A stretch of 64,000 nt of DNA from Nitrospirota bacterium. Its GTDB lineage: Bacteria > Nitrospirota > UBA9217. A program made the translations under genes and the position numbers. Numbering within the stretch: the stretch's first letter is position 1; each line of letters starts with the position of its first letter. This document shows, piece after piece, positions 1 to 64,000 of the stretch. The stretch is taken from contig CAWCKW010000012.1 of assembly GCA_963796285.1 (NCBI GenBank), positions 1,120,001 through 1,184,000 of the forward strand. Direction: 5' to 3'. A model generated the notes under the pieces. It did not search any database. It had not been told where the DNA came from and worked only from the letters and a program-made list of their open reading frames with translations.

Positions 1-1038
1 GTCGCGGAACTTCTCCCAACTCTCCTTGGAGTCGTGGATCGCCACGATCGTCCAGCCACCAGCCGATGCGCCGGCCGCGTGGAAGATCTGGCCTACCGGC
101 AGGCCGCCTCCGGCGGGATGCACCGCCGCTATTGACGCTTCGTACTGCTCCTTCGTGCCGCCCGGAAAGAAATGCACGACCCCGAATGCCATTTTAGTGC
201 TCTTCTCAGTCTGAGCTACCGACTTCATGTTGTAGACCTCAAAAGCCGTCTCCTGTGGCGGCGTGGGGAAGCCGCCTATAATGCCCGCTTTCATCCGGGG
301 CATCAGGATGTTGTCGCGGAATTTCTCCCAGCTCTCCTTGGAGTCGTGGATCGCCACGATCGTCCAGCCGCCGGCCGATGCGCCGGCCGCGTGGAAGATC
401 TGGCCTTCCGGCAGGCCGCCTCCAGCAGGATGCACCGCCGCTATTGAAGCCTCGTACTGCTCCTTCGTGCCGCCCGGGAAGAAATGCACGACCCCGTATG
501 CCATTTTCTCACACTTCTCAGGTTGAGCCTGCCCTGACTTGGCTTGCAACTCGTGGAGAATAGCCACCATCGCGGGAGAATTATCGACGTGGTGATGTAC
601 AATTTTCCATGCTTTGCCTTCTCGCTGATAGATGTTCGTGACGCGGTTCTCGACGTTGACCTGGTGTCCGCCAAGCTTGAACTGCCCGGACTCGATGCCC
701 ATTTCGTAGGCCATATTCCCGTTCACACGGATGAGTTGATCTTTTAGTTCAACCTTCCCCTCCGAGGCCAGTTTGGCTACTTGCTCAAACGACTTCTTGA
801 CTGCATCCCACCCGACCTCCCGACCTCCGATGGGGTGCATGGTCGTCACGGTTGCGCTGTGTGACCAGATGTTTGACAAAGGACCGGCGTTCCCATTGAC
901 CATGCTGTTCAACGCTGCGTAAAACTGTACTGATGCTTTGCGGACCTCGTCTTTGGGTTTCTTGTCCGCCGCTGCTGCAAACGTTACGGCAGAGAACACG
1001 AAAATCATTGCTACGATAATACTAGTTCTAACTCTCAT
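1..1038 (-). CDS. Secreted SnoaL/NTF2-like (DUF4440-type) protein fused in frame to >=2 tandem ~104-aa repeat domains; runs off the window edge
   Basis: Manual translation from ATG 1038 (AGGAGG upstream): MRVRTSIIVAMIFVFSAVTFAAAADK signal peptide, NTF2-like ending ...TNIYQREGKAWKIVHHH, then MAYGVVHFFPGGTKEQYEAS (504) and MAFGVVHFFPGGTKEQYEAS (192). No stop codon to position 1, so absent from the ORF track. Confidence 0.8.
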   Translation of the reverse strand, partial: MRVRTSIIVAMIFVFSAVTFAAAADKKPKDEVRKASVQFYAALNSMVNGNAGPLSNIWSHSATVTTMHPIGGREVGWDAVKKSFEQVAKLASEGKVELKDQLIRVNGNMAYEMGIESGQFKLGGHQVNVENRVTNIYQREGKAWKIVHHHVDNSPAMVAILHELQAKSGQAQPEKCEKMAYGVVHFFPGGTKEQYEASIAAVHPAGGGLPEGQIFHAAGASAGGWTIVAIHDSKESWEKFRDNILMPRMKAGIIGGFPTPPQETAFEVYNMKSVAQTEKSTKMAFGVVHFFPGGTKEQYEASIAAVHPAGGGLPVGQIFHAAGASAGGWTIVAIHDSKESWEKFRD

Positions 1039-1329
1039 ATTTGATCCTCCTTTCTTGATATTAGGTCCTGTAATACATTGCCTGAACTTTGTGCTCACCT
1101 TCATTAATTTTTAAAAAGACCCCTGTGTCCTTATGATTCGCCGCTTTTCGCACACCACTCGCAAAGAGTTTTGCTTTATCGAGAGCCAATGATTGAGGAT
1201 TACTAGGAATATTGTGATTAGAGTATAGCAGAGAGCAAGAAGGAGCGCCGATAGTAAATGGGGTATTTCGAGGGTATTAAGGGAATGATATTAAAGTATC
1301 AAGCGTAGAATCAAAGTGCCTGTTTGATT

Positions 1330-1917
1330 TTACTGACCGTTTCTTTCTGTCCGGGTGCGCACAGCATTAGCCATTTCCTTGACCTCGCTTATTGCTTTTG
1401 ACTGTACCAAACTTTCAGGGACATACCAAGGCGGTTTGACGTACGAGCAGTACTCAAGAAGATAGGTGCCGTCCCTCTGTGTATCAATAATCTCCCAGCT
1501 TCCTTCAATTCGTTCCAAGTCGCCTGACACACGCTCCCACACTATTCGACGGTGAGACGGAGAATATTGATCGCTTATTACATAATCCAGTTCTTTATTG
1601 AAGATACCCAGGAAATTTACTAAATATATATATTCCACCTCGGCTCCAACGTTACTGATCATACGAACATTTGCTTTTTTTAAGCCTTTGTAGATTTTGG
1701 GGAAATAGCTATAGCCCGTAAGCACCGACCAGATACGCTCGGGCGTAGATTTTACGCAGAAACTCGCTTTAACTCCGGGAACGTTGTCTCTAGTCTTAAC
1801 TGCCTCAGTGACCACATCGCGCGCAAAGAGTTTTGTCCAGTCGAGTGGTTTTTCCTCTGCAATTGCTGGACTCCATAACAGGCCGCAGAATATAAAACCA
1901 TAAATCCATGTCCTCAA
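1330..1917 (-). CDS. SRPBCC/polyketide cyclase-dehydrase (START-like) family protein with signal peptide
   Basis: PERIWSVLTGY..F, WERVSGDLERIEGSW motifs; N-terminal hydrophobic AIA signal. Confidence 0.75.
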   Translation of the reverse strand: MRTWIYGFIFCGLLWSPAIAEEKPLDWTKLFARDVVTEAVKTRDNVPGVKASFCVKSTPERIWSVLTGYSYFPKIYKGLKKANVRMISNVGAEVEYIYLVNFLGIFNKELDYVISDQYSPSHRRIVWERVSGDLERIEGSWEIIDTQRDGTYLLEYCSYVKPPWYVPESLVQSKAISEVKEMANAVRTRTERNGQ

Positions 1918-2125
1918 AACGAATACCCCGCTCTTTAATATAAATATAGGCTAGTATATCCGATGAATATTACAAGCGTATGAAATTTGCATTAAATTAC
2001 GGAGTCAAATGGAGTGAAAATCGGTTAAAATCTCTAATTGCAATTGTCACTACAACGGGGGGTAGCTCCCGCGCCTATTGACAGGAGTGGTAGTATGAAT
2101 AGTATGGAATGAGGGGGGGTGGCGA

Positions 2126-3178
2126 ATGATGGAAACCTCGTTTGAAATGATTTCAGCCGATGCAGCGCGATCCGGCGGCCAACAGACGGCAACTATGGTC
2201 ACGGACCGCGATGAAGCGCTGCTCGATGCGTATTCGCAGGCAGTCGTCCAGGCATCCGAAAAAGTAAACTCAACCGTTGTCAATATCGAAGTCCAATACG
2301 CTCGTAAAGGAAGAACTTCAGCTCCGCGCATGTCTCCCGAGACCCATGCAGGCGGGTCGGGGTTCGTGTTCACGCCTGACGGATTCATCCTTACCAACAG
2401 CCATGTGGTCCATAATGCGGAAACAATCATCGTGGGGATCCCGGATGGACGCCGGTTTCAGGCCCAGCTCGTAGGAGACGATCCGGACACCGATCTGGCG
2501 GTGATACGAATCAATGCGCCGAATCTGCAGCCCGCACTCCTCGGCGATTCGCAGCGGATCAGGGTGGGTCAGCTGGCTATTGCAATAGGAAATCCCTATG
2601 GTTTTCAGTGCACCGTGACCGCCGGCGTGGTGAGCGCTCTTGGTCGCACCCTTCGGTCCTCTTCGGGCAGGCTCATCGATAGCGTGATTCAGACCGACGC
2701 GGCGCTTAACCCCGGCAATTCGGGAGGCCCTCTCGTTACGTCTCGTGGAGAAGTTATCGGCGTGAACACCGCGACGATCATGCCTGCACAGGGTATATGC
2801 TTTGCCATTGGCATCAATACAGCCAAGTTCGTGGTAGCAAGCCTTATCAAGGATGGGAAGGTGCGGCGAAGCTCAATAGGCGTAGGTGGACAGAATGTCC
2901 AGATCCACCGAAGGATCGTACGCTTCTATGACCTGCCCGTGGAAAGCGGTGTCATGATCGTATCGATCCAGCCCGATAGTCCGGCTATCCGGGCAAACCT
3001 GCGGGTTGGCGACATCATTGTGGGCTTTGGCGGAACGCCCGTCTCCGGCATCGACGACCTGCATAAGCTGTTGACTCAGGAAAAGGTCAGCGTCAGCTTC
3101 CCGATAGCGATTATCCGTGGTACGGAAAAGGTAGTCCAATTCGTCGTTCCCGGAGAGTTCAACGATCGATCCGAATAG
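2126..3178 (+). CDS. htrA: HtrA/DegP-family serine protease with single PDZ domain
   Basis: TNSHVV, DLAV, IQTDAALNPGNSGGPL catalytic motifs; C-terminal PDZ (SPA..ANLRVGDII). Confidence 0.93.
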   Translation: MMETSFEMISADAARSGGQQTATMVTDRDEALLDAYSQAVVQASEKVNSTVVNIEVQYARKGRTSAPRMSPETHAGGSGFVFTPDGFILTNSHVVHNAETIIVGIPDGRRFQAQLVGDDPDTDLAVIRINAPNLQPALLGDSQRIRVGQLAIAIGNPYGFQCTVTAGVVSALGRTLRSSSGRLIDSVIQTDAALNPGNSGGPLVTSRGEVIGVNTATIMPAQGICFAIGINTAKFVVASLIKDGKVRRSSIGVGGQNVQIHRRIVRFYDLPVESGVMIVSIQPDSPAIRANLRVGDIIVGFGGTPVSGIDDLHKLLTQEKVSVSFPIAIIRGTEKVVQFVVPGEFNDRSE

Positions 3179-3324
3179 TAAGCGCAACTTCGCGGTTGAT
3201 GCAAAATTGTCGTATCGCGGCTGGAAAGACCTTGAGCGATAACTGATGTACGGCTAAGACACGCGAAATAAACATTGTCCCGGCGTTTCACCGAATATCA
3301 AAATAAAAAACAGCAAGACCTTCC

Positions 3325-4098
3325 CTATTGGCCGGGAAACGCGATCCCGGATAAGCGGCCGCATTCTGAAAGATACTTTTCCTGCACAGCCGGATCCGCG
3401 GCAGCCGGGTGACAGCTCCCGGGTTGTAGATGATGGAAATATCTTCCCGAGACCAGGACCTCCTTGTCCTGGCTCGCTGCCAGCCACACCTGCGTCCGCG
3501 CCCCTTCCTCAACGCTGACAGGAGCTCCCCGCCCTCCCATCTTCGTGGCTGCCCAGCCGGGGTCCACGGCATTGGACAATACGTCGGGCCATTTGCGTGC
3601 AACGGCAAAGGCAAGGATGACGTTGTGCAGCTTCGAATCGGCGTAGGAGTTCGATCCGCCTCCGGTCCGGCTGCCCGAGGTCAGGTCGTTCAAGCTGGCG
3701 TCGCCACTTCGATGGAGACCAGAGCTCGTATAGACCAGCCGCTTCGGCCTCCTGATCAGGCAGGTCAGGATATAGGGGGCGAGGGAGTTCACAGCAAAGA
3801 TCTGCGGCAGGCCGTCCACGGTCGTTGCGCCATGGGGCACAAGATAGATGCCGGCATTATGGATCACGGCATCGAAGGGTCCCAGCTCGTTCACCCGGTC
3901 CGCAAGGGACTTCGTTTCCGCGATGCTTGCCAGATCGCCGATAACCGCGGAGAGCGCACCCGGGACTTTGGAAAGCGCCTCGTTCGCCCGATCCCGGTTG
4001 CGTCCGTGCAGCACGACCTGGTGGCCCTGGCTGACCAGCAGCCGCGCCTCCATCAGTCCGAGACCGTCGGCAGAACCGGTAATGAATATTCTTGCCAT
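3325..4098 (-). CDS. SDR family oxidoreductase
   Basis: TGSADGLG, HNAG, YADSK motifs. Confidence 0.92.
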   Translation of the reverse strand: MARIFITGSADGLGLMEARLLVSQGHQVVLHGRNRDRANEALSKVPGALSAVIGDLASIAETKSLADRVNELGPFDAVIHNAGIYLVPHGATTVDGLPQIFAVNSLAPYILTCLIRRPKRLVYTSSGLHRSGDASLNDLTSGSRTGGGSNSYADSKLHNVILAFAVARKWPDVLSNAVDPGWAATKMGGRGAPVSVEEGARTQVWLAASQDKEVLVSGRYFHHLQPGSCHPAAADPAVQEKYLSECGRLSGIAFPGQ

Positions 4099-4276
4099 GG
4101 AGTTTTCCCCGAAAACCTGATCGTCTTGCTCTTTATAAGTTTAGCAAAAAATGATGCCGTGACAGGTCCGTTTTATCGTAGTCAGCCACTGTTACGAGGG
4201 CAGGCTCAAAGGCGAAAGGATTCGATCAGGAGGTAAACGATCGCGAGGTGATCGATTTTCTTTATCATGGCTGACC

Positions 4277-4897
4277 TCATGGGATTTCCGTGCGGCCCTG
4301 CATCCCCTGAAGCCGCCGGAACGAGCGGACGATCAGGGGAACGGCGATCATCGCGCCGAGCACGATCCACTCCGCTGTGTCGGGATCGCGGAAGTACCTG
4401 CTCAGGCTCAGGGTCGAGACTGCAATGACGGCGTAATACAGCATGTCGCCCACGATCGCGAAGGCCCAGCCCATCATGAATCCATGGCCCGCAGCCAGCG
4501 CTGCTGCCCGCCCGGACATCGGGTCCGCGCCAAAGGAGAACATAACGAGCGCAATAGGGCCTGCACCGGTGCCGCTGAATTGGGCCGTGGTGCGGGCTAT
4601 TGCAGCCTTCATCCTTGCGGTGAAACGGGCGAGAAACGGGACTTTACCCACCAGCCAAGCGAGAAGTCGAAGGATCGGTTCGAATGCGAGGGCAAGTAGC
4701 ACATCGGAAACCAGGTAAAGCCCGGCAGTCACGGGCCAGGCCAGACCCTTGGTCTGGGCGAGCAATACGCCTGCCGGGATTCCGCCCCCGACAGGGATAA
4801 GGAAGAGCATCAATACGGAAAGCATGGGGGATACTAACAAAAGAGACGGACAAAAGCAAGCGGCGGGGCGGGCTTGGTATTGTGGGGTATTTAACAA
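4277..4897 (-). CDS. Hypothetical integral membrane protein (true start probably the internal MLSVLML ATG near 4825)
   Basis: Several hydrophobic segments; IPVGGGIPAGV; its 5' part is duplicated at ~16336-16627. Confidence 0.7.
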   Translation of the reverse strand: MLNTPQYQARPAACFCPSLLLVSPMLSVLMLFLIPVGGGIPAGVLLAQTKGLAWPVTAGLYLVSDVLLALAFEPILRLLAWLVGKVPFLARFTARMKAAIARTTAQFSGTGAGPIALVMFSFGADPMSGRAAALAAGHGFMMGWAFAIVGDMLYYAVIAVSTLSLSRYFRDPDTAEWIVLGAMIAVPLIVRSFRRLQGMQGRTEIP

Positions 4898-4999
4898 AGG
4901 TTGATATATCTAATTAGATGCCTGGCAAGGAAAACAGAGCGGGAAAATGTCGACATGCAACAAAGGAGACTCCTACCAGGCTTGCTCCGCGCCTCCGCG

Positions 5000-5530
5000 T
5001 CAACCCAAATGTTCCCTTTCATAGGCCATTACCCGGTCACGTTCCTCTGCCACAGACAGCGACTCAAGGTATTTCTGCATCTCAACCGAATTGGGAAATG
5101 CTGTCGGAATCTGAGCGTAAGGTACGCAGACAACCAGGACAGTCCTCACCAGATCCATCACGCTGAATTCGAGGAGTTTGCGAATTCTTTCGGGCGTTGC
5201 CTGTTCGAGCCGGAGAGGATCTTGATGATACCAACCGTGGCCGTGAGGGGTTATGAGGGTCGAGTCGATGCCTTTCTCTTTTTTTACGATCATGCCTTGT
5301 TTGGCCGCAAAAGCGGAAACATGAGTGCGGAGCAGCTGGATTCCTCTGACTGCCGGATTGGAGCAGATGCCGCCCTTTCTCCAGGAGAGCCGGCAGAACA
5401 GTGAAAGATTGATTCCGCAGCAGTATAGGTAGCTGTCCGGGCCCAGTCGCGGTTCCTCCCGGATCACAATATACAGGAAAGCGTTTTTATACTCGAATGA
5501 ACGGATCGGCGCGGTTTGCATGATCATCAT
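5000..5530 (-). CDS. Hypothetical protein
   Basis: 176-aa ORF with AGAAAGG RBS-like sequence before the ATG. Confidence 0.6.
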   Translation of the reverse strand: MMIMQTAPIRSFEYKNAFLYIVIREEPRLGPDSYLYCCGINLSLFCRLSWRKGGICSNPAVRGIQLLRTHVSAFAAKQGMIVKKEKGIDSTLITPHGHGWYHQDPLRLEQATPERIRKLLEFSVMDLVRTVLVVCVPYAQIPTAFPNSVEMQKYLESLSVAEERDRVMAYEREHLG

Positions 5531-5727
5531 CCTTTCTTCTACGCAGCACGTTGCTTACCGTAGTATAACAATTCCGGAATAATCTTCAAGCTCATAGAGC
5601 ATCGTACTCTCTCGGTTCCCGACGTGATGCTCATGGATTATCATAGTTGAGTGATTATACAGGATTCAGATTCAGGTAAACCATAAGCATGGGCCGGGAC
5701 AAGTCGGAGGTACAAGTTCCCTTATCT

Positions 5728-5860
5728 CTGACGTAAAAAAGGAGAATCCACCTAACCGAGACGCAGAGAAATACATATTTAAATTATTGAGAATTCCCTC
5801 AGCGCCTCTGCGTCTCCGAGGTAAATTTGACCTTTTTTCGACTTTTTACGAATGCATCAT
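5728..5860. repeat. Nested palindromic intergenic repeat (CGTAAAAA...TTTTTACG outer arms enclosing GAGACGCAGAG/CTCTGCGTCTC)
   Basis: Inverted arms visible; related copies at 40770-40898 and 53946-54088. Confidence 0.65.
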
Positions 5861-5993
5861 ATAATGTAAACTGCCTTATGCCTATCCGGTTTAAATGCTT
5901 TTTAAGTGACCAGACTGCCCGATTTGGTGATATACTCGTCCCATCGTAAATTTATCGGAGGTGAGCCATGGTTGATCCAACTAGAGATGGGAT

Positions 5994-6344
5994 ATGAACA
6001 TGATGACACCGATAGAAGAACGAGACAAGGCTTTATCAGTCATCGACCCATTTTTGCTCGAAATTTCCATGATCTTCAGAGAATGCTATTTATCAGAAGG
6101 GAAAGGTGCGCTTCTTGTTTATGCGGATTCAGTAATAAATGGCAACATTCCCACTGAGAGTGATTACACAACCAAAAACGATGTTCTTGAAATAATAGAC
6201 GGCATCGATGCTAAAGCCGGCCTGGCTGCGCTTTTAAGCACATACGACCCGCATACAGAAGGGATCTTGGTTTTAATTCCGAGCAGTAATATTGCACCAT
6301 TTTTTATTACAATCAAGCTGAAATCGCGGAGCACAGCAGACTGA
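5994..6344 (+). CDS. Hypothetical protein
   Basis: 116-aa ORF with protein-like composition; no motif recognised. Confidence 0.55.
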   Translation: MNMMTPIEERDKALSVIDPFLLEISMIFRECYLSEGKGALLVYADSVINGNIPTESDYTTKNDVLEIIDGIDAKAGLAALLSTYDPHTEGILVLIPSSNIAPFFITIKLKSRSTAD

Positions 6345-6586
6345 GCTAGCAACAGGATCAATCACAACCTGGATATGACTTCATTTTATATCTTGGCTGT
6401 CTCTCCCCCACCAATAGCTCCTGCAAGGACTCGATAGGTTATAGCTATTTATCCCACGCAATATAATTTTGTTAATTTCCTTGTTGACCTCACGTCCCCA
6501 AGTCCCTATGACAATCTTATCCCGAATGTCAACAGTAAAGACCCTGAGGTCTTCGTTGTGGGCAACGTCGCGGAGATGCGTCAAGT

Positions 6587-7423
6587 TCAAGGAATGCTTG
6601 CGGCTGCAGGCACGGAACAAGTCTGACCGCCACGGCGGCGCTGCACGAGCCGGAGGAGATCCTCTTTCCGCATCGGCGAGAGGCCTAGGCTGTCCGCTTC
6701 CTTTTTAAGCACGTCGTAGGAGCCATCGCCGCCGAGATAGCCGTTCACGCGCGCCACTGCGGTCGAAGCAACATAATCGGCAAAAGAGGGATAGATCCGC
6801 ATGAGTTCCTCCGCAAACTCAGGGTACTGCCGGAGGCTGTGTTTCTGGTGGTAGTCCTCGGCAAGTGTAAAACCGTTGTAGTTGATGATCTCCGTATGGA
6901 CCGTCTTACCGCGCTCTTGCTCGATCTGCGCCTTGGACTCCCGGGCAAGCCGCAGCTGCTCATCGTTATGCACGAAGATTATGGAGGCGTACTGGCGCGA
7001 CCAGCTCCGGTACGAAGGATCGTGTCCGGTCCAGAAGGCGCGGAGCAGTTCCTTGTAGGATATCCTGGAGGGATCATAGTCGATCTGGACGGTTTCTGTG
7101 TGGTCGCCGAGCGAGCGGTAGGTTGGATTCTGTTTGGTCCCGCCGGCATATCCCACGCGCGTTCTGATTACGCCGGGCAGACTCCCGAACTGGGAGTCGG
7201 GTCCCCAGAATCAGCCCATGGCAAAGGTTGCGGTAGCGATCTCTTTCGGCGCGAGGGCGTCGATCAGGGGTTTCGATGCAGAAGACGCGGAAGCAAAGGC
7301 ATTCGGGCTCATGTTATGCTGCCCCCTTTCTGTTGCGAAATAAACTGCCCCCGCGGCAAGCAGGAACAGAAGCAGTGCATATCCGGGAAACCGGAGCACG
7401 TATGGATTTTTGTCCTTGGTCAT
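6587..7423 (-). CDS. msrA: Selenocysteine-containing peptide methionine sulfoxide reductase MsrA with N-terminal membrane anchor
   Basis: ORFs 7211..7459 and 6587..7156 join through in-frame TGA (7211-7213), giving ATFAMG-U-FWG (GCFWG motif). Also GYAGG, HTETVQIDYDP, AEDYHQK. SECIS-like hairpin GACTCCC-AGTTC-GGGAGTC starts 12 nt downstream. Confidence 0.92.
7180..7198 (-). promoter_or_regulatory. Putative bacterial SECIS element of msrA
   Basis: 7-bp perfect stem with G-containing 5-nt loop, 12 nt 3' of the UGA. Confidence 0.75.
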
Positions 7424-7666
7424 GGGGAAATTATCCCACCTATCGATCAGCGGACGCAAGTAAAATGAGGGGCATAAGAATTTTTCGAGAGGAATAATGA
7501 AGGAACTACTTTAGTAGGAGAAGATCAAAGGAAGCCTATATCAGGGGGAACTGAGATAATTGTTTGCTGATGCGACAATTGCGCCCAATGCAAGAGGCAA
7601 GACCCTCAAGGTTCTCCGGCGTACGTTCAGTACGGGTCTGCCTCATGCCGGGCGCGAGCAGGCTGT

Positions 7667-8284
7667 TTACTTTTTCTTCATCGCATCGGCCACCCTGCCG
7701 ACGAGCTTCGGCCCGGGCTTGAGCGTGATGTCTCCCTGCTTCTTCCACTGGGCCGGGACGCCCTCCGAAGGGTGAGCGGCGAGATGTTTATTCGCGCGGA
7801 GCTTCCGGAGCAACTCCTCGACGTTCCTGCCCAAATTGAAAAAGTTCACTTCCGCGTTCAAAAGGGTGCCTTCGGGGCTGATGATGAACGTCCCGCGCAA
7901 AGCGAGCCCCGCTTCTTCATCGAGTACACCGAACAGGCGCGCTATGTCGCCGGTGACGTCGGAGGCCATGGGGTATCTGACCTGCGCCAGGGCCTTTTCG
8001 TCCCTCTGCCAGGCGAGGTGCACGAATTTGGTGTCCCTGCTCACCGTGACCACCTCGGCCCCAAGCTTCTGGAACTCATCGTACCGCTCCGCCAGAGCGG
8101 CAAACTCCGTTGCTCAGACAAAGGTAAAATCGGCGGGATAAAAGAACAGGACCGTCCATTTCTTTGCCGCCTTCAGTTTCTTCAGGCTGATCTTCCCGAA
8201 ATCGCACTTGACCGGGTCGAACATCTCAAGCTCAAAATCCGGAACTTTCTCGCCGACGCTCAGACTGCAACAATGCTCAGACAT
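7667..8284 (-). CDS. prxU: Selenocysteine-containing peroxiredoxin (AhpC/Prx1 family, PrxU)
   Basis: FFYPADFTFV-TGA(8114-8116)-ATEF replaces the FVCPTE peroxidatic Cys; continues in frame to ALRGTFII and GRNVEE. Hairpin GCCGCTC-TGGCG-GAGCGGT 12 nt after the UGA. Confidence 0.92.
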
Positions 8285-8354
8285 ATCAGTTCCCTCCTTG
8301 TTGGAAATGTAGTGACGCATGATAAGATAAGTATAGCATGTTCCATTCTTACAG

Positions 8355-8412
8355 CGCCTGCACAAGGGTCAGACGCCTGTTGTAAAGCGTCGCCTGCACC
8401 CTCTTGTTAGTT
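8355..8412 (-). other. Degenerate attC-like site downstream of katG
   Basis: Minus strand AACTAAC-AAGAGGGTGCAGGCGACGC...GCGTCTGACCCTT bulged palindrome; distal GTT lost. Confidence 0.45.
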
Positions 8413-8464
8413 GATCGTTTTATCGCCGCCCTGTCAGAAGCTCTCGAAGACGTTTATGCTGCGA

Positions 8465-10711
<2,247 letters not shown>

Positions 10712-11035
10712 CTATGAATCGACGAGACGGAAACCGGCGTTCTTCCATCCTTCGACACCGCCGCCCAGAACCTTGGCATTCGAAAATCCCTGCGCCAGAT
10801 ATTCCGCTGCCCGACCGGCAGCGCTAGCTTCTTTCTGTCAGGCTCAGTAGAAGATGATTTCCTGGTCCCTGGACAGGGAGGGCAAACGCGCCTTGAAGTC
10901 CTGCAGCGAGATCGCGGACTCAAGGTGCATTTTCCGGAACTTCTCCACGTCCTCGTACGCGCATACAAGAAGGGCCTCTCCGGACGTAACCTTCTTGCGC
11001 GCCTCTTCTGCCGATATTCTTATTGGCTCGGTCAT
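10712..11035 (-). CDS. Rhodanese-like selenoprotein with two in-frame UGA codons (IIFY-U-A-U)
   Basis: GGAGG then ATG 11035; TAC TGA GCC TGA CAG (TGA at 10844-10846 and 10838-10840); continues QKEASAAGRAAEYLAQGFSNAKVLGGGVEGWKNAG (rhodanese C-terminal signature) to TAG 10712. Confidence 0.82.
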
Positions 11036-11299
11036 GGGGGGCCTCCCATCGGTGGATAGGCTGTGAATGAATAAAGGATAGCACAGACCAGAGGGAGATG
11101 CATGGGGTGTCATAGAATCATCAGTTAAGCGAACCGGCGGAGATTTGTAAATTCGAGGATCAATAGGGGAAAGACGCGATCTGGTTGAGGGTAGAACATC
11201 AAACGGGCTAAGGGCAAAAGTCCAACAGTATGGACCTGACCCCAGGATGTTCCCCCCCGTTAAACTCTTGAGGTATAATTTTAACGAAGGAGGTTGGAC

Positions 11300-11893
11300 A
11301 TGAGAAAAATAATCGTTATATCAATGATCACATTAGATGGAGTAATGCAAGCACCTGGTGGACCTGAGGAAGATACATCAGGCCGTTTCAAATATGGCGG
11401 TTGGGTGGCACCTTATGGTGACGAAGTTTATGGCAAGGTCATGGAAAAACAGATGAGACCTGCGGATCTTCTGTTGGGCAGAAAAACGTTTGAGATTTGG
11501 GCCGGCTACTGGCCAGAGCATGAAAAGGGATGGCCAGGTATCAATGATGTCACAAAATACGTCATGTCCAGGACCATGAAAAAGTCAGATTGGAAAAACT
11601 CCGTTTTCCTGAAAAGCTTGGCAGATATCAAAAAGCTCAAAAGTTCAAAAGGCTCTGACATTAAAGTTTGGGGCAGCGGTAAACTTATTCAGCTGTTACT
11701 TAAGAATGATCTTGTGGACGAACTCTGGCTCATAATTCACCCGTTGACTCTTGGTAAAGGAAAGAAGTTGTTTGACAATGGCACGATTCCGGCAGCATTT
11801 ACATTAATAGAGAGGACTGTTACACCAAGTGGAGTGATTATTGCCAATTACAAGCGAGCTGGAAAAGTCAAGACAGGTACTGTTGGAGCTTAA
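11300..11893 (+). CDS. Dihydrofolate reductase/RibD C-terminal domain family protein
   Basis: MITLDGVMQAPGG, LLLGRKTFE, VWGSG.LIQ.LL...LVDEL motifs; AT-richer than neighbours. Confidence 0.9.
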   Translation: MRKIIVISMITLDGVMQAPGGPEEDTSGRFKYGGWVAPYGDEVYGKVMEKQMRPADLLLGRKTFEIWAGYWPEHEKGWPGINDVTKYVMSRTMKKSDWKNSVFLKSLADIKKLKSSKGSDIKVWGSGKLIQLLLKNDLVDELWLIIHPLTLGKGKKLFDNGTIPAAFTLIERTVTPSGVIIANYKRAGKVKTGTVGA

Positions 11894-12032
11894 GGCGGCT
11901 AACCTGTTAATAATTCCCCAGATAAGCTGATATCTTCACCAGGTGTTTAGTCGCGATCAGTGCTTTTTCGCTAGTGCAATAAGAAAGATCTGACCCTATT
12001 GTTTCTTGTCAAGCGCCGTTTGGGAGAAGAAT

Positions 12033-13176
12033 ATGACAAGTCTGACTGTTTTCATCGGGGTGGTTCTCATCTGCATCGTGTTGTGGGATGCCTTCGAGAC
12101 CGTGGTGTTTCCGCGCCGTGTGACGCGCCGGGTGCGGCTTGTTCGACTCTTTTACCGGCTCACCTGGCCGCTCTGGTCAAGAACGGTCCGCGCGCTTGCT
12201 TCAAGTAAACGCCAGGAAAATTACCTGAGTTACTTCGGCCCGCTTTCATTTATCATTTTGCTCAGCATGTGGGCAGGCCTCCTGATCATCGGCTTCGCCC
12301 TCCTGTACTGGGCGCCGGGCAATGCCATCAAAACGCCGGAAGGGACTGCGGGCTTCAGTTCCTGTGTCTACTTCAGCGGCACCACGTTCTTCACCCTTGG
12401 CCTGGGAGACGTAGTTCCCCATGCATGGCTCGCACGAGTGCTGAGCGTGTTCGAAGCGGGAATGGGGTTCGGCTTTCTCGCGATCGTCATCAGTTACCTC
12501 CCGGCCCTCAATCAGTCATTTTCCCGGCGTGAAGTGAATATTTCGCTCCTGGATGCCCGTGCAGGCTCTCCGCCCACAGCCGCGGAAATACTCCGGCGGC
12601 ATATCGGCGACCACGACGTAGAGGCGCTCCAAAAGCTCCTGAACGAGTGGGAACACTGGGCAGCAGAGCTGCTCGAAAGTCATCTGTCCTATCCCGTGCT
12701 CGTCTATTTCCGGTCCCAGCACGACAACCAGTCCTGGCTTGCGGCGCTCACCTCCATCCTCGATACCAGTGCGTTTGCCATAGCAAGCCTCGAGGGTGCC
12801 TGCGCGAGCCAGGCCAAGCTGACCTTCGCCATGGCCCGGCATGCCGTCGTGGACCTCGCCCTCGTTCTGCACGCGCCTCCCCGGGACCCGGTAAGCGATC
12901 GCCTCGACGAAGCAACGCTCGTGGCGCTGCGAACGTTCCTGGCTGCGGAAGGCAAGCGCATCAAGGATGATCCAGAAGCTGAACAGAAGTTGAAGGAATT
13001 ACGGCTTATGTATGAACCCTACGTTTATGCCCTGTCCGAACGCCTGCGTCTGGCGATACCTCCCTGGATTATAGAAACAAGTAACGGCGGACAACTGGCA
13101 GGTAAGCGCCTGGGGACAGAGCACAGGGTTCGGGAAAACAGCCAGGCCAAAACATCGGGATGACGGGCATTTCTGA
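12033..13176 (+). CDS. Potassium/ion channel family membrane protein (probable frameshift near 13087)
   Basis: TM segments and pore motif YFSGTTFFTLGLGD; an alternate frame supplies a DNWQVSAW...GHF ending at 13176. Confidence 0.8.
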
Positions 13177-13192
13177 TGAGGTCTTCATACCG

Positions 13193-13720
13193 CTAGCCGA
13201 CTTTGCCGGGATGTTCGCGCCGAACCATCTGAATCACCTGGTCCAGTTTCTGCAAAAAGCTTGACCTGTCGCGTTTGGAGAAGGGTGCCGGCCCCCCGGT
13301 GATCTCGCCGTTCCCACGCAGTTCTGCAAGCAGGTTACGGGTTGCGACAGCATCTCCGATGTTTTCCTCGGTGAAGGCCTTCCCCGTTGGGCCGATTGCG
13401 TAGGCACCAGCCTTGATGCATCGGCTCGCGAGAAGGACATCAGCCGTGATCACGATGTCGTGGGGAGTGACATTGGCAACAATCCAGTTGTCGGCCTCAT
13501 CTACCCCATCGCCGACAACGTGAAGTACAATTCCATCCTCTGTGGGCACGCGCATCCAGGAGTTGGCCACCAGGGTGACACCTATATGATACCTGGCTGC
13601 AACCCGGTAGACCTCCTGCTTCACCGGGCATGCGTCAGCATCTACGAAAACATTCAGCAATCGATATCCTTGTTTGACAAACTCAAAGGGATCCAGTGAG
13701 GTTGTCTCTAGCCGATCCAT
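13193..13720 (-). CDS. YaiI/YqxD (UPF0178/DUF188) family protein
   Basis: VDADACPVK, ADNWI, DIVITAD, GGPAPFSKRDR motifs. Confidence 0.92.
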   Translation of the reverse strand: MDRLETTSLDPFEFVKQGYRLLNVFVDADACPVKQEVYRVAARYHIGVTLVANSWMRVPTEDGIVLHVVGDGVDEADNWIVANVTPHDIVITADVLLASRCIKAGAYAIGPTGKAFTEENIGDAVATRNLLAELRGNGEITGGPAPFSKRDRSSFLQKLDQVIQMVRREHPGKVG

Positions 13721-13737
13721 CGTTCAATTGTTTTGAT

Positions 13738-14607
13738 CTAGTCAAGCGCCCCATGTTCTTTTGCAGTCTTGATCCAGTGTTCGGCCAGTTCAGCAGGATT
13801 TGCGCCCAGACCACGGCCAAGGTGCAGCGCCAGTCCCATCAATAACCCCGATGCTTTGCGGAAATCGGTGACATTGTCCAGTGTGCCAAATGATTCTTGA
13901 GCTTTCAAGAAGAGCAGATCGTGATGCCGGCGAGAAAAAGCTATGGGATCATGTAAGCCATCCGCTAACTCAGGGATCATCAGCAGGTCTATCCACTCGG
14001 TACCAAGCCGGTCATGCAATTGTTCGGGCTCTTCTCTACCCATCTCTCGCCAGAGACCCAATGTCTGCCGGTCACCCGATTCGGCCAAACCACTTTCCAG
14101 CAGAAGGGCGAAAGCGCTATCAGCTAAATTTTGCATCAGTTCGAGATACTCATCCTGAGCAACTTCGAAGCGCTTCGCGGCCTGTCCTTCAATGTAGGCG
14201 GCGACACTCAATTGAGGCAGATCTAAAACTTCCGGACACCCTTCCATACAGGGGAAATCACTCCCTTGGTACAGGTAGTACAGTTCCTCGCCCTGCCTTT
14301 GGCGGCCAAGAGGATATAACCGGCAGGCCAATGGGCGCCCCACATGCACGCTGCATCCAAAATCAGGTACATACTGGCTGCACGCCGGCTGCTGTCTCCA
14401 GCCGGGCGCACCATCAAAACGCAAATGGATGCCGCCAAAATCGCAGTAACGATCACGAAACGCCCTCGGGGTCAGTCCTTTTGCTTCGGCCAGACACGCC
14501 AGTTCCCACGGGTTCAGCCTGACAGTTTTGCCATGACAGCAGGTGCCTGAACGTGAACAGGTAAGTGGCAGATTATCAGTAAGGGTGAGTATGGTCGTGA
14601 CCGACAT
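13738..14607 (-). CDS. YkgJ family cysteine-cluster (putative Fe-S/Zn) protein
   Basis: CSRSGTCC, CSVHVGRPLACRLYP motifs. Confidence 0.85.
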   Translation of the reverse strand: MSVTTILTLTDNLPLTCSRSGTCCHGKTVRLNPWELACLAEAKGLTPRAFRDRYCDFGGIHLRFDGAPGWRQQPACSQYVPDFGCSVHVGRPLACRLYPLGRQRQGEELYYLYQGSDFPCMEGCPEVLDLPQLSVAAYIEGQAAKRFEVAQDEYLELMQNLADSAFALLLESGLAESGDRQTLGLWREMGREEPEQLHDRLGTEWIDLLMIPELADGLHDPIAFSRRHHDLLFLKAQESFGTLDNVTDFRKASGLLMGLALHLGRGLGANPAELAEHWIKTAKEHGALD

Positions 14608-14720
14608 TGTGGGTTTTCCTTCTGCATTTCATTTGTTCAAATTCTCGCATAACACGCGAGGGAGACGCGAGTCTTTTGCGCGTCGGTCTCGATCCGCTTG
14701 AGAACACAGCGTGGAACGTT
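14593..14720. repeat. 128-bp direct repeat, copy 1 (contains attC-like hairpin and ykgJ start)
   Basis: Identical to 16125-16252 by direct comparison. Confidence 0.9.
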
Positions 14721-14807
14721 TAAAAGTGACTGGAGACCATCCCGGATTTCCAACATCCGCAACTCTTGGTGTCAACATCTTCGCCTCGGTTGGTAATCGG
14801 CCGGAAC

Positions 14808-15716
14808 TCAATTGCTGAGGAAGATATACTGTTTCAACAAATTGACTTTTCCAAGAGTATAGTCAAAAGGCAGCACGTGGGGAATTTGATATATCGGATT
14901 GACCCTCTTTTGGAGTTCCGCGAGCACAGGCGTCGGCAGGAGAAAATGGTTCAGGATAACCTTGGCCGGGGCTACGAATATCCTGCTGTCACGGACCTCC
15001 AAGCGGAGCGCTGCATACCCTTCAAAGCGATCGTTTACCATGAACTTTTCGACGAGCTTTCTGTCTTTCGGGGGTATCGTACTGGCCGGGACACTGAACT
15101 CCAATTCAATATACGGGGGGCTGAATTTGATCAGAAATTTGTCGTAGTGAAAGTTCCGCCTCCTCGCCGTCCTTATGAATTCATTTTTTATCGTTTGTTC
15201 CGAAACCAGCATCCTGACAGCAAAATCCGAGTAAGAAGTAATTTTAACGGTGTTTGCATTTCTTAACGCCTTGAAATCGATCTTCGGATTGGTATACTGC
15301 GCGGTGACGTAGTCGACAGGTACATCGTTTATCGGGAGCGATACGAATTTCATGAATAAGGACTTCAGGTCCCCGTTTTTGTTGTCCCCGGTGTTCGTTT
15401 TAATCTCTATTCGTTCACACTTCACCGTTTTTCTCAGTGCTTTCGCAAGCTCACCGTCAAGCGATTCCCGGGAATAGAGTGTGGACGTGCCAGATAAAAG
15501 TACGATTACAGCCGCCAAGGCCGTAATCAAACGAGTACGGACGGGATAATTGACAAATCTATTTTTGAAAAAGTGTGCCGTCTTCAATATAGAGGTCCTC
15601 TGCGTTATAGAGTTTGGGATTCGGCACGCTGATGCGATAGTGGCCGGCGCCGTTGGTCTCGGACAGGGTGTACACGTACGGTGTTCCGCTCGCGGGATCG
15701 TTGCCGATACGATCAA
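14808..15716 (-). CDS. Hypothetical exported/membrane-anchored protein (true start likely downstream, ~15590)
   Basis: Long ORF with hydrophobic LITALAAVIVLL segment; upstream part overlaps the next gene. Confidence 0.65.
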   Translation of the reverse strand: MIVSATIPRAEHRTCTPCPRPTAPATIASACRIPNSITQRTSILKTAHFFKNRFVNYPVRTRLITALAAVIVLLSGTSTLYSRESLDGELAKALRKTVKCERIEIKTNTGDNKNGDLKSLFMKFVSLPINDVPVDYVTAQYTNPKIDFKALRNANTVKITSYSDFAVRMLVSEQTIKNEFIRTARRRNFHYDKFLIKFSPPYIELEFSVPASTIPPKDRKLVEKFMVNDRFEGYAALRLEVRDSRIFVAPAKVILNHFLLPTPVLAELQKRVNPIYQIPHVLPFDYTLGKVNLLKQYIFLSN

Positions 15717-15963
15717 GGAACGCAGGCTGGAGTTGTTCTAATTTCCGGGGGTATTCCATATTAACGACGAAGTAGGCCTCGACGGCTTTTGAAAGGTTCT
15801 GCAAATCTGCCTGTACCTGTTCCCGGGAGGTAGCGTACGTCTGTTTCGGAGGTTCATAGTTATTGACGCCCCCTTTCCAGTAAAGGACGGCAACATAACC
15901 AAGGATAACCGCTGCAATCACGATCAGGATGGATAAAAATACGATGATTTTTTTCTTTCGCAT
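15559..15963 (-). CDS. Membrane-anchored pseudopilin/GspG-C-terminal-like hypothetical protein
   Basis: N-terminal TM, then DLQNLSKAVEAY...YP..LEQL...DPASGTPYVY resembling a GspG-type domain. Confidence 0.6.
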   Translation of the reverse strand: MRKKKIIVFLSILIVIAAVILGYVAVLYWKGGVNNYEPPKQTYATSREQVQADLQNLSKAVEAYFVVNMEYPRKLEQLQPAFLDRIGNDPASGTPYVYTLSETNGAGHYRISVPNPKLYNAEDLYIEDGTLFQK

Positions 15964-16124
15964 AGGCGGATTTCCTATCTCATGGTGTCATCCCAGCAAC
16001 CGATTCATGACCGGGACGTTGTATGTGCTGGCATCACGATATTGCGACGCAACATTCTTTGCCGGAGAATCCCATCAAATCGCCCTGACAACGTCTGCTC
16101 AGGAACAAATTTGCGGAAGCTTTA

Positions 16125-16252
16125 GGTCGTGACCGACATTGTGGGTTTTCCTTCTGCATTTCATTTGTTCAAATTCTCGCATAACACGCGAGGGAGACGC
16201 GAGTCTTTTGCGCGTCGGTCTCGATCCGCTTGAGAACACAGCGTGGAACGTT
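16125..16252. repeat. 128-bp direct repeat, copy 2
   Basis: Identical to 14593-14720. Confidence 0.9.
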
Positions 16253-16335
16253 GTGTCTGAAGTGGACTTATCTACCATCCTGGCCAAAGTTCAGCGTAAG
16301 TCCATGTAGGGCACAACGTCCCCTTTGGTCTCCTA

Positions 16336-16627
16336 GGGCCAGCATCATATCGGAAACCAAATAGAGCCCGGCGGTCACGGGCCAGGCCAGACCCTTGGTC
16401 TGGGCGAGCAATACGCCTGCCGGGATTCCGCCCCCGACAGGGATAAGGAAGAGCATCAATACGGAAAGCATGGGGGATATTAACAAAAGAGACGGACAAA
16501 GGCAAGCGGTTGGGCGGGCTTGGTATTGTGGGGTATTTAACAAAGGTTGATATATCTAATTAGATGCTTGGTAAGGACAACAGAGCGGAAAAATGTCGAC
16601 ATGCAACAAAGGAGACCTGACCCTACC
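16336..16627 (-). pseudogene. Truncated duplicate (promoter plus 5' end) of the 4277..4897 membrane-protein gene
   Basis: Near-identical to ~4690-4977; translation diverges after SDMMLAL. Confidence 0.85.
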
Positions 16628-16735
16628 ATGCTCCCTTGGCACCCGAGAAACAAAAAGGCCGAATAATTTTCTCTCCGGCCATAATCGCTCAAGCTGCACA
16701 ACGGGTGCAACAACATCCCTAAGATGTTTCCGGGC

Positions 16736-17246
16736 TTACTCACGATGATGGTATCGTCCTAAATCCATTACTTTCGCTAATATTTGGTTAGCTATGTCAA
16801 AATTATTTTTTTGCGTCTCAAGATCGTATATCCATTTAATGCCATGAAAAAGATTATTTCTGTACCTATAAATAATGATGAGAAGCGCACGAACAATATG
16901 TTCGATTTCACGATCTTCGCCATTGAGTACAGCTTTAACTAATTCTTGCTGATCATTTATTCTAAAATTGAGGCTATGAAAGTGCTCGTAAGCAGAGGGG
17001 CCCGTATTATAGCGATATGAAAAATAATTTAGATAAACGGAGAAATAGCTGCAGGTTAAGCGTTCCTTGCGTCGATAAACTTTGCGTTATTTGTGTAAGT
17101 TTTTTGGGAGAAGCTTTTTGTCCGCAAGCTGTTCTTTCAAATAAGTTCCACATTAATGAAAAATGAAGAACAGGTTGAATATCTGCCACCTTGAGTTCTC
17201 TGCTAGCGGAACCAGATTGATTTAACCATCCAATAGCGTCAAACAT
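16736..17246 (-). CDS. HEPN-domain protein (Apea-like), one apparent frameshift ~17043
   Basis: Removing one T in a TTT run joins MFDAIGW...FSLMWNLFE to ...IIIYRYRNNLFHGIKW (Rx4H); AT-rich. Confidence 0.65.
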
Positions 17247-17355
17247 TGCTCACCCTTTGTCCAAAATAAGTAACTTTGGGGCCGTTGTTTCTATCCATGC
17301 TTTCACAACAACAAGTTGCGCAGAAGCAATACAGCAACCATGAGAGGACAACTTT

Positions 17356-17471
17356 GGGGACGTTGTTACCCAAATAAAAATTAACCCGACAAACGAATAA
17401 TATTTCACGCCTGGTAGAGAGGATAAAAGCCAAATGATGGTATTCGCTCGTCAGGTATCAACGTCCCCAAT
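17356..17471. repeat. REP-like inverted repeat TTGGGGACGTTG...CAACGTCCCCAA
   Basis: 12-bp perfect arms; a lone half-site CAACGTCCCC also occurs at ~16314. Confidence 0.6.
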
Positions 17472-18003
17472 ACACTATTCTCTTTTTAATTAATAATTGA
17501 CCAAAACGGTTTCAATTATTGTACCTTATGACGGATTAGCAATACGATATTGAATTACTTGGTCAGCCAATTCCTTCATAGCAGTTTCCGCTTGAGCGTG
17601 CATGCCACTAAAGGCGCCCCTGGATAAATGTCTCTTGCCAGGAAGTTCCGAAGCCTTGGCCAAAAGAAAGGACCGCGACCAATATCATCATCGGAAAAAC
17701 ATGAGCATATTTTTCAATACTTCAGCTCGCATCATATCCTCATCAGCGGTCTGCAGCGATAATATGCCCAGTCCGCGCGTGACCAGAATCGCAGTTAAAA
17801 CCCGTACGAAATCTCGATGATATTCGGGTCCCATAGGGTCACCCATTTAAAGGGCACCGTCAAGGGAAAAAGCTATCTTGTGGCGAGAAACGGAACGTTT
17901 CTCGTCGAGCCTTTCCGCTATCTTCATCTTCCCATTGCCGCAGTTTCATTCGGTTTCGGTGTCAGTCTCAACTGCACCAGTCACCCATCAGGATTAAGGT
18001 CAG

Positions 18004-19351
18004 TATGGTGAAACACTGATCCATTGACCCATTCCGTCTTCTGACGGACCAGAAAATCTTCGGTTCCAGGCCGTGTCCAAATGATTGTTCAGGTCTCATG
18101 GTTATTAACCAGCCCCAAGATGGCTCACGGCATGGGCAGTAAAGATGCTGATAACGTTATAAGGGTGGGATGGATTACCAATCAGGTCTCGTGGTTTCGC
18201 CAACCCTAAGGCAGGTTCACCATCCCAGCCAGCCTATGATACAAACAGTTTCTCCGATATGAACGGCACGTGGTCTCGCATGATGTAGTATGCCGCTCTC
18301 GCCAGTTTGTGTGCAAGAGCATTGATGTGCCGTCATGAAGTTCGTTCTTTGCATCTTCCGGTTGTAATACGCCCGGGGTTCGTCGTGTAATAGCGCCGTG
18401 CGATCTCGGCTGCCTCGGAGAAGGCCCAGGCCAGATACTTATTGCCGCTTTTCTTATTCCCTTTGCCTTTTGCCTTGTCGTTGCTGATCCATTTGCTGGA
18501 GACCTTCCGGCAGTAGGAGACGATAGTTGCCTACTTTCCGAACCGACTGATCGGGCCGGTCTCCAGCATGATGGTGAGTGCCAGAGTCTTTCCCATGCCG
18601 GGATCGTCGAGGAGGCATTGTATGGTTCGCGCAATTTCACCTTTCTTCGATAACATTTTCAATGGTTTTGATCTTACGGGTCAGAAAATCGATAGATTCT
18701 TTGCTGACCTTCCCGGCCAACGCAAGATCTTCGTTCTGTTCGAAGAAGCGGCGCGACGAGATCCGTCTTCAATGCCTTCACGTCATTCGCTTTGAGCGGA
18801 ACCGTTGTTCCGGCAACGATGTTCTGCAAACTGATGATGAGCGAAGTCCTGAGCTTTACGAGATGACTTCGTTTGCGCAATAAGTCTCGGATGGGCCGAT
18901 CTTCTTTCGGATAAATGTAGCCTTCGGGTAGAATTTCGAGCCTCAGCATCTCGGCCAGCCAGAAGGCATCATGCTGATCATCGGAATACTTGAGCCCCGT
19001 GTATTGTCTTTATCTCCGAGGGTTGGCGAGATGTACCTTGTATCCTTCCGCCATCAGCGCATCCACCAGCCAGTACCAGTTGTACGTGGACTCGATGACG
19101 ATGCCAATAATTGTATCCTTGTATGGTGCAAGGCGCTGAAAGAATTTGTTCCGGATAATTGGGAAGCTTTTTCTTGAATACTCGTTTACCAGTTTCATCA
19201 ATGATCGCCAGATAACTGTTGCTTGAATGTAAATCAATTCCTGTGTACAATTGCATAAAGCACCTCCTGGGTTTAAGATTGGTCGTCTTTTCCCATGAGC
19301 ATATCAGAGCCTAACCGTTCTGGTATGCTCTGGAGGTGCCCTTTATATGGT
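18004..19351 (-). mobile_element. IS110/IS1111-family element; transposase (~18234-19256) disrupted by multiple frameshifts
   Basis: MQLYTGIDLHS, IESTYNW, DAFWLA (DEDD RuvC-like) and SNDK..GKGNKKSGNKYL fragments across frames; TATGGT repeated at 18004 and 19346 as candidate boundaries. Confidence 0.8.
18010..18230 (-). ncRNA. Putative bridge/seekRNA-like non-coding end of the IS110 element
   Basis: Non-coding segment 3' of the transposase with two similar stem-loop modules GGG(T/C)TGG..ACCA(C/T)GAGACCTGA. Confidence 0.5.
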
Positions 19352-19477
19352 TATACAGGTCTATAATGATATATCGCGCGCCTCCCCTCCTTGCTCCTCT
19401 CCCTCCGCAGCTCCTCCTGCCCTAACCCGCTTTTCCTTCTATCCAACCAGCACACTCTCAAGACAAACACCTGCACA

Positions 19478-20113
19478 TCAACTCACCACTGCTATGCTCT
19501 CTATTATTTCAGTTGAATTTTTTACGATAGCGATCCGTTCGAGGATTTTTAAAGAACGTTCATGCGCATCCCGGTCCATCGAAGAAACGCAATCGGAAAC
19601 AACCACCGGGTAGAATCCCCTGTTTGAAGCATCACGCGCCGATGATTCGATCCGAGCCTCGGTTGCTATACCGGTAAAGAGCAGCGTCGTTATCCGCCTG
19701 TTTTTCATCATAAGCTCGAAATTCGTCCCGATGAAAATGCTTGCCGTTGCTTTATCCAGAAGGATGTCCCCCTTCGCAGGCTTTACAGCCTCGGGTATCT
19801 CCCGTTCTCGCGAGCCGGGCGGCATAAAATTCGGCAGTTTGTCCGGGTCCTTGACATTATAGCGCCGCATCATATTGAAAATGCCCCAGGATGACTGGAA
19901 TTCCCTCGGAAGCGGCGTTATGAGGGTATAGACAACAGGCATTTTATTTCGCATGGTCTCCACAAGACGCTTCAGATTGCCGATAAATTCCTCCTTGTTG
20001 AATATTCTGTCTACAAGGCCGTTTTGGACATCCCAGACAACGAGGCACGAGTGGCCGGGATCGGCTATTTCTTTCAGATCTTCATATATGGTGAGGCCAT
20101 TTGCATTTATCAT
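19478..20113 (-). CDS. Isochorismatase/cysteine hydrolase family protein
   Basis: LVVWDVQN, DK..ASIF.GT, GIATE..IESSARDA...GF.PVVVSDC; canonical catalytic Cys position not Cys. Confidence 0.85.
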   Translation of the reverse strand: MINANGLTIYEDLKEIADPGHSCLVVWDVQNGLVDRIFNKEEFIGNLKRLVETMRNKMPVVYTLITPLPREFQSSWGIFNMMRRYNVKDPDKLPNFMPPGSREREIPEAVKPAKGDILLDKATASIFIGTNFELMMKNRRITTLLFTGIATEARIESSARDASNRGFYPVVVSDCVSSMDRDAHERSLKILERIAIVKNSTEIIESIAVVS

Positions 20114-20218
20114 CAACGACTCCTTTCTGCAGAAAGCATCCAATGACGTTTCAAGCGGCTTAGCCTGTCATGGGAAACCCGCTACGAGCATGTCGATGAG
20201 ACATTCGATGTATCCGGC

Positions 20219-20761
20219 TTATTTCTTTTGCACATACTTATTGGAGTACTGGTTGTGCTTAACTTTGTTATAGTCCAGCTCGCTCTCAGGAACCGGCTTC
20301 TTCGTTTCGTCCGGATAGCCGATGCTCACCATGCATTCAACCTTGATGTGCTCGGGCAGTCCCAGCAGACCTTGCATATATTGCTCTGCTGACATTGTTT
20401 CCGTGTGCATACGGTTTCTGATCTGTATCCAGCAGCTGCCGAGACCCAACGAGTGAGCGGTCATCTGAACAAGGATCGCAGCAATGGAGCAGTCTTCAAC
20501 CCATACGTCGCATTTTACGCTGTCGGCACACACGACGATCCCCATGGCTGCGTCCCGCAAATGATGCGATCCGTGCTCTCGTGCTTCCGAAAGCTTGACC
20601 AGGAGCTCTTGATCATCAACAACGATAAATTCCCATGATTTGATGTTTCGCGAGGTAGGTGAGCGGAGTAATGCCTCTATAAGGATATCTCGGGTTTTGC
20701 TCTCAAGAGGCGTATGAGCATATTTACGAATACTTCTGCGTGTGCGTAAGAGATCGATCAT
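20219..20761 (-). CDS. Nitroreductase family protein
   Basis: RRSIRKY, SPTSRN..SWEFIVV, DCSIAA, LGLGSCW. Confidence 0.93.
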   Translation of the reverse strand: MIDLLRTRRSIRKYAHTPLESKTRDILIEALLRSPTSRNIKSWEFIVVDDQELLVKLSEAREHGSHHLRDAAMGIVVCADSVKCDVWVEDCSIAAILVQMTAHSLGLGSCWIQIRNRMHTETMSAEQYMQGLLGLPEHIKVECMVSIGYPDETKKPVPESELDYNKVKHNQYSNKYVQKK

Positions 20762-20943
20762 GCCATATCCCCCCATAGCGGTATGCAAGGCCGATGACGA
20801 ATGTTTTGATTATACGCGCATGCAATATGTTGTCAAGAACATCGGTGAGTATTTGAATCCGACGTAAGGCGACGAAGATGCGACGATGCGGCGACGAGAG
20901 TCGACTGGGAAACACGGGGCCGTTGACTCCTCGTCAGGCGGGT

Positions 20944-21595
20944 TTATCTTTTTGCAACAAGGCGCTGCCCCAGATCAAAGGCCTTCTGACAGTCAGCGGG
21001 AAATATTTCTTTACGTCTCAAAGCCTTCTTCTTTGGATCAAAATGCTCCATGATGACCTTTGAATAGTCAGGGAACTGGTACGTGTCATAGCGAGCACAA
21101 GGTTTCGGCCTCGCCAAAGATCATCTTTAACGATGCTTCGGTGGCGCTCATCATTGCCTGGTAGCCGATCTGCGCGCTCATTTCCTCGGGAACGTTCATC
21201 GTGTAGATCATCGCCGTCCGCAATTTACGCGGGAAGAGAGACCGGGGAGGCTGGGAATACACAAGAGGGGCAAAGAGAAGGCGTTCCATGCATGATTTCA
21301 GCTCTCCGGACATGGACCCGAAATATACCGGAGTTCCCAGCACCACTGCGTCGGCCTGGTCCTCGATCCGTTTTAAAACAGGGGTGAGCTCATCTTTCAT
21401 GGCGCATTTGCCCTTGGCGGGCGAGTCGATCATTTTACACACGAAACAACTCGTGCAGCCTTTGAAGGTGAGGTCATAGAGATGGATCAACTCGGTTTCT
21501 GCCCCTGCGGCTTGTGCCCCTTCGATTGTTTTTTTCAGCAGCGTTCCCGTGTTCCAGCTTTTTCTCGGGCTGCCGTTGATGGCGATCAGTTTCAT
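20944..21595 (-). CDS. Flavodoxin/NADPH-dependent FMN reductase family protein (frameshift ~21091)
   Basis: INGSPRK.WNT, CTSCFVC, GTPVYFG; continues in another frame YDTYQFPDYSK...DCQKAFDLG to TAA 20944. Confidence 0.85.
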
Positions 21596-21670
21596 AGCGA
21601 AGACCCTCCAATAACATCAAGACTATTTACCACGAAGCACGCCCTGCTTGCTAGCTTTCAGAATACGATT

Positions 21671-22557
21671 CCCATGCGAAAATTTAGCCAGGCGACCGAG
21701 TCCGAGGGTTGAAGCATTTCGGATGTCTGAGCCCGCAGGATGGCAAGCCTGTGGCCAGCGGTTTAGGAGTGCGAAGTCGCGAATGCAAGCTATTTCCGAA
21801 ATGTACTGAGGACGACCGAGCATGGCGTGAAGAATTTTCGCCGGGTGCCCTTCTTTCGGTTACCTTTCTTGGGCACGCAAGAAAGGTGACAAAGCATATG
21901 CAAACCCCTGCCAGGAAGTCCACGATCCTTGTTTTTTTTCTGCACCCCAGTTCACAGGTCCGCGCAGGCATGCACTGATGTTACCAGTTATCACCCTCTT
22001 CTGCTGTCGCAGCGCTCCACCCTCGCCATGTAAACAGGGCTCGGCCGCGTCTGCCTGGTCTTGTGGGTTAATTATCTTTATCAAGCATCGCATGTATGTG
22101 CACGAACCTGTTCATGGGATGCAGGGGGTTTTGGAAAGGCAAAGGCTTTGAGTCCTTAATCTTTTGCCCCCCCATGCGAAAATTTAGGCAGGCGACGAGT
22201 CCGAGGGTGAAGCATTTCGGACCGAAATGTACTGAGGACGATTGAGCATGCCGTCAAGAATTTTCGCCGGGTGCCCTTCTTTCGGTTACCTTTCTTGGGC
22301 ACGCAAGAAAGGTGACAAGAAAATTCAAGCCCATACCTGGCAGTCCACGATCCTTGTTTTTTTTCTGCACCCCAGTTCACAGGTCCGCGCAGGCATGCAC
22401 TGATGTTACCAGTTATCACCCTCTTCAGCTGTCGCAGCGCTCCACCCTCGCCAGTGAACAATAGCTCGGCCGCGTCTGCCTGGTCTTGTGGGTTAATTAT
22501 CTTTTCCGAGCATCGCATGCTTGTGCGCGAACCTGTTCATGGGATGCAGGGGGTTTT
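21671..22557. repeat. Tandem array of ~500-bp structured non-coding repeats (modules X-Y-X-Y)
   Basis: X (21671-21890, 22167-22316): CCATGCGAAAATT...AATTTTCGCCGGG plus ACCTTTCTTG-GGCACG-CAAGAAAGGT. Y (21902-22132, ~22343-22557): CCCCTGC...GCAGGGG. Confidence 0.92.
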
Positions 22558-22586
22558 GGAAATTCAAAGTCTTTAAGAACGTATGC

Positions 22587-23654
22587 TCATCGCAGCGTAA
22601 TGGCTTTCTCGGGACACATCTCCTGGCAGCAAAAGCAGGCAATGCAGATATCCGGATTCACCCGGGGAATATTCCCGACCATGGACAACGCCGATACCGG
22701 GCAATGATCAACGCACGTGCCGCAGCTCGTACACTTTTCCGGGTCTGCCTGGGGGCGAAGCATCGCCCGGCCATGGATCAGGGACTGCATGGTCTCGTTG
22801 CGCATTATGGCTTCGCCGCCCAGCGGGGGGAGTTTGAAATCAGGCAGGCGTTTCAGCTCCCCGATGATCTCGATCGTCTTGAGGTCGTAGTCGCCCAGGC
22901 CCGCCTCTTTCGCCTTCTGAAGGAAACGCAGTTTCCCCGGATCGCATCCCATCATGGTCGCAATGACGGCGTCGACGGCAACGGCATTGTCGGAGGCGAG
23001 GACCATGCCGATATCTCTGAGGTCGGGCGAGGCCGGGCCGTTGCCTTCCATCCCGACCACGGCGTCGACGATGAACAGGTCCGGCACCCTGAGCATGAAC
23101 ACCTCTACTATCATTTCATTAAAATCCTTCGGACTGCCGGCGGCCTTGTGCAGCATGGCCTTCTGGGCGCCGGGCAACAGGCCGTAACTGTTCTTGATCG
23201 CCCCGGTCAGAACGGTCAGGCCGTGGGTCTTGAATTTCGGCAGGCTGATGACGATATCGGCATCCAGCACGTCTTGCGACACGCTGACGAACGGCAGGTA
23301 TCTGGGATTGAAGGCGACCTTTCGGGAATCATTTCCGATGTTCTTATAATGGCCCTTGGCTGCTTCCATCAGGCCGGTCCTGGAAAAGCACTCCTCGTTC
23401 GCGCCGTAGTTGATCAGGCCCGGATTGTCTCCCACGATAAGGGACGCGGGGCCCATTGTTTCCACTTTTTCCACGACAGCGCGAAGCACGGCGGGATTGG
23501 TGACGATGCCTTCTTTTGATTCCGAGCTTCGGAGCACGTTGGGCTTTATCAGGACCTTTTTCCCGGATATGGCCAAGGGAAAGAGTTCAAATGCCCGGTC
23601 CACGGCTTTCCTGACATTCTCATAACTGGCGGGATGGATCATGACTCTTGACAT
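22587..23654 (-). CDS. DUF362 domain protein with C-terminal 2x[4Fe-4S] ferredoxin
   Basis: VLIKPN, LPKFKTH..T.LTGAIKN.YG, DAVVGMEGNGP; CTSCGTCVDHCP and CIACFCCQEMCP. Confidence 0.92.
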   Translation of the reverse strand: MSRVMIHPASYENVRKAVDRAFELFPLAISGKKVLIKPNVLRSSESKEGIVTNPAVLRAVVEKVETMGPASLIVGDNPGLINYGANEECFSRTGLMEAAKGHYKNIGNDSRKVAFNPRYLPFVSVSQDVLDADIVISLPKFKTHGLTVLTGAIKNSYGLLPGAQKAMLHKAAGSPKDFNEMIVEVFMLRVPDLFIVDAVVGMEGNGPASPDLRDIGMVLASDNAVAVDAVIATMMGCDPGKLRFLQKAKEAGLGDYDLKTIEIIGELKRLPDFKLPPLGGEAIMRNETMQSLIHGRAMLRPQADPEKCTSCGTCVDHCPVSALSMVGNIPRVNPDICIACFCCQEMCPEKAITLR

Positions 23655-23796
23655 ACAATCGTTCTCCCATGAAAGAAAAATTCCGCACCTGACCCTGAAT
23701 GGTTCTTTTGCTGCAGGGCGCTTCAATATAAGCCTGATGCAGAATCATGTCAATGATGTCTTATGAGTAGAGAGGGTAATGTGCGACACGAGAGGG

Positions 23797-24339
23797 TCAG
23801 TGGCCAATAGATTCCGATATATGCGCAAGCACTCGTTCAACTCGAGTCTTTGGACTGCCTGTTACCTCCAGCACGTCCACCTCGAAGTCGAATGAATTTT
23901 CCAAAATGATCTCTTTGAGTTTTTCGTCAACGCGCCGCCGGAATGCGGCGTCCTCCTGCAGCGGGAGAACTATCCGATCGGGCTCTTCGATGGGGATGAA
24001 GACGACCAGATCGAGCTTCCTGATCGCAGCTTGAACGCGAGGCAGCCATTTTTCGAGATCGAACGCTTCGGCGTCGGCATGCGTCAGGAGGTAGCCCAGG
24101 ATGTCGGCTGGACATCGGTCGAAGATGACGTTCGGCTCGTTCTCGTCCAGGAGCTCGATGGACCGCTCCATTTGCAGCTCGAAGTCTTCGAGAGAAGGGA
24201 TTTCAGCAAACTCGTACCCCTCCTCCTGCAACAGGTGGTAAGGTTCTTCGACAATGGTATACTGCGGAAGCGCTTCGGACAACGCCTCGACCAGTGTCGT
24301 CTTGCCTGAAAAGTGAGTGCCTGAAATGGCGATCCGCAT
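23797..24339 (-). CDS. AAA_28/NadR-like P-loop ATPase/kinase
   Basis: GTHFSGKTT Walker A, IFDR motif. Confidence 0.85.
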   Translation of the reverse strand: MRIAISGTHFSGKTTLVEALSEALPQYTIVEEPYHLLQEEGYEFAEIPSLEDFELQMERSIELLDENEPNVIFDRCPADILGYLLTHADAEAFDLEKWLPRVQAAIRKLDLVVFIPIEEPDRIVLPLQEDAAFRRRVDEKLKEIILENSFDFEVDVLEVTGSPKTRVERVLAHISESIGH

Positions 24340-24412
24340 AATCGGAACTCAACCTTGAACCGCGATGGCGGTAAAATTCTTGCCTTTTGAATAGAATTTA
24401 ATTTTTAGTTAC

Positions 24413-24549
24413 TAACAGGTTGTTGAAAAACTATTTTCGCAGGCTAAAGCCCGCGGCTACCAAAACGGAACATATTGATTTTGCATACGGTAGCCGCACC
24501 CTTTAGGGTGCGTTTGTGTAGGATCGAGCCCTTTTTCAACAGCCTGCTA
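24413..24549. mobile_element. MITE-like element: terminal IR (TAACAGGTTGTTGAAAAA/TTTTTCAACAGCCTGCTA) enclosing a pair of GTAG-type REP-like hairpins
   Basis: Inverted termini; internal GGCTAAAGCCCGCGGCTACC and GGTAGCCGCACCCTTTAGGGTGCG. Confidence 0.65.
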
Positions 24550-24554
24550 AACTG

Positions 24555-25796
24555 TCACGATATCGACTTCCTATTTTTTCTCCCCAAGTCCGGCAAAAAG
24601 GCGGTGAACACGCCGAGCAGGGGCAGATACGAGCACAGGTGATACACGTATTCGATGCCGTAGTGGTCCGCGATCTTGCCGAACACGGCGGCGCCGATCC
24701 CGGCCATGCCGAAGGCGAAGCCGAAGAAGAGGCCGGATACGGCGCCCACGTTGCCGGGAATGAGCTCCTGCGCGAACACGAGAATGGCCGAGAAGGCGGA
24801 CGCAAGGATAAGCCCGATAATGAAAGCGAGAATGCCGGTCCACGCGAGGTTCGCATAGGGCATGACAAGGGCGAAGGGCGCAGCGCCCAGGATCGAGAAC
24901 CAGATCACGCGCTTTCTGCCGATGCGGTCGCCGATAGGCCCGCCCATGACCGTGCCGATCGCCACTGCGAACAAAAAAGCGAACAAATGCAGCTGCGCCG
25001 ATTGCACGGACAACTGGAACCGGTGCATGAGATAGAAGATATAGTAGCTGCTGAGACTCGACAGATAAAAGAACTTGGAGAAGATCAGGACCAGCAGTAC
25101 GAGCATCGACAGGACGACCGTGCGCGTGGGCAGGGTCGGGTGCAGGCCGGTATGCGTCTTCGGCCGGGGTCCCCCGCTTGCCTGCTTCCGCTTGTACCAG
25201 CCGCCCACCTGCCACAAGACAGCAATAGCGAGCAGGGCCGCGAGCGAGAACCACGCGACGCTTTTCTGTCCCCGCGGGATGATGATCCATGCGGCAAGCA
25301 GCGGTCCCATCGCGCTTCCCGTGTTCCCGCCGACCTGGAAGATCGACTGGGCCAGTCCGTGCTGCCCGCCCGAGGCCATGCGGGCCACGCGGGACGACTC
25401 GGGATGGAAGACCGACGAGCCGGTGCCCACGATCGCGGCGGCGAAGAGCAGCATCCCGTAAGTTTGCGCTGTTGCCAGGACCAGGAGGCCGATGAGGGTG
25501 CATCCCATGCCGAAGGCCAGGGAGTACGGCTTCGGCTGGCGGTCCGTGTAGAACCCGATCATGGGCTGGAGCAGCGAAGCGGTGACCTGGTAGGTCAGCG
25601 TGATCAGTCCGATCTGCGCAAAGGTGAGCTGGAACGTTCCCTTGAGCAAGGGATAGATCGCAAGGATCAGGGACTGGATCATGTCGTTCAGAAAATGCGA
25701 AAAGCTGATGGCGCCCAGCACCCGGTAAGCAGTGCGCCTGGCGCTCTTGGGAGCGCTGTCGGCTTTTTCTTCACTGTTCTTGACGCTGTTTTGCAT
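24555..25796 (-). CDS. fsr: MFS transporter, fosmidomycin resistance (Fsr) type
   Basis: SHFLNDMIQS, ASLLQP, GSSVFHPESSRVARMASGG.HGLAQSIFQVGGN. Confidence 0.92.
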   Translation of the reverse strand: MQNSVKNSEEKADSAPKSARRTAYRVLGAISFSHFLNDMIQSLILAIYPLLKGTFQLTFAQIGLITLTYQVTASLLQPMIGFYTDRQPKPYSLAFGMGCTLIGLLVLATAQTYGMLLFAAAIVGTGSSVFHPESSRVARMASGGQHGLAQSIFQVGGNTGSAMGPLLAAWIIIPRGQKSVAWFSLAALLAIAVLWQVGGWYKRKQASGGPRPKTHTGLHPTLPTRTVVLSMLVLLVLIFSKFFYLSSLSSYYIFYLMHRFQLSVQSAQLHLFAFLFAVAIGTVMGGPIGDRIGRKRVIWFSILGAAPFALVMPYANLAWTGILAFIIGLILASAFSAILVFAQELIPGNVGAVSGLFFGFAFGMAGIGAAVFGKIADHYGIEYVYHLCSYLPLLGVFTAFLPDLGRKNRKSIS

Positions 25797-25971
25797 GGTG
25801 TTCCTTACAAGAGAATAATAGTTGTGAATGCGGAGCGTAACGCCGCGAGAACGGTTTCAGGCCGTCGAGATATTACCATGGAAGAAACCGCTTTGCCACT
25901 CTTTACTGCAATGGAGAAGTAAGAAGCAGGAAATGGGGCGTGGGGAATAAAGGGTGAAGATCCGGCAATCG

Positions 25972-26172
25972 TTATACTTCGTCCTCCTGTGAAACCTGGA
26001 CAGATGGGAACCCCTCTTCATCGACGATTACGCGAACCGTGATCGGCTTACAGCAAACCTGACAGTCTTCGATATACGTCTGCTTTCTTACGGAGCAGTC
26101 GACGAGAAGCTCAATAGGCTCGCCGCAATAAGGACACGTGCTGTTGACCGGTTCCATACCAAACGCCGCCAT
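25972..26172 (-). CDS. CPXCG motif cysteine-rich small protein
   Basis: CPYCGE...YIEDCQVCCKP. Confidence 0.88.
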   Translation of the reverse strand: MAAFGMEPVNSTCPYCGEPIELLVDCSVRKQTYIEDCQVCCKPITVRVIVDEEGFPSVQVSQEDEV

Positions 26173-26412
26173 ACATCACCTCAACGGCATTATACGTTAA
26201 CCGCAGCGAATAAAGCAACGCCGACCCTTCCCGTTGGCGATGGAATAGTGTCATCTTGAATTCTCTCTGGTCCCTGGCCGCATTGACAACGCTTCTTTCT
26301 CCTGCTACATTTTTCAATATGGAGAAAACGATGATTTCGCCGCAACGGTAATGGAGTACGTCGACCCGACGAGGTCAATATCCCGGAGATGACAAAAAAG
26401 GAGGAATAACAC

Positions 26413-26697
26413 ATGAACGAAGACATGGACAAAATGATTTCCCGCCGCTCACTGCTTAAAGGCGCCGCTGCAGTAATGGGCGTCGCACTGGTATCGACTT
26501 TCGTTGGCAAGGCACGCGCAGCAAAGTCGACCAAGGCCGCCTTGAAATACCAGGACACTCCGAAGGGCGATATGAAATGCAGCAATTGTATTATGTTCAT
26601 CCCCGGCAAGACACCATCGGAAGACGGTGCCTGTCAATTGGTGGAGGGTTCGATCAGCCCACAGGGCTACTGTACCGCGTGGCTCAAGAAATCCTAG
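26413..26697 (+). CDS. High-potential iron-sulfur protein (HiPIP) with Tat signal
   Basis: SRRSLLK twin-arginine motif; YQ..P...CSNC..F...C.LV.G.ISP.GYC.AW; GGAGG RBS. Confidence 0.9.
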   Translation: MNEDMDKMISRRSLLKGAAAVMGVALVSTFVGKARAAKSTKAALKYQDTPKGDMKCSNCIMFIPGKTPSEDGACQLVEGSISPQGYCTAWLKKS

Positions 26698-26734
26698 CGC
26701 AGCGTCTCGTAAACAAAACATATGCGTAGAGTAA

Positions 26735-26768
26735 AGAGCTGGTCACTTGACCAGCTCTCCTTGTTTTA
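26735..26768 (+). terminator. Intrinsic terminator after HiPIP gene
   Basis: AGAGCTGGTCA-CT-TGACCAGCTCT hairpin followed by a T-rich run. Confidence 0.6.
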
Positions 26769-26797
26769 AAGGTACGGGGCTTTTCGTGAAGAACCCG

Positions 26798-26963
26798 CTA
26801 GTGTAGTGTCTCTCAATTGACTGGTTTTATAAAATCTCCCCTTTCCCTCTTTTTCAAAGAGGGGGAATGACCTTGCCCCGATGCCTTCCTTTGGAAAAGG
26901 GAGGTTAGGAGGGATTTTCTAAGGTCTGCAATAACACCATTTGTTTGAGAGACACTACACTAG
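26798..26963. mobile_element. MITE-like element with 19-bp perfect terminal IR CTAGTGTAGTGTCTCTCAA enclosing REP-like CCCTCTTT..AAAGAGGG hairpins
   Basis: Exact reverse complement TTGAGAGACACTACACTAG at 26945-26963. Confidence 0.75.
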
Positions 26964-27108
26964 GGGAACGTTGTTAATTGCATCACTTTTTATATGGGGA
27001 TCATTAGTAATACCTTCATCTTATTGACTTTAATATAGGGTCGCGGTTTACTGTAATGATGAAGTGGTTTTACAGCCTCAAGATTTTTTCTTGGAAAGGA
27101 GAATTACC

Positions 27109-27660
27109 ATGAAAAAGCATGAAGGCAAAAAAATGGACATGCAGGCGATGATGGAAGTATACAAGAAGGTGGGAACTCCGGGTGAGCCTCATAAGCTGCT
27201 GTCGAAACTGGAGGGAAGCTGGACCACCAAGACCACGGGTTGGCTGGAAGGCAAGCCGGCCATGGAATCGACCGGCACGTGCGAGCAAAAACTTGTCCTT
27301 AACGGCCATTACCTGCAGCAGATCTATACCGGCGAAATGATGGGAGCGCCATTCTCCGGCATAAACCTCCTGGGGTACAATAACCATACGAAGAACTACG
27401 AGTCGGTCTGGCTCGACTCAATGAGCACGGCCATCTATCTCTTCGTGGGCAAGGGCAGCGCGGATGGCAAGACCATCACGCAGGAATGCAGCTACGACGA
27501 CCCTGTCAGAGGCCCGGCTGTCTGGAGCAGCGTGACCAAGATCAAGGACGACAATACCCTGGAGTTTGCGATGTTTATCACCCCCAAGGGTGGTAAGGAA
27601 GAGAAGATGATGGAGATGACGGTTGCACGGAAGGAAGCCGTCGCTCGCAAGGCAGCATGA
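27109..27660 (+). CDS. DUF1579 family protein
   Basis: TPGEPHKLL.KLEGSW, LGYNN....YESVWLDSMST. Confidence 0.88.
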   Translation: MKKHEGKKMDMQAMMEVYKKVGTPGEPHKLLSKLEGSWTTKTTGWLEGKPAMESTGTCEQKLVLNGHYLQQIYTGEMMGAPFSGINLLGYNNHTKNYESVWLDSMSTAIYLFVGKGSADGKTITQECSYDDPVRGPAVWSSVTKIKDDNTLEFAMFITPKGGKEEKMMEMTVARKEAVARKAA

Positions 27661-27883
27661 GGGGAGTGAGGAGTTGTCCCCAAAAATGTCCAATAGGTTC
27701 CTGCGTTCCGTACAGGTTCCTGTTGACTCGATATGAACATTCTGCTACAGTTGCGTAGTGTAACTGTCAAACACTACGTTTCAGCGAAACAACACGACAT
27801 ATCAACCGGTTCGAAACGGATGTACCTGCGTGTACATCCGTTCACCCGGGTTCTTAGAACGCTCAGCAGAAGGGAGATACTGC

Positions 27884-28252
27884 ATGGCAGTTATTGCAGA
27901 AATTGAAAAGGGAATTGGCTCCCACGGTTTGTGGAAGGCGCACCTGAGGCGTGCCATTGAAACAGGTACATTCGATGCCTCTATCGACACCGTCCGAAAA
28001 GACGACCATTGTGACTTCGGTAAGTGGCTATATGGTTCAACGCTTAGTGATATCGACAAGGCATCGAATTCATACAAGGCGGTGAGGGACCTTCACGAAG
28101 AGTTCCACCGGACGGCGGCCAAAATCGTCGATCTTGCTTTGTCCGGAAGGAAAGACGAAGCCAGAAAAATGATAGCCCATGATGGAGAGTATGCCTTGAT
28201 ATCTTCGAAACTTACGGCTAAGATGATGGAATGGAAAAAGAGCCTTTCTTAA
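27884..28252 (+). CDS. Standalone chemoreceptor zinc-binding (CZB) domain protein
   Basis: H..WK, CDFGKWLYG, LHEEFH motifs. Confidence 0.9.
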   Translation: MAVIAEIEKGIGSHGLWKAHLRRAIETGTFDASIDTVRKDDHCDFGKWLYGSTLSDIDKASNSYKAVRDLHEEFHRTAAKIVDLALSGRKDEARKMIAHDGEYALISSKLTAKMMEWKKSLS

Positions 28253-28269
28253 CAACTCCAGCCGGCTAG

Positions 28270-29309
28270 CCCCTGCCAGGAAGTCCACGATCCTTGTTAT
28301 TTTTCTGCACCCCAGTTCACAGGTCCGCGCAGTCATGCACTGATGTTACCAGTTATCACCCTCTTCTGCTGCCGCAGCGCTCCACCCTCGCCATTGAACA
28401 GGGCTCGGCCGCGCCTGCCTGGTCTTGTGGATTAATTATCATTATCGAGCATCGCATGTATGTGCGCGAACCTGTTCATGGGATGCAGGGGGTTTTGAAA
28501 AAGCAAAAGCTTCAAGTATATTCTTTTTGCCCCCCCATGCGAAAATTTAGGCGGGCGACCGAGTCCGAGGGTTAAGCATTTCGGATGTCCGAAGCCCGAA
28601 GGTCGGCGAGCCTGCGCCCAGCGTCTATGAGTGCGCACGCGCGAATGCAGGGTGTTTCCGAAATGTACTGAGGACGACCGAGCACGCCGTAAAGAATTTT
28701 CGCCGGGTGCCCTTCTTTGGGTCACCTTTCTTGGGCACGCAAGAAAGGTGACAAAGCTGAAGCAAGCCCCTGCCACGAAGTCCACGATCCTTGTTATTTT
28801 TCTGCACCCCAGTTCACAGGTCCGCGCAGGCATGCACTGATGTTACCAGTTATCACCCTCTTCTGCTGCCGCAGCGCTCCACCCTCGCCATGTGAACAGG
28901 GCTCGGCCGCGCCTGCCTGGTCTTGTGGGTTAATTATCATTATCGAGCATCGCATGTATGTGCGCGAACCTGTTCATGGGATGCAGGGGGTTTTGAAAAA
29001 GCAGAAAGCTTCAAGTAACGATCTGCACCACGGTTCTTTTCTGCCCCCCCATGCGAAAATTTAGGCGGGCGACCGAGTCCGAAGGTTAAGCATTTCGGAT
29101 GCCTGAGCCCAGCGCTGACGAGTGCTCGGCGCGAGTGCAGGGTATCTGAGCCGGGTTGCAGCCTGCGGCGAGCGTGTACGAGTTAGCGTTTCGATGCCCG
29201 AGTGCAGGGTGTTTCCGAAATGTACTGAGGACGACCGAGCACGCCGTAAAGAATTTTCGCCGGGTGCCCTTCTTTGGGTCACCTTTCTTGGGCACGCAAG
29301 AAAGGTGAC
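28270..29309. repeat. Second array of the ~500-bp structured repeats (modules Y-X-Y-X), same orientation as 21671-22557
   Basis: Y 28270-28496 and 28767-28993; X 28530-28752 and 29044-29309; period 497 bp. Confidence 0.92.
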
Positions 29310-29413
29310 TGACAGCAATGGGGTAGTTGCAGGGGGCAATATTAGGGGTAAATCTCATTCAGTGACAATACAGTCATCAAGTGAGATTTGATCCCGTTTT
29401 TTATTTTCTCGTG

Positions 29414-30191
29414 TTAGAGGGTATTCAGATAAGCGATGAGATCTTCCACTTCGTCTTCCGTGAGATAGGCAAAGGACGGCATGCTCCTCATCGGCTGCCG
29501 GAGCTGAAATCGAATGCTCTCGGCAGTGGCTGGATTATTGCTCTTCGGAAGTGTGCGCCCTTTCAGAATTCCTTTCAGACCCGGCCCCACGATCGTTCTG
29601 GTGCTCAAGGGATCGTGGCAGGTCGAGCACCGGGCAGCGAAGAGTGTCCTGCCCAGCTCGATGCTCAGGCGGTCGGTCCTGATCGGCAATCTGCCCGGAC
29701 CGCCGGTGCGCACGACCGTAAGGAGCGGGCCGCGCAGTTGATAATAGAGGCTCTTGTCCACTGACCGGTCCTGGCCGAAACGGGTCATTATCAGGAAGTA
29801 TCCGCCCGAGATACCGATCATCACGATGCTCATGATCCCGATCACGATGCCGATGGTCTTTGCCTGCGCGTAGAACTGGCGAAAGCGACGGATGAAAAGC
29901 ACCTTGACAACGATGAGCGTCAAGATGGCAAGGGCAAGCGCGATATGGACCACGGCGCGGGGGGAAGGCTCTGCCTTTGATAGCGGCGGCGAAGTCGACG
30001 CACAGATACGAGATGAGGAAAACGATCAGTAAAAAAAGATAGCCCGAGGCCTTATGGCGGAGCTTGATGCGGGCGACGTTGTCAACAGCCGCGCCTCCGA
30101 AGACTTGAAACATGGTATACATGCTGTAAACAGCAGGCAACAGCAGTACGAGAGAAAGGAGCGCTTTGATGTGAAAAATGGTCATAGACAA
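29414..30191 (-). CDS. Membrane protein with C-terminal monoheme cytochrome c (frameshift ~29975)
   Basis: Four TM segments with His (RHKASGY, VHIALA), CSTCH, GPGLKGI, SMPSF; split over two ORFs. Confidence 0.8.
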
Positions 30192-30273
30192 TATCCTGGG
30201 AACCTTGGGGCCGTTGTGGCCCGGTTTGACTTGCCCTTACCGTGTTCTTTTGAAACTTTGCTTTAGACTTCCT

Positions 30274-30597
30274 TCATAACAGCTTGCAGAGCCCGTCAAT
30301 TATATGCCTTTGGATTCCGTCCGCCAAGCGTTGCGCACTTGCTTTGGCCGCGACATCCAGCTCGATGGTCTCCAGTTCTGTGAGAACATCCATCTTCGTC
30401 ACAAGCCTTTTAAAACCAGCGGGTGTCAACTGGCCTGCTGCAAGCATGGTGGTCCAGTGTTCAATATTTACCGCCTGCAATCTCACAAATTCCGACTTAT
30501 CTTTCTTGGCAGAACTGATAAGTTCCTTGAGCTCATCTTTCGCCAGCGTCGAGGTCTCATCCTTGAAGCCGTCGATGTAATCAGTGAACTTGCTCAT
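30274..30597 (-). CDS. Hypothetical alpha-helical protein
   Basis: AGGAG RBS before MSKFTDY; co-oriented with the upstream lipoprotein gene. Confidence 0.7.
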   Translation of the reverse strand: MSKFTDYIDGFKDETSTLAKDELKELISSAKKDKSEFVRLQAVNIEHWTTMLAAGQLTPAGFKRLVTKMDVLTELETIELDVAAKASAQRLADGIQRHIIDGLCKLL

Positions 30598-30684
30598 GCA
30601 GGCTCCTAGCCCGGACAAGCCGGAATTGGAAATTGAAGAGTGGAAATTGGTAATTGAAAATTTAAAAACAGACGTAACAGACTA

Positions 30685-31164
30685 TTATTTATCCTTGTTC
30701 TTCAAGTTCTCTGTCGCTATGGCAATATCAAAGGCCTGCCCGAGAACTACCGCTGCTTGCTGAAAATACTTTGGGCCAAGTTTCGCCCCCCTGTTTTCCT
30801 GGTAATCCGCTACATCCGCGTTCAGCAATTTCTGGATCTCATTAAACTGCTGCATGGTTTTGCTGTTGGCGTTCCCTTTCCCCTTCTCGTATTCGTAAGC
30901 CTTGCGAAATTTCAGGGCAAGGTCTACCAGTGCCGCCTCATTGCCGGCATAGGGTTTTGTATCGAACGTCTCAAAAAGCATCATGGTCTCTGCTTTAAGA
31001 TCGGTCAGGTTTTTGTAAGTAGTAGTGTCGTGGTAGGCGAGGGGGATGGCACAACTTGTGAGCAACGTGCTCGTGAGCAACATGCCGGCAACGAGCATGA
31101 AAATTGATCGTGTAATCGAGCTCTCTCTGCTCCAGAGATCGGCTCTCGGCACTATAATAGGCAT
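30685..31164 (-). CDS. Hypothetical lipoprotein
   Basis: Hydrophobic stretch ending in LTSC lipobox. Confidence 0.7.
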   Translation of the reverse strand: MPIIVPRADLWSRESSITRSIFMLVAGMLLTSTLLTSCAIPLAYHDTTTYKNLTDLKAETMMLFETFDTKPYAGNEAALVDLALKFRKAYEYEKGKGNANSKTMQQFNEIQKLLNADVADYQENRGAKLGPKYFQQAAVVLGQAFDIAIATENLKNKDK

Positions 31165-31270
31165 GCGGGTTTTTCCCCCTTCATCCCCGCCCTATCCCCC
31201 GAAGGGGTGCAGGAAACGGCTTTGGGCGGGCGTGACGTAGTATATATAAATAGGCGAGGTTTCTGTAGCT

Positions 31271-31408
31271 AACGTACTATAAAAGAACGGACATGTCAAA
31301 GACATTCATGGAGGGAAGACAAAACTGAGGCTGTTCATATTACAGCGCGTCACTGGGATTATGGAGCGAGGCTTTGGCAGGATGTATGCCGGGTCTTTGT
31401 TGTGTCAT
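31271..31408 (-). promoter_or_regulatory. Duplicated ~140-bp promoter-containing module, copy 1
   Basis: Similar to 33764-33905; minus-strand TTGACA-N17-TACGTT in both copies. Confidence 0.6.
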
Positions 31409-31487
31409 CGGCCTCTCAGCTTCTCCGCTTGATCCGCCACAATGCGGCGCGGTCAAGGGCGGGAGGCCGTGAACTTCGGTGCACCCG

Positions 31488-33563
31488 TTAGCCCTGGCGC
31501 TTTCGTTCGGCCAGCAATTCGGTGAATTCTTCGGGGGGCAGCGGTTTGCTGAAGAAGTGCCCCTGCGCCTCGTCGCACCGGGCTTCGGTAACGCTGGAAA
31601 GCTGCTCCGCGGTTTCCACGCCCTCGGCAACGACCGATATATTCATTTGATGGGCCATGGCGGTCACTGCGCCGACGATCGCCCGGTCATCCGGATCGAG
31701 GGCGATGTTCTTAACGAACGTTTGATCTATCTTGAGCCGTTGGATCGGCAGCCTCTTCAGACGGCTTAGCGATGAATAACCCGTGCCGAAATCATCAATG
31801 GTGATGCGGATCCCCTTCTGTGCCAGCTCATGCAGGCGGCTGATCGTGCTCTCGATATCCACCACCGCGGTGCTTTCCGTAATCTCGATATCCACGGAGT
31901 TCGGCGGCACTCCCGTTTCATCAAGGATCCTCGTTATCGTGTCCGCAAAGCCGGGCTTCTGAAATCCCCGGGAAGAGAGGTTTGCCGCAATGGAAAAGGG
32001 AGCATACCCGGCGTCCATCCATGTCTTGAGCTGCGCGCAGGCGGTCCGTAACACCCACTCATCGATGATCGTAATGATCCCGATGGACTCGGCGGTCTGG
32101 ATGAACCGTTTAGCGTCAAGCGGGCCCAGTTCCGGGTGCTTCCAGCGCACGAGCGCCTCGGCCGAAACAATTTTCCCCGTCCCGATGTCGATCAGCGGTT
32201 GATAGTGGATCGTCAGTTCCTGGTTGGCCACGGCCCGGCGAAGGGCGTTTTCAAATTTCAGACGCTCGACCGAACGCCGGTTGATGTCCGGATCGTAGAA
32301 CGCGAACGTGTTCCTGCCCTGGTTCTTTGCGTGATACAGGGCGATGTCCGCGTACCGGAACAGTGAATCGATGCTGTCGCTGTCGTCGGGATAGATGCTG
32401 ATGCCCATGCTGACCGTGATAGTGAACTCGTGGCCGGCAATGATGCATTTCTCCCGAAAGGCGTCCAGGATCTTCTGGGTAATTTCCGTGATGTCCTCCG
32501 GCCGTGTGATGCCCGCAAGAAGGATGCTGAACTCGTCCCCCCCGATCCTTGCAACGGCGTCCGAATCCCTGATCGTGGCCCGGAGGCGCTCCGCCACCGT
32601 CTTCAGGAGCTGATCGCCCGCCTCATGTCCCAGCGTATCGTTGACTTCCTTGAAGCGGTCGAGGTCGAGGAACAGGAGCCCCGTTTTCGTTCGATTGCGG
32701 CGGGCTTCGGCGATCTCGAAGCGGATCAGTTCCGTGAACAGCCGCCTGTTCGGCAGGCCCGTCAATACATCGTGATGGGCCATATGCGTGATCTCCTCTT
32801 CGAGTCTTTTGCGTTCGGTGATGTCCACGATGAAGGCGATTTCGTCCTGCCCGTCGAGCTTCGCCGCGCCGAAGAGGCCCCAGAATCTCGACCCGTCCCG
32901 GCTGAGATATTCCGTTTCGTAGGGTGTAATGCGACCGGTCGCACTGAACTGCTCGGACGCCTCTCTCATTCTCGCCTGCCACTCCGGCGGGACCAGACGG
33001 CTCCAGCGCCGAACCCTGCCCGCCGTGAGTTCCTCGCGATTGGAACCGATCATCGCCAGAAATTTGTCGTTTCCGTCGATGATCCTCCCATCGGCATCCA
33101 GGTACGCTATGCCGATGATGCCGCTCTCGCTCAGGCGGCGGAAGCGCGCCTCGCTGTTCCGGAGCGCTTCGACGGCCCGTTTTCGCTCGATGGCATACCG
33201 TATCGAGCGCACCAGAAGATTGCGGTCGATCTTTCCTTTCGTGAGGTAGTCCTGAACGTCCAGGTGCAGGGCCTTAACGGCGACCTCGTCGTCCTCAAGC
33301 CCGGTGAATACGATGATCGGGATAGTGGGCGATTGCCTCCTGATCTTCAGGACCGAGTCCATCCCGTCGCTGTCGGGAAGCTTCAGATCCAGAAGCACGA
33401 TGTCGAATGAACCCTCGCGCAGGACCTGGAGCCCCTCGGACAGCCGTGGCGCCCAGACGAAGGTAAACAAGGGCTCTCGCACCTTATTCAGCGTCATCCG
33501 GATCAGCTCCGCATCGTCCTCATTATCCTCGATCGCGAGTACATTAATGTTCACATTCTTCAT
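31488..33563 (-). CDS. REC-PAS-GGDEF-EAL diguanylate cyclase/phosphodiesterase
   Basis: IEDN..D / DLKLP receiver, PAS, RIGGDEF, AEALVRW, DDFGTGYSSL. Confidence 0.95.
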   Translation of the reverse strand: MKNVNINVLAIEDNEDDAELIRMTLNKVREPLFTFVWAPRLSEGLQVLREGSFDIVLLDLKLPDSDGMDSVLKIRRQSPTIPIIVFTGLEDDEVAVKALHLDVQDYLTKGKIDRNLLVRSIRYAIERKRAVEALRNSEARFRRLSESGIIGIAYLDADGRIIDGNDKFLAMIGSNREELTAGRVRRWSRLVPPEWQARMREASEQFSATGRITPYETEYLSRDGSRFWGLFGAAKLDGQDEIAFIVDITERKRLEEEITHMAHHDVLTGLPNRRLFTELIRFEIAEARRNRTKTGLLFLDLDRFKEVNDTLGHEAGDQLLKTVAERLRATIRDSDAVARIGGDEFSILLAGITRPEDITEITQKILDAFREKCIIAGHEFTITVSMGISIYPDDSDSIDSLFRYADIALYHAKNQGRNTFAFYDPDINRRSVERLKFENALRRAVANQELTIHYQPLIDIGTGKIVSAEALVRWKHPELGPLDAKRFIQTAESIGIITIIDEWVLRTACAQLKTWMDAGYAPFSIAANLSSRGFQKPGFADTITRILDETGVPPNSVDIEITESTAVVDIESTISRLHELAQKGIRITIDDFGTGYSSLSRLKRLPIQRLKIDQTFVKNIALDPDDRAIVGAVTAMAHQMNISVVAEGVETAEQLSSVTEARCDEAQGHFFSKPLPPEEFTELLAERKRQG

Positions 33564-33763
33564 AGCGCTCCCTCGTCGGCAGTTCGCGGTCGCAAACTAG
33601 AAACATCGATGCTCTTCACCGCCTCTACAACTCAAAAAACCGTCCCGGTTCATCGGCTGCGCTGCACAACAGCTGTCCGCATAAAGCTGATGGGATGCCG
33701 GGATGTCCTCCTCCGATTCAGGCGTGGTTATGAGGTGGCCTTTTTGGCAAGGTTTTTTCAGAC

Positions 33764-33905
33764 AACGTACTATAAAAGAAGAGACATGTCAAAGACATTC
33801 ATGAGGGAGAAGACAAAGCAGAGGCTGCTCATATTGCAGCGCATCATTGGGATTATGGAGCGAGGCCTTGCAGGCAGGATGTATGCCGGGTCTTTGTTGT
33901 GTCAT
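33764..33905 (-). promoter_or_regulatory. Duplicated ~140-bp promoter-containing module, copy 2
   Basis: Similar to 31271-31408. Confidence 0.6.
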
Positions 33906-34312
33906 GGGTCCCTATCCTGCCCCGCCCGGTCAGGGGGACTGCCGGCACTGTTGGAGGGGTCACTCCTGGCAATGAGGAAAAGCACGAGCGCGATGGCTGC
34001 GGTGATGAAGCCAACGGTATACGCAAGAGACTCGCCCCGCCATAGACCGGCAAACCAGCGCATGAAATCATCCGCGAGCACAGCCGCGTTTCCGCCATAG
34101 AGCTGCAGATCATGGACATATCTCTTTGTATTTCCACCTTCAGCCGGGTACATAAATCCGCCGATGAATTCATAGCTCGAACCGCTGGGCGCATCATTCT
34201 TGGCTGCCTGATAGATCCAGATAGAGCTGCTCAGACCAGCCAGCAGGACAACGGCGCTGCTGAGGTACAGGAATTTTCGCAGGCGCATGCTTTTTATCCT
34301 CAGTGTGTGCAT
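33902..34312 (-). CDS. Hypothetical two-TM membrane protein
   Basis: Two hydrophobic segments flanking a soluble loop. Confidence 0.7.
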   Translation of the reverse strand: MHTLRIKSMRLRKFLYLSSAVVLLAGLSSSIWIYQAAKNDAPSGSSYEFIGGFMYPAEGGNTKRYVHDLQLYGGNAAVLADDFMRWFAGLWRGESLAYTVGFITAAIALVLFLIARSDPSNSAGSPPDRAGQDRDP

Positions 34313-34392
34313 TGTAATAGCCGTTTTATATTAAGTCGAATGGGTAAATTATCAATCTTCATCAAGCCGCGGAAATCGCGCGGTCCGCGGGG

Positions 34393-35621
34393 CTACTCAT
34401 ACCGCAGCGCATCGATGGGATTCAGGAGCGAGGCCTTGTAGGCGGGATAGAACCCGAAGAAGATGCCGATGAAGCCGGAAAAACCGAACGCCAGGACAAT
34501 GGATACGGGTGATACGACCGTGGGCCAGCCCGATAGATTTGAAAGGATCATGGACGTCGAGACCCCCACGATGATCCCTATGATGCCGCCGATCATCGAC
34601 AGCGTGAGCGCCTCGATGATGAACTGGAGCCGTATGTCCCAGGTCTTCGCCCCGATCGCCATGCGAATGCCGATCTCGCGCGTGCGTTCGGTCACGGACA
34701 CGAGCATGATGTTCATGATCCCGATCCCGCCGACGAGGAGCGAGACCGAAGCGATGGCCCCGAGCAGCATGGTCATCACCCTGGTGGACTGCTCGGCCGC
34801 CTGCATGATCTGGGTGAGGTTCCGCACGCTGAAGTCGGCGTCCTGTTTCTGGCCGATATGGTGCCGCTGCCTGAGCAGCTCGGTTATCTGTTTCTCGGCA
34901 TCGGCCAGGTCCTCAGCGCTCTTTGCCTTGACCAGGATGATCCTCACCATGCCCGGGAACTGGGTACCGAAGAGCTTTTTCTGGGAAGTGGTAACGGGAA
35001 TCATGATCGTATCGTCCTGGTCCGATCCCTGCGCATTCTGGCCCTTGGGCGAAAGAACGCCGATCACCGTGAACGGGACATTCTTGATCCTGATCGACTG
35101 TCCCACGGGATTTTGCTCCCCGAAAAGGTTGTCCACCACGGTCTGACCGAGCAGGCAGACCTTTGTCGCGTTTTTCACGTCCTGAGTTGTAAAGGTCCGG
35201 CCGGCGGACAGTTCCCAGTCGCGCACGATCAGCATGCCCGGCGTTGTCCCGTTGATACCCGTTGACCAATTCAAGTGTCCATATACGATTTGTGCCACAC
35301 CTCCCAGGCTGGGCGCCACTTCCTCTACGGCGGGGCACTCCTTGATGATCGCATCGGCGTCTGCCAGGTTGAGCGTGGACTGTGTCCCTCCCCCCATCCT
35401 CACCCCCCGGAGGTCGTGGCGCCGGGCAGGATGATGAGAAGATTGCTTCCCATGCTCGATATCTGTTCCGCGATCTTCTGACTTGCGCCGGTGCCGATGG
35501 CGACCATGGCGATCACGGCCCCGACGCCGATGATGATGCCGAGCATGGTGAGGGCGGAGCGCATTTTATTGACCCGCAGGGCGCGAAACGATATCTTGAA
35601 CGTTGAAGGAATGTTGATCAT
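34393..35621 (-). CDS. macB: MacB-type ABC transporter permease (frameshift in G run ~35400)
   Basis: RSALTMLGIIIGVGAVI, LLVGGIGIMNIMLVSVTERTREIGIR, PIDALRYE. Confidence 0.92.
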
Positions 35622-35684
35622 AATGAATTTGGGTTCAGGGTTCAGGGGCCTGGATTCACCTGACTCTTGACTACCGACTCTTGA

Positions 35685-36377
35685 CTACCGACTACCGACT
35701 TTCTCATCACTCACGATATGCCCATCCGAGAACCGGATGATCCGTTTGCTGAACGCCGCGATGTCCTGCTCGTGGGTCACCAGGATCACCGTTATGTTCG
35801 ACTCCTGGTTCAGCTTCACAAAGAGCTCCATGATCTCGACGCTCGTCTTGGTATCGAGATTGCCTGTCGGTTCGTCCGCGAGGATGATCGGCGCTTCGTT
35901 CACGAGCGCCCGGGCAATGGCGACCCGCTGCTGCTGGCCGCCGGAAAGCTGGTTCGGGTGGTGTCCTTCCCTGCCTTCGAGACCCACGCTCTTGAGCGCC
36001 TTTCGCGCGTTTTCTTGCCGCTGGTGGGCCGGGAAACCGTTGTAGAGCATGGGAAGCTCGACATTCTCAAGGGCCGATGTCCTGGACAACAGGTTGAAGC
36101 CCTGGAACACGAAGCCGAGCTTCTTGTTCCGGATCTCGGCCAGTGCGTCCCGCGAGAGGCCGCCGGTATCGATGCCGTCGAGCAGATAGTGCCCGTCTGT
36201 CGGCGTATCGAGGCACCCGAGGACATTCATGAACGTGGACTTACCCGATCCCGACTGTCCCATGATGGCTACAAACTCGCCCTTTTCAATGGTCGCTGAA
36301 ATGCCGTCGAGCGCCCGTACCTCGACGTCGCCGAGACTATACACCTTGGTGAGCTTTCTGGCTTCGATGAGCGCCAT
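35685..36377 (-). CDS. MacB-type ABC transporter ATP-binding protein
   Basis: GQSGSGKS, LSGGQQQRVAIARAL, ADEPTGNLD. Confidence 0.95.
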   Translation of the reverse strand: MALIEARKLTKVYSLGDVEVRALDGISATIEKGEFVAIMGQSGSGKSTFMNVLGCLDTPTDGHYLLDGIDTGGLSRDALAEIRNKKLGFVFQGFNLLSRTSALENVELPMLYNGFPAHQRQENARKALKSVGLEGREGHHPNQLSGGQQQRVAIARALVNEAPIILADEPTGNLDTKTSVEIMELFVKLNQESNITVILVTHEQDIAAFSKRIIRFSDGHIVSDEKVGSR

Positions 36378-36378
36378 A

Positions 36379-37582
36379 TCAGAACATCCTCGGCCCTGAG
36401 GTCGGCGTATTCGTCTTCTTCAAAGTCTCGACGATGACCTGCTGGCCTTCCTTCAGGTCGCCGGACACGATCTCAGTATACGTGCCGTCGCTGATGCCCG
36501 GGGTGATGGCAACGCGTTTCGGTTTCCCGTTCTCAAGGATCCAGACTGCCGGTCCTTTCTTCTCGGACGCGCCCGCGCCTGGCTTTGCTCCCGCAGCCGC
36601 GCCGGCCCCCGCTCCTGCAGTCGCGGACCGGTCAGTGAACCGGAACCGCGTGGCCGCGTTCGTGATCCTGAGCACGTCGTGTCTCGTCTGTGATGATGAC
36701 CGAGACGTTGGCGGTCATTCCCGGCATAAGCTTGAGATCGCGGTTGTCCACCTGGATCACCACGTCATAGGTCACCACGTTCTGCACGGTTATCGGGGCC
36801 TGCCGTTTCTGCCATACTTTGCCTTTGAAGGTAATATCGGGATAGGCATCCACGGTGAAATCCACCTCCTGCCCCAGCTTCACGACGCCGATATCCGATT
36901 CCGCGATGTTCGTGTCGATCTGCATCTTGGTAAGGTCCTGGGCGATGGTGAACAGGGTCGGCGTCTGGAAGCTCGCCGCCACGGTCTGGCCCACATCCAC
37001 GTTCCTCGAAATAACGATGCCGTCGACCGGAGAGGCGATCTTGGTGTATTCGAGGTTCTGCCTGGCGATGTCCAAAGAGGCCTTGCTCTGTTCGATCGCC
37101 GCCTTTGACGAGTTCACCTGGGCCTTTGCGCTCTCATAATTCGTGTCGGACGTGTCCAGATCGCTTCTCGGGATCAGATTTTTCGCGAACAGCTCCTTGT
37201 TCCGCTCGAACGTCCTTTTCGCGTCAACGAGGGCGGTATTGGATTTGTCCAGATTGGCCTGCGCCGCGAGCAGGTTCGCCTTGGCCTGCTGCACCTGGGA
37301 CTCGAAGGTGGACGGGTCGATCTGGGCAATGATCTGCCCTTTTTTCACGCGGGAATTGAAATCCACAAAGAGCGCTTTTATCGTCCCCGAAACCTGCGTG
37401 CCGACCAGTACGGTCGTTACCGCGTTGACCGTGCCCGTGGCGGTGACGGACTGCTGGATATCACCTTTCGAGACCTGCTCGGTCCGGTACGACGGGCCGT
37501 CGCCCTTGCAGCCGAACAGCAAGGCCATGAGGCTCATGACGATCACAACGCTGCGTGGGGTGAGCTTTGCCATCTTTTTCAT
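36379..37582 (-). CDS. macA: MacA-type periplasmic adaptor (frameshift ~36690)
   Basis: VGTQVSG, GQTVAASFQTPTLF, L.PGMTANV; C-terminus in ORF 36379..36675. Confidence 0.88.
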
Positions 37583-37654
37583 ATACGGTCCTTTTCCTCT
37601 TTCATTGTTCTGTTCTCGCGAACGTCATGGATCCAGCGGCGGCACTCTTACCCG

Positions 37655-40600
37655 TTATCCCCGGGTGCGGAAAATAGCAAGTTTGCCGAACCTCTTCTGG
37701 AACGTATCAAGATACGTATAGACGACGGGCGTTATATACAGGGTCAACAGCTGCGAAAAGAGCAGACCGCCGACCACGGCAAGACCGAGAGGCCGCCGCG
37801 CCTCTGCGCCCGCGCCCAGGCCGAGCGCAATGGGGAGCGTGCCCATCAGGGCCGCCATCGAGGTCATCATGATCGGACGGAACCTGACAAGGGCCCCTTC
37901 GAAGATCGCTTCCTCGGGTTTTTTCCCTTCCTTCCGTTCCGCTTCAAGAGCGAAGTCGATCATCATGATGGCGTTCTTTTTCACGATCCCGATAAGCATG
38001 ATAACGCCCACATACCCGTAAATATTGAGCTCCATGCCGAAAGCCATGAGGGTCAGCAGCGCCCCCACGCCCGCGGCAGGCAGTCCCGAGAGGATCGTGA
38101 GCGGATGGATAAAGCTCTCGTACAGGACGCCGAGGACGATGTAGATGACCAGGACGGCCAGGATCAGGAGAAGGAACAGGCCCTGCGTGGACGACTGGTA
38201 CGCCTGGGCCGTGCCCTGGAAACTGGTCGTGATGGACTGCGGCAGCGTCTGCCGGGCGACCTTATCCACGTCCCCGACGGCTTCACTCAGGGAAACCCCC
38301 GGCCTCAGGTTAAAGGAAAGGGTCACCGCGGGGAGCTGACCGAGATGATTGATGAGGAGCGGACCCGTGCCCACGGTCGGCTTGGTAACGACATTGAGCG
38401 GTACTAATTTGCCGGACGAAGATCGGATATACAGCATGGTCAGCGAGGACGGGTCCGCCTGGTACCGGGGTTCCAGCTCCATGATGACCTGGTACTGGTT
38501 GGTCGGCGCCAGGATGGTTGAGATCTGCTGCGAGCTGTACGCCGCGCTGAGCGCGCTTTCGATCTGCTGCGCCGTGACGCCGAGCGCCGCTGCCTTGTCG
38601 CGGTCTATCTCGAGGTTCACCTGCGGGTTTTTTATCAGCAGATCGGTATTCACGTCCTGGAGCTGCGGCAACGCCCGAAGTTTCGCTTCGAGGATCGGGG
38701 CCGATTTATACAGCTCGTCCGTGTCCGGGCCCTGGAGCGTATACTGGTACTGGCTCTTCGTAAGCACGCCGCCGATGCGGATGGGAGGCAGGTTCTGCAT
38801 GAAGATCCTGATGCCGATGACGCCCGCGGTCTTTCTGCGCAACTGCTGGATGATCTGGTCGGCGGAAAGTTTACGCTCTGCACGGGGCTTCAACCTCATG
38901 AAGATCCGGCCGGAGTTGGCAGCCGCGTTCGGTCCGCCCGCGCCGATGCTCGACATGAAGGCCTCCACATTCTCGTCCTGGGCGATGATGTCCGCCAGTT
39001 CCAGTTGGTGTTTTCTCATGTCGGCAAAGGAGATCCCCTGCTGAGCCTCGGTAATGGCGAAGACCTGGCCCGTGTCCTCGGTCGGGAGAAAGCCTTTCGG
39101 TATGATATAGAAGAGCGCGAACGTCACGGGAAGAAGCAGAAGGGAGATCATCAGCGTGACAAAGCGGTGTTTGAGCACCCACGTGAGGCTCCTCTCATAG
39201 CTTTTCCGCAGGCGATCGAAGAATCGCTCCAGGACCATGTAGAACCGGCCGTGCCGCTCTTGTCCGGGAGGCCGCAGAAACCGGCTGCAGAGCATGGGGG
39301 TCAGCGTAAGGGACACCACGCCCGAAACAAGGATCGCCACGGTGATCACGACCGCGAATTCATGCAGCAGGCGTCCGAGGATGCCTCCCATGAAGAGCAC
39401 GGGGATGAAGACCGCGACCAGTGAGAACGTCATGGACAGGATCGTAAAACCGATCTCCTGCGACCCCTTGAGCGAGGCCTCAAGCACGGGTTCCCCGTGT
39501 TCCATGTGCCGGACGATGTTCTCGAGCATCACGATGGCGTCGTCGACCACGAACCCCACGGCAAGGATCATCGCCATGAGCGAAAGGTTGTCCACGCTGT
39601 AGCCGAGCACGTACATGGCCGAGAACGTACCGATGATCGACATGGGGAGCGCCAGGCTCGGGATGATCGTGGCCGAGAGGTTGCGTAAAAAAAGGAAGAT
39701 GACGAATACGACGAGCACGATCGCGAGCATCAGGGTCAACTTGACATCGCCGACGGATTCACGTATGGACGTGGATCGGTCGAAGAGAATATCCAGACTG
39801 ACCGATGCGGGAATCACCTCTCGGAACGTCGGCAACAGCTTCTTAATGGAATCCACGACCTCGACCGTGTTGGTGCCGGGCTGACGCTGAATGGCCAGGA
39901 TGACCGCCCTGGTCTTTGCTTTGGACGTATTGTACCAGCTTGCGACCTTATCGTTTTCCACGCTGTCGATGACCCTGCCGAGTTCCACGAGCCGGACGGG
40001 ATTGCCGTTGCGGTATGCCACAATGAGGGGGCGGTATGCCTCTGCATCCATGAGCTGGCCGCCCGTTTGTATGGTGAACGACTTCGTTGCCCCTTGCAGG
40101 GTCCCGGTCGGCAGGTTCACGTTCCCGTTCGCAACCGCGTTCGCCACTTCGTCGATGCCTATTCCGCGGGAGGCGAGGGCGTGGGGATCGAGCTGGGCGC
40201 GGACCGCGTACTTCTGGGAGCCGAATACCTGCACCTGGGCCACGCCGCTTATCATTGAAATGCGCTGGGCCATGGTGGTCTCGGCGTATTCGTCCACGGC
40301 TGCGAGCGGCAGTGTGGGAGAACTGAGCGCAAGATAGATGATCGGCTGGTCCGCGGGATTGACCTTCTGGTAGGTCGGGGGCGTCGGCATGTCCGGCGGG
40401 AGCAGGCGCGCGGCCTTGGCGATCATGGCCTGGACGTCCTGGGCCGCGGCATCGATGTTCCGGCTGAGGTTGAATTGGAGGTTGATCTGAGTAGAACCGA
40501 GCGCGCTCACCGACGTCATGTTATCGAGGCCGGCGATGGTGGAGAACTGGCGCTCGAGCGGCGTTGCCACGGCAGAGGCCATTGTCTCCGGGCTGGCGCC

Positions 40601-40756
40601 GGGCAGCGTGGCGTTCACGACGATGTTCGGGAAATCCACATTCGGCAGATCGCTCACGGGCAGCAGACGGTATGCCATGATGCCGAAGAGAAGGATCGCG
40701 CCCATGATCAGGGTCGTCATGACCGGTCTTCGTATAAAGGGTTCTGCGATGTTCAT
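37655..40756 (-). CDS. RND efflux permease (MdtB/MdtC-like)
   Basis: FIRRPV, GFVVDDAIVMLENI, GIVKKNAIMMIDFA, RFRPIMMT; 1033 aa. Confidence 0.95.
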   Translation of the reverse strand: MNIAEPFIRRPVMTTLIMGAILLFGIMAYRLLPVSDLPNVDFPNIVVNATLPGASPETMASAVATPLERQFSTIAGLDNMTSVSALGSTQINLQFNLSRNIDAAAQDVQAMIAKAARLLPPDMPTPPTYQKVNPADQPIIYLALSSPTLPLAAVDEYAETTMAQRISMISGVAQVQVFGSQKYAVRAQLDPHALASRGIGIDEVANAVANGNVNLPTGTLQGATKSFTIQTGGQLMDAEAYRPLIVAYRNGNPVRLVELGRVIDSVENDKVASWYNTSKAKTRAVILAIQRQPGTNTVEVVDSIKKLLPTFREVIPASVSLDILFDRSTSIRESVGDVKLTLMLAIVLVVFVIFLFLRNLSATIIPSLALPMSIIGTFSAMYVLGYSVDNLSLMAMILAVGFVVDDAIVMLENIVRHMEHGEPVLEASLKGSQEIGFTILSMTFSLVAVFIPVLFMGGILGRLLHEFAVVITVAILVSGVVSLTLTPMLCSRFLRPPGQERHGRFYMVLERFFDRLRKSYERSLTWVLKHRFVTLMISLLLLPVTFALFYIIPKGFLPTEDTGQVFAITEAQQGISFADMRKHQLELADIIAQDENVEAFMSSIGAGGPNAAANSGRIFMRLKPRAERKLSADQIIQQLRRKTAGVIGIRIFMQNLPPIRIGGVLTKSQYQYTLQGPDTDELYKSAPILEAKLRALPQLQDVNTDLLIKNPQVNLEIDRDKAAALGVTAQQIESALSAAYSSQQISTILAPTNQYQVIMELEPRYQADPSSLTMLYIRSSSGKLVPLNVVTKPTVGTGPLLINHLGQLPAVTLSFNLRPGVSLSEAVGDVDKVARQTLPQSITTSFQGTAQAYQSSTQGLFLLLILAVLVIYIVLGVLYESFIHPLTILSGLPAAGVGALLTLMAFGMELNIYGYVGVIMLIGIVKKNAIMMIDFALEAERKEGKKPEEAIFEGALVRFRPIMMTSMAALMGTLPIALGLGAGAEARRPLGLAVVGGLLFSQLLTLYITPVVYTYLDTFQKRFGKLAIFRTRG

Positions 40757-40769
40757 TCGGATAGTCCTT

Positions 40770-40898
40770 GATGATCCCGTAAAAAGTCGGTTATTACCGC
40801 AGAGACGCGGAGGGCGCGAAGAAAACTTATTGAATCATTTTTAATTTCTCTGCGTCTCAGCGCCTCTGCGGTGGATTCAGACTTCGTACAAATGCATC
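40770..40898. repeat. Nested palindromic intergenic repeat (ACCGCAGAGACGC...GCGCCTCTGCGGT)
   Basis: Related to 5728-5860 and 53946-54088. Confidence 0.65.
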
Positions 40899-40969
40899 TT
40901 TCTTAAGTTTATAAATAAGAACGCGAGACGACGATCTTCGTAATTCAACAACAATGACACGGCTGTCGG

Positions 40970-42178
40970 TTACTTTTCATTGCCAGCTTTTTGTTTTTTA
41001 TCCGATTGGCCGGTGCTTGCCTGATCGCTTCCAGTCTGCCCGCTTTTTACCGGGGGTGTTTGCGGTTGCTCCTCTTTCAACTCCACACGGACCCCGGTGA
41101 TCAGGTTGAGCTGTCCGTCGGTCACGACTTTTTCTCCCGGCGTCACGCCTTGAGCGACCACGGCGATATCACCGGACGTCCGTGCGATTGTCACCGGCCG
41201 GGACTCGACCGTATTGTCCGGTTTTACCACAAAGACATACTGACCCTGCTGCCCTGCTTGAAGGGCCGCAGCCGGCATGACAACAGCGTTCCGTTGGGTC
41301 GTGAGCGTCAGGACCACATTGATGAACTGTCCCGGCCAGAGCCTTTTGTCCTTGTTCTCGAAGGTGCCTTTCAGCTGGATGGTCCCGGTGGCGGCGTCCA
41401 CGGCATTATTAATAAACGTAAGCTTTCCCTGAACGGGCCGTTTCTCGTCTCCGGGAATAACAGCATCCACCTGCAAGGATCCTTCAGCCATATATTTTTT
41501 AATATTCGCGAGGTTCTGTTCCGGCAAAGAGAAGGTCACATAGATCGGGACGATCTTATTGATCGTGACCATGGTCAGATCGTTCGCTTTAATGACATTG
41601 CCCTTGTTGATAAGGACGCTTCCGACGCGTCCGTCGATCGGAGATTTGATCGTGCAATAGGCAAGCTGCAGCCTGCCGTTCTCGACATTCGCTTTGTCCG
41701 CCTGGACCACGGCCGCCAGGGCGTCCGCAGCTGAGCGAAACTGGTCATATTGGTCCTTGGAGACATAGTCTTTCTGAACAAGGATCTCGTATCTCTTGGC
41801 CTGCTCTTCCGAATTCTTCGCCTGTGCAACATCGCGCGCGAGCTGCGCCTCGGCCTGCTTGAGGGCCGCCTCGTAGGGTCGAGGATCGATCTGGAAGAGC
41901 ACGTCGCCCTGCTGGACATCCTGACCTTCCTTGAATTGCACGCCGATGATCTCCCCGTTGACCAGGGCTTTCACGGATACGGCATTGTACGCCTCGACAT
42001 TGCCGATGGCATTGATCTGCACCGGGATGTTCTGTTGCATCACATCGCCTATTTTTACCGGTACGGCCGGCTTCGCCGCTTGTTTCGCCCTGCCGTCGTT
42101 GGAACAGGCGCTGATGATGAGAAAGAGCGCGACCGGAACGATCAGTTTCGCGCCCGCATGAACAGGTTTAAGCTTCAT
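40970..42178 (-). CDS. RND efflux periplasmic adaptor (MdtA-like lipoprotein)
   Basis: ISAC lipobox, IDPRPY, SPIDGRVG, LWPGQF. Confidence 0.93.
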   Translation of the reverse strand: MKLKPVHAGAKLIVPVALFLIISACSNDGRAKQAAKPAVPVKIGDVMQQNIPVQINAIGNVEAYNAVSVKALVNGEIIGVQFKEGQDVQQGDVLFQIDPRPYEAALKQAEAQLARDVAQAKNSEEQAKRYEILVQKDYVSKDQYDQFRSAADALAAVVQADKANVENGRLQLAYCTIKSPIDGRVGSVLINKGNVIKANDLTMVTINKIVPIYVTFSLPEQNLANIKKYMAEGSLQVDAVIPGDEKRPVQGKLTFINNAVDAATGTIQLKGTFENKDKRLWPGQFINVVLTLTTQRNAVVMPAAALQAGQQGQYVFVVKPDNTVESRPVTIARTSGDIAVVAQGVTPGEKVVTDGQLNLITGVRVELKEEQPQTPPVKSGQTGSDQASTGQSDKKQKAGNEK

Positions 42179-42285
42179 TATCTTTCGCTGCCTCTCTTTA
42201 TTGATTTACACATCCGGTTATGGAGCAATGCCAGGTACCCCTGGCGGTTAGAGCAACACATTGCCTTCTGCCTGACGTTACCCGG

Positions 42286-43665
42286 TTACCGCGCCCCCAT
42301 TGCTTTCTCGATGGTCGCCTGGTCGATCTTGTAATTGGACAAGGCGCTGGTATAGTTCGCCTGTGCGGCAACATAGGTGGCGAAGGCGTCCGAAACCTCG
42401 ATGGGGCTTCCCACTCCGGCGGAGTATCTGCCGTTTGCCAGGTCCAGGTTCTCCTTTGCCTGCGCGGATGCCAGTTCGGCGGTTGCAATGCTGGCCTCTG
42501 CCGCCTGCAGGTTCAGGTATGCCTGTTGAATATCGAGTTGTATCTGTTGTCTGAGTGACTCTTCGTTTGCCTTCAGTATATAAAAGCTTGACCTTGCCTC
42601 CGCCGCTTGATGAACGGTCAAAAATCCGCTGAACAGGGGTACGGTCAGGAGCACACCGGCATTCCAGCTGTGGTCTAAGTTCGATGTCGTCTCGCCTGCC
42701 CAGTTGTAGTTTGCGAACCCCGATAAGACCGGGTAATAGCCGGACCGTGCCAAACCGATATTTGCCTCCGCGGCCTGCCTTTTCGAGATGATCGACTTCA
42801 GGTCGGGCCTGTTCTCGAAGGCACGCGCCTTTGCCTCTTCCAGGGTTATCGCGAAGTGCTGGAATGAGAGGTTGTCCTCAATGGCATACTCAGGCGCATC
42901 CGGGGTCCCCATGATATTGTTAAGGGTCACCCAGGCCAAGTTAAGCGCGTTCTCGGCATTGATGAGGCTCAGTTTTGCATTACTCAGGTCCACTTCCGCT
43001 TTGATGACGTCGATCCTCGCCTTTGTTCCGACATCATAAAAACCTTTTGCCTGATCGAGGTGCAGTTGAAATTGTTTCAGGACGTCCGCGGCAACATCCC
43101 GGTCCCTCCTGGCCTTCAAGACGCCATAATAGGCCTGCTTTACGCTCAGGATGATAGTATCCTGCGTTGTGGTCAGATCTGAACGGGCAGACTCGAGGTT
43201 ATATTTCGAAATGTCGACCTGCTGAAAGGTCTTCCCGAAATCAAAAATGTTCTGGTTGAGGGTAATGCTGCTCGTATACTGGTCGTACGCCGCCGAGCTG
43301 CCGAAGGTGCTCGTCTGGGATGACAGGGGGTCTATTCTGGTATACGCTCCCGACGCACTGAGCTGCGGGTAGTAGTTTGAACGGGCTTCCCCTACCCTGC
43401 TCTGATTGACGTCAACGCCATATATCGATGCAAGGACGGTCGGATTTTTATTGAGCGCGGTCTCGATGCACTGGTTCAGGGTGAGGAGGGGGACCGGTTT
43501 TGCCGCTCCTGCCGCGGCTATTTCCTGTTCATTGGTCTGTCCCTGGACCGTTGCACCCTCACCGATCGGCTCCGCTTCGGCCGCTGACAGGCGCATGAGC
43601 GTCGTCAGCGACAACAATGACAGGATAGACAGCGCACTCACGATAGCTTTGCATTTTCTGTTCAT
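42286..43665 (-). CDS. TolC-family outer membrane efflux protein
   Basis: Signal peptide; duplicated YYP.LS repeats, RPDL, RY.AG motifs. Confidence 0.92.
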   Translation of the reverse strand: MNRKCKAIVSALSILSLLSLTTLMRLSAAEAEPIGEGATVQGQTNEQEIAAAGAAKPVPLLTLNQCIETALNKNPTVLASIYGVDVNQSRVGEARSNYYPQLSASGAYTRIDPLSSQTSTFGSSAAYDQYTSSITLNQNIFDFGKTFQQVDISKYNLESARSDLTTTQDTIILSVKQAYYGVLKARRDRDVAADVLKQFQLHLDQAKGFYDVGTKARIDVIKAEVDLSNAKLSLINAENALNLAWVTLNNIMGTPDAPEYAIEDNLSFQHFAITLEEAKARAFENRPDLKSIISKRQAAEANIGLARSGYYPVLSGFANYNWAGETTSNLDHSWNAGVLLTVPLFSGFLTVHQAAEARSSFYILKANEESLRQQIQLDIQQAYLNLQAAEASIATAELASAQAKENLDLANGRYSAGVGSPIEVSDAFATYVAAQANYTSALSNYKIDQATIEKAMGAR

Positions 43666-43753
43666 AGTGATTCCCCCGGATTACTGGTTAGTGTCCTCTA
43701 TGGGACACAGGATTGCGGAATTGGTTCAATCCACTGGAAAGAAAAAAGATTCC

Positions 43754-44347
43754 CTACTCGTTTTTCATTGTGCCGAACATGAATATATCCACGAACTCTT
43801 TGATGTTCTTTTCCATTGTTTGTTTTTTCATACCGCCTGCCCGCATGATCTCCTCGGAGCGGAAGTAAGAGAACAGCATGCCCAAAAACATCTGGGCCGC
43901 CATCTCCGGAGATATGGTCCGGAGAAGGCCCTTTTTCTGCAGTCCCCTGAAGTAGGATGCGAGGGTCAAACGGAGATCATCGGCGAACTTGTTATAGAGT
44001 TTCTTGATCTTCTCAGGATAGATCGTTCCTTCCGAGTACATGATCTTGACCATTGACTTGCGTTCTTTCAGCGACAGCAAAAATCTGGATGCGATCTGCC
44101 TGAGCGAATCCCCATAGGAAAGACCGTCCAACTCCGGCAACAGTTCCTTCAGCCTCGGCAAAAAGGTGTGGTTCCTCAAAAGCGCTTCAAAAAGCTTTTC
44201 CTTGGTCCCGAAATGCCGGAACAGGGTCAACTCGGTGACCCCCGCTTCCTGGGCGATCTCCCGCGTCGTGGACCCGAGATAGCCTTTTTCCGAGATCAAT
44301 TTGAGCGTTGCGTCCAGCAGCCTCTGTTCTGTTGTGTTTTTCTTCAT
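43754..44347 (-). CDS. TetR family transcriptional regulator
   Basis: [27 protein letters not shown]. Confidence 0.95.
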
Positions 44348-44348
44348 A

Positions 44349-44394
44349 AATGTAAGCAGGCACTTACATTACATCAGAACCGGAGGAAAGTCAA
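44349..44394 (-). promoter_or_regulatory. Sigma70 promoter and palindromic operator of the TetR efflux operon
   Basis: Minus-strand TTGACT-N17-TAATGT overlapping palindrome AATGTAAG-N6-CTTACATT (44349-44370) directly before the ATG. Confidence 0.7.
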
Positions 44395-44493
44395 GCGTCC
44401 GCCTTGATCCGGCATTTTTCCCTTGCATGGTTCACGGTCTTGTGGTATCGTATGCCTGCTTTTAATAACTTGCAGGTAATGGAGGACTTTACA

Positions 44494-44688
44494 GTGGCGG
44501 GTACGTGTGATATTTGCGGAAAGGGCAAGCTCAGCGGAAACAAAGTGAGCCATGCCAATAACAGATCCAAGAAGTTTTCAAAGCCGAATTTGCAACCGAT
44601 CAGGGCAGAGGCGGCCAATGGTTCGCATGTGCGCATGCATGTCTGTACGCGGTGCATTCGATCGGGCAAAGTAAAGAAAGTAAGCTAG
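44494..44688 (+). CDS. rpmB: 50S ribosomal protein L28
   Basis: GGAGG plus GTG start; CDICGK...GNKVSHANN...PNLQ...CTRCIRS. Confidence 0.95.
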
Positions 44689-44707
44689 CTTCCAATTATC
44701 TTCAACG

Positions 44708-44740
44708 CAATCCCCTGCTTCAATTGAAGCAGGGGATTAT
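44708..44740 (+). terminator. Terminator hairpin after rpmB
   Basis: AATCCCCTGCTTCA-AT-TGAAGCAGGGGATT. Confidence 0.7.
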
Positions 44741-44906
44741 TAATCCCTGAACTACTCTCCAGCAACTCACATCATCGTCAAATAATATTGAGCCGGTGAA
44801 GATGCCCTATCCTTAGATCATATCCAATAATACACTGTTATTCCTTATTTTTTTACAAACAGATACTATTAAAATTGCAATAAATAAAATATGTTAAATT
44901 ATGATT

Positions 44907-44923
44907 TTTAGGTTGACACTAAT
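44907..44923. promoter_or_regulatory. TTAG-N7-CTAA operator-like site
   Basis: TTTAGGTTGACACTAAT, nearly identical to ATTAGGTTGTCTCTAAT at 46361. Confidence 0.5.
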
Positions 44924-45148
44924 CGAACCTGGGACTATATTATTATTCTTAGGAATAAAATGGTATTTGAATTTTAGTATTATTAAACAAGGCATCTCAC
45001 GTCAGACACTAGCTCCCGTACTCTTTTTTAAGGGACAAGGAGGTGAATACTCAGAGATTAGATGATAATTAAGGATGCGATAACAATAATCTGTATGTTT
45101 CACCTGAGCACCTAAGTGCTCGGAACTATTTAACATGGGAGGGATCAG

Positions 45149-46235
45149 ATGAAAAAGATTCTGGTGATCAGTTTGGTAGTGATGAGTGCTTTTGGGCTCT
45201 TCCTGGGCCTGTCACAGAGCGCAGTGGTGGAGGCAGCAGATGTTAGTGTTGTTACTGTGAAAGTAGTGCCGGCAGCCAAAATACCGACCTTTGACGCGAC
45301 GGCCTATATCGCCGGCCATGGCGGTCACATCGCGATCATCAATATGAAGACCATGAAGCCCCCGATGGACGTGGAAAAGGACCGGATCGTCCTTTCCGAG
45401 GCCGGTTCCGAGATGGAAGGCAAGATCGCGGGCATGAGCTTTGAAGAAGTGAAGAAGGCCGGCGGGACCCACGGCCAGTCCATCGTCACCGAAAAAGGCA
45501 AGAAGATCCTTGTTGCCGGAACACTGGCGGGAAACATATACAAGATAGACCTGGCAACAATGAAGAAGGAAGGCCCCTTCAAGGTCGGCGAGAAGTTCTG
45601 CGGCGCGATCGCAGGACCCGATGGAAACATATACTTCGAGGATATGGCGGACGGAAATGTCTATGTCTGGGATGCAAAGACGCTGAAAACCGTTGACAAG
45701 ATGCCGGTGGGCAAGGCGGTGTGCGGTATCCAGTGGACCAAGAACGGCAAGAAGGCCTATATTTCCGACATGCCGCAGGGTATCGTCTTTGTGTATGATT
45801 GGAAGACGAAAAAAGAGATCAAACAGATCACGAGCCCCGAGATGACATTCCTCCATCAGATCAGAATGACAGCCGGACGGCAAATACCTCTGGGTCAGCG
45901 CCCCGAACGAATTTGATCCGGGTCTCAAGCCGGGCACGCACAAGAGCCAGGTCATCATAATCGATACGAAAACTGACACGATCGTCAAGCGCCTCGTCCT
46001 TCCCGATGATGTGCGGCCGCATGATTTTGCATTTACCCCGGACGGCAAGTATGCGTTCCTTTCATCAAGGACCTATGGTGACGACAGCACGCTGAACGTC
46101 ATGGACATGAAGAACTACGATCTCGTTGGCAAAGTGTCCGCCTGCGCCGGCTGCCACAAGGCGAATGGCGTAGAAGTCAAGATCGACAAGGGTTCTCCGC
46201 TCCTCTGCGGCATCGAAGTCGACTGGCATAAGTAG
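45149..46235 (+). CDS. Exported YVTN/YncE-like beta-propeller protein with C-terminal CxxCH (frameshift ~45871)
   Basis: Signal peptide; repeated (T/G)PDG/TKNG blade motifs; rejoined MTPDGKYLWVSAP...RPHDFAFTPDGKY; CAGCH. Confidence 0.8.
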
Positions 46236-46266
46236 ACCGACCTGTAGTCCGTCAAGTTCGGTATCG

Positions 46267-46303
46267 GCCGGAGGCATGTTTCACCTGCCTCCGGCTTCTT
46301 CTT
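46267..46303 (+). terminator. Intrinsic terminator after the beta-propeller gene
   Basis: GCCGGAGGCA...TGCCTCCGGC followed by TTCTTCTTT. Confidence 0.65.
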
Positions 46304-46360
46304 TCCCTATTCCATAAAACCGCCGACGCATTTACAATCTGCTTGCATACTTGTTGTCTA

Positions 46361-46377
46361 ATTAGGTTGTCTCTAAT
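46361..46377. promoter_or_regulatory. ATTAG-N7-CTAAT operator-like palindrome
   Basis: Flanked by overlapping half-sites (CTAATTAG twice). Confidence 0.55.
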
Positions 46378-46459
46378 TAGTTTACTGCCTGCTCATCTTC
46401 TGGTATAATAAGTATGAATCGTTACTAAATCCACTATGAAGGAATAATCGTCTCTCGCT

Positions 46460-47659
46460 ATGAACATTCCTTATGTTGCTCTGAAAAATCTCAGAAGAAA
46501 ACTGACCCGGACGTGGCTTTTATTTTCCATTGTCGCGGTCGTATCCTGCACCCTCTTCTCGGCCACGCTCTTTCTGAAAAGCATCAATAATGCCCTGAGG
46601 ATCGGTACGTATCGCCTCGGCGCCGATATCCTGGTCGTTCCCGAGAGCGCGGAGGACAAGGCGAAATGCGCGCTGCTTTCCGGCGAGCCTACCCAATTCC
46701 TGATGGACAGGTCCGTTCTCGACCGGGTCAAGGCCATCGAAGGCATCAAGAGCGCAACACCCCAGCTTGTTCATCAAACCGACCAGCTTTACCTGCTGCT
46801 TCAATGTGGACGTGTTCCTCGTGGCCTTCGATCCCGACACCGATTTCACGGTCAAACCCTGGCTTGAAAAGAACCTCAACCGGAAGCTCGGCATCAATGA
46901 GATCATCACCGGCAGGAACGTCCCGGTGATCGTAGGAGACAAGATCCCCTTTTTCGGCACAACTTTCACGGTTGCAGGGACCATGGAAGCGACGGGGATG
47001 GATTTCTTCGACCGTGCCGTCTTCATGAGCCTCGACTGCAGCGTACAAGATGGCGGAAAATTCAAAAACCAAGGCGATCCAGCCCATAGAGATCGGCAGG
47101 GACCAGATATCCACCGTCCTCGTACAGGTAAAAGATGACATTACCCCGGACCGCGTCGCAATCCGGATCGAACATGACATCAGCGGTGTCAAGGCGCTGG
47201 TTTCGGACACCATCATCAGCACGGTGCGGAAACAGCTTTCCGGCCTTATCAAAGCGATCTTGATCATCAGCATCATCCTCTGGTTCATCGTCCTCCTGAT
47301 CATGGCGTTTGCCTTTTATATGATCGTGAACGAACGCCGCAGGGAGATCGGCATCTTGCGCGCTATGGGAGCGAACAGGGGGCATATAGCCGCCATTATA
47401 CTGAACGAAGCCACGTTCTGCTTTCGGCCACGGGCGGCGCGGTGGGGATCGTCCTCGGATACGTGTTGCTCATCAGTTTCAAGAACCTGATGCTCCACTA
47501 CCTCAAACTCCCCTATCTCTTCCCCGCCACGCCGGAGTTGATCCTGCTGACTGTCGGAGCGCTCATTGTTTCCATCGTCACCGGCCTCATTGCCGCGTTC
47601 CTGCCGTCATCGCGCTCCTGAAAGTGGAGCCCTACGAAGCGATCAGGAGCGCGGAATGA
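46460..47659 (+). CDS. FtsX/MacB-like ABC permease with CC motif (several frameshifts)
   Basis: RLGADILVVP, SFTCC, ERRREIGILRAMGA, P.EAIR fragments in successive frames. Confidence 0.8.
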
Positions 47660-48255
47660 AGCCCATTATTTTCATCCTTTTCATGACGTCCTTTCTGTTC
47701 TTCTCCTGCACTAAAAACAAGGAGGAGGCGACTCCTCCTGTCGACACGGAAAAGAACCTTTTCGAGGAACTCAAGGACCAGACCGTCAAGAATCCCAAGG
47801 ATGCAGAGGCATGGTACCATCTCTCAGATCTCTATGAACGCTCAGAGGCATATACAGCGAAGAGGTGAATGCCCTTCAAAAGGTCATTGCCATCGACCCG
47901 CAGCGTGGATACGCCTACGTGAAACTGGGGAATGCGTACAGCAGGCTAGGACAATATCAGGAGGGCCTTACCAGTTACCGGAAGGCGATCAAGTTCTTTC
48001 CCAAGAATCCCGTGCTCTATAACAACATGGCGATTGCCTACGGCAAGCTCGGTAAAACAGACGAAGAGATACGTGACCCTTAAAAAAGCCATCGCCCTGC
48101 GGCCGCACTACTCAACCGCCAGGTACAATCTCGGCTTTGCGCTGCTCAAAAAGGGGAAACGTGCCCAAGCGCTCAACCAATACCATGAACTCGATAAATT
48201 TGACGCGGGGGTTGCAGCAGCCCTCAAAAAAGAGATCGACGAAACGGGAAAATAA
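47656..48255 (+). CDS. TPR-repeat lipoprotein (frameshifted)
   Basis: LFFSC lipobox; AWYHL, AYVKLGNAY, YNNMAIAY, RYNLG TPR helices. Confidence 0.78.
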
Positions 48256-48256
48256 G

Positions 48257-48668
48257 ATGATACGACGATTGCTGTTCACGGGAATAGCCCTGGCGCTCAT
48301 CCGTGATGTCCCTGACGCCTGCTCGTTGCAGAGGACATCAGATGTACTGAATGCGGTATGATGGTCCAGATGGATTCAAAATTCACTTCAAAGATCACCC
48401 AGGGAGAGACGACCCTCTATTTCTGCGATATCGGGGACCTGTTCACATATCTGAAGAAGACATAATATGAAAGAGGCCAGGGCCGCGGTCAAGGATTACA
48501 CGACCGGGGAATGGATCGATGCCCGCAAGGCGTACTTATGTCAATACAAAACGAAATTCAGGACACCCATGGGCATGGGGCATTGCCGCATTTAAGGACA
48601 AGAAGCGAGGCCTCGAAAGCCGGCAGCAATACTGGATTTCGACGCGAACGGCAAAGGCATTGAAATGA
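48257..48668 (+). CDS. NosL-like metal-binding accessory protein (frameshifted)
   Basis: Fragments C.ECGM, YFCDIGDL, VKDYTTGEWIDA, TPM.WGIAAF in mixed frames. Confidence 0.65.
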
Positions 48669-49074
48669 GGAAGCTTGATCGCGATCACGGCGCTCGCAGG
48701 CGGGATCCTTTTTTGCTGGTGCCTCAGGTACATTCTTCCTGCCTGCGAATATGTAGGGTTTCCCGCGCATGCACTGTTCTGATACGGCCCAGGCGGAATG
48801 GGTGGTCGGCACAGTGCTGATCGTGGTTTCCTGCATCGACCTTCTTCATGAAATCGGCAAAAGATGCCGCTGGCCGGTGCCATTCTATCATTCTCGTGTT
48901 CGGCTCGCTTACTGGCTTCCGGACAAATATCGGGTATTGCCAGAGCCCGCGGATGCCCTGTCATTACGGCATGGTGCCTGGGGTCAGGTTTATCGCCGTC
49001 CTCGGCATCCTGATCATGATCGGCGCGGTTTTCAGCATCGCAAAGGATCATACGGAAAGAAAGGAAAATCATGA
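48665..49074 (+). CDS. DUF4418-like membrane protein (frameshifted)
   Basis: P.C...MHC..T..AE and IGYC....MPCH motifs between TM segments. Confidence 0.6.
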
Positions 49075-49772
49075 TCGAACTGAAAGGATTATCGAAAACC
49101 TACACAATATCCGGGAAAAGCATCAAGGCGGTCCAGCCGATGATCTTACGCATCCAGCAGGGAGAATTCGTCTCCATCGTCGGACACTCAGGAAGCGGCA
49201 AGAGCACCTTTCTGAGCCTTATCGGCGGCATTGCGCGGCCCGACACCGGCACGGTCACCATCGATGGAACGAATATCTGGAACATACAACGATCAGGAAC
49301 TGTTCAAAGCTCAGGAACGAGAAGTTCGGTTTCGTGTACCAGTTCGCGAGCCTTATCCCGACGCTGACCGCGATGGAGAATGTTCTCCTCCCTACGGTGT
49401 TCGGCGGAAAGAAGATCAACGGACGATGCGGTACGGCTGCTCAAGCTCGTGGGACTCGGCGAAAAAACCGACCGGTATCCGTCCGAGCTCTGCGGAGGCG
49501 AGCAGCAGCGCGTTGCGATCGCCCGCGCCTTCATCCATGACCCGGAGATCATTCTTGCGGACGAGCCCACGGGGGACCTAGACGAGGAGACGGAAGCGGA
49601 GATCATGGCGTTTTTCGAAAAGATCAATAAAGAGAAGAAGGTTACCATGATCATGGTGACCCACAGCTCCGAAATCGCGCTCCGCGCCGGCACGCGATAC
49701 CGCATGAAACAGGGCGTTCTTGATACAGCTGAATTGAAACCATCTCGATCATCCAATTCAATGAATGCGTAA
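49071..49772 (+). CDS. ABC transporter ATP-binding protein (frameshifted)
   Basis: GHSGSGKS, L.GGEQQRVAIARA, ADEPTGDLD. Confidence 0.88.
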
Positions 49773-49810
49773 CGAACAACGGCGGCCTTGCGGGCCGCCG
49801 TTGTTCGTTA
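49770..49810. terminator. Bidirectional terminator hairpin between convergent genes
   Basis: TAACGAACAACGGCGGCC-TTGCG-GGCCGCCGTTGTTCGTTA. Confidence 0.8.
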
Positions 49811-49834
49811 CCTGAACTCTATCGTCGTTGTCAG

Positions 49835-50542
49835 CTATTTCTTCTTCTTATCTCCGAACAGATAATCGTACTCCGCCGGATGATGGTGTTTGAGCTGCTC
49901 GGTCGTCATTTTCCCGGTGATCCACATCCAGTTCATCGGGAACACCTCGGAACGCAGGTGCTCATTGTAGAAATGGAAAATGAGGATGAACACGATGGCA
50001 AGAAGCGCCTCGTCACTGTGCATGGCGAAGACGACGTCCCAGATCCACCCGAGTGTAAATGTCGGGAACAAGTAAGACACCGTCACCGGGAATGCTAGGA
50101 AAAAACCGGATGCCCCGATGATGAACATGCCCCAATACACAGCCCAGTAGTCGAACTTCTGCATATAGCTGAATTTGCCGAAATAGGGTTTTTCCTTCCT
50201 GATGCCGAAGAAATACATGAAATTATGGAACGCATCCACCACGTCCTTGGGCATGGGAACGAGGGTAAGCCTGAACCCTCCCTTGCGCGCCTGGTTCACG
50301 AGGTAGAACTGGTGGTAGATGAAATCGAGCAGCATCGTGATGCCCGCCACCCGGTGAATGATCCCCGCCATCTTCGCGCCGCCCCAGAAACTGATCCAGG
50401 CGCTTGCCGGGTCCTGGTACGCGTACTTGAGCCCCCAACCGGTAAAGGACAGGAGCAAGAAGGTCGTGAACATGATGACGTGCTGGATCCTTGCCGAGAG
50501 GTCGAACCTCTCTATCTCCTTGGGTATATCCTGACTATTCAT
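49835..50542 (-). CDS. Cytochrome b subunit (FdnI/CbcB-like, 4 TM)
   Basis: RIQH, IHRVAG, QKFDYWAVYWG, HSDEALLA...HFYN. Confidence 0.88.
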   Translation of the reverse strand: MNSQDIPKEIERFDLSARIQHVIMFTTFLLLSFTGWGLKYAYQDPASAWISFWGGAKMAGIIHRVAGITMLLDFIYHQFYLVNQARKGGFRLTLVPMPKDVVDAFHNFMYFFGIRKEKPYFGKFSYMQKFDYWAVYWGMFIIGASGFFLAFPVTVSYLFPTFTLGWIWDVVFAMHSDEALLAIVFILIFHFYNEHLRSEVFPMNWMWITGKMTTEQLKHHHPAEYDYLFGDKKKK

Positions 50543-51452
50543 GCTTGCCTCCCTTCCTGAACAAACGCTCACGGATGTCCGCGAAAATGTCCAAAAGCAC
50601 ATGGATACAAATGAACGCAAACACGCTCATGGTGAGAACGATCAATGCAAGCTCGGTAAAATGCGCGATGGGATGAAGCGGCTGGTGGGTAATCGCAGCA
50701 ACGAATTTTTCCGTGGCGCCCGCATGACATTTCCCACAAGTCTTTATCTTATTCGCACCAAAGACCGGTGACGATGGGTCTTTGACATCTTTAATATCGT
50801 GAGAACCATGGCAATTGACGCATGACGGAGCACCGGCATGGCCGACTTTCAGCTTTCTGCCATGGAAGCTTTCTTTGTAGCGCTCCATGACGTGGGGAGT
50901 CAGTCCATATTTCTCGGACATCATCTTCTCTTCGTGACAGGTGCCGCAGGTCTGTACCACATTGAAGTGATTCACTGCCGATTCTTTGCTCGTCTTCGGC
51001 TGGATGTAGTGCGGCGATCCATGGCAGCTGGTACAGACCGGGCCATCACTCGATTTTTTGATGATCACATTCCGCCCATGTACGCTCTCTTTATAGGCGG
51101 CATAGATGTCCGGATGACAGGTCACGCAGGCCGCCTGTGCGATCGGCTCTTTCAGGCCCTTCGGCGAGAGCGCGGCTGCAAGCGCCTGAACAGCACTGTC
51201 CGGCTTTCCTCCCGCCAACCCCTGATGTTGCGAACCCTTCAGGGTCAGGTGGCACATGAGGCAATCATTCATCCCGCCGTGAACAGACTTAGAGAATTTT
51301 TCCTGGTCCACATTGACGGCCCCCTCCATCGAGCCGTGACAACCCAGACATGTTGCCGCATCCGTAGCTGCGCCGGCTGCCGGTGTCAATCCAAAGGTGA
51401 ACAACAACATCAGTAATGCACTCAGCCAATTCCCCATACCTTCTCCTTTCAT
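50535..51452 (-). CDS. Heptaheme cytochrome c with C-terminal membrane anchor (CbcA-like)
   Basis: Seven CxxCH (CLGCH, CLMCH, CVTCH, CTSCH, CGTCH, CVNCH, CGKCH), signal peptide, C-terminal TM. Confidence 0.9.
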   Translation of the reverse strand: MKGEGMGNWLSALLMLLFTFGLTPAAGAATDAATCLGCHGSMEGAVNVDQEKFSKSVHGGMNDCLMCHLTLKGSQHQGLAGGKPDSAVQALAAALSPKGLKEPIAQAACVTCHPDIYAAYKESVHGRNVIIKKSSDGPVCTSCHGSPHYIQPKTSKESAVNHFNVVQTCGTCHEEKMMSEKYGLTPHVMERYKESFHGRKLKVGHAGAPSCVNCHGSHDIKDVKDPSSPVFGANKIKTCGKCHAGATEKFVAAITHQPLHPIAHFTELALIVLTMSVFAFICIHVLLDIFADIRERLFRKGGKHE

Positions 51453-51606
51453 CTAGTTGAAATAGTATATAAATCCGGTCATTATTCTGCAGGTACCATG
51501 CCAAAACTAACCTGTTGTTTTTATAATGCTTCAGGTGCAATAAGTTTTCGCAATAATGAGAACTCAGCAAGTATTATTTCACATTTGCGAACAACGTGGC
51601 TATCGA

Positions 51607-52353
51607 TCACTCGGGGTAGTATACCTCGACCAGGTACAAGCCCTGGGGAGGGGCCGTCCGCCCTGCCATGGTCCGGTCCCGCGACTTGAGCATCCGTTTC
51701 ACGTCAACTGGACCGAACCTGCCGAGGCCTACTTCGACGAGCGTACCCACGATGTTTCTCGCCATATGCTGGAGAAAGGCATCAGCCTCGATCCCCATCT
51801 CAACGAAGTCACCGGTTTTTTTTATGACAACAGCCCTGATCGTTCTCACCGGCGTTTTTGCCGTACAGCCTGATCCGCGAAAGGCGGAAAAGTCGTGTTT
51901 CCCCACGAACAAAGCAGCGGCCAGCCTCATGTTCTTCAGGTGCAAACGCTGGTTCACATGCCAGGAATACTTGCGATACAACGCCGACGGCGCGCGTCTA
52001 TTCAGAATGCGGTATGAATAGAATTTCCCCAGAGCGCTGAAACGGGCGTGAAAATCATCGGGAACCTCTTCCGATGTCAGAATTCTGATATCGTTCGGCA
52101 ACCAATGATTCAACGCCGGAGCCCATGCCTCAGAAGGAATACTGCATTCGGTCTCAAAGTTTGCGACGTGTCCAAGAGCATGCACGCCCGCATCGGTCCT
52201 GCCTGACGAATACGTCTTTATCGTATCATGGGTGAGGGCCATGAGCGCCTGTTCAAGCGTATCCTGGATAGTCGGCATCCCGCTCCCGATCTGCGACTGC
52301 CAGCCATGATAATTGGTGCCGTCGTATTCAAGAATGAGTTTAATGTTCCGCAT
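51607..52353 (-). CDS. truA: tRNA pseudouridine(38-40) synthase
   Basis: YDGT.YHGWQ, GRTDAGVHA, FHARFSA, TAPPQGLYL. Confidence 0.96.
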   Translation of the reverse strand: MRNIKLILEYDGTNYHGWQSQIGSGMPTIQDTLEQALMALTHDTIKTYSSGRTDAGVHALGHVANFETECSIPSEAWAPALNHWLPNDIRILTSEEVPDDFHARFSALGKFYSYRILNRRAPSALYRKYSWHVNQRLHLKNMRLAAALFVGKHDFSAFRGSGCTAKTPVRTIRAVVIKKTGDFVEMGIEADAFLQHMARNIVGTLVEVGLGRFGPVDVKRMLKSRDRTMAGRTAPPQGLYLVEVYYPE

Positions 52354-52442
52354 ATCAGATGCTAGAATACAGAAGACCGCGGACAAACGCCAGACAAAAA
52401 AACTTATTTTATTATCTGTTTTTCGACCTCCGCCTTCTTTTT

Positions 52443-53144
52443 TTATTCCCCCAGATACGCCTTTTTGATCCCCGGGTCCTTCTCAAGTTCAGAGGCCCGG
52501 CCCTGCATCACGATCCTCCCGGTCTCCAGAACGTATGCCCGGTGCGCTAGACGGAGCGCTGCTTTTGCATTCTGTTCCACAAGGAGGATGGTCGTTCCCT
52601 GCTCGTTGATCTCTTTGATGATCTTGAATATCCTGCTCACGATGATCGGCGCGAGACCAAGCGACGGCTCGTCAAGAAGAAGAAGCTTCGGCCGCGACAT
52701 GAGCGCCCGACCGATGGCGAGCATCTGCTGTTCGCCGCCCGAGAGCGTGCCGCCGAGTTGTTTATTCCTGTCCGCAAGCGCGGGGAACATCTCGAATACC
52801 CGTGCAAGATCTCCTGCAAACTCCCGTTTGTCTTTGATAAAAGCACCCATTTCAAGGTTCTCGCGCACCGTCATCCTCGCGAAGATGCGCCTCCCTTCGG
52901 GGACCTGTGTGATCCCCATCTGGACGATCGCGTGTGCTGGACGTCCGGACAACTCTGCGCCCTCATACAGGATACTGCCCGACCGCAGTACGGCAACCCC
53001 GGAGACCGCCATCAAGGTCGTTGACTTACCGGCGCCGTTCGCCCCGATCAGTGCAACGATCTCCCCTCGCTCCACCTGCAGGCTGATGCCTTTGAGCGCA
53101 TCGATCATCCCGTAGGAAACGGTCACCTCGCGCAGCTCAAGCAT
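52443..53144 (-). CDS. livF: Branched-chain amino acid ABC ATPase LivF
   Basis: GANGAGKS, VPEGRRIF, LSGGEQQMLAIGRAL, DEPSLGLAP. Confidence 0.95.
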   Translation of the reverse strand: MLELREVTVSYGMIDALKGISLQVERGEIVALIGANGAGKSTTLMAVSGVAVLRSGSILYEGAELSGRPAHAIVQMGITQVPEGRRIFARMTVRENLEMGAFIKDKREFAGDLARVFEMFPALADRNKQLGGTLSGGEQQMLAIGRALMSRPKLLLLDEPSLGLAPIIVSRIFKIIKEINEQGTTILLVEQNAKAALRLAHRAYVLETGRIVMQGRASELEKDPGIKKAYLGE

Positions 53145-53910
53145 GATGCAAACTCTCCTTGCCGAGATACGCTTCGATCACATCGGTGTTCTGCTGGATG
53201 TCTTTCGGCAGGCCCTCGGCGATCTTCACTCCGTGGTCGAGCACGATCACCCGGTCCGAAATGCCCATGACGACCTTCATATCATGTTCGATCAACAGGA
53301 TTGCCACGCCGTTATCGCGGACCTTGCGAATGAGGTTCATGAGGTCCTTCGTTTCATGAGGGTTCATCCCGGCGGCAGGTTCATCAAGGAGCAGAAGGTG
53401 CGGCTCGGTCCCGAGCGCCCGTGCGATCTCCAGCCGCCGCTGGTCGCCATAGGAGAGATTTGCTGCAAGCGAACCATACTTTGCTTCCAGCCCCACGAAT
53501 TTCAATATATCCATAGCGCGATACTCCATGTCCCGCTCTTCTTTTTTTACTCTCCGGGGCCTGAAGACCGCGCCGAACACTCCTGCGCTGGTGCGGCAGT
53601 GCGCCGCCACCATGACGTTCTCCACGACGAGCATGCCGCTGAAGAGGCGGATGTTCTGGAACGTACGCGCGATGCCCAATGAGGTTATATCATGGGGTGA
53701 CATCCCCGTAATATCCCTGTCGTGAAATATGGCCTTCCCCTTCGTGGGCTGGTACATACCGGTAATGCAGTTGAAGAACGTGGTCTTCCCCGCGCCATTC
53801 GGGCCGATGATGCTCACGATCCGCTCACGTTCGACGCGCATGTCGATCCCGTCGAGCGCCTTCAGCCCGCCGAAGTGTTTGGCCAGATTTTTTGTTTCTA
53901 AAAGAAGCAT
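53137..53910 (-). CDS. livG: Branched-chain amino acid ABC ATPase LivG
   Basis: GPNGAGKTT, RTFQNIRLF, LSYG.QRRLEIARAL, DEPAAGMN. Confidence 0.95.
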   Translation of the reverse strand: MLLLETKNLAKHFGGLKALDGIDMRVERERIVSIIGPNGAGKTTFFNCITGMYQPTKGKAIFHDRDITGMSPHDITSLGIARTFQNIRLFSGMLVVENVMVAAHCRTSAGVFGAVFRPRRVKKEERDMEYRAMDILKFVGLEAKYGSLAANLSYGDQRRLEIARALGTEPHLLLLDEPAAGMNPHETKDLMNLIRKVRDNGVAILLIEHDMKVVMGISDRVIVLDHGVKIAEGLPKDIQQNTDVIEAYLGKESLHHA

Positions 53911-53945
53911 GTCGTATCATTCCCTTGGTGAAAACAAACCCGATC

Positions 53946-54088
53946 TACCGCGGAGACGTAACCTGCTCTTGCCTGTGGCCGCGATATGGCAACAGCAGGC
54001 TACGAAGGCGCGGCCATAAACAGAGACGCGGAGAAATGCGTGATAAATAAATTAAGGATGTTCTCTGCGCCTCGGCGTCTCAGCGGTA
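53946..54088. repeat. Palindromic intergenic repeat (GAGACGCGGAGA...TCTCTGCGCCTC)
   Basis: Related to 5728-5860 and 40770-40898. Confidence 0.6.
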
Positions 54089-54139
54089 ACATTCGACTTA
54101 TTGCGTGTCCATTTTTTTCAACACTGCAAGATAAGTGTT

Positions 54140-55294
54140 TCAATTGGTATTTTTTGCTGTACCCAAAAGCCCCTGCGGTCTGAATACCATCATCAGGACA
54201 AGGGCGACGCCGAACGCCAGCATCCGGTAATCCTGAAAATCCCTGAAGATCTCGGGAAGCGTGATCAGGAGAAGCGCGCCGAGGATGATCCCCGGGATGC
54301 TCCCCATGCCTCCGAGGACCACCATGCAGAGGATCAGGACCGACTCAAAGAACGTGAAGCTCTCGGGCGAGACAAAGGCCATCTTGGACGAGAAGAAAAC
54401 GCCGGCGATCCCGGCCCATGCCGACGCCAGAACAAAGGCCAGCAATTTCATGCGATAGGTATTGACCCCCATGGCCTCGGCCGCGACCTCGTCTTCTCTG
54501 ATCGCGATCCACGCGCGGCCGATGCGCGACGCGATAAGCCGGTGCATGGCGAATATCGTCAGGATCACGAGCACGAGAATGAGATAATAGAAATCAAGGG
54601 TGGTGTGAAGCTCGTAGCCTGCTATCACGGGCCTTCCGATCTTCGAGATGCCGTTCGGCCCGCCGGTCATGCTGTCCCAGTTGTTCAGGACAATGCGGGT
54701 GATCTCACCGAGCCCCAGGGTGACGATCGCAAAATAATCGCCGCGCAAACGCAGGGTCGGCATGCCGAGCAATACCGCGAAAACCGCTGCCATGGATCCA
54801 CCGGCGATGAGTCCGGGCCAGAACGAAAGCCCGAAGGTTGTCGAGAGGATCGCATAGGTGTACGCGCCGATCGCGTAGAACGCCACGTATCCCAGATTCA
54901 GGAGCCCCGCCTGCCCCACCACGATGTTCAAACCGAGGGCAAGAACAACGTACATACCCGTCAGCGTCATGATGTCTTGATAATATTCGTTCAGAAAAAG
55001 AGGAAGGACGATCAAAAGGACCGCGATGAGTGCGTAGGTCAGCGGAGATGAAACAGAACGGGTGATACGGGCAAAGGCTGCAATTGCTTTTGAGATATTT
55101 TCTGCGACCGAGATACGGACATCCGAGACAACATCAGTCCTGAGCATTCTCCAGAGAAGCATGGCAAGTACTGCCGATACCGTCACGCGGATTGCGCTGC
55201 CTATGCCCGTAAAAGGCAGCGCAAGCAGACCCACCCAGAGGGGGAGCACGAAGAGATCGAGGAATTTATGTCCAGTGGTGCGAAAAGTAGCCAT
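54140..55294 (-). CDS. livM: Branched-chain amino acid ABC permease LivM
   Basis: LGLNIVVG.AGLLNLG, LRLRGDYFAIVTLG, AIREDE.AA.AMGV. Confidence 0.95.
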   Translation of the reverse strand: MATFRTTGHKFLDLFVLPLWVGLLALPFTGIGSAIRVTVSAVLAMLLWRMLRTDVVSDVRISVAENISKAIAAFARITRSVSSPLTYALIAVLLIVLPLFLNEYYQDIMTLTGMYVVLALGLNIVVGQAGLLNLGYVAFYAIGAYTYAILSTTFGLSFWPGLIAGGSMAAVFAVLLGMPTLRLRGDYFAIVTLGLGEITRIVLNNWDSMTGGPNGISKIGRPVIAGYELHTTLDFYYLILVLVILTIFAMHRLIASRIGRAWIAIREDEVAAEAMGVNTYRMKLLAFVLASAWAGIAGVFFSSKMAFVSPESFTFFESVLILCMVVLGGMGSIPGIILGALLLITLPEIFRDFQDYRMLAFGVALVLMMVFRPQGLLGTAKNTN

Positions 55295-55496
55295 TACGAG
55301 TTGCGATTATCTCACAAAAATTGCGTGATTTCAAGGCATTGTTATTCGCTGTACAGAATTTCCTCAGGCGCAACTATTTCATTCAATGGACCGGTTCTCC
55401 AATCTGAACGACAGTATGCGCTTTGTCTTTGATTGTTCATTTTCTCTGTGGTATAATCGGCTCGATTTTAGACCAGCAATGAAACCGGAGACGCGC

Positions 55497-56619
55497 ATGC
55501 TATTAGAAGATCTGAAACTGGAACTCAACGCAGTCAAGAACAGGATAGAGACCCTGCGGAGGCATCTTTGACACCCCTGCCAAGGAAGCACAGCTGACCG
55601 AGCTCACCCACCTGATGGAAGCCTCTGGTTTCTGGGACAATAAGGACAAAGCGAACGCGCTCATGAAGGAAAAAGCCGCGCTTGAGCGTTCTCTCAAGGA
55701 CTGGAACTCGCTCTCGACGCGTTTTCATGACCTTGAGGCCATGGCGGAGCTTGCTGCAGAAGAAGGCGGTGAGGCCATGCGTGCTGAGATGGAGAGCGAG
55801 ATCGCAACCATCCAGAAGGACATCTCGGCAGCAGAGATCGCGGCGCTCCTCTCGGGAGAACAGGACATCACCAATGCCATCGTCTCGATCCACCCCGGCG
55901 CGGGCGGAACCGAGGCCCAGGATTGGGCCGAGATGCTGATGCGAATGTATCTGCGATGGGCAGAGGCGAATGGCTACAAGACCGAGATCCTCGACTATCA
56001 GAACGGTGAAGAAGCAGGCGTCAAGTCAGTGACCTTCACGGTCTCGGGCGACTACGCCTACGGCAAGCTGAAGGCCGAGGCAGGCGTGCACCGCCTGGTG
56101 CGCATCTCGCCCTTTGACGCGAACAAGCGCAGGCATACGTCTTTTGCCTCGGTCTACGTGTATCCTGAAGTTGAAGAAAATATCGACCTTGCGATCGATG
56201 AAAAGGACCTGCGCATCGACACCTATCGCGCATCAAGCGCCGGCGGCCAGCATGTGAACAAGACCGACTCGGCCGTGCGCATCACGCACCTGCCGACGAA
56301 CATCGTTGTACAATGTCAGAACGAGCGATCGCAGCTCAAGAACAAGAACGCGGCCATGAAGGTGCTGCGTTCGCGGCTGTATGAGGTCAGGAAGAAGGAA
56401 CATGACGAGAAGCTCGGCAAGCTGGTAAGCGAGAAGAAGGACATCGCCTGGGGAAGCCAGATCCGGTCCTATGTGTTCCAACCCTACCAGTTGGTGAAGG
56501 ACCACCGGACCGGCGTGGAATCAGGCAACGTGAACGCTGTGATGAATGGAGACCTCAACCAGTTCATTGACGCCTATCTGGTGGCGGGTAGCGGGCCAGC
56601 GATAACGGATAAATCGTAA
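55497..56619 (+). CDS. prfB: Peptide chain release factor 2 with programmed +1 frameshift
   Basis: GGAGG-cat-CTT TGA C at 55566-55572; SPF and GGQ motifs. Confidence 0.96.
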
Positions 56620-56713
56620 TCAGTAATCGGTCCTAATAATGGGTGATTGGTAATAAGACCTCCTCACATCCGACTTCCCGCGTCCTGCCCCCTGTTCCTA
56701 ACGCATCATGGTC

Positions 56714-58534
56714 TCAAATCCCCATCATCTGCGGTGACCGGGCTTCAACATACTTTTTCACACCTTGATACAATGCTTCAGCAATGCTCTGCCGATACGC
56801 GTCCGTACGCAGCAATTTTTCTTCATCCGGGTTGCTGATGAACCCGACCTCCGCAAGGATGCTCGGCATTTCTGTATTGATCAGTACATAAAAAAACGCG
56901 CGCTTAACGCCGAGATTACGATATTCCCCTTTATCGGGTTCGTGGTGTCCACAAGCGATCCCTGCACCGCATGCGCCAGTTGAAGAGATTCCTCGAGCTT
57001 ATCATCCTTTGCCAAGTCAGCGAAGATCCTGTCCAACTCCGATTTCAGCTCGCTCAAACGCTTGGTTGACATGGAGTTTTCACGCGCGGCGGTCGCCATG
57101 GCATCACGGTCCGAGGCCCTCAGGCTCTGAATGTATGTCTCAATCCCCCGTGCCTTGCGCTTCCGGTTTGCATTCACGTGTATGGAAACGAAGAGGTCCG
57201 CGCCTTTGGATTTTGCGATGAATGGCCGCTGTTCGAGCGGAATGAACACATCTTTGTCCCGGGTCATCACGACCGTGCACCCGAGACGCTCCTTGACCAG
57301 GACTGCCAGTCTCTTTGCGATATCAAGCGTTATGGTTTTTTCCTTCAAACCGCTTTTGCCGATGGCTCCCGGGTCATGACCTCCATGGCCCGCATCGATG
57401 GCAATGGTTTTAATTTTGAGCCCGAGCTGCCGCGAAAGGGAAAGCGTTGCGCCATCAGTATTGTTCACTTCAGGCGTCTTTGAGGGGAGCGTGAATGGGG
57501 TCTGCGGCTCTGCTTTTGCCTGAGCGACCGTTGTCCGATGCAGGTTCTTTTCCGCTGCATGACCGTTCCCGAGCTGGCGACGGACGAGTCGCGGCTGCCT
57601 TCCTCCCTCGCCGGTCACATCGATCACGAGGCGCTCGGGATCACGGAGGGGGAACGCCGCATAGCTCTTGATGCTCGCAAGATCAAGCACTACCCGAACG
57701 ATGTCCGGCGCGTACTGGCTGGCACGCACTTGCTTCAGGATCCCGTCATTGATCGGCAGCGGTTCTTTATGCAGGGACCTGTCGACACGGGCATCGCAAC
57801 AGATCAAAGACCAGGCGGTCAGGGTTTTTGAGCTCCCTGGCGTGAAATGTGACCGGATTGCTCTGGTCGATCACGATGCGGGTATATGCCCCTTCCGACC
57901 AGTAACGGATGCTCGTGACGACGCCCGCCGGCTTCGACCTCTCCGGGGCCGCGATCACCGTCTCGGGCATCTTTCGCAGCACCGTCTCCTGTTTCCGTTT
58001 TCTTTTAACCGTATGCACTGGAGTGCCGAACGCCGTCTTTGCTTTCCCGGTCCAGGTGCTGTCGGGATATAACTTTGACAGTTTGTCGAACGTCTCCGCA
58101 GCAAGCGCATTGTCTTTTTTGTACTCAAGAGAGAGTTCAATGATATGGTACAGCGCTTCAGGCGCCCTGCCATGCCCGGGATAGGTAGTCTGGCAAGATC
58201 GATTGCTCTGGAGAGCCTGGTCTAAATCCTTTGAATATCGATTAAACTTATAGAGGTCCTGATAGACCCCCGCCCGGTCGAAACAGGCGTCTCCCGCGCT
58301 CGGGCTTTGGGGGTATTTTTTTTCCACCAGCTCGAACGACCTTATACAATCCAGCCAGTAGGAGTGATACCTTTTTTTCTTTGGAGATTTTCTGAGGTCA
58401 GACAGGCGCTGGCAGGCGATAGAATACTTACGCCCGGCCTCGGTATTGTAGGACGGGTACACAGGTGCAGCAAAAAGAAGCGGGATGGCGCAAGCCATGA
58501 AGGCCGCGATACAGGAACGGCCGCGTTTCATCAT
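56714..58534 (-). CDS. N-acetylmuramoyl-L-alanine amidase (TPR-like + AMIN + Amidase_3; frameshifts ~57790 and ~56920)
   Basis: IDAGHGGHDPGA, FVSIH.NA, PSILAEVGFISN; AMIN PDRLVFD/PERLVID. Confidence 0.88.
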
Positions 58535-58577
58535 AGTTTTCCTGATGTTATTTAACCGAATTGCGGGGAGATGTCAA

Positions 58578-58605
58578 CAAAAAAAGGCCCCGGTGTCCGG
58601 GGCCT
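58578..58605 (-). terminator. Intrinsic terminator after rplT
   Basis: AGGCCCCGG..CCGGGGCCT followed by a T run on the minus strand. Confidence 0.75.
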
Positions 58606-58628
58606 GTAACGTCTCGAAGCGGACTTCC

Positions 58629-58982
58629 TTATGATGCGGCCTTGGCCATTTCGACAAGCTTCGTGAAGCCTGCGGGATCGGTTATCGCCAGATCCGAAAG
58701 GATCTTGCGGTCGAGCGCTATGCCGGACTTCGTGAGACCGGCGATGAACCTGCTGTACGTCACTCCGTTCAGCCGGGCTGCGGCGTTGATGCGCGCGATC
58801 CAGAGTCTGCGGAAATCCCTCTTCCGGGCCTTCCGGTCACGGTAGGCATACTTGAGAGCACGGTCCACAGCTTCGGTTGCACTACGATACAGTTTTGATT
58901 TTGCCCCCCAGTACCCTTCCGCCAGGTCAAGTACTCTTTTTCTTCTGGCCCTCGTCTTGGGGCCGCCTCTAGCTCTTGGCAT
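58629..58982 (-). CDS. rplT: 50S ribosomal protein L20
   Basis: [32 protein letters not shown]. Confidence 0.98.
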
Positions 58983-59095
58983 GTTCTCTTCCTCCTCGAA
59001 TCACGATGCACGATGCAGAAACCGCGATTCTTCAACCTCGCTAGCCTGCATCTTGGATCTTGAATTATTAACTATTGAAAAATGAACCTTGAATA

Positions 59096-59329
59096 CTATT
59101 TAAGGCCGTACGGAAGCATCTGCTTGGCATTTTCCAGATTGTCCTTGGTGAGCTCCACAGCGCCGGAGAGCCGCCTCCTGCGCGTGGCGTTCTTGCCGGA
59201 CAGCAGATGGCCCTTCCATCCCTTGCGCCTCATGACCTTGCCCGTGCCGGTGATCTTCAATCTCTTGGCCGCGCTCTTTCTGGTCTTTAGTTTGATCTTT
59301 ACTTTTATCTTTGACTTTGCTGTTGCCAT
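59096..59329 (-). CDS. rpmI: 50S ribosomal protein L35
   Basis: KLKT.KSAAKR..ITGTGK...HLL; located between infC and rplT. Confidence 0.95.
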   Translation of the reverse strand: MATAKSKIKVKIKLKTRKSAAKRLKITGTGKVMRRKGWKGHLLSGKNATRRRRLSGAVELTKDNLENAKQMLPYGLK

Positions 59330-59478
59330 TTTTCTTTCTCCTTTCCAACTTTCTGCAGTACGCTGCTACGCTCTCCATCCCCGGTATATCAACTGCGGCA
59401 ATGCTCATTCCGCAGGATCAACGATCATATTTTATTCAATGCGCTGTCTCCTGTCCACGGTTCACTGCTCCGGCATCA

Positions 59479-59997
59479 TTAGACCTTTGCCTTTGCCCCG
59501 AGCATCATCGTCATGTTTCTGCCTTCCATGCGGGGAGACTGCTCCACAGCGGCGTCGTTCTGCAAATCAGCCAGAATGCGTTCCAGCAATGCCCTTCCGT
59601 GAATCGTATGGGCCATCTCCCTGCCGCGGAACATGACGGTCACTTTGACTTTGTTGCCTTCCTCGAGAAAGCGCTTGATGTTGTTTGTCTTAAACTGCAC
59701 ATCATGGTCGTCCGTACGAGGCCTCATCTTGATCTCTTTAACGACAATAACGCTCTGATGCTTCTTGGATTCGTGAGCCTTTTTGGCAAGCTCATACTTG
59801 TACTTTCCGAAGTCCATGATGCGGCACACCGGCGGCTTCGCCGTGGGCGCCACTTCCACCAGATCGAGCCCGGCTTCTTCCGCCCTTCTGATGGCCTCCC
59901 GGGTATCAAGGATCCCGAGCTGTTCTCCGTCCGCGGCAATAACGCGGACATCTTTCACCTTGATCATAAAATTGATTCTCGTTGTAATCTTACTGAT
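59479..59997 (-). CDS. infC: Translation initiation factor IF-3 (probable non-canonical ATC start)
   Basis: LDLVEVAP...PPVCRIMDFGKY, KVTVMFRGRE; GGGGGTG lies 7 nt before the in-frame ATC at 59997. Confidence 0.93.
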   Translation of the reverse strand: MSKITTRINFMIKVKDVRVIAADGEQLGILDTREAIRRAEEAGLDLVEVAPTAKPPVCRIMDFGKYKYELAKKAHESKKHQSVIVVKEIKMRPRTDDHDVQFKTNNIKRFLEEGNKVKVTVMFRGREMAHTIHGRALLERILADLQNDAAVEQSPRMEGRNMTMMLGAKAKV

Positions 59998-60003
59998 AAA
60001 CAA

Positions 60004-61947
60004 TCACCCCCTTGTCAGTTCGGTAGAAATATTTTTTCCCTGAATAAGCTTCTGCACATTGTTCATAAATTCGTCAAGCGACATCACGCCGAGGTCTTTC
60101 CCCCCCCGCTCGCGCACCGCGATCATATTCTGCTGTACTTCCTTGTCCCCTACGACAAGGATGTAGGGAACTTTCTCCATCGCGGCCTCACGGATCTTGA
60201 AACCGATCTTCTCCGACCGGCTATCGAGCTCGGCTCTGATCCCGGCAGCAAGGAGCTGGTCACGCACGGTCTTGGCATAATCGATCTGGCTATCGGTGAT
60301 GGTCACCACCTTGGCCTGCACAGGTGCGAGCCAGACCGGGAACGCGCCTGCGTAGTGTTCGATCAGCATGCCGAAGAACCGTTCGATCGAGCCCAGGAGC
60401 GCCCGGTGGATCATGTACGGCCGGTGCGCCTGGTTGTCCACGCCGATAAAGGTCATGTCGAAGCGTTCCGACATGTTGAAATCGAACTGCACTGTCGAAC
60501 ACTGCCAGAGGCGGCCCAGGGCGTCCTTGATCTTGATATCGATCTTGGGACCGTAGAAGGCGCCGCCGCCTTCATCTATTTCGTAACCCAGACCGACCTT
60601 TTCAGCGGCAACCTTGAGGGCTTGCGTAGCCTGCTCCCAGCGGGAATTTTCTCCCACTGACTTTTCCGGCCGCGTAGCAACATAAGCCTTAAAGTCATCA
60701 AACCCGAATGTCCGAAGCATCTTGACCACGAACGCGAGGACCTTGATGACCTCTGCTTCCATATCTTCGGGCGCCACAAAAATATGCGCATCGTCCTGTG
60801 TGAAGCCGCGCACCCGAAGCAAACCGTGCAGCACGCCGGAGCGCTCGAACCGGTATACCGTACCAAGTTCCGCGTACCGCAGCGGCAGCTCGCGATACGA
60901 GCGCAGCTTGTTTTTGTAGATCATGATATGGAAAGGGCAGTTCATCGGTTTTACATAATATTCCTGCCCTTCAATATCCATGGAAGAATACATGTTCTCC
61001 CGGTAAAAACCGAGGTGACCCGACGTTTCCCACAACGTACCGCGCCCGACGTGAGGAGAATACACAAAATCGTATCCGTTCTTCATATGCTCGTCGCGCC
61101 AGAAGTCCTCGATGGTTTTTCTGATGAGCGCGCCCCGCGGGTGCCACAGGACCAGTCCACCGCCGGATTCTTCCGAGATCGAGAAGAGGTCCAGATCCTT
61201 GCCGAGCTTCCGGTGGTCCCTGCGCTTGATCTCTTCGAGCCGGGCGATGTGTTCATCCAGCGCGCCTTTGTCCGGGAACGAGATGCCGTAGATCCGCTGA
61301 AGCATCTTGTTCTTCTCACTGCCGCGCCAGTAGGCGCCTGCGATAGAGAGGAGCTTGAACGCCTTGATCTTCGACGTGGACGGCACGTGCGGCCCGCGGC
61401 AGAGGTCGGCGAAATCGCCCTGTTCGTAGATCGAGATCGGTTCGCCCTCCGGCAGCTCGCTGATGAGCTCTGCTTTGTACGACTCACCCTTATTGTTAAA
61501 GAACGACAAGGCATCGGCCTTGGAAATATTTTTTCGTTTGATCGGCGTTCCCGCCTTGGCCAGTTCCGCCATCTTCTTTTCGATCTTGACGAGGTCTTCC
61601 GGGGTCAGCGGCCGCTCGAGATCGAAGTCATAGTAAAATCCCTCCTCGATCGCCGGACCGATGGCGAGCTTTGCCTGCGGAAAGAGCTGCTTCACCGCGT
61701 GCGCCATTAGGTGCGAGGTGCTGTGCCAGTACGTTTCGCGGCCTTCCGGCGCGCTGAAGGTGATGATTTCGACCGCAGCACTGCGTTCAACAGGAACATT
61801 GAGATCCTGAAGTTGACCGTCTACTTTTATGGCAAGCGCGTCTTTAGCGAGGCGAGAGCCGATTTTCTCGGCAACTTCCTGACCGGTGATGCCAGAGGCA
61901 TACTTTCTGTCCTGACCGTCAGGCAGCCTGAGCTGTATTTCACTCAT
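60004..61947 (-). CDS. thrS: Threonine--tRNA ligase
   Basis: HSTSHLMA, DLCRGPHV, KPMNCP.H, RVRGFTQDDAH, IHRALLGSIERF. Confidence 0.98.
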   Translation of the reverse strand: MSEIQLRLPDGQDRKYASGITGQEVAEKIGSRLAKDALAIKVDGQLQDLNVPVERSAAVEIITFSAPEGRETYWHSTSHLMAHAVKQLFPQAKLAIGPAIEEGFYYDFDLERPLTPEDLVKIEKKMAELAKAGTPIKRKNISKADALSFFNNKGESYKAELISELPEGEPISIYEQGDFADLCRGPHVPSTSKIKAFKLLSIAGAYWRGSEKNKMLQRIYGISFPDKGALDEHIARLEEIKRRDHRKLGKDLDLFSISEESGGGLVLWHPRGALIRKTIEDFWRDEHMKNGYDFVYSPHVGRGTLWETSGHLGFYRENMYSSMDIEGQEYYVKPMNCPFHIMIYKNKLRSYRELPLRYAELGTVYRFERSGVLHGLLRVRGFTQDDAHIFVAPEDMEAEVIKVLAFVVKMLRTFGFDDFKAYVATRPEKSVGENSRWEQATQALKVAAEKVGLGYEIDEGGGAFYGPKIDIKIKDALGRLWQCSTVQFDFNMSERFDMTFIGVDNQAHRPYMIHRALLGSIERFFGMLIEHYAGAFPVWLAPVQAKVVTITDSQIDYAKTVRDQLLAAGIRAELDSRSEKIGFKIREAAMEKVPYILVVGDKEVQQNMIAVRERGGKDLGVMSLDEFMNNVQKLIQGKNISTELTRG

Positions 61948-62163
61948 AAGATTGATAACATGGACGATGGTACGGTACTAGGTCAAGGTGTTTATGAAGG
62001 CGTTTTCTGCGTATTGCCCTCTTTTCCCGACCTTTCCTGATACACGTACTGCACATGCAAGTCGGTAATTTAAAGGAAAAGACACCCATTGTCAAGCAAA
62101 ATAACGAAAAATTCATCCGGGAAACACGGGGGGACTTCCTTTTCAAAAGGGCTTTTTATGCCA

Positions 62164-62391
62164 TCAGCTTTTCTTGACATCGACCGCTTCAAGGGCCCGG
62201 AGAATCTTCTCGATCCTTTCCCTGAGGTGCAACTGTTTATCATTGAACTGCGCCGATTTCTGCGCATCACGACGTGCCTGGTCGAGCTCTTTTTCAAGCT
62301 CTCTGATGCGCTTCTTGTGGGAATGGTTTTCAGCCACCAGCGGTCTCACCCTTCTCTCAATCTCAGCAAATCGTTCCTCAAGGTTGTTCAT
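62164..62391 (-). CDS. Small coiled-coil protein (ZapB-like)
   Basis: 75-aa heptad-rich ORF. Confidence 0.6.
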   Translation of the reverse strand: MNNLEERFAEIERRVRPLVAENHSHKKRIRELEKELDQARRDAQKSAQFNDKQLHLRERIEKILRALEAVDVKKS

Positions 62392-62569
62392 GTCGTCGTT
62401 CTCTCGATCTTAATCCGCAACTCAGAAAACAGCCCTTTTTTAAACGGGATTACAGGATACTCAAAGTAGGCGCTTCTAAGCGAAATCGGAGCTTACCTGC
62501 TTTATCCCGTCTGCCATGCTGATCATGAATACGGATATACTCACCTCTGTACCGCACGCTCCTCATCCT

Positions 62570-64000
62570 TTACTCGGTGAGCCTCAATCCGAAATCCGCG
62601 ATTCCCGCGGTCTTCTCGTAGATCCTCTTGTACTCGGCATAATTACGCAATACTTTTTTCACATATCCCCTGGTCTCGAAATAGGGTATCAGCTCGACAA
62701 ACTGGTCCCGCTCTCCCTGATAACCATTTTTCGCGATCCATCCTTGAACCGCCTCGGGTCCCGCGTTGTAGGCTGCTGCCACGAGCAGCGGATCGTTCTT
62801 GAACCGTTTCATAAGTTGACTGACATACCAGGTCCCGATATTGATCGCCATGTCGGAATCGAAGAGTTTCTCACGATCAAACCCGGGAATGCTGTTCGTC
62901 CGGGCAATCCACTCCCCGGTAGCCGGCATCACCTGCATCAGCCCCCGCGCGCCGGCGGGAGAGAGCGCCTCGGTCCGGAATTGGCTCTCCTCTTTGATAA
63001 TGGCTGCGATGAAGTAGGGGTCTTGATTGTACTTTCCGGCATAGGTAACGATGCTCTCCCAGTAGCCCTGCGGATAGGCAAGGAGCCACAGATCATCGGA
63101 CACACCGGGTGCCGGCCCGTCGAGAAAGTGCTCATACGTCCTGAGCACGATGATAAGGGAGTGATAAAAATCTCCCAGCTCGAAAAATACCTTGCTTAAT
63201 TCAATGAGCGCGCTGCGCCTTCTCGGCATCCCGTCCTTTACCGCCCACAGTTCCGTTGCCGCGTCTTTTTTCATATCCAGATGCATGAGCTCAAGGATTT
63301 TCCCGAAGCGTTCTTCCTTCGAAAGCATCTGTTTCATCTCTTCCGTCCACGGGGAAGGTCCTTCGTCAGTAGTCGACGCTAGTCAACGTTCCATCGGAAC
63401 AGAGGGTCTCGGCGCACGCCATCGCTGTATCGGCGGAATCGTCCGCCTTCATGACCACGGCGGCCCCCAGGACCGCCTTTCGCTCGGCTGCCCGGTATCC
63501 ATAATACGTATACGGTCCCTTTTTAAGCACCCGTTCGTAGTATCTCTCTGCAAGGGATTGCTCATCCCGTTTTTCTGCTGCCCGACCCTGCCAGTAGAGG
63601 GCCTGGTTCACCAGGAACGACCGGGGATAGCGGTTGACCAGGTCCTGCAGGGTGTGTTCAGCTTTTGTGTAATCGCCTGAAGTATAGTGCCACCATGCCT
63701 TCCACCAGATGGCGCTGTCGGCGTACTTGCTGTCGGAATACTCCAGCACCAGTCTGTCATAGTACTGAACCGCCTTATTCATGTCGCCTGATTCCCGGTA
63801 GATGTTGCCGATCAGAAAGAGGGCGTCATCGCACCACTCGCTGTCGGGAAAGACCTCAAGCAGTTTCTGAAAGGTCTTCACCCCATGGTCCCAGTCACCG
63901 AGCTTGCTGTAAGTCTTCCCCAGCCAGTACAACGAGTCGGCTGCTCTCGCATCGGACGGATAATCCCGTATCATTTTTTCCAGAATGACCGCGGCCTCTC
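62570..64000 (-). CDS. TPR-containing soluble lytic murein transglycosylase (Slt-like), 5' partial, frameshift ~63375
   Basis: AIIKEESQF...SPAGARGLMQVMP.T, AAYNAG, ETRGYV; upstream TPR repeats. Confidence 0.9.

Follow-up and report, generated by a model that had tools for sequence, protein, structure and literature searches.

A rhodanese-like gene in the window (the whole stretch of 64,000 nt that we analysed) contains two in-frame UGA codons, one codon apart. Comparison with homologous sequences indicates that the gene is intact and that both codons are probably recoded by SelB from one and the same SECIS hairpin, with Sec-Ala-Sec as the likeliest product. We would place the gene in an 'IIFY-C/U-x-U' family of stand-alone rhodaneses, in which position 66 would be a near-invariant Sec and position 64 either a Cys or a UGA-encoded residue.

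Two in-frame UGA codons in an open rhodanese gene

The coding sequence of 107 codons lies on the minus strand (10715..11035); it opens with the ATG at 11035-11033 and is closed by a TAG at 10714-10712. The first in-frame TGA, codon 64, is found at 10846-10844 and the second, codon 66, at 10840-10838, both on the minus strand. They lie within the minus-strand sequence TAC TGA GCC TGA CAG (10849-10835), where a single GCC separates them, and the encoded motif reads ...IIFY-U-A-U-QKEASAAGRAA.... A double TGA at the rhodanese active-site loop had been given in the preliminary description of this DNA, and both its coordinates and the five codons are confirmed here. Apart from the two TGAs there is no stop before the TAG, and the reading frame runs on through the C-terminal half with its LGGGVEGW; the earlier statement that this half is intact and free of decay therefore holds as well.

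In public records the gene is called as a 63-residue fragment, and one such fragment has been named an ArsR regulator. Likewise, the best 120 database proteins include 45 that stop just before position 64. Since the gene has been miscalled as a 63-residue fragment, a correct annotation has both UGAs read through. The opposite reading takes the first TGA for a genuine stop, the mark of either a recently inactivated CxU gene or a sequencing or assembly error. The database fragments and the behaviour of the gene callers would fit with this, as would the fact that a change from TGC to TGA takes only one base, the apparent frameshift close to the 5' end of the gene in one relative (G018, locus L013), and a first UGA that is farther from the hairpin described below than is usual in this genome.

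To set against this there is, in the first place, evidence from other sequencing runs. A read pileup at the first TGA had been suggested as a check, and we compared assembled contigs from two other public runs belonging to different studies (X1 and X2); both TGAs are unchanged in each of them, the evidence here being contigs and not raw reads, and one of the two runs is possibly that from which the assembly was made. The X1 contig spans 10650-10969 with three differing letters and the X2 contig spans 10518-11068 with six, none of which falls at the TGAs. A third run, X3, gave almost no cover over the rhodanese gene.

Secondly, the double TGA recurs. A genome scan with one genome per species gave 120 confirmed relatives, and the best 80 of these 120 loci were kept. 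Among these 80 loci codon 66 is TGA without exception, while codon 64 is TGA in 21, TGC in 41 and TGT in 18, so that 21 UxU loci stand beside 59 CxU loci. The UxU loci belong to several phyla and were found in Nitrospirota, Syntrophales, Desulfobulbaceae and other Thermodesulfobacteriota. A double TGA that 21 of the 80 homologous loci have in common is more than a chance pattern. Closer to home, homologues with E below 1e-30 were found in five genomes, its own included, when 40 related genomes and the window's genome (G000) were searched. Two of these, from the same genus (G003 and G001), have two TGAs in proteins of 70% and 68% identity, and two species from other genera of the same family have TGC-GCC-TGA. 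An ordinary Cys codon (TGC or TGT) at the first position in all close homologues, which the preliminary description had named as the outcome that would speak against two recoded UGAs, was thus not observed: TGA occupies this position in G003, in G001 and in 21 of the 80 loci. Neither a second close family copy nor a CxU back-up is present in the window's genome. Position 66 varies among the best 120 database proteins, which include 3 CxC, 10 CxS and 1 CxL sequences, and the Cys homologues at position 66 (the 3 CxC proteins) would count for recoding.

A quick maximum-likelihood tree was built from the 80 loci and the window with positions 64 and 66 masked (105 columns, with many open forks). 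On this tree the state of codon 64 changes between Cys and UGA about 13 times, which is a rough figure, and at least three of the changes are forced by well-supported branches. We also compared substitution rates on the two sides of the UGA codons. Over the 36 codons 3' of the second UGA, 13 of 14 UxU-UxU pairs gave dN/dS values of 0.03-0.27 at dS 0.39-1.58, the remaining pair being saturated in dS. The upstream part of the UxU pairs gave 0.05-0.33, and nine CxU pairs gave 0.06-0.43. The purifying selection seen 3' of both UGAs in UxU pairs indicates that the downstream half is translated in UxU lineages, and with dS of 0.4-1.6 the UxU clades are old. The independent UxU homologues for which a search had been proposed therefore exist; they are divergent and are spread over several lineages.

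The preliminary description had left open a choice between a di-selenocysteine site read from a shared SECIS and a TGC>TGA lesion. We conclude that the lesion is ruled out as far as sequence comparison can do so, given the 21 UxU loci among 80, the open downstream half kept under purifying selection in UxU clades with dS of up to about 1.6, and the lack of a back-up copy; that translation really ends at the first TGA, by whatever cause, we regard as so improbable as to be hardly credible. The other half of the choice, recoding from a shared SECIS, is supported both by these loci and by the one conserved, covarying hairpin that follows the UGA codons.

A single hairpin downstream of both UGA codons

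The hairpin occupies 10805..10823 on the minus strand, with its 5' arm at 10823-10817, a GGTCG loop at 10816-10812 and its 3' arm at 10811-10805. The stem is of 7 bp here, of which a 5-bp core is conserved. Measured from the second TGA the stem starts at a distance of 14 nt, and measured from the first at 20 nt, exactly as had been reported along with the observation that there is only one such structure; the corresponding distances to the start of the loop are 21 nt (second UGA) and 27 nt (first UGA). In an alignment of 80 sequences the 78 nt that span the motif show no gap, and RNAalifold, applied to all 80, returned this hairpin as the sole structure common to them. For the 7-pair stem 84.1% of the cells pair, a share that drops to 22-53% once the 3' partners are shifted along the sequence, and the observed covariation score was reached in 0 of 500 shuffles. 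The five core pairs are kept in 74-80 of the 80 sequences. Pair 39-51, whose two members are codon third positions and synonymous sites, accounts for 15 compensatory double changes. Within the loop all sequences share G44, and T45 and C46 reach a conservation of at least 90%, the U even though it is fourfold degenerate within its Gly codon. The loop reads GGTCG in 38 and GGTCA in 25 of the 80 sequences (63 together), and GGTC loops are found in 65.

The hairpin is thus a stem-loop inside the reading frame and just 3' of a UGA, conserved and covarying, with a small loop that contains a conserved G, as expected of a bacterial SECIS, and we predict that it is a SECIS of the fdhF type. In Rfam no family reached the gathering score anywhere in the window, and at E<=10 the region 10650-11100 gave only a chance match to a lncRNA; since Rfam holds no matching SECIS family, no independent model match accompanies the hairpin.

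For bacterial SECIS elements the apical loop is reported to lie 16-37 nt from the UGA (PMC10778597), and both of the distances found here, 21 and 27 nt, fall inside this range. The E. coli element is described as having a tight spacing of 11 nt from the UGA to the minimal hairpin (PMC8659212). Elsewhere in the window's genome the SECIS loops of fdhA and of two rhodaneses start 18-21 nt after the UGA, which places the first UGA of our gene, at 27 nt, 6 nt beyond the usual spacing in this genome; recoding there may be inefficient. The selD gene of the same genome has a hairpin that possibly lies about 33 nt after its UGA, but its position is ambiguous.

These distances fit the mechanism that we consider probable, in which SelB recodes both UGAs guided by the single in-frame hairpin. 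With the loop 27 nt ahead at the first UGA and 21 nt ahead at the second, the hairpin would be outside the ribosome both times, and two successive SelB-tRNA complexes would be recruited to it. The SECIS would already serve codon 66, so that a TGY>TGA change at codon 64 would fall within its window and be read through at once. The location of codon 64 inside an existing SECIS window would explain the many flips between Cys and UGA at this codon. The insertion of two Sec residues, like its efficiency and the chemistry of the active site, is what we infer here, whereas the intact and conserved gene, the selection downstream of both UGAs, the covarying hairpin and the Sec machinery are observed.

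A potential alternative that would not need to invoke a shared signal is that the hairpin serves the second UGA only, and that the first relies on an alternative fold, on upstream sequence or on some other factor. When several homologues are folded as single sequences, pairing of the second UGA and an adjacent CC with the GGUCR loop is indeed preferred, which means that alternative structures are possible, and the report on UXXU hydrogenases discussed below leaves room in its text for 'additional factors' (PMC13582414). Against this, RNAalifold found one hairpin only, and the 3 nt between the two UGAs offer no space for a second hairpin at that place. Moreover, the alignment of UxU with CxU sequences contains no gaps, and across the 80 aligned loci there is no UxU-specific difference in the position or the stability of the hairpin (-11.2 kcal/mol for UxU and -10.5 kcal/mol for CxU). 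We therefore consider separate signals for the two codons to be very unlikely.

Selenocysteine machinery and a selC*-type tRNA

We next consider which residue the recoded codons would receive. The window's genome carries selA (595.4 bits), selB (369.6 bits) and selD (350.1 bits), each above its cut-off, together with a tRNA-Sec that scores 64 bits in Rfam, has discriminator G and adjoins selAB. With selA, selB, selD and tRNA-Sec all present the genome counts as Sec-decoding. Its selD itself contains one TGA, and there are further UGA genes with GGUC-type hairpins, fdhA and two rhodaneses among them.

A second Sec-like tRNA is encoded outside the window, at C12:1201220-1201310. This tRNA of 91 nt, to which the Rfam tRNA-Sec model gives 53.3 bits, combines an acceptor stem of 8 bp with anticodon UCA, U73 and CCA. 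There is a near copy of this tRNA(UCA) on contig C3 (44.2 bits), hence the genome has one or two selC*-type tRNAs, and the same type of tRNA(UCA) is found in 7 related Nitrospirota genomes, with compensatory changes in the acceptor stem. A U73 combined with a UCA or GCA anticodon is given as the definition of selC* tRNA-Cys (PMC5389517), and the criterion stated in PMC13582414 is a Sec-like tRNA of at least 80 nt with anticodon UCA or GCA and discriminator U; the C12 tRNA has all of these sequence features. The selC* tRNA-Cys, which is also called tRNA-ReC, is described as inserting Cys at SECIS-linked UGA via SelB (PMC13582414, PMC5389517). As the genome has a selC*-type tRNA-Cys(UCA), the residue at either UGA may be Cys, in part.

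This leads to a second way of reading the gene, in which both UGAs are again recoded through SelB and the SECIS hairpin, but the selC*-type tRNA supplies Cys at one or both of them to give CxU, UxC or CxC. The protein would then be entirely or for the most part of these kinds, perhaps dependent on selenium, and TGA at codon 64 would be a nearly silent spelling of Cys. The tRNA on C12, its near copy and its counterparts in the related genomes, all with the selC* signature, argue for this. So does the account of UXXU hydrogenases, according to which genomes that encode them are enriched in selC*/tRNA-ReC and UGA may then be read as Cys (PMC13582414).

To see how far this extends over the family, selC*-type tRNAs were counted by an Rfam tRNA-Sec search that took in the window's genome and 73 of the 77 genomes from which the loci come; the four Geomonas genomes (L108-L111) were out of the count. 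Candidates were Rfam matches of at least 88 nt, the weakest of which scored about 40 bits; they included part of the matches below 44 bits, and 40 regions were checked for their discriminator. The UCA type is present in 6 of 22 UxU genomes and in 2 of 52 CxU genomes (Fisher p 0.007, uncorrected for kinship), which again favours Cys insertion. However, all 8 genomes with the UCA type belong to one Nitrospirota clade, and within that clade the proportions are 6 of 8 UxU and 2 of 8 CxU genomes (p 0.13). When any U73 type is counted, 7 of 22 UxU genomes (own included) have one and 8 of 52 CxU genomes do so (p 0.12). A U73 Sec-like tRNA was undetected in 15 of the 22 UxU genomes, including all three Syntrophales UxU clades, though these are MAGs, in which absence is unproven. 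The CxU sister genomes L036 and L053 carry the UCA-type tRNA, whereas the nearest UxU relative, L033, is without it.

A dependence of UxU on selC* is thus unsupported, with 15 of the 22 UxU genomes lacking a detected selC*-type tRNA and the association falling from p 0.007 to p 0.13 inside the clade. Together, the CxU sisters that have selC* and the Syntrophales UxU clades that appear to do without it indicate that UxU is independent of selC*. Regarding the partner genes, a single, canonical cysS (562.3 bits) is present in the window's genome; cysS* and selB* were detected neither in this genome nor beside the selC*-like tRNA genes. The TGA at position 66 in all 80 loci also argues that selenium matters there. 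We think it unlikely, on balance, that one or both UGAs are served with Cys in this way, and we retain Sec-Ala-Sec as the preferred product.

The presence of such a tRNA does suggest a wider idea, which we put forward tentatively and with considerable doubt: that the decoding window set up by a single bacterial SECIS is at least 6 nt wide, and that selC* acts as a stepping stone to a second Sec along the path Cys(UGY) > UGA(Cys) > UGA(Sec). If this were true, one mutation would suffice to turn any Cys codon inside a SECIS window into a UGA that is still decoded, and where a selC*-type tRNA-Cys(UCA) is available such a UGA would initially be translated as Cys and would therefore be close to neutral. 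The approximately 13 changes of state at codon 64 would then form a natural record of stepping from Cys to Sec, and nature would have provided, in the UxU protein, a means of testing whether one hairpin supports two SelB deliveries in succession. In any event the family offers, in compact and natural form, two UGAs 6 nt apart on one SECIS. As a small, soluble, single-domain protein, its product is convenient for testing both double SelB recoding and the competition between selC* tRNA-Cys and tRNA-Sec.

Protein fold, gene context and comparison with known systems

The protein matches Pfam PF00581 (Rhodanese) with 39.9 bits (cut-off 22.2; E 5.9e-10), residues 9-100 covering profile positions 2-102 of 102. 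An AlphaFold2 model based on 79 aligned homologues (pLDDT 90.2, pTM 0.84) is a single-domain rhodanese with a strand at 59-63, a loop at 64-69 and a helix at 70-81; because the loop spans 64-69, both UGA-encoded residues would sit in the active-site loop. Foldseek returned 53 PDB matches at E<=0.001, and among the matches listed all are rhodanese-domain or sulfurtransferase structures save one integrative model. The best solved neighbours are 3TP9, BH2092, YgaP and GlpE. The fold is the same as that of GlpE (PDB 1GMX; TMq 0.77), BH2092 (3O3W/3NHV) and YgaP, with a Foldseek probability of 1.00. Compared with GlpE-type single-domain rhodaneses, the catalytic Cys is here replaced by UGA-encoded residues. 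Furthermore, the D/R usual at the first strand of single-domain rhodaneses gives way to a conserved Cys25 and Tyr27; C25, which is at least 90% conserved, stands for the usual Asp at the end of that strand and may lie near the active-site residues.

Profile alignments disagree as to which of the two positions is the catalytic one, GlpE placing its Cys65 on position 66 and 6MXV, BH2092 and NoxA-3 placing their Cys on position 64. We infer that the essential chalcogen sits at position 66 and that the residue at position 64 partners it. A Sec-x-Sec pair would plausibly form a diselenide, or act as a carrier of sulfur or selenium in perselenide form.

The genomic context was also analysed. The next gene, katG (8465..10660, minus strand), appears in the list of open reading frames as a catalase-peroxidase of 731 aa; its ATG is preceded by AGGAG and starts 51 nt after the rhodanese stop. 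The preliminary description was right to place the rhodanese gene 51 bp upstream of katG, but the arrangement is not conserved: a tblastn search with KatG against all fetched loci matched only the window's own locus (L009), and katG was rejected as a functional partner. A contig from one RNA library covers 10427-10839 and ends at 10839; it is a weak hint of co-transcription of the rhodanese gene with katG, and may be DNA carry-over. All-against-all BLAST of the neighbours revealed no conserved operon partner, the clusters having at most 5 members, and no Pfam family recurred among 67 co-oriented neighbours within 250 nt, chosen from 154 immediate ones. We did note a loose scatter of redox and stress genes among the neighbours, namely OsmC, Pirin, a ferritin-like protein, DoxX (twice), FMN_red and a flavin reductase. 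We conclude that the rhodanese gene stands alone and that its context is without a functional lead.

With regard to known signals, the hairpin resembles the SECIS of E. coli fdhF in being an in-frame hairpin right after the UGA with a GGUC-type loop, in which G and U are conserved (PMC8659212). It differs in that it serves two UGAs and that no bulged U was identified in it, and by our own count its loop is 3 nt (second UGA) or 9 nt (first UGA) farther away than the G23/U24 positions described for the E. coli element.

Rhodanese selenoproteins of the CxU type had been mentioned in the preliminary description as already known, and they do appear in published tables (PMC13188914, PMC9312934). There they are listed as form 3 or COG0607 form 2, corresponding to NCBIfam NF041203 (rhodanese_LYCAU), with one Sec. 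This family resembles the window's protein in consisting of one rhodanese domain, with its C-x-U motif located where the central strand ends, and NF041203 was the best NCBIfam match for 4 of 4 members tested; the window's protein differs in having two UGA codons where the catalogues give one Sec. It scores 48.4 bits against a cut-off of 115 (the best member has E 4.2e-16) and covers profile positions 53-121 of 126. As the score is below the curated cut-off, membership was rejected and the protein is filed as a relative of NF041203. The catalogues also contain UxxU Prx-like proteins and TsoB, a UxxxxU rhodanese fusion (PMC13188914). TsoB (rhodanese/DsbD fusion-like, NF045694) likewise has a rhodanese domain and two Sec in the active-site loop, but according to its catalogue entry it is a fusion protein with the Sec residues five apart. 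NF045694 gave a weak match in 3 of 4 members tested (best E 5.2e-05), far below family level.

A close parallel in decoding is provided by the UXXU Group 4 [NiFeSe] hydrogenases, for which it has been proposed that one SECIS decodes both UGAs (Front Microbiol 2026, PMC13582414). As in our gene, a close pair of UGAs takes the place of a Cys pair, the UXXU and CXXU forms are described as sharing one conserved downstream SECIS, and selC*/tRNA-ReC co-occurs. The hydrogenases are a different protein family, with UGAs spaced 9 nt apart compared with 6 nt here, and with residues that are nickel ligands. For two UGAs on one bacterial SECIS we found in silico proposals only and no experimental test in the literature searched, supplements and subscription papers being outside the search.

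A close parallel in protein is older. In 2007 it was reported that a second Sec had arisen in a rhodanese-related sulfurtransferase to give a UxU motif (Zhang and Gladyshev, NAR 35:4952, PMC1976440), and this was the only relevant report of a UxU selenoprotein returned by a full-text literature search. The recoding is thus less out of the ordinary than the earlier characterisation of our gene supposed; the UxU form as such has been in print since that year, and the discovery is to that extent modest. In both cases the protein is a rhodanese-domain selenoprotein predicted from sequence, in the 2007 passages from anaerobic delta-proteobacterial symbionts. Those passages, one sentence and one figure, concern metagenome contigs from symbionts of Olavius worms, whereas the gene studied here belongs to a Nitrospirota-type genome. 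The counts, the repeated switching between Cys and UGA, and the covariation of the SECIS go beyond the passages on this form. Compared by its published description, the 2007 form has a rhodanese domain and two UGAs one codon apart in the active-site region, and the same is found here. We conclude that the gene in the window is a genuine UxU rhodanese gene, mis-annotated until now and a further member of the form described in 2007.

Sec-like tRNAs and other genes with an in-frame TGA in the genome

We found that the genome from which the window derives encodes a canonical tRNA-Sec (C12:134656-134754) together with two further Sec-like tRNAs of the selC*/tRNA-ReC type, each with a UCA anticodon and a U discriminator and each lying outside the window, at C12:1201220-1201310 (minus strand) and C3:325141-325234 (plus strand). 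The latter has one mismatch in its acceptor stem and scores 44.2 bits in Rfam, under the cut-off of 47 bits. A second type of long Sec-like tRNA, with a GCA anticodon, a U discriminator and CCA, is present in eight genomes that carry the rhodanese family (L122, L124, L127, L128, L134, L140, L141 and L142, which are the genomes behind rhodanese loci L066, L052, L061, L039, L058, L098, L095 and L104, respectively); the genome behind L052 has the GCA and UCA types together.

Elsewhere in the genome of the window, one in-frame TGA with a hairpin downstream is found in each of two other rhodaneses, fdhA, two molybdopterin oxidoreductase-like genes and selD (C12:89384-89659, C12:90402-90683, C13:493794-495797, C12:1685222-1685959, C13:52156-52596 and C1:101902-102822). 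The selD gene is identical on C1 and C8.

RNA pairing and possible co-transcription of the UxU gene with katG

Single-sequence folds gave an alternative structure, favoured in several homologues, in which the second UGA and the following CC pair with the GGUCR loop of the SECIS (window 10842-10812 and the matching columns of homologous loci L034, L037, L039 and L044). This pairing may be an accidental by-product of coding for U-P and G-R/Q. A single contig from a metatranscriptome library, X15, spans window 10427-10839 with 9 differences; one of its ends lies within katG and the other at the second TGA in the UxU rhodanese gene, with the intergenic spacer between them. It gives a weak hint of a transcript common to the two genes.

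Representation of the family in public annotation

Members of the family have been called in three different ways in public records (database proteins P0001-P0013 and P0033). Some calls end the protein at 63 or 65 residues, and the label 'ArsR family transcriptional regulator' has been given to one 63-residue fragment. In further calls the TGA is translated as W (CxW) and the frame continues, presumably where a TGA=Trp code was used in gene calling. We also noted that the CxU copy at L013, in a related genus (G018:C14, about 347290-347340), has an apparent one-base insertion close to its 5' end that splits the frame; the gene is a pseudogene there, or else the assembly is wrong at this point.

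A third cysteine in the UxU rhodanese

Codon 25 of the UxU rhodanese (window 10963-10961) encodes a cysteine, within LLVCAY, that is at least 90% conserved among 79 homologues and may lie close to both UGA-encoded residues. Ordinary rhodaneses have Asp at the end of the first strand, whereas in the UxU rhodanese Cys25 takes its place.
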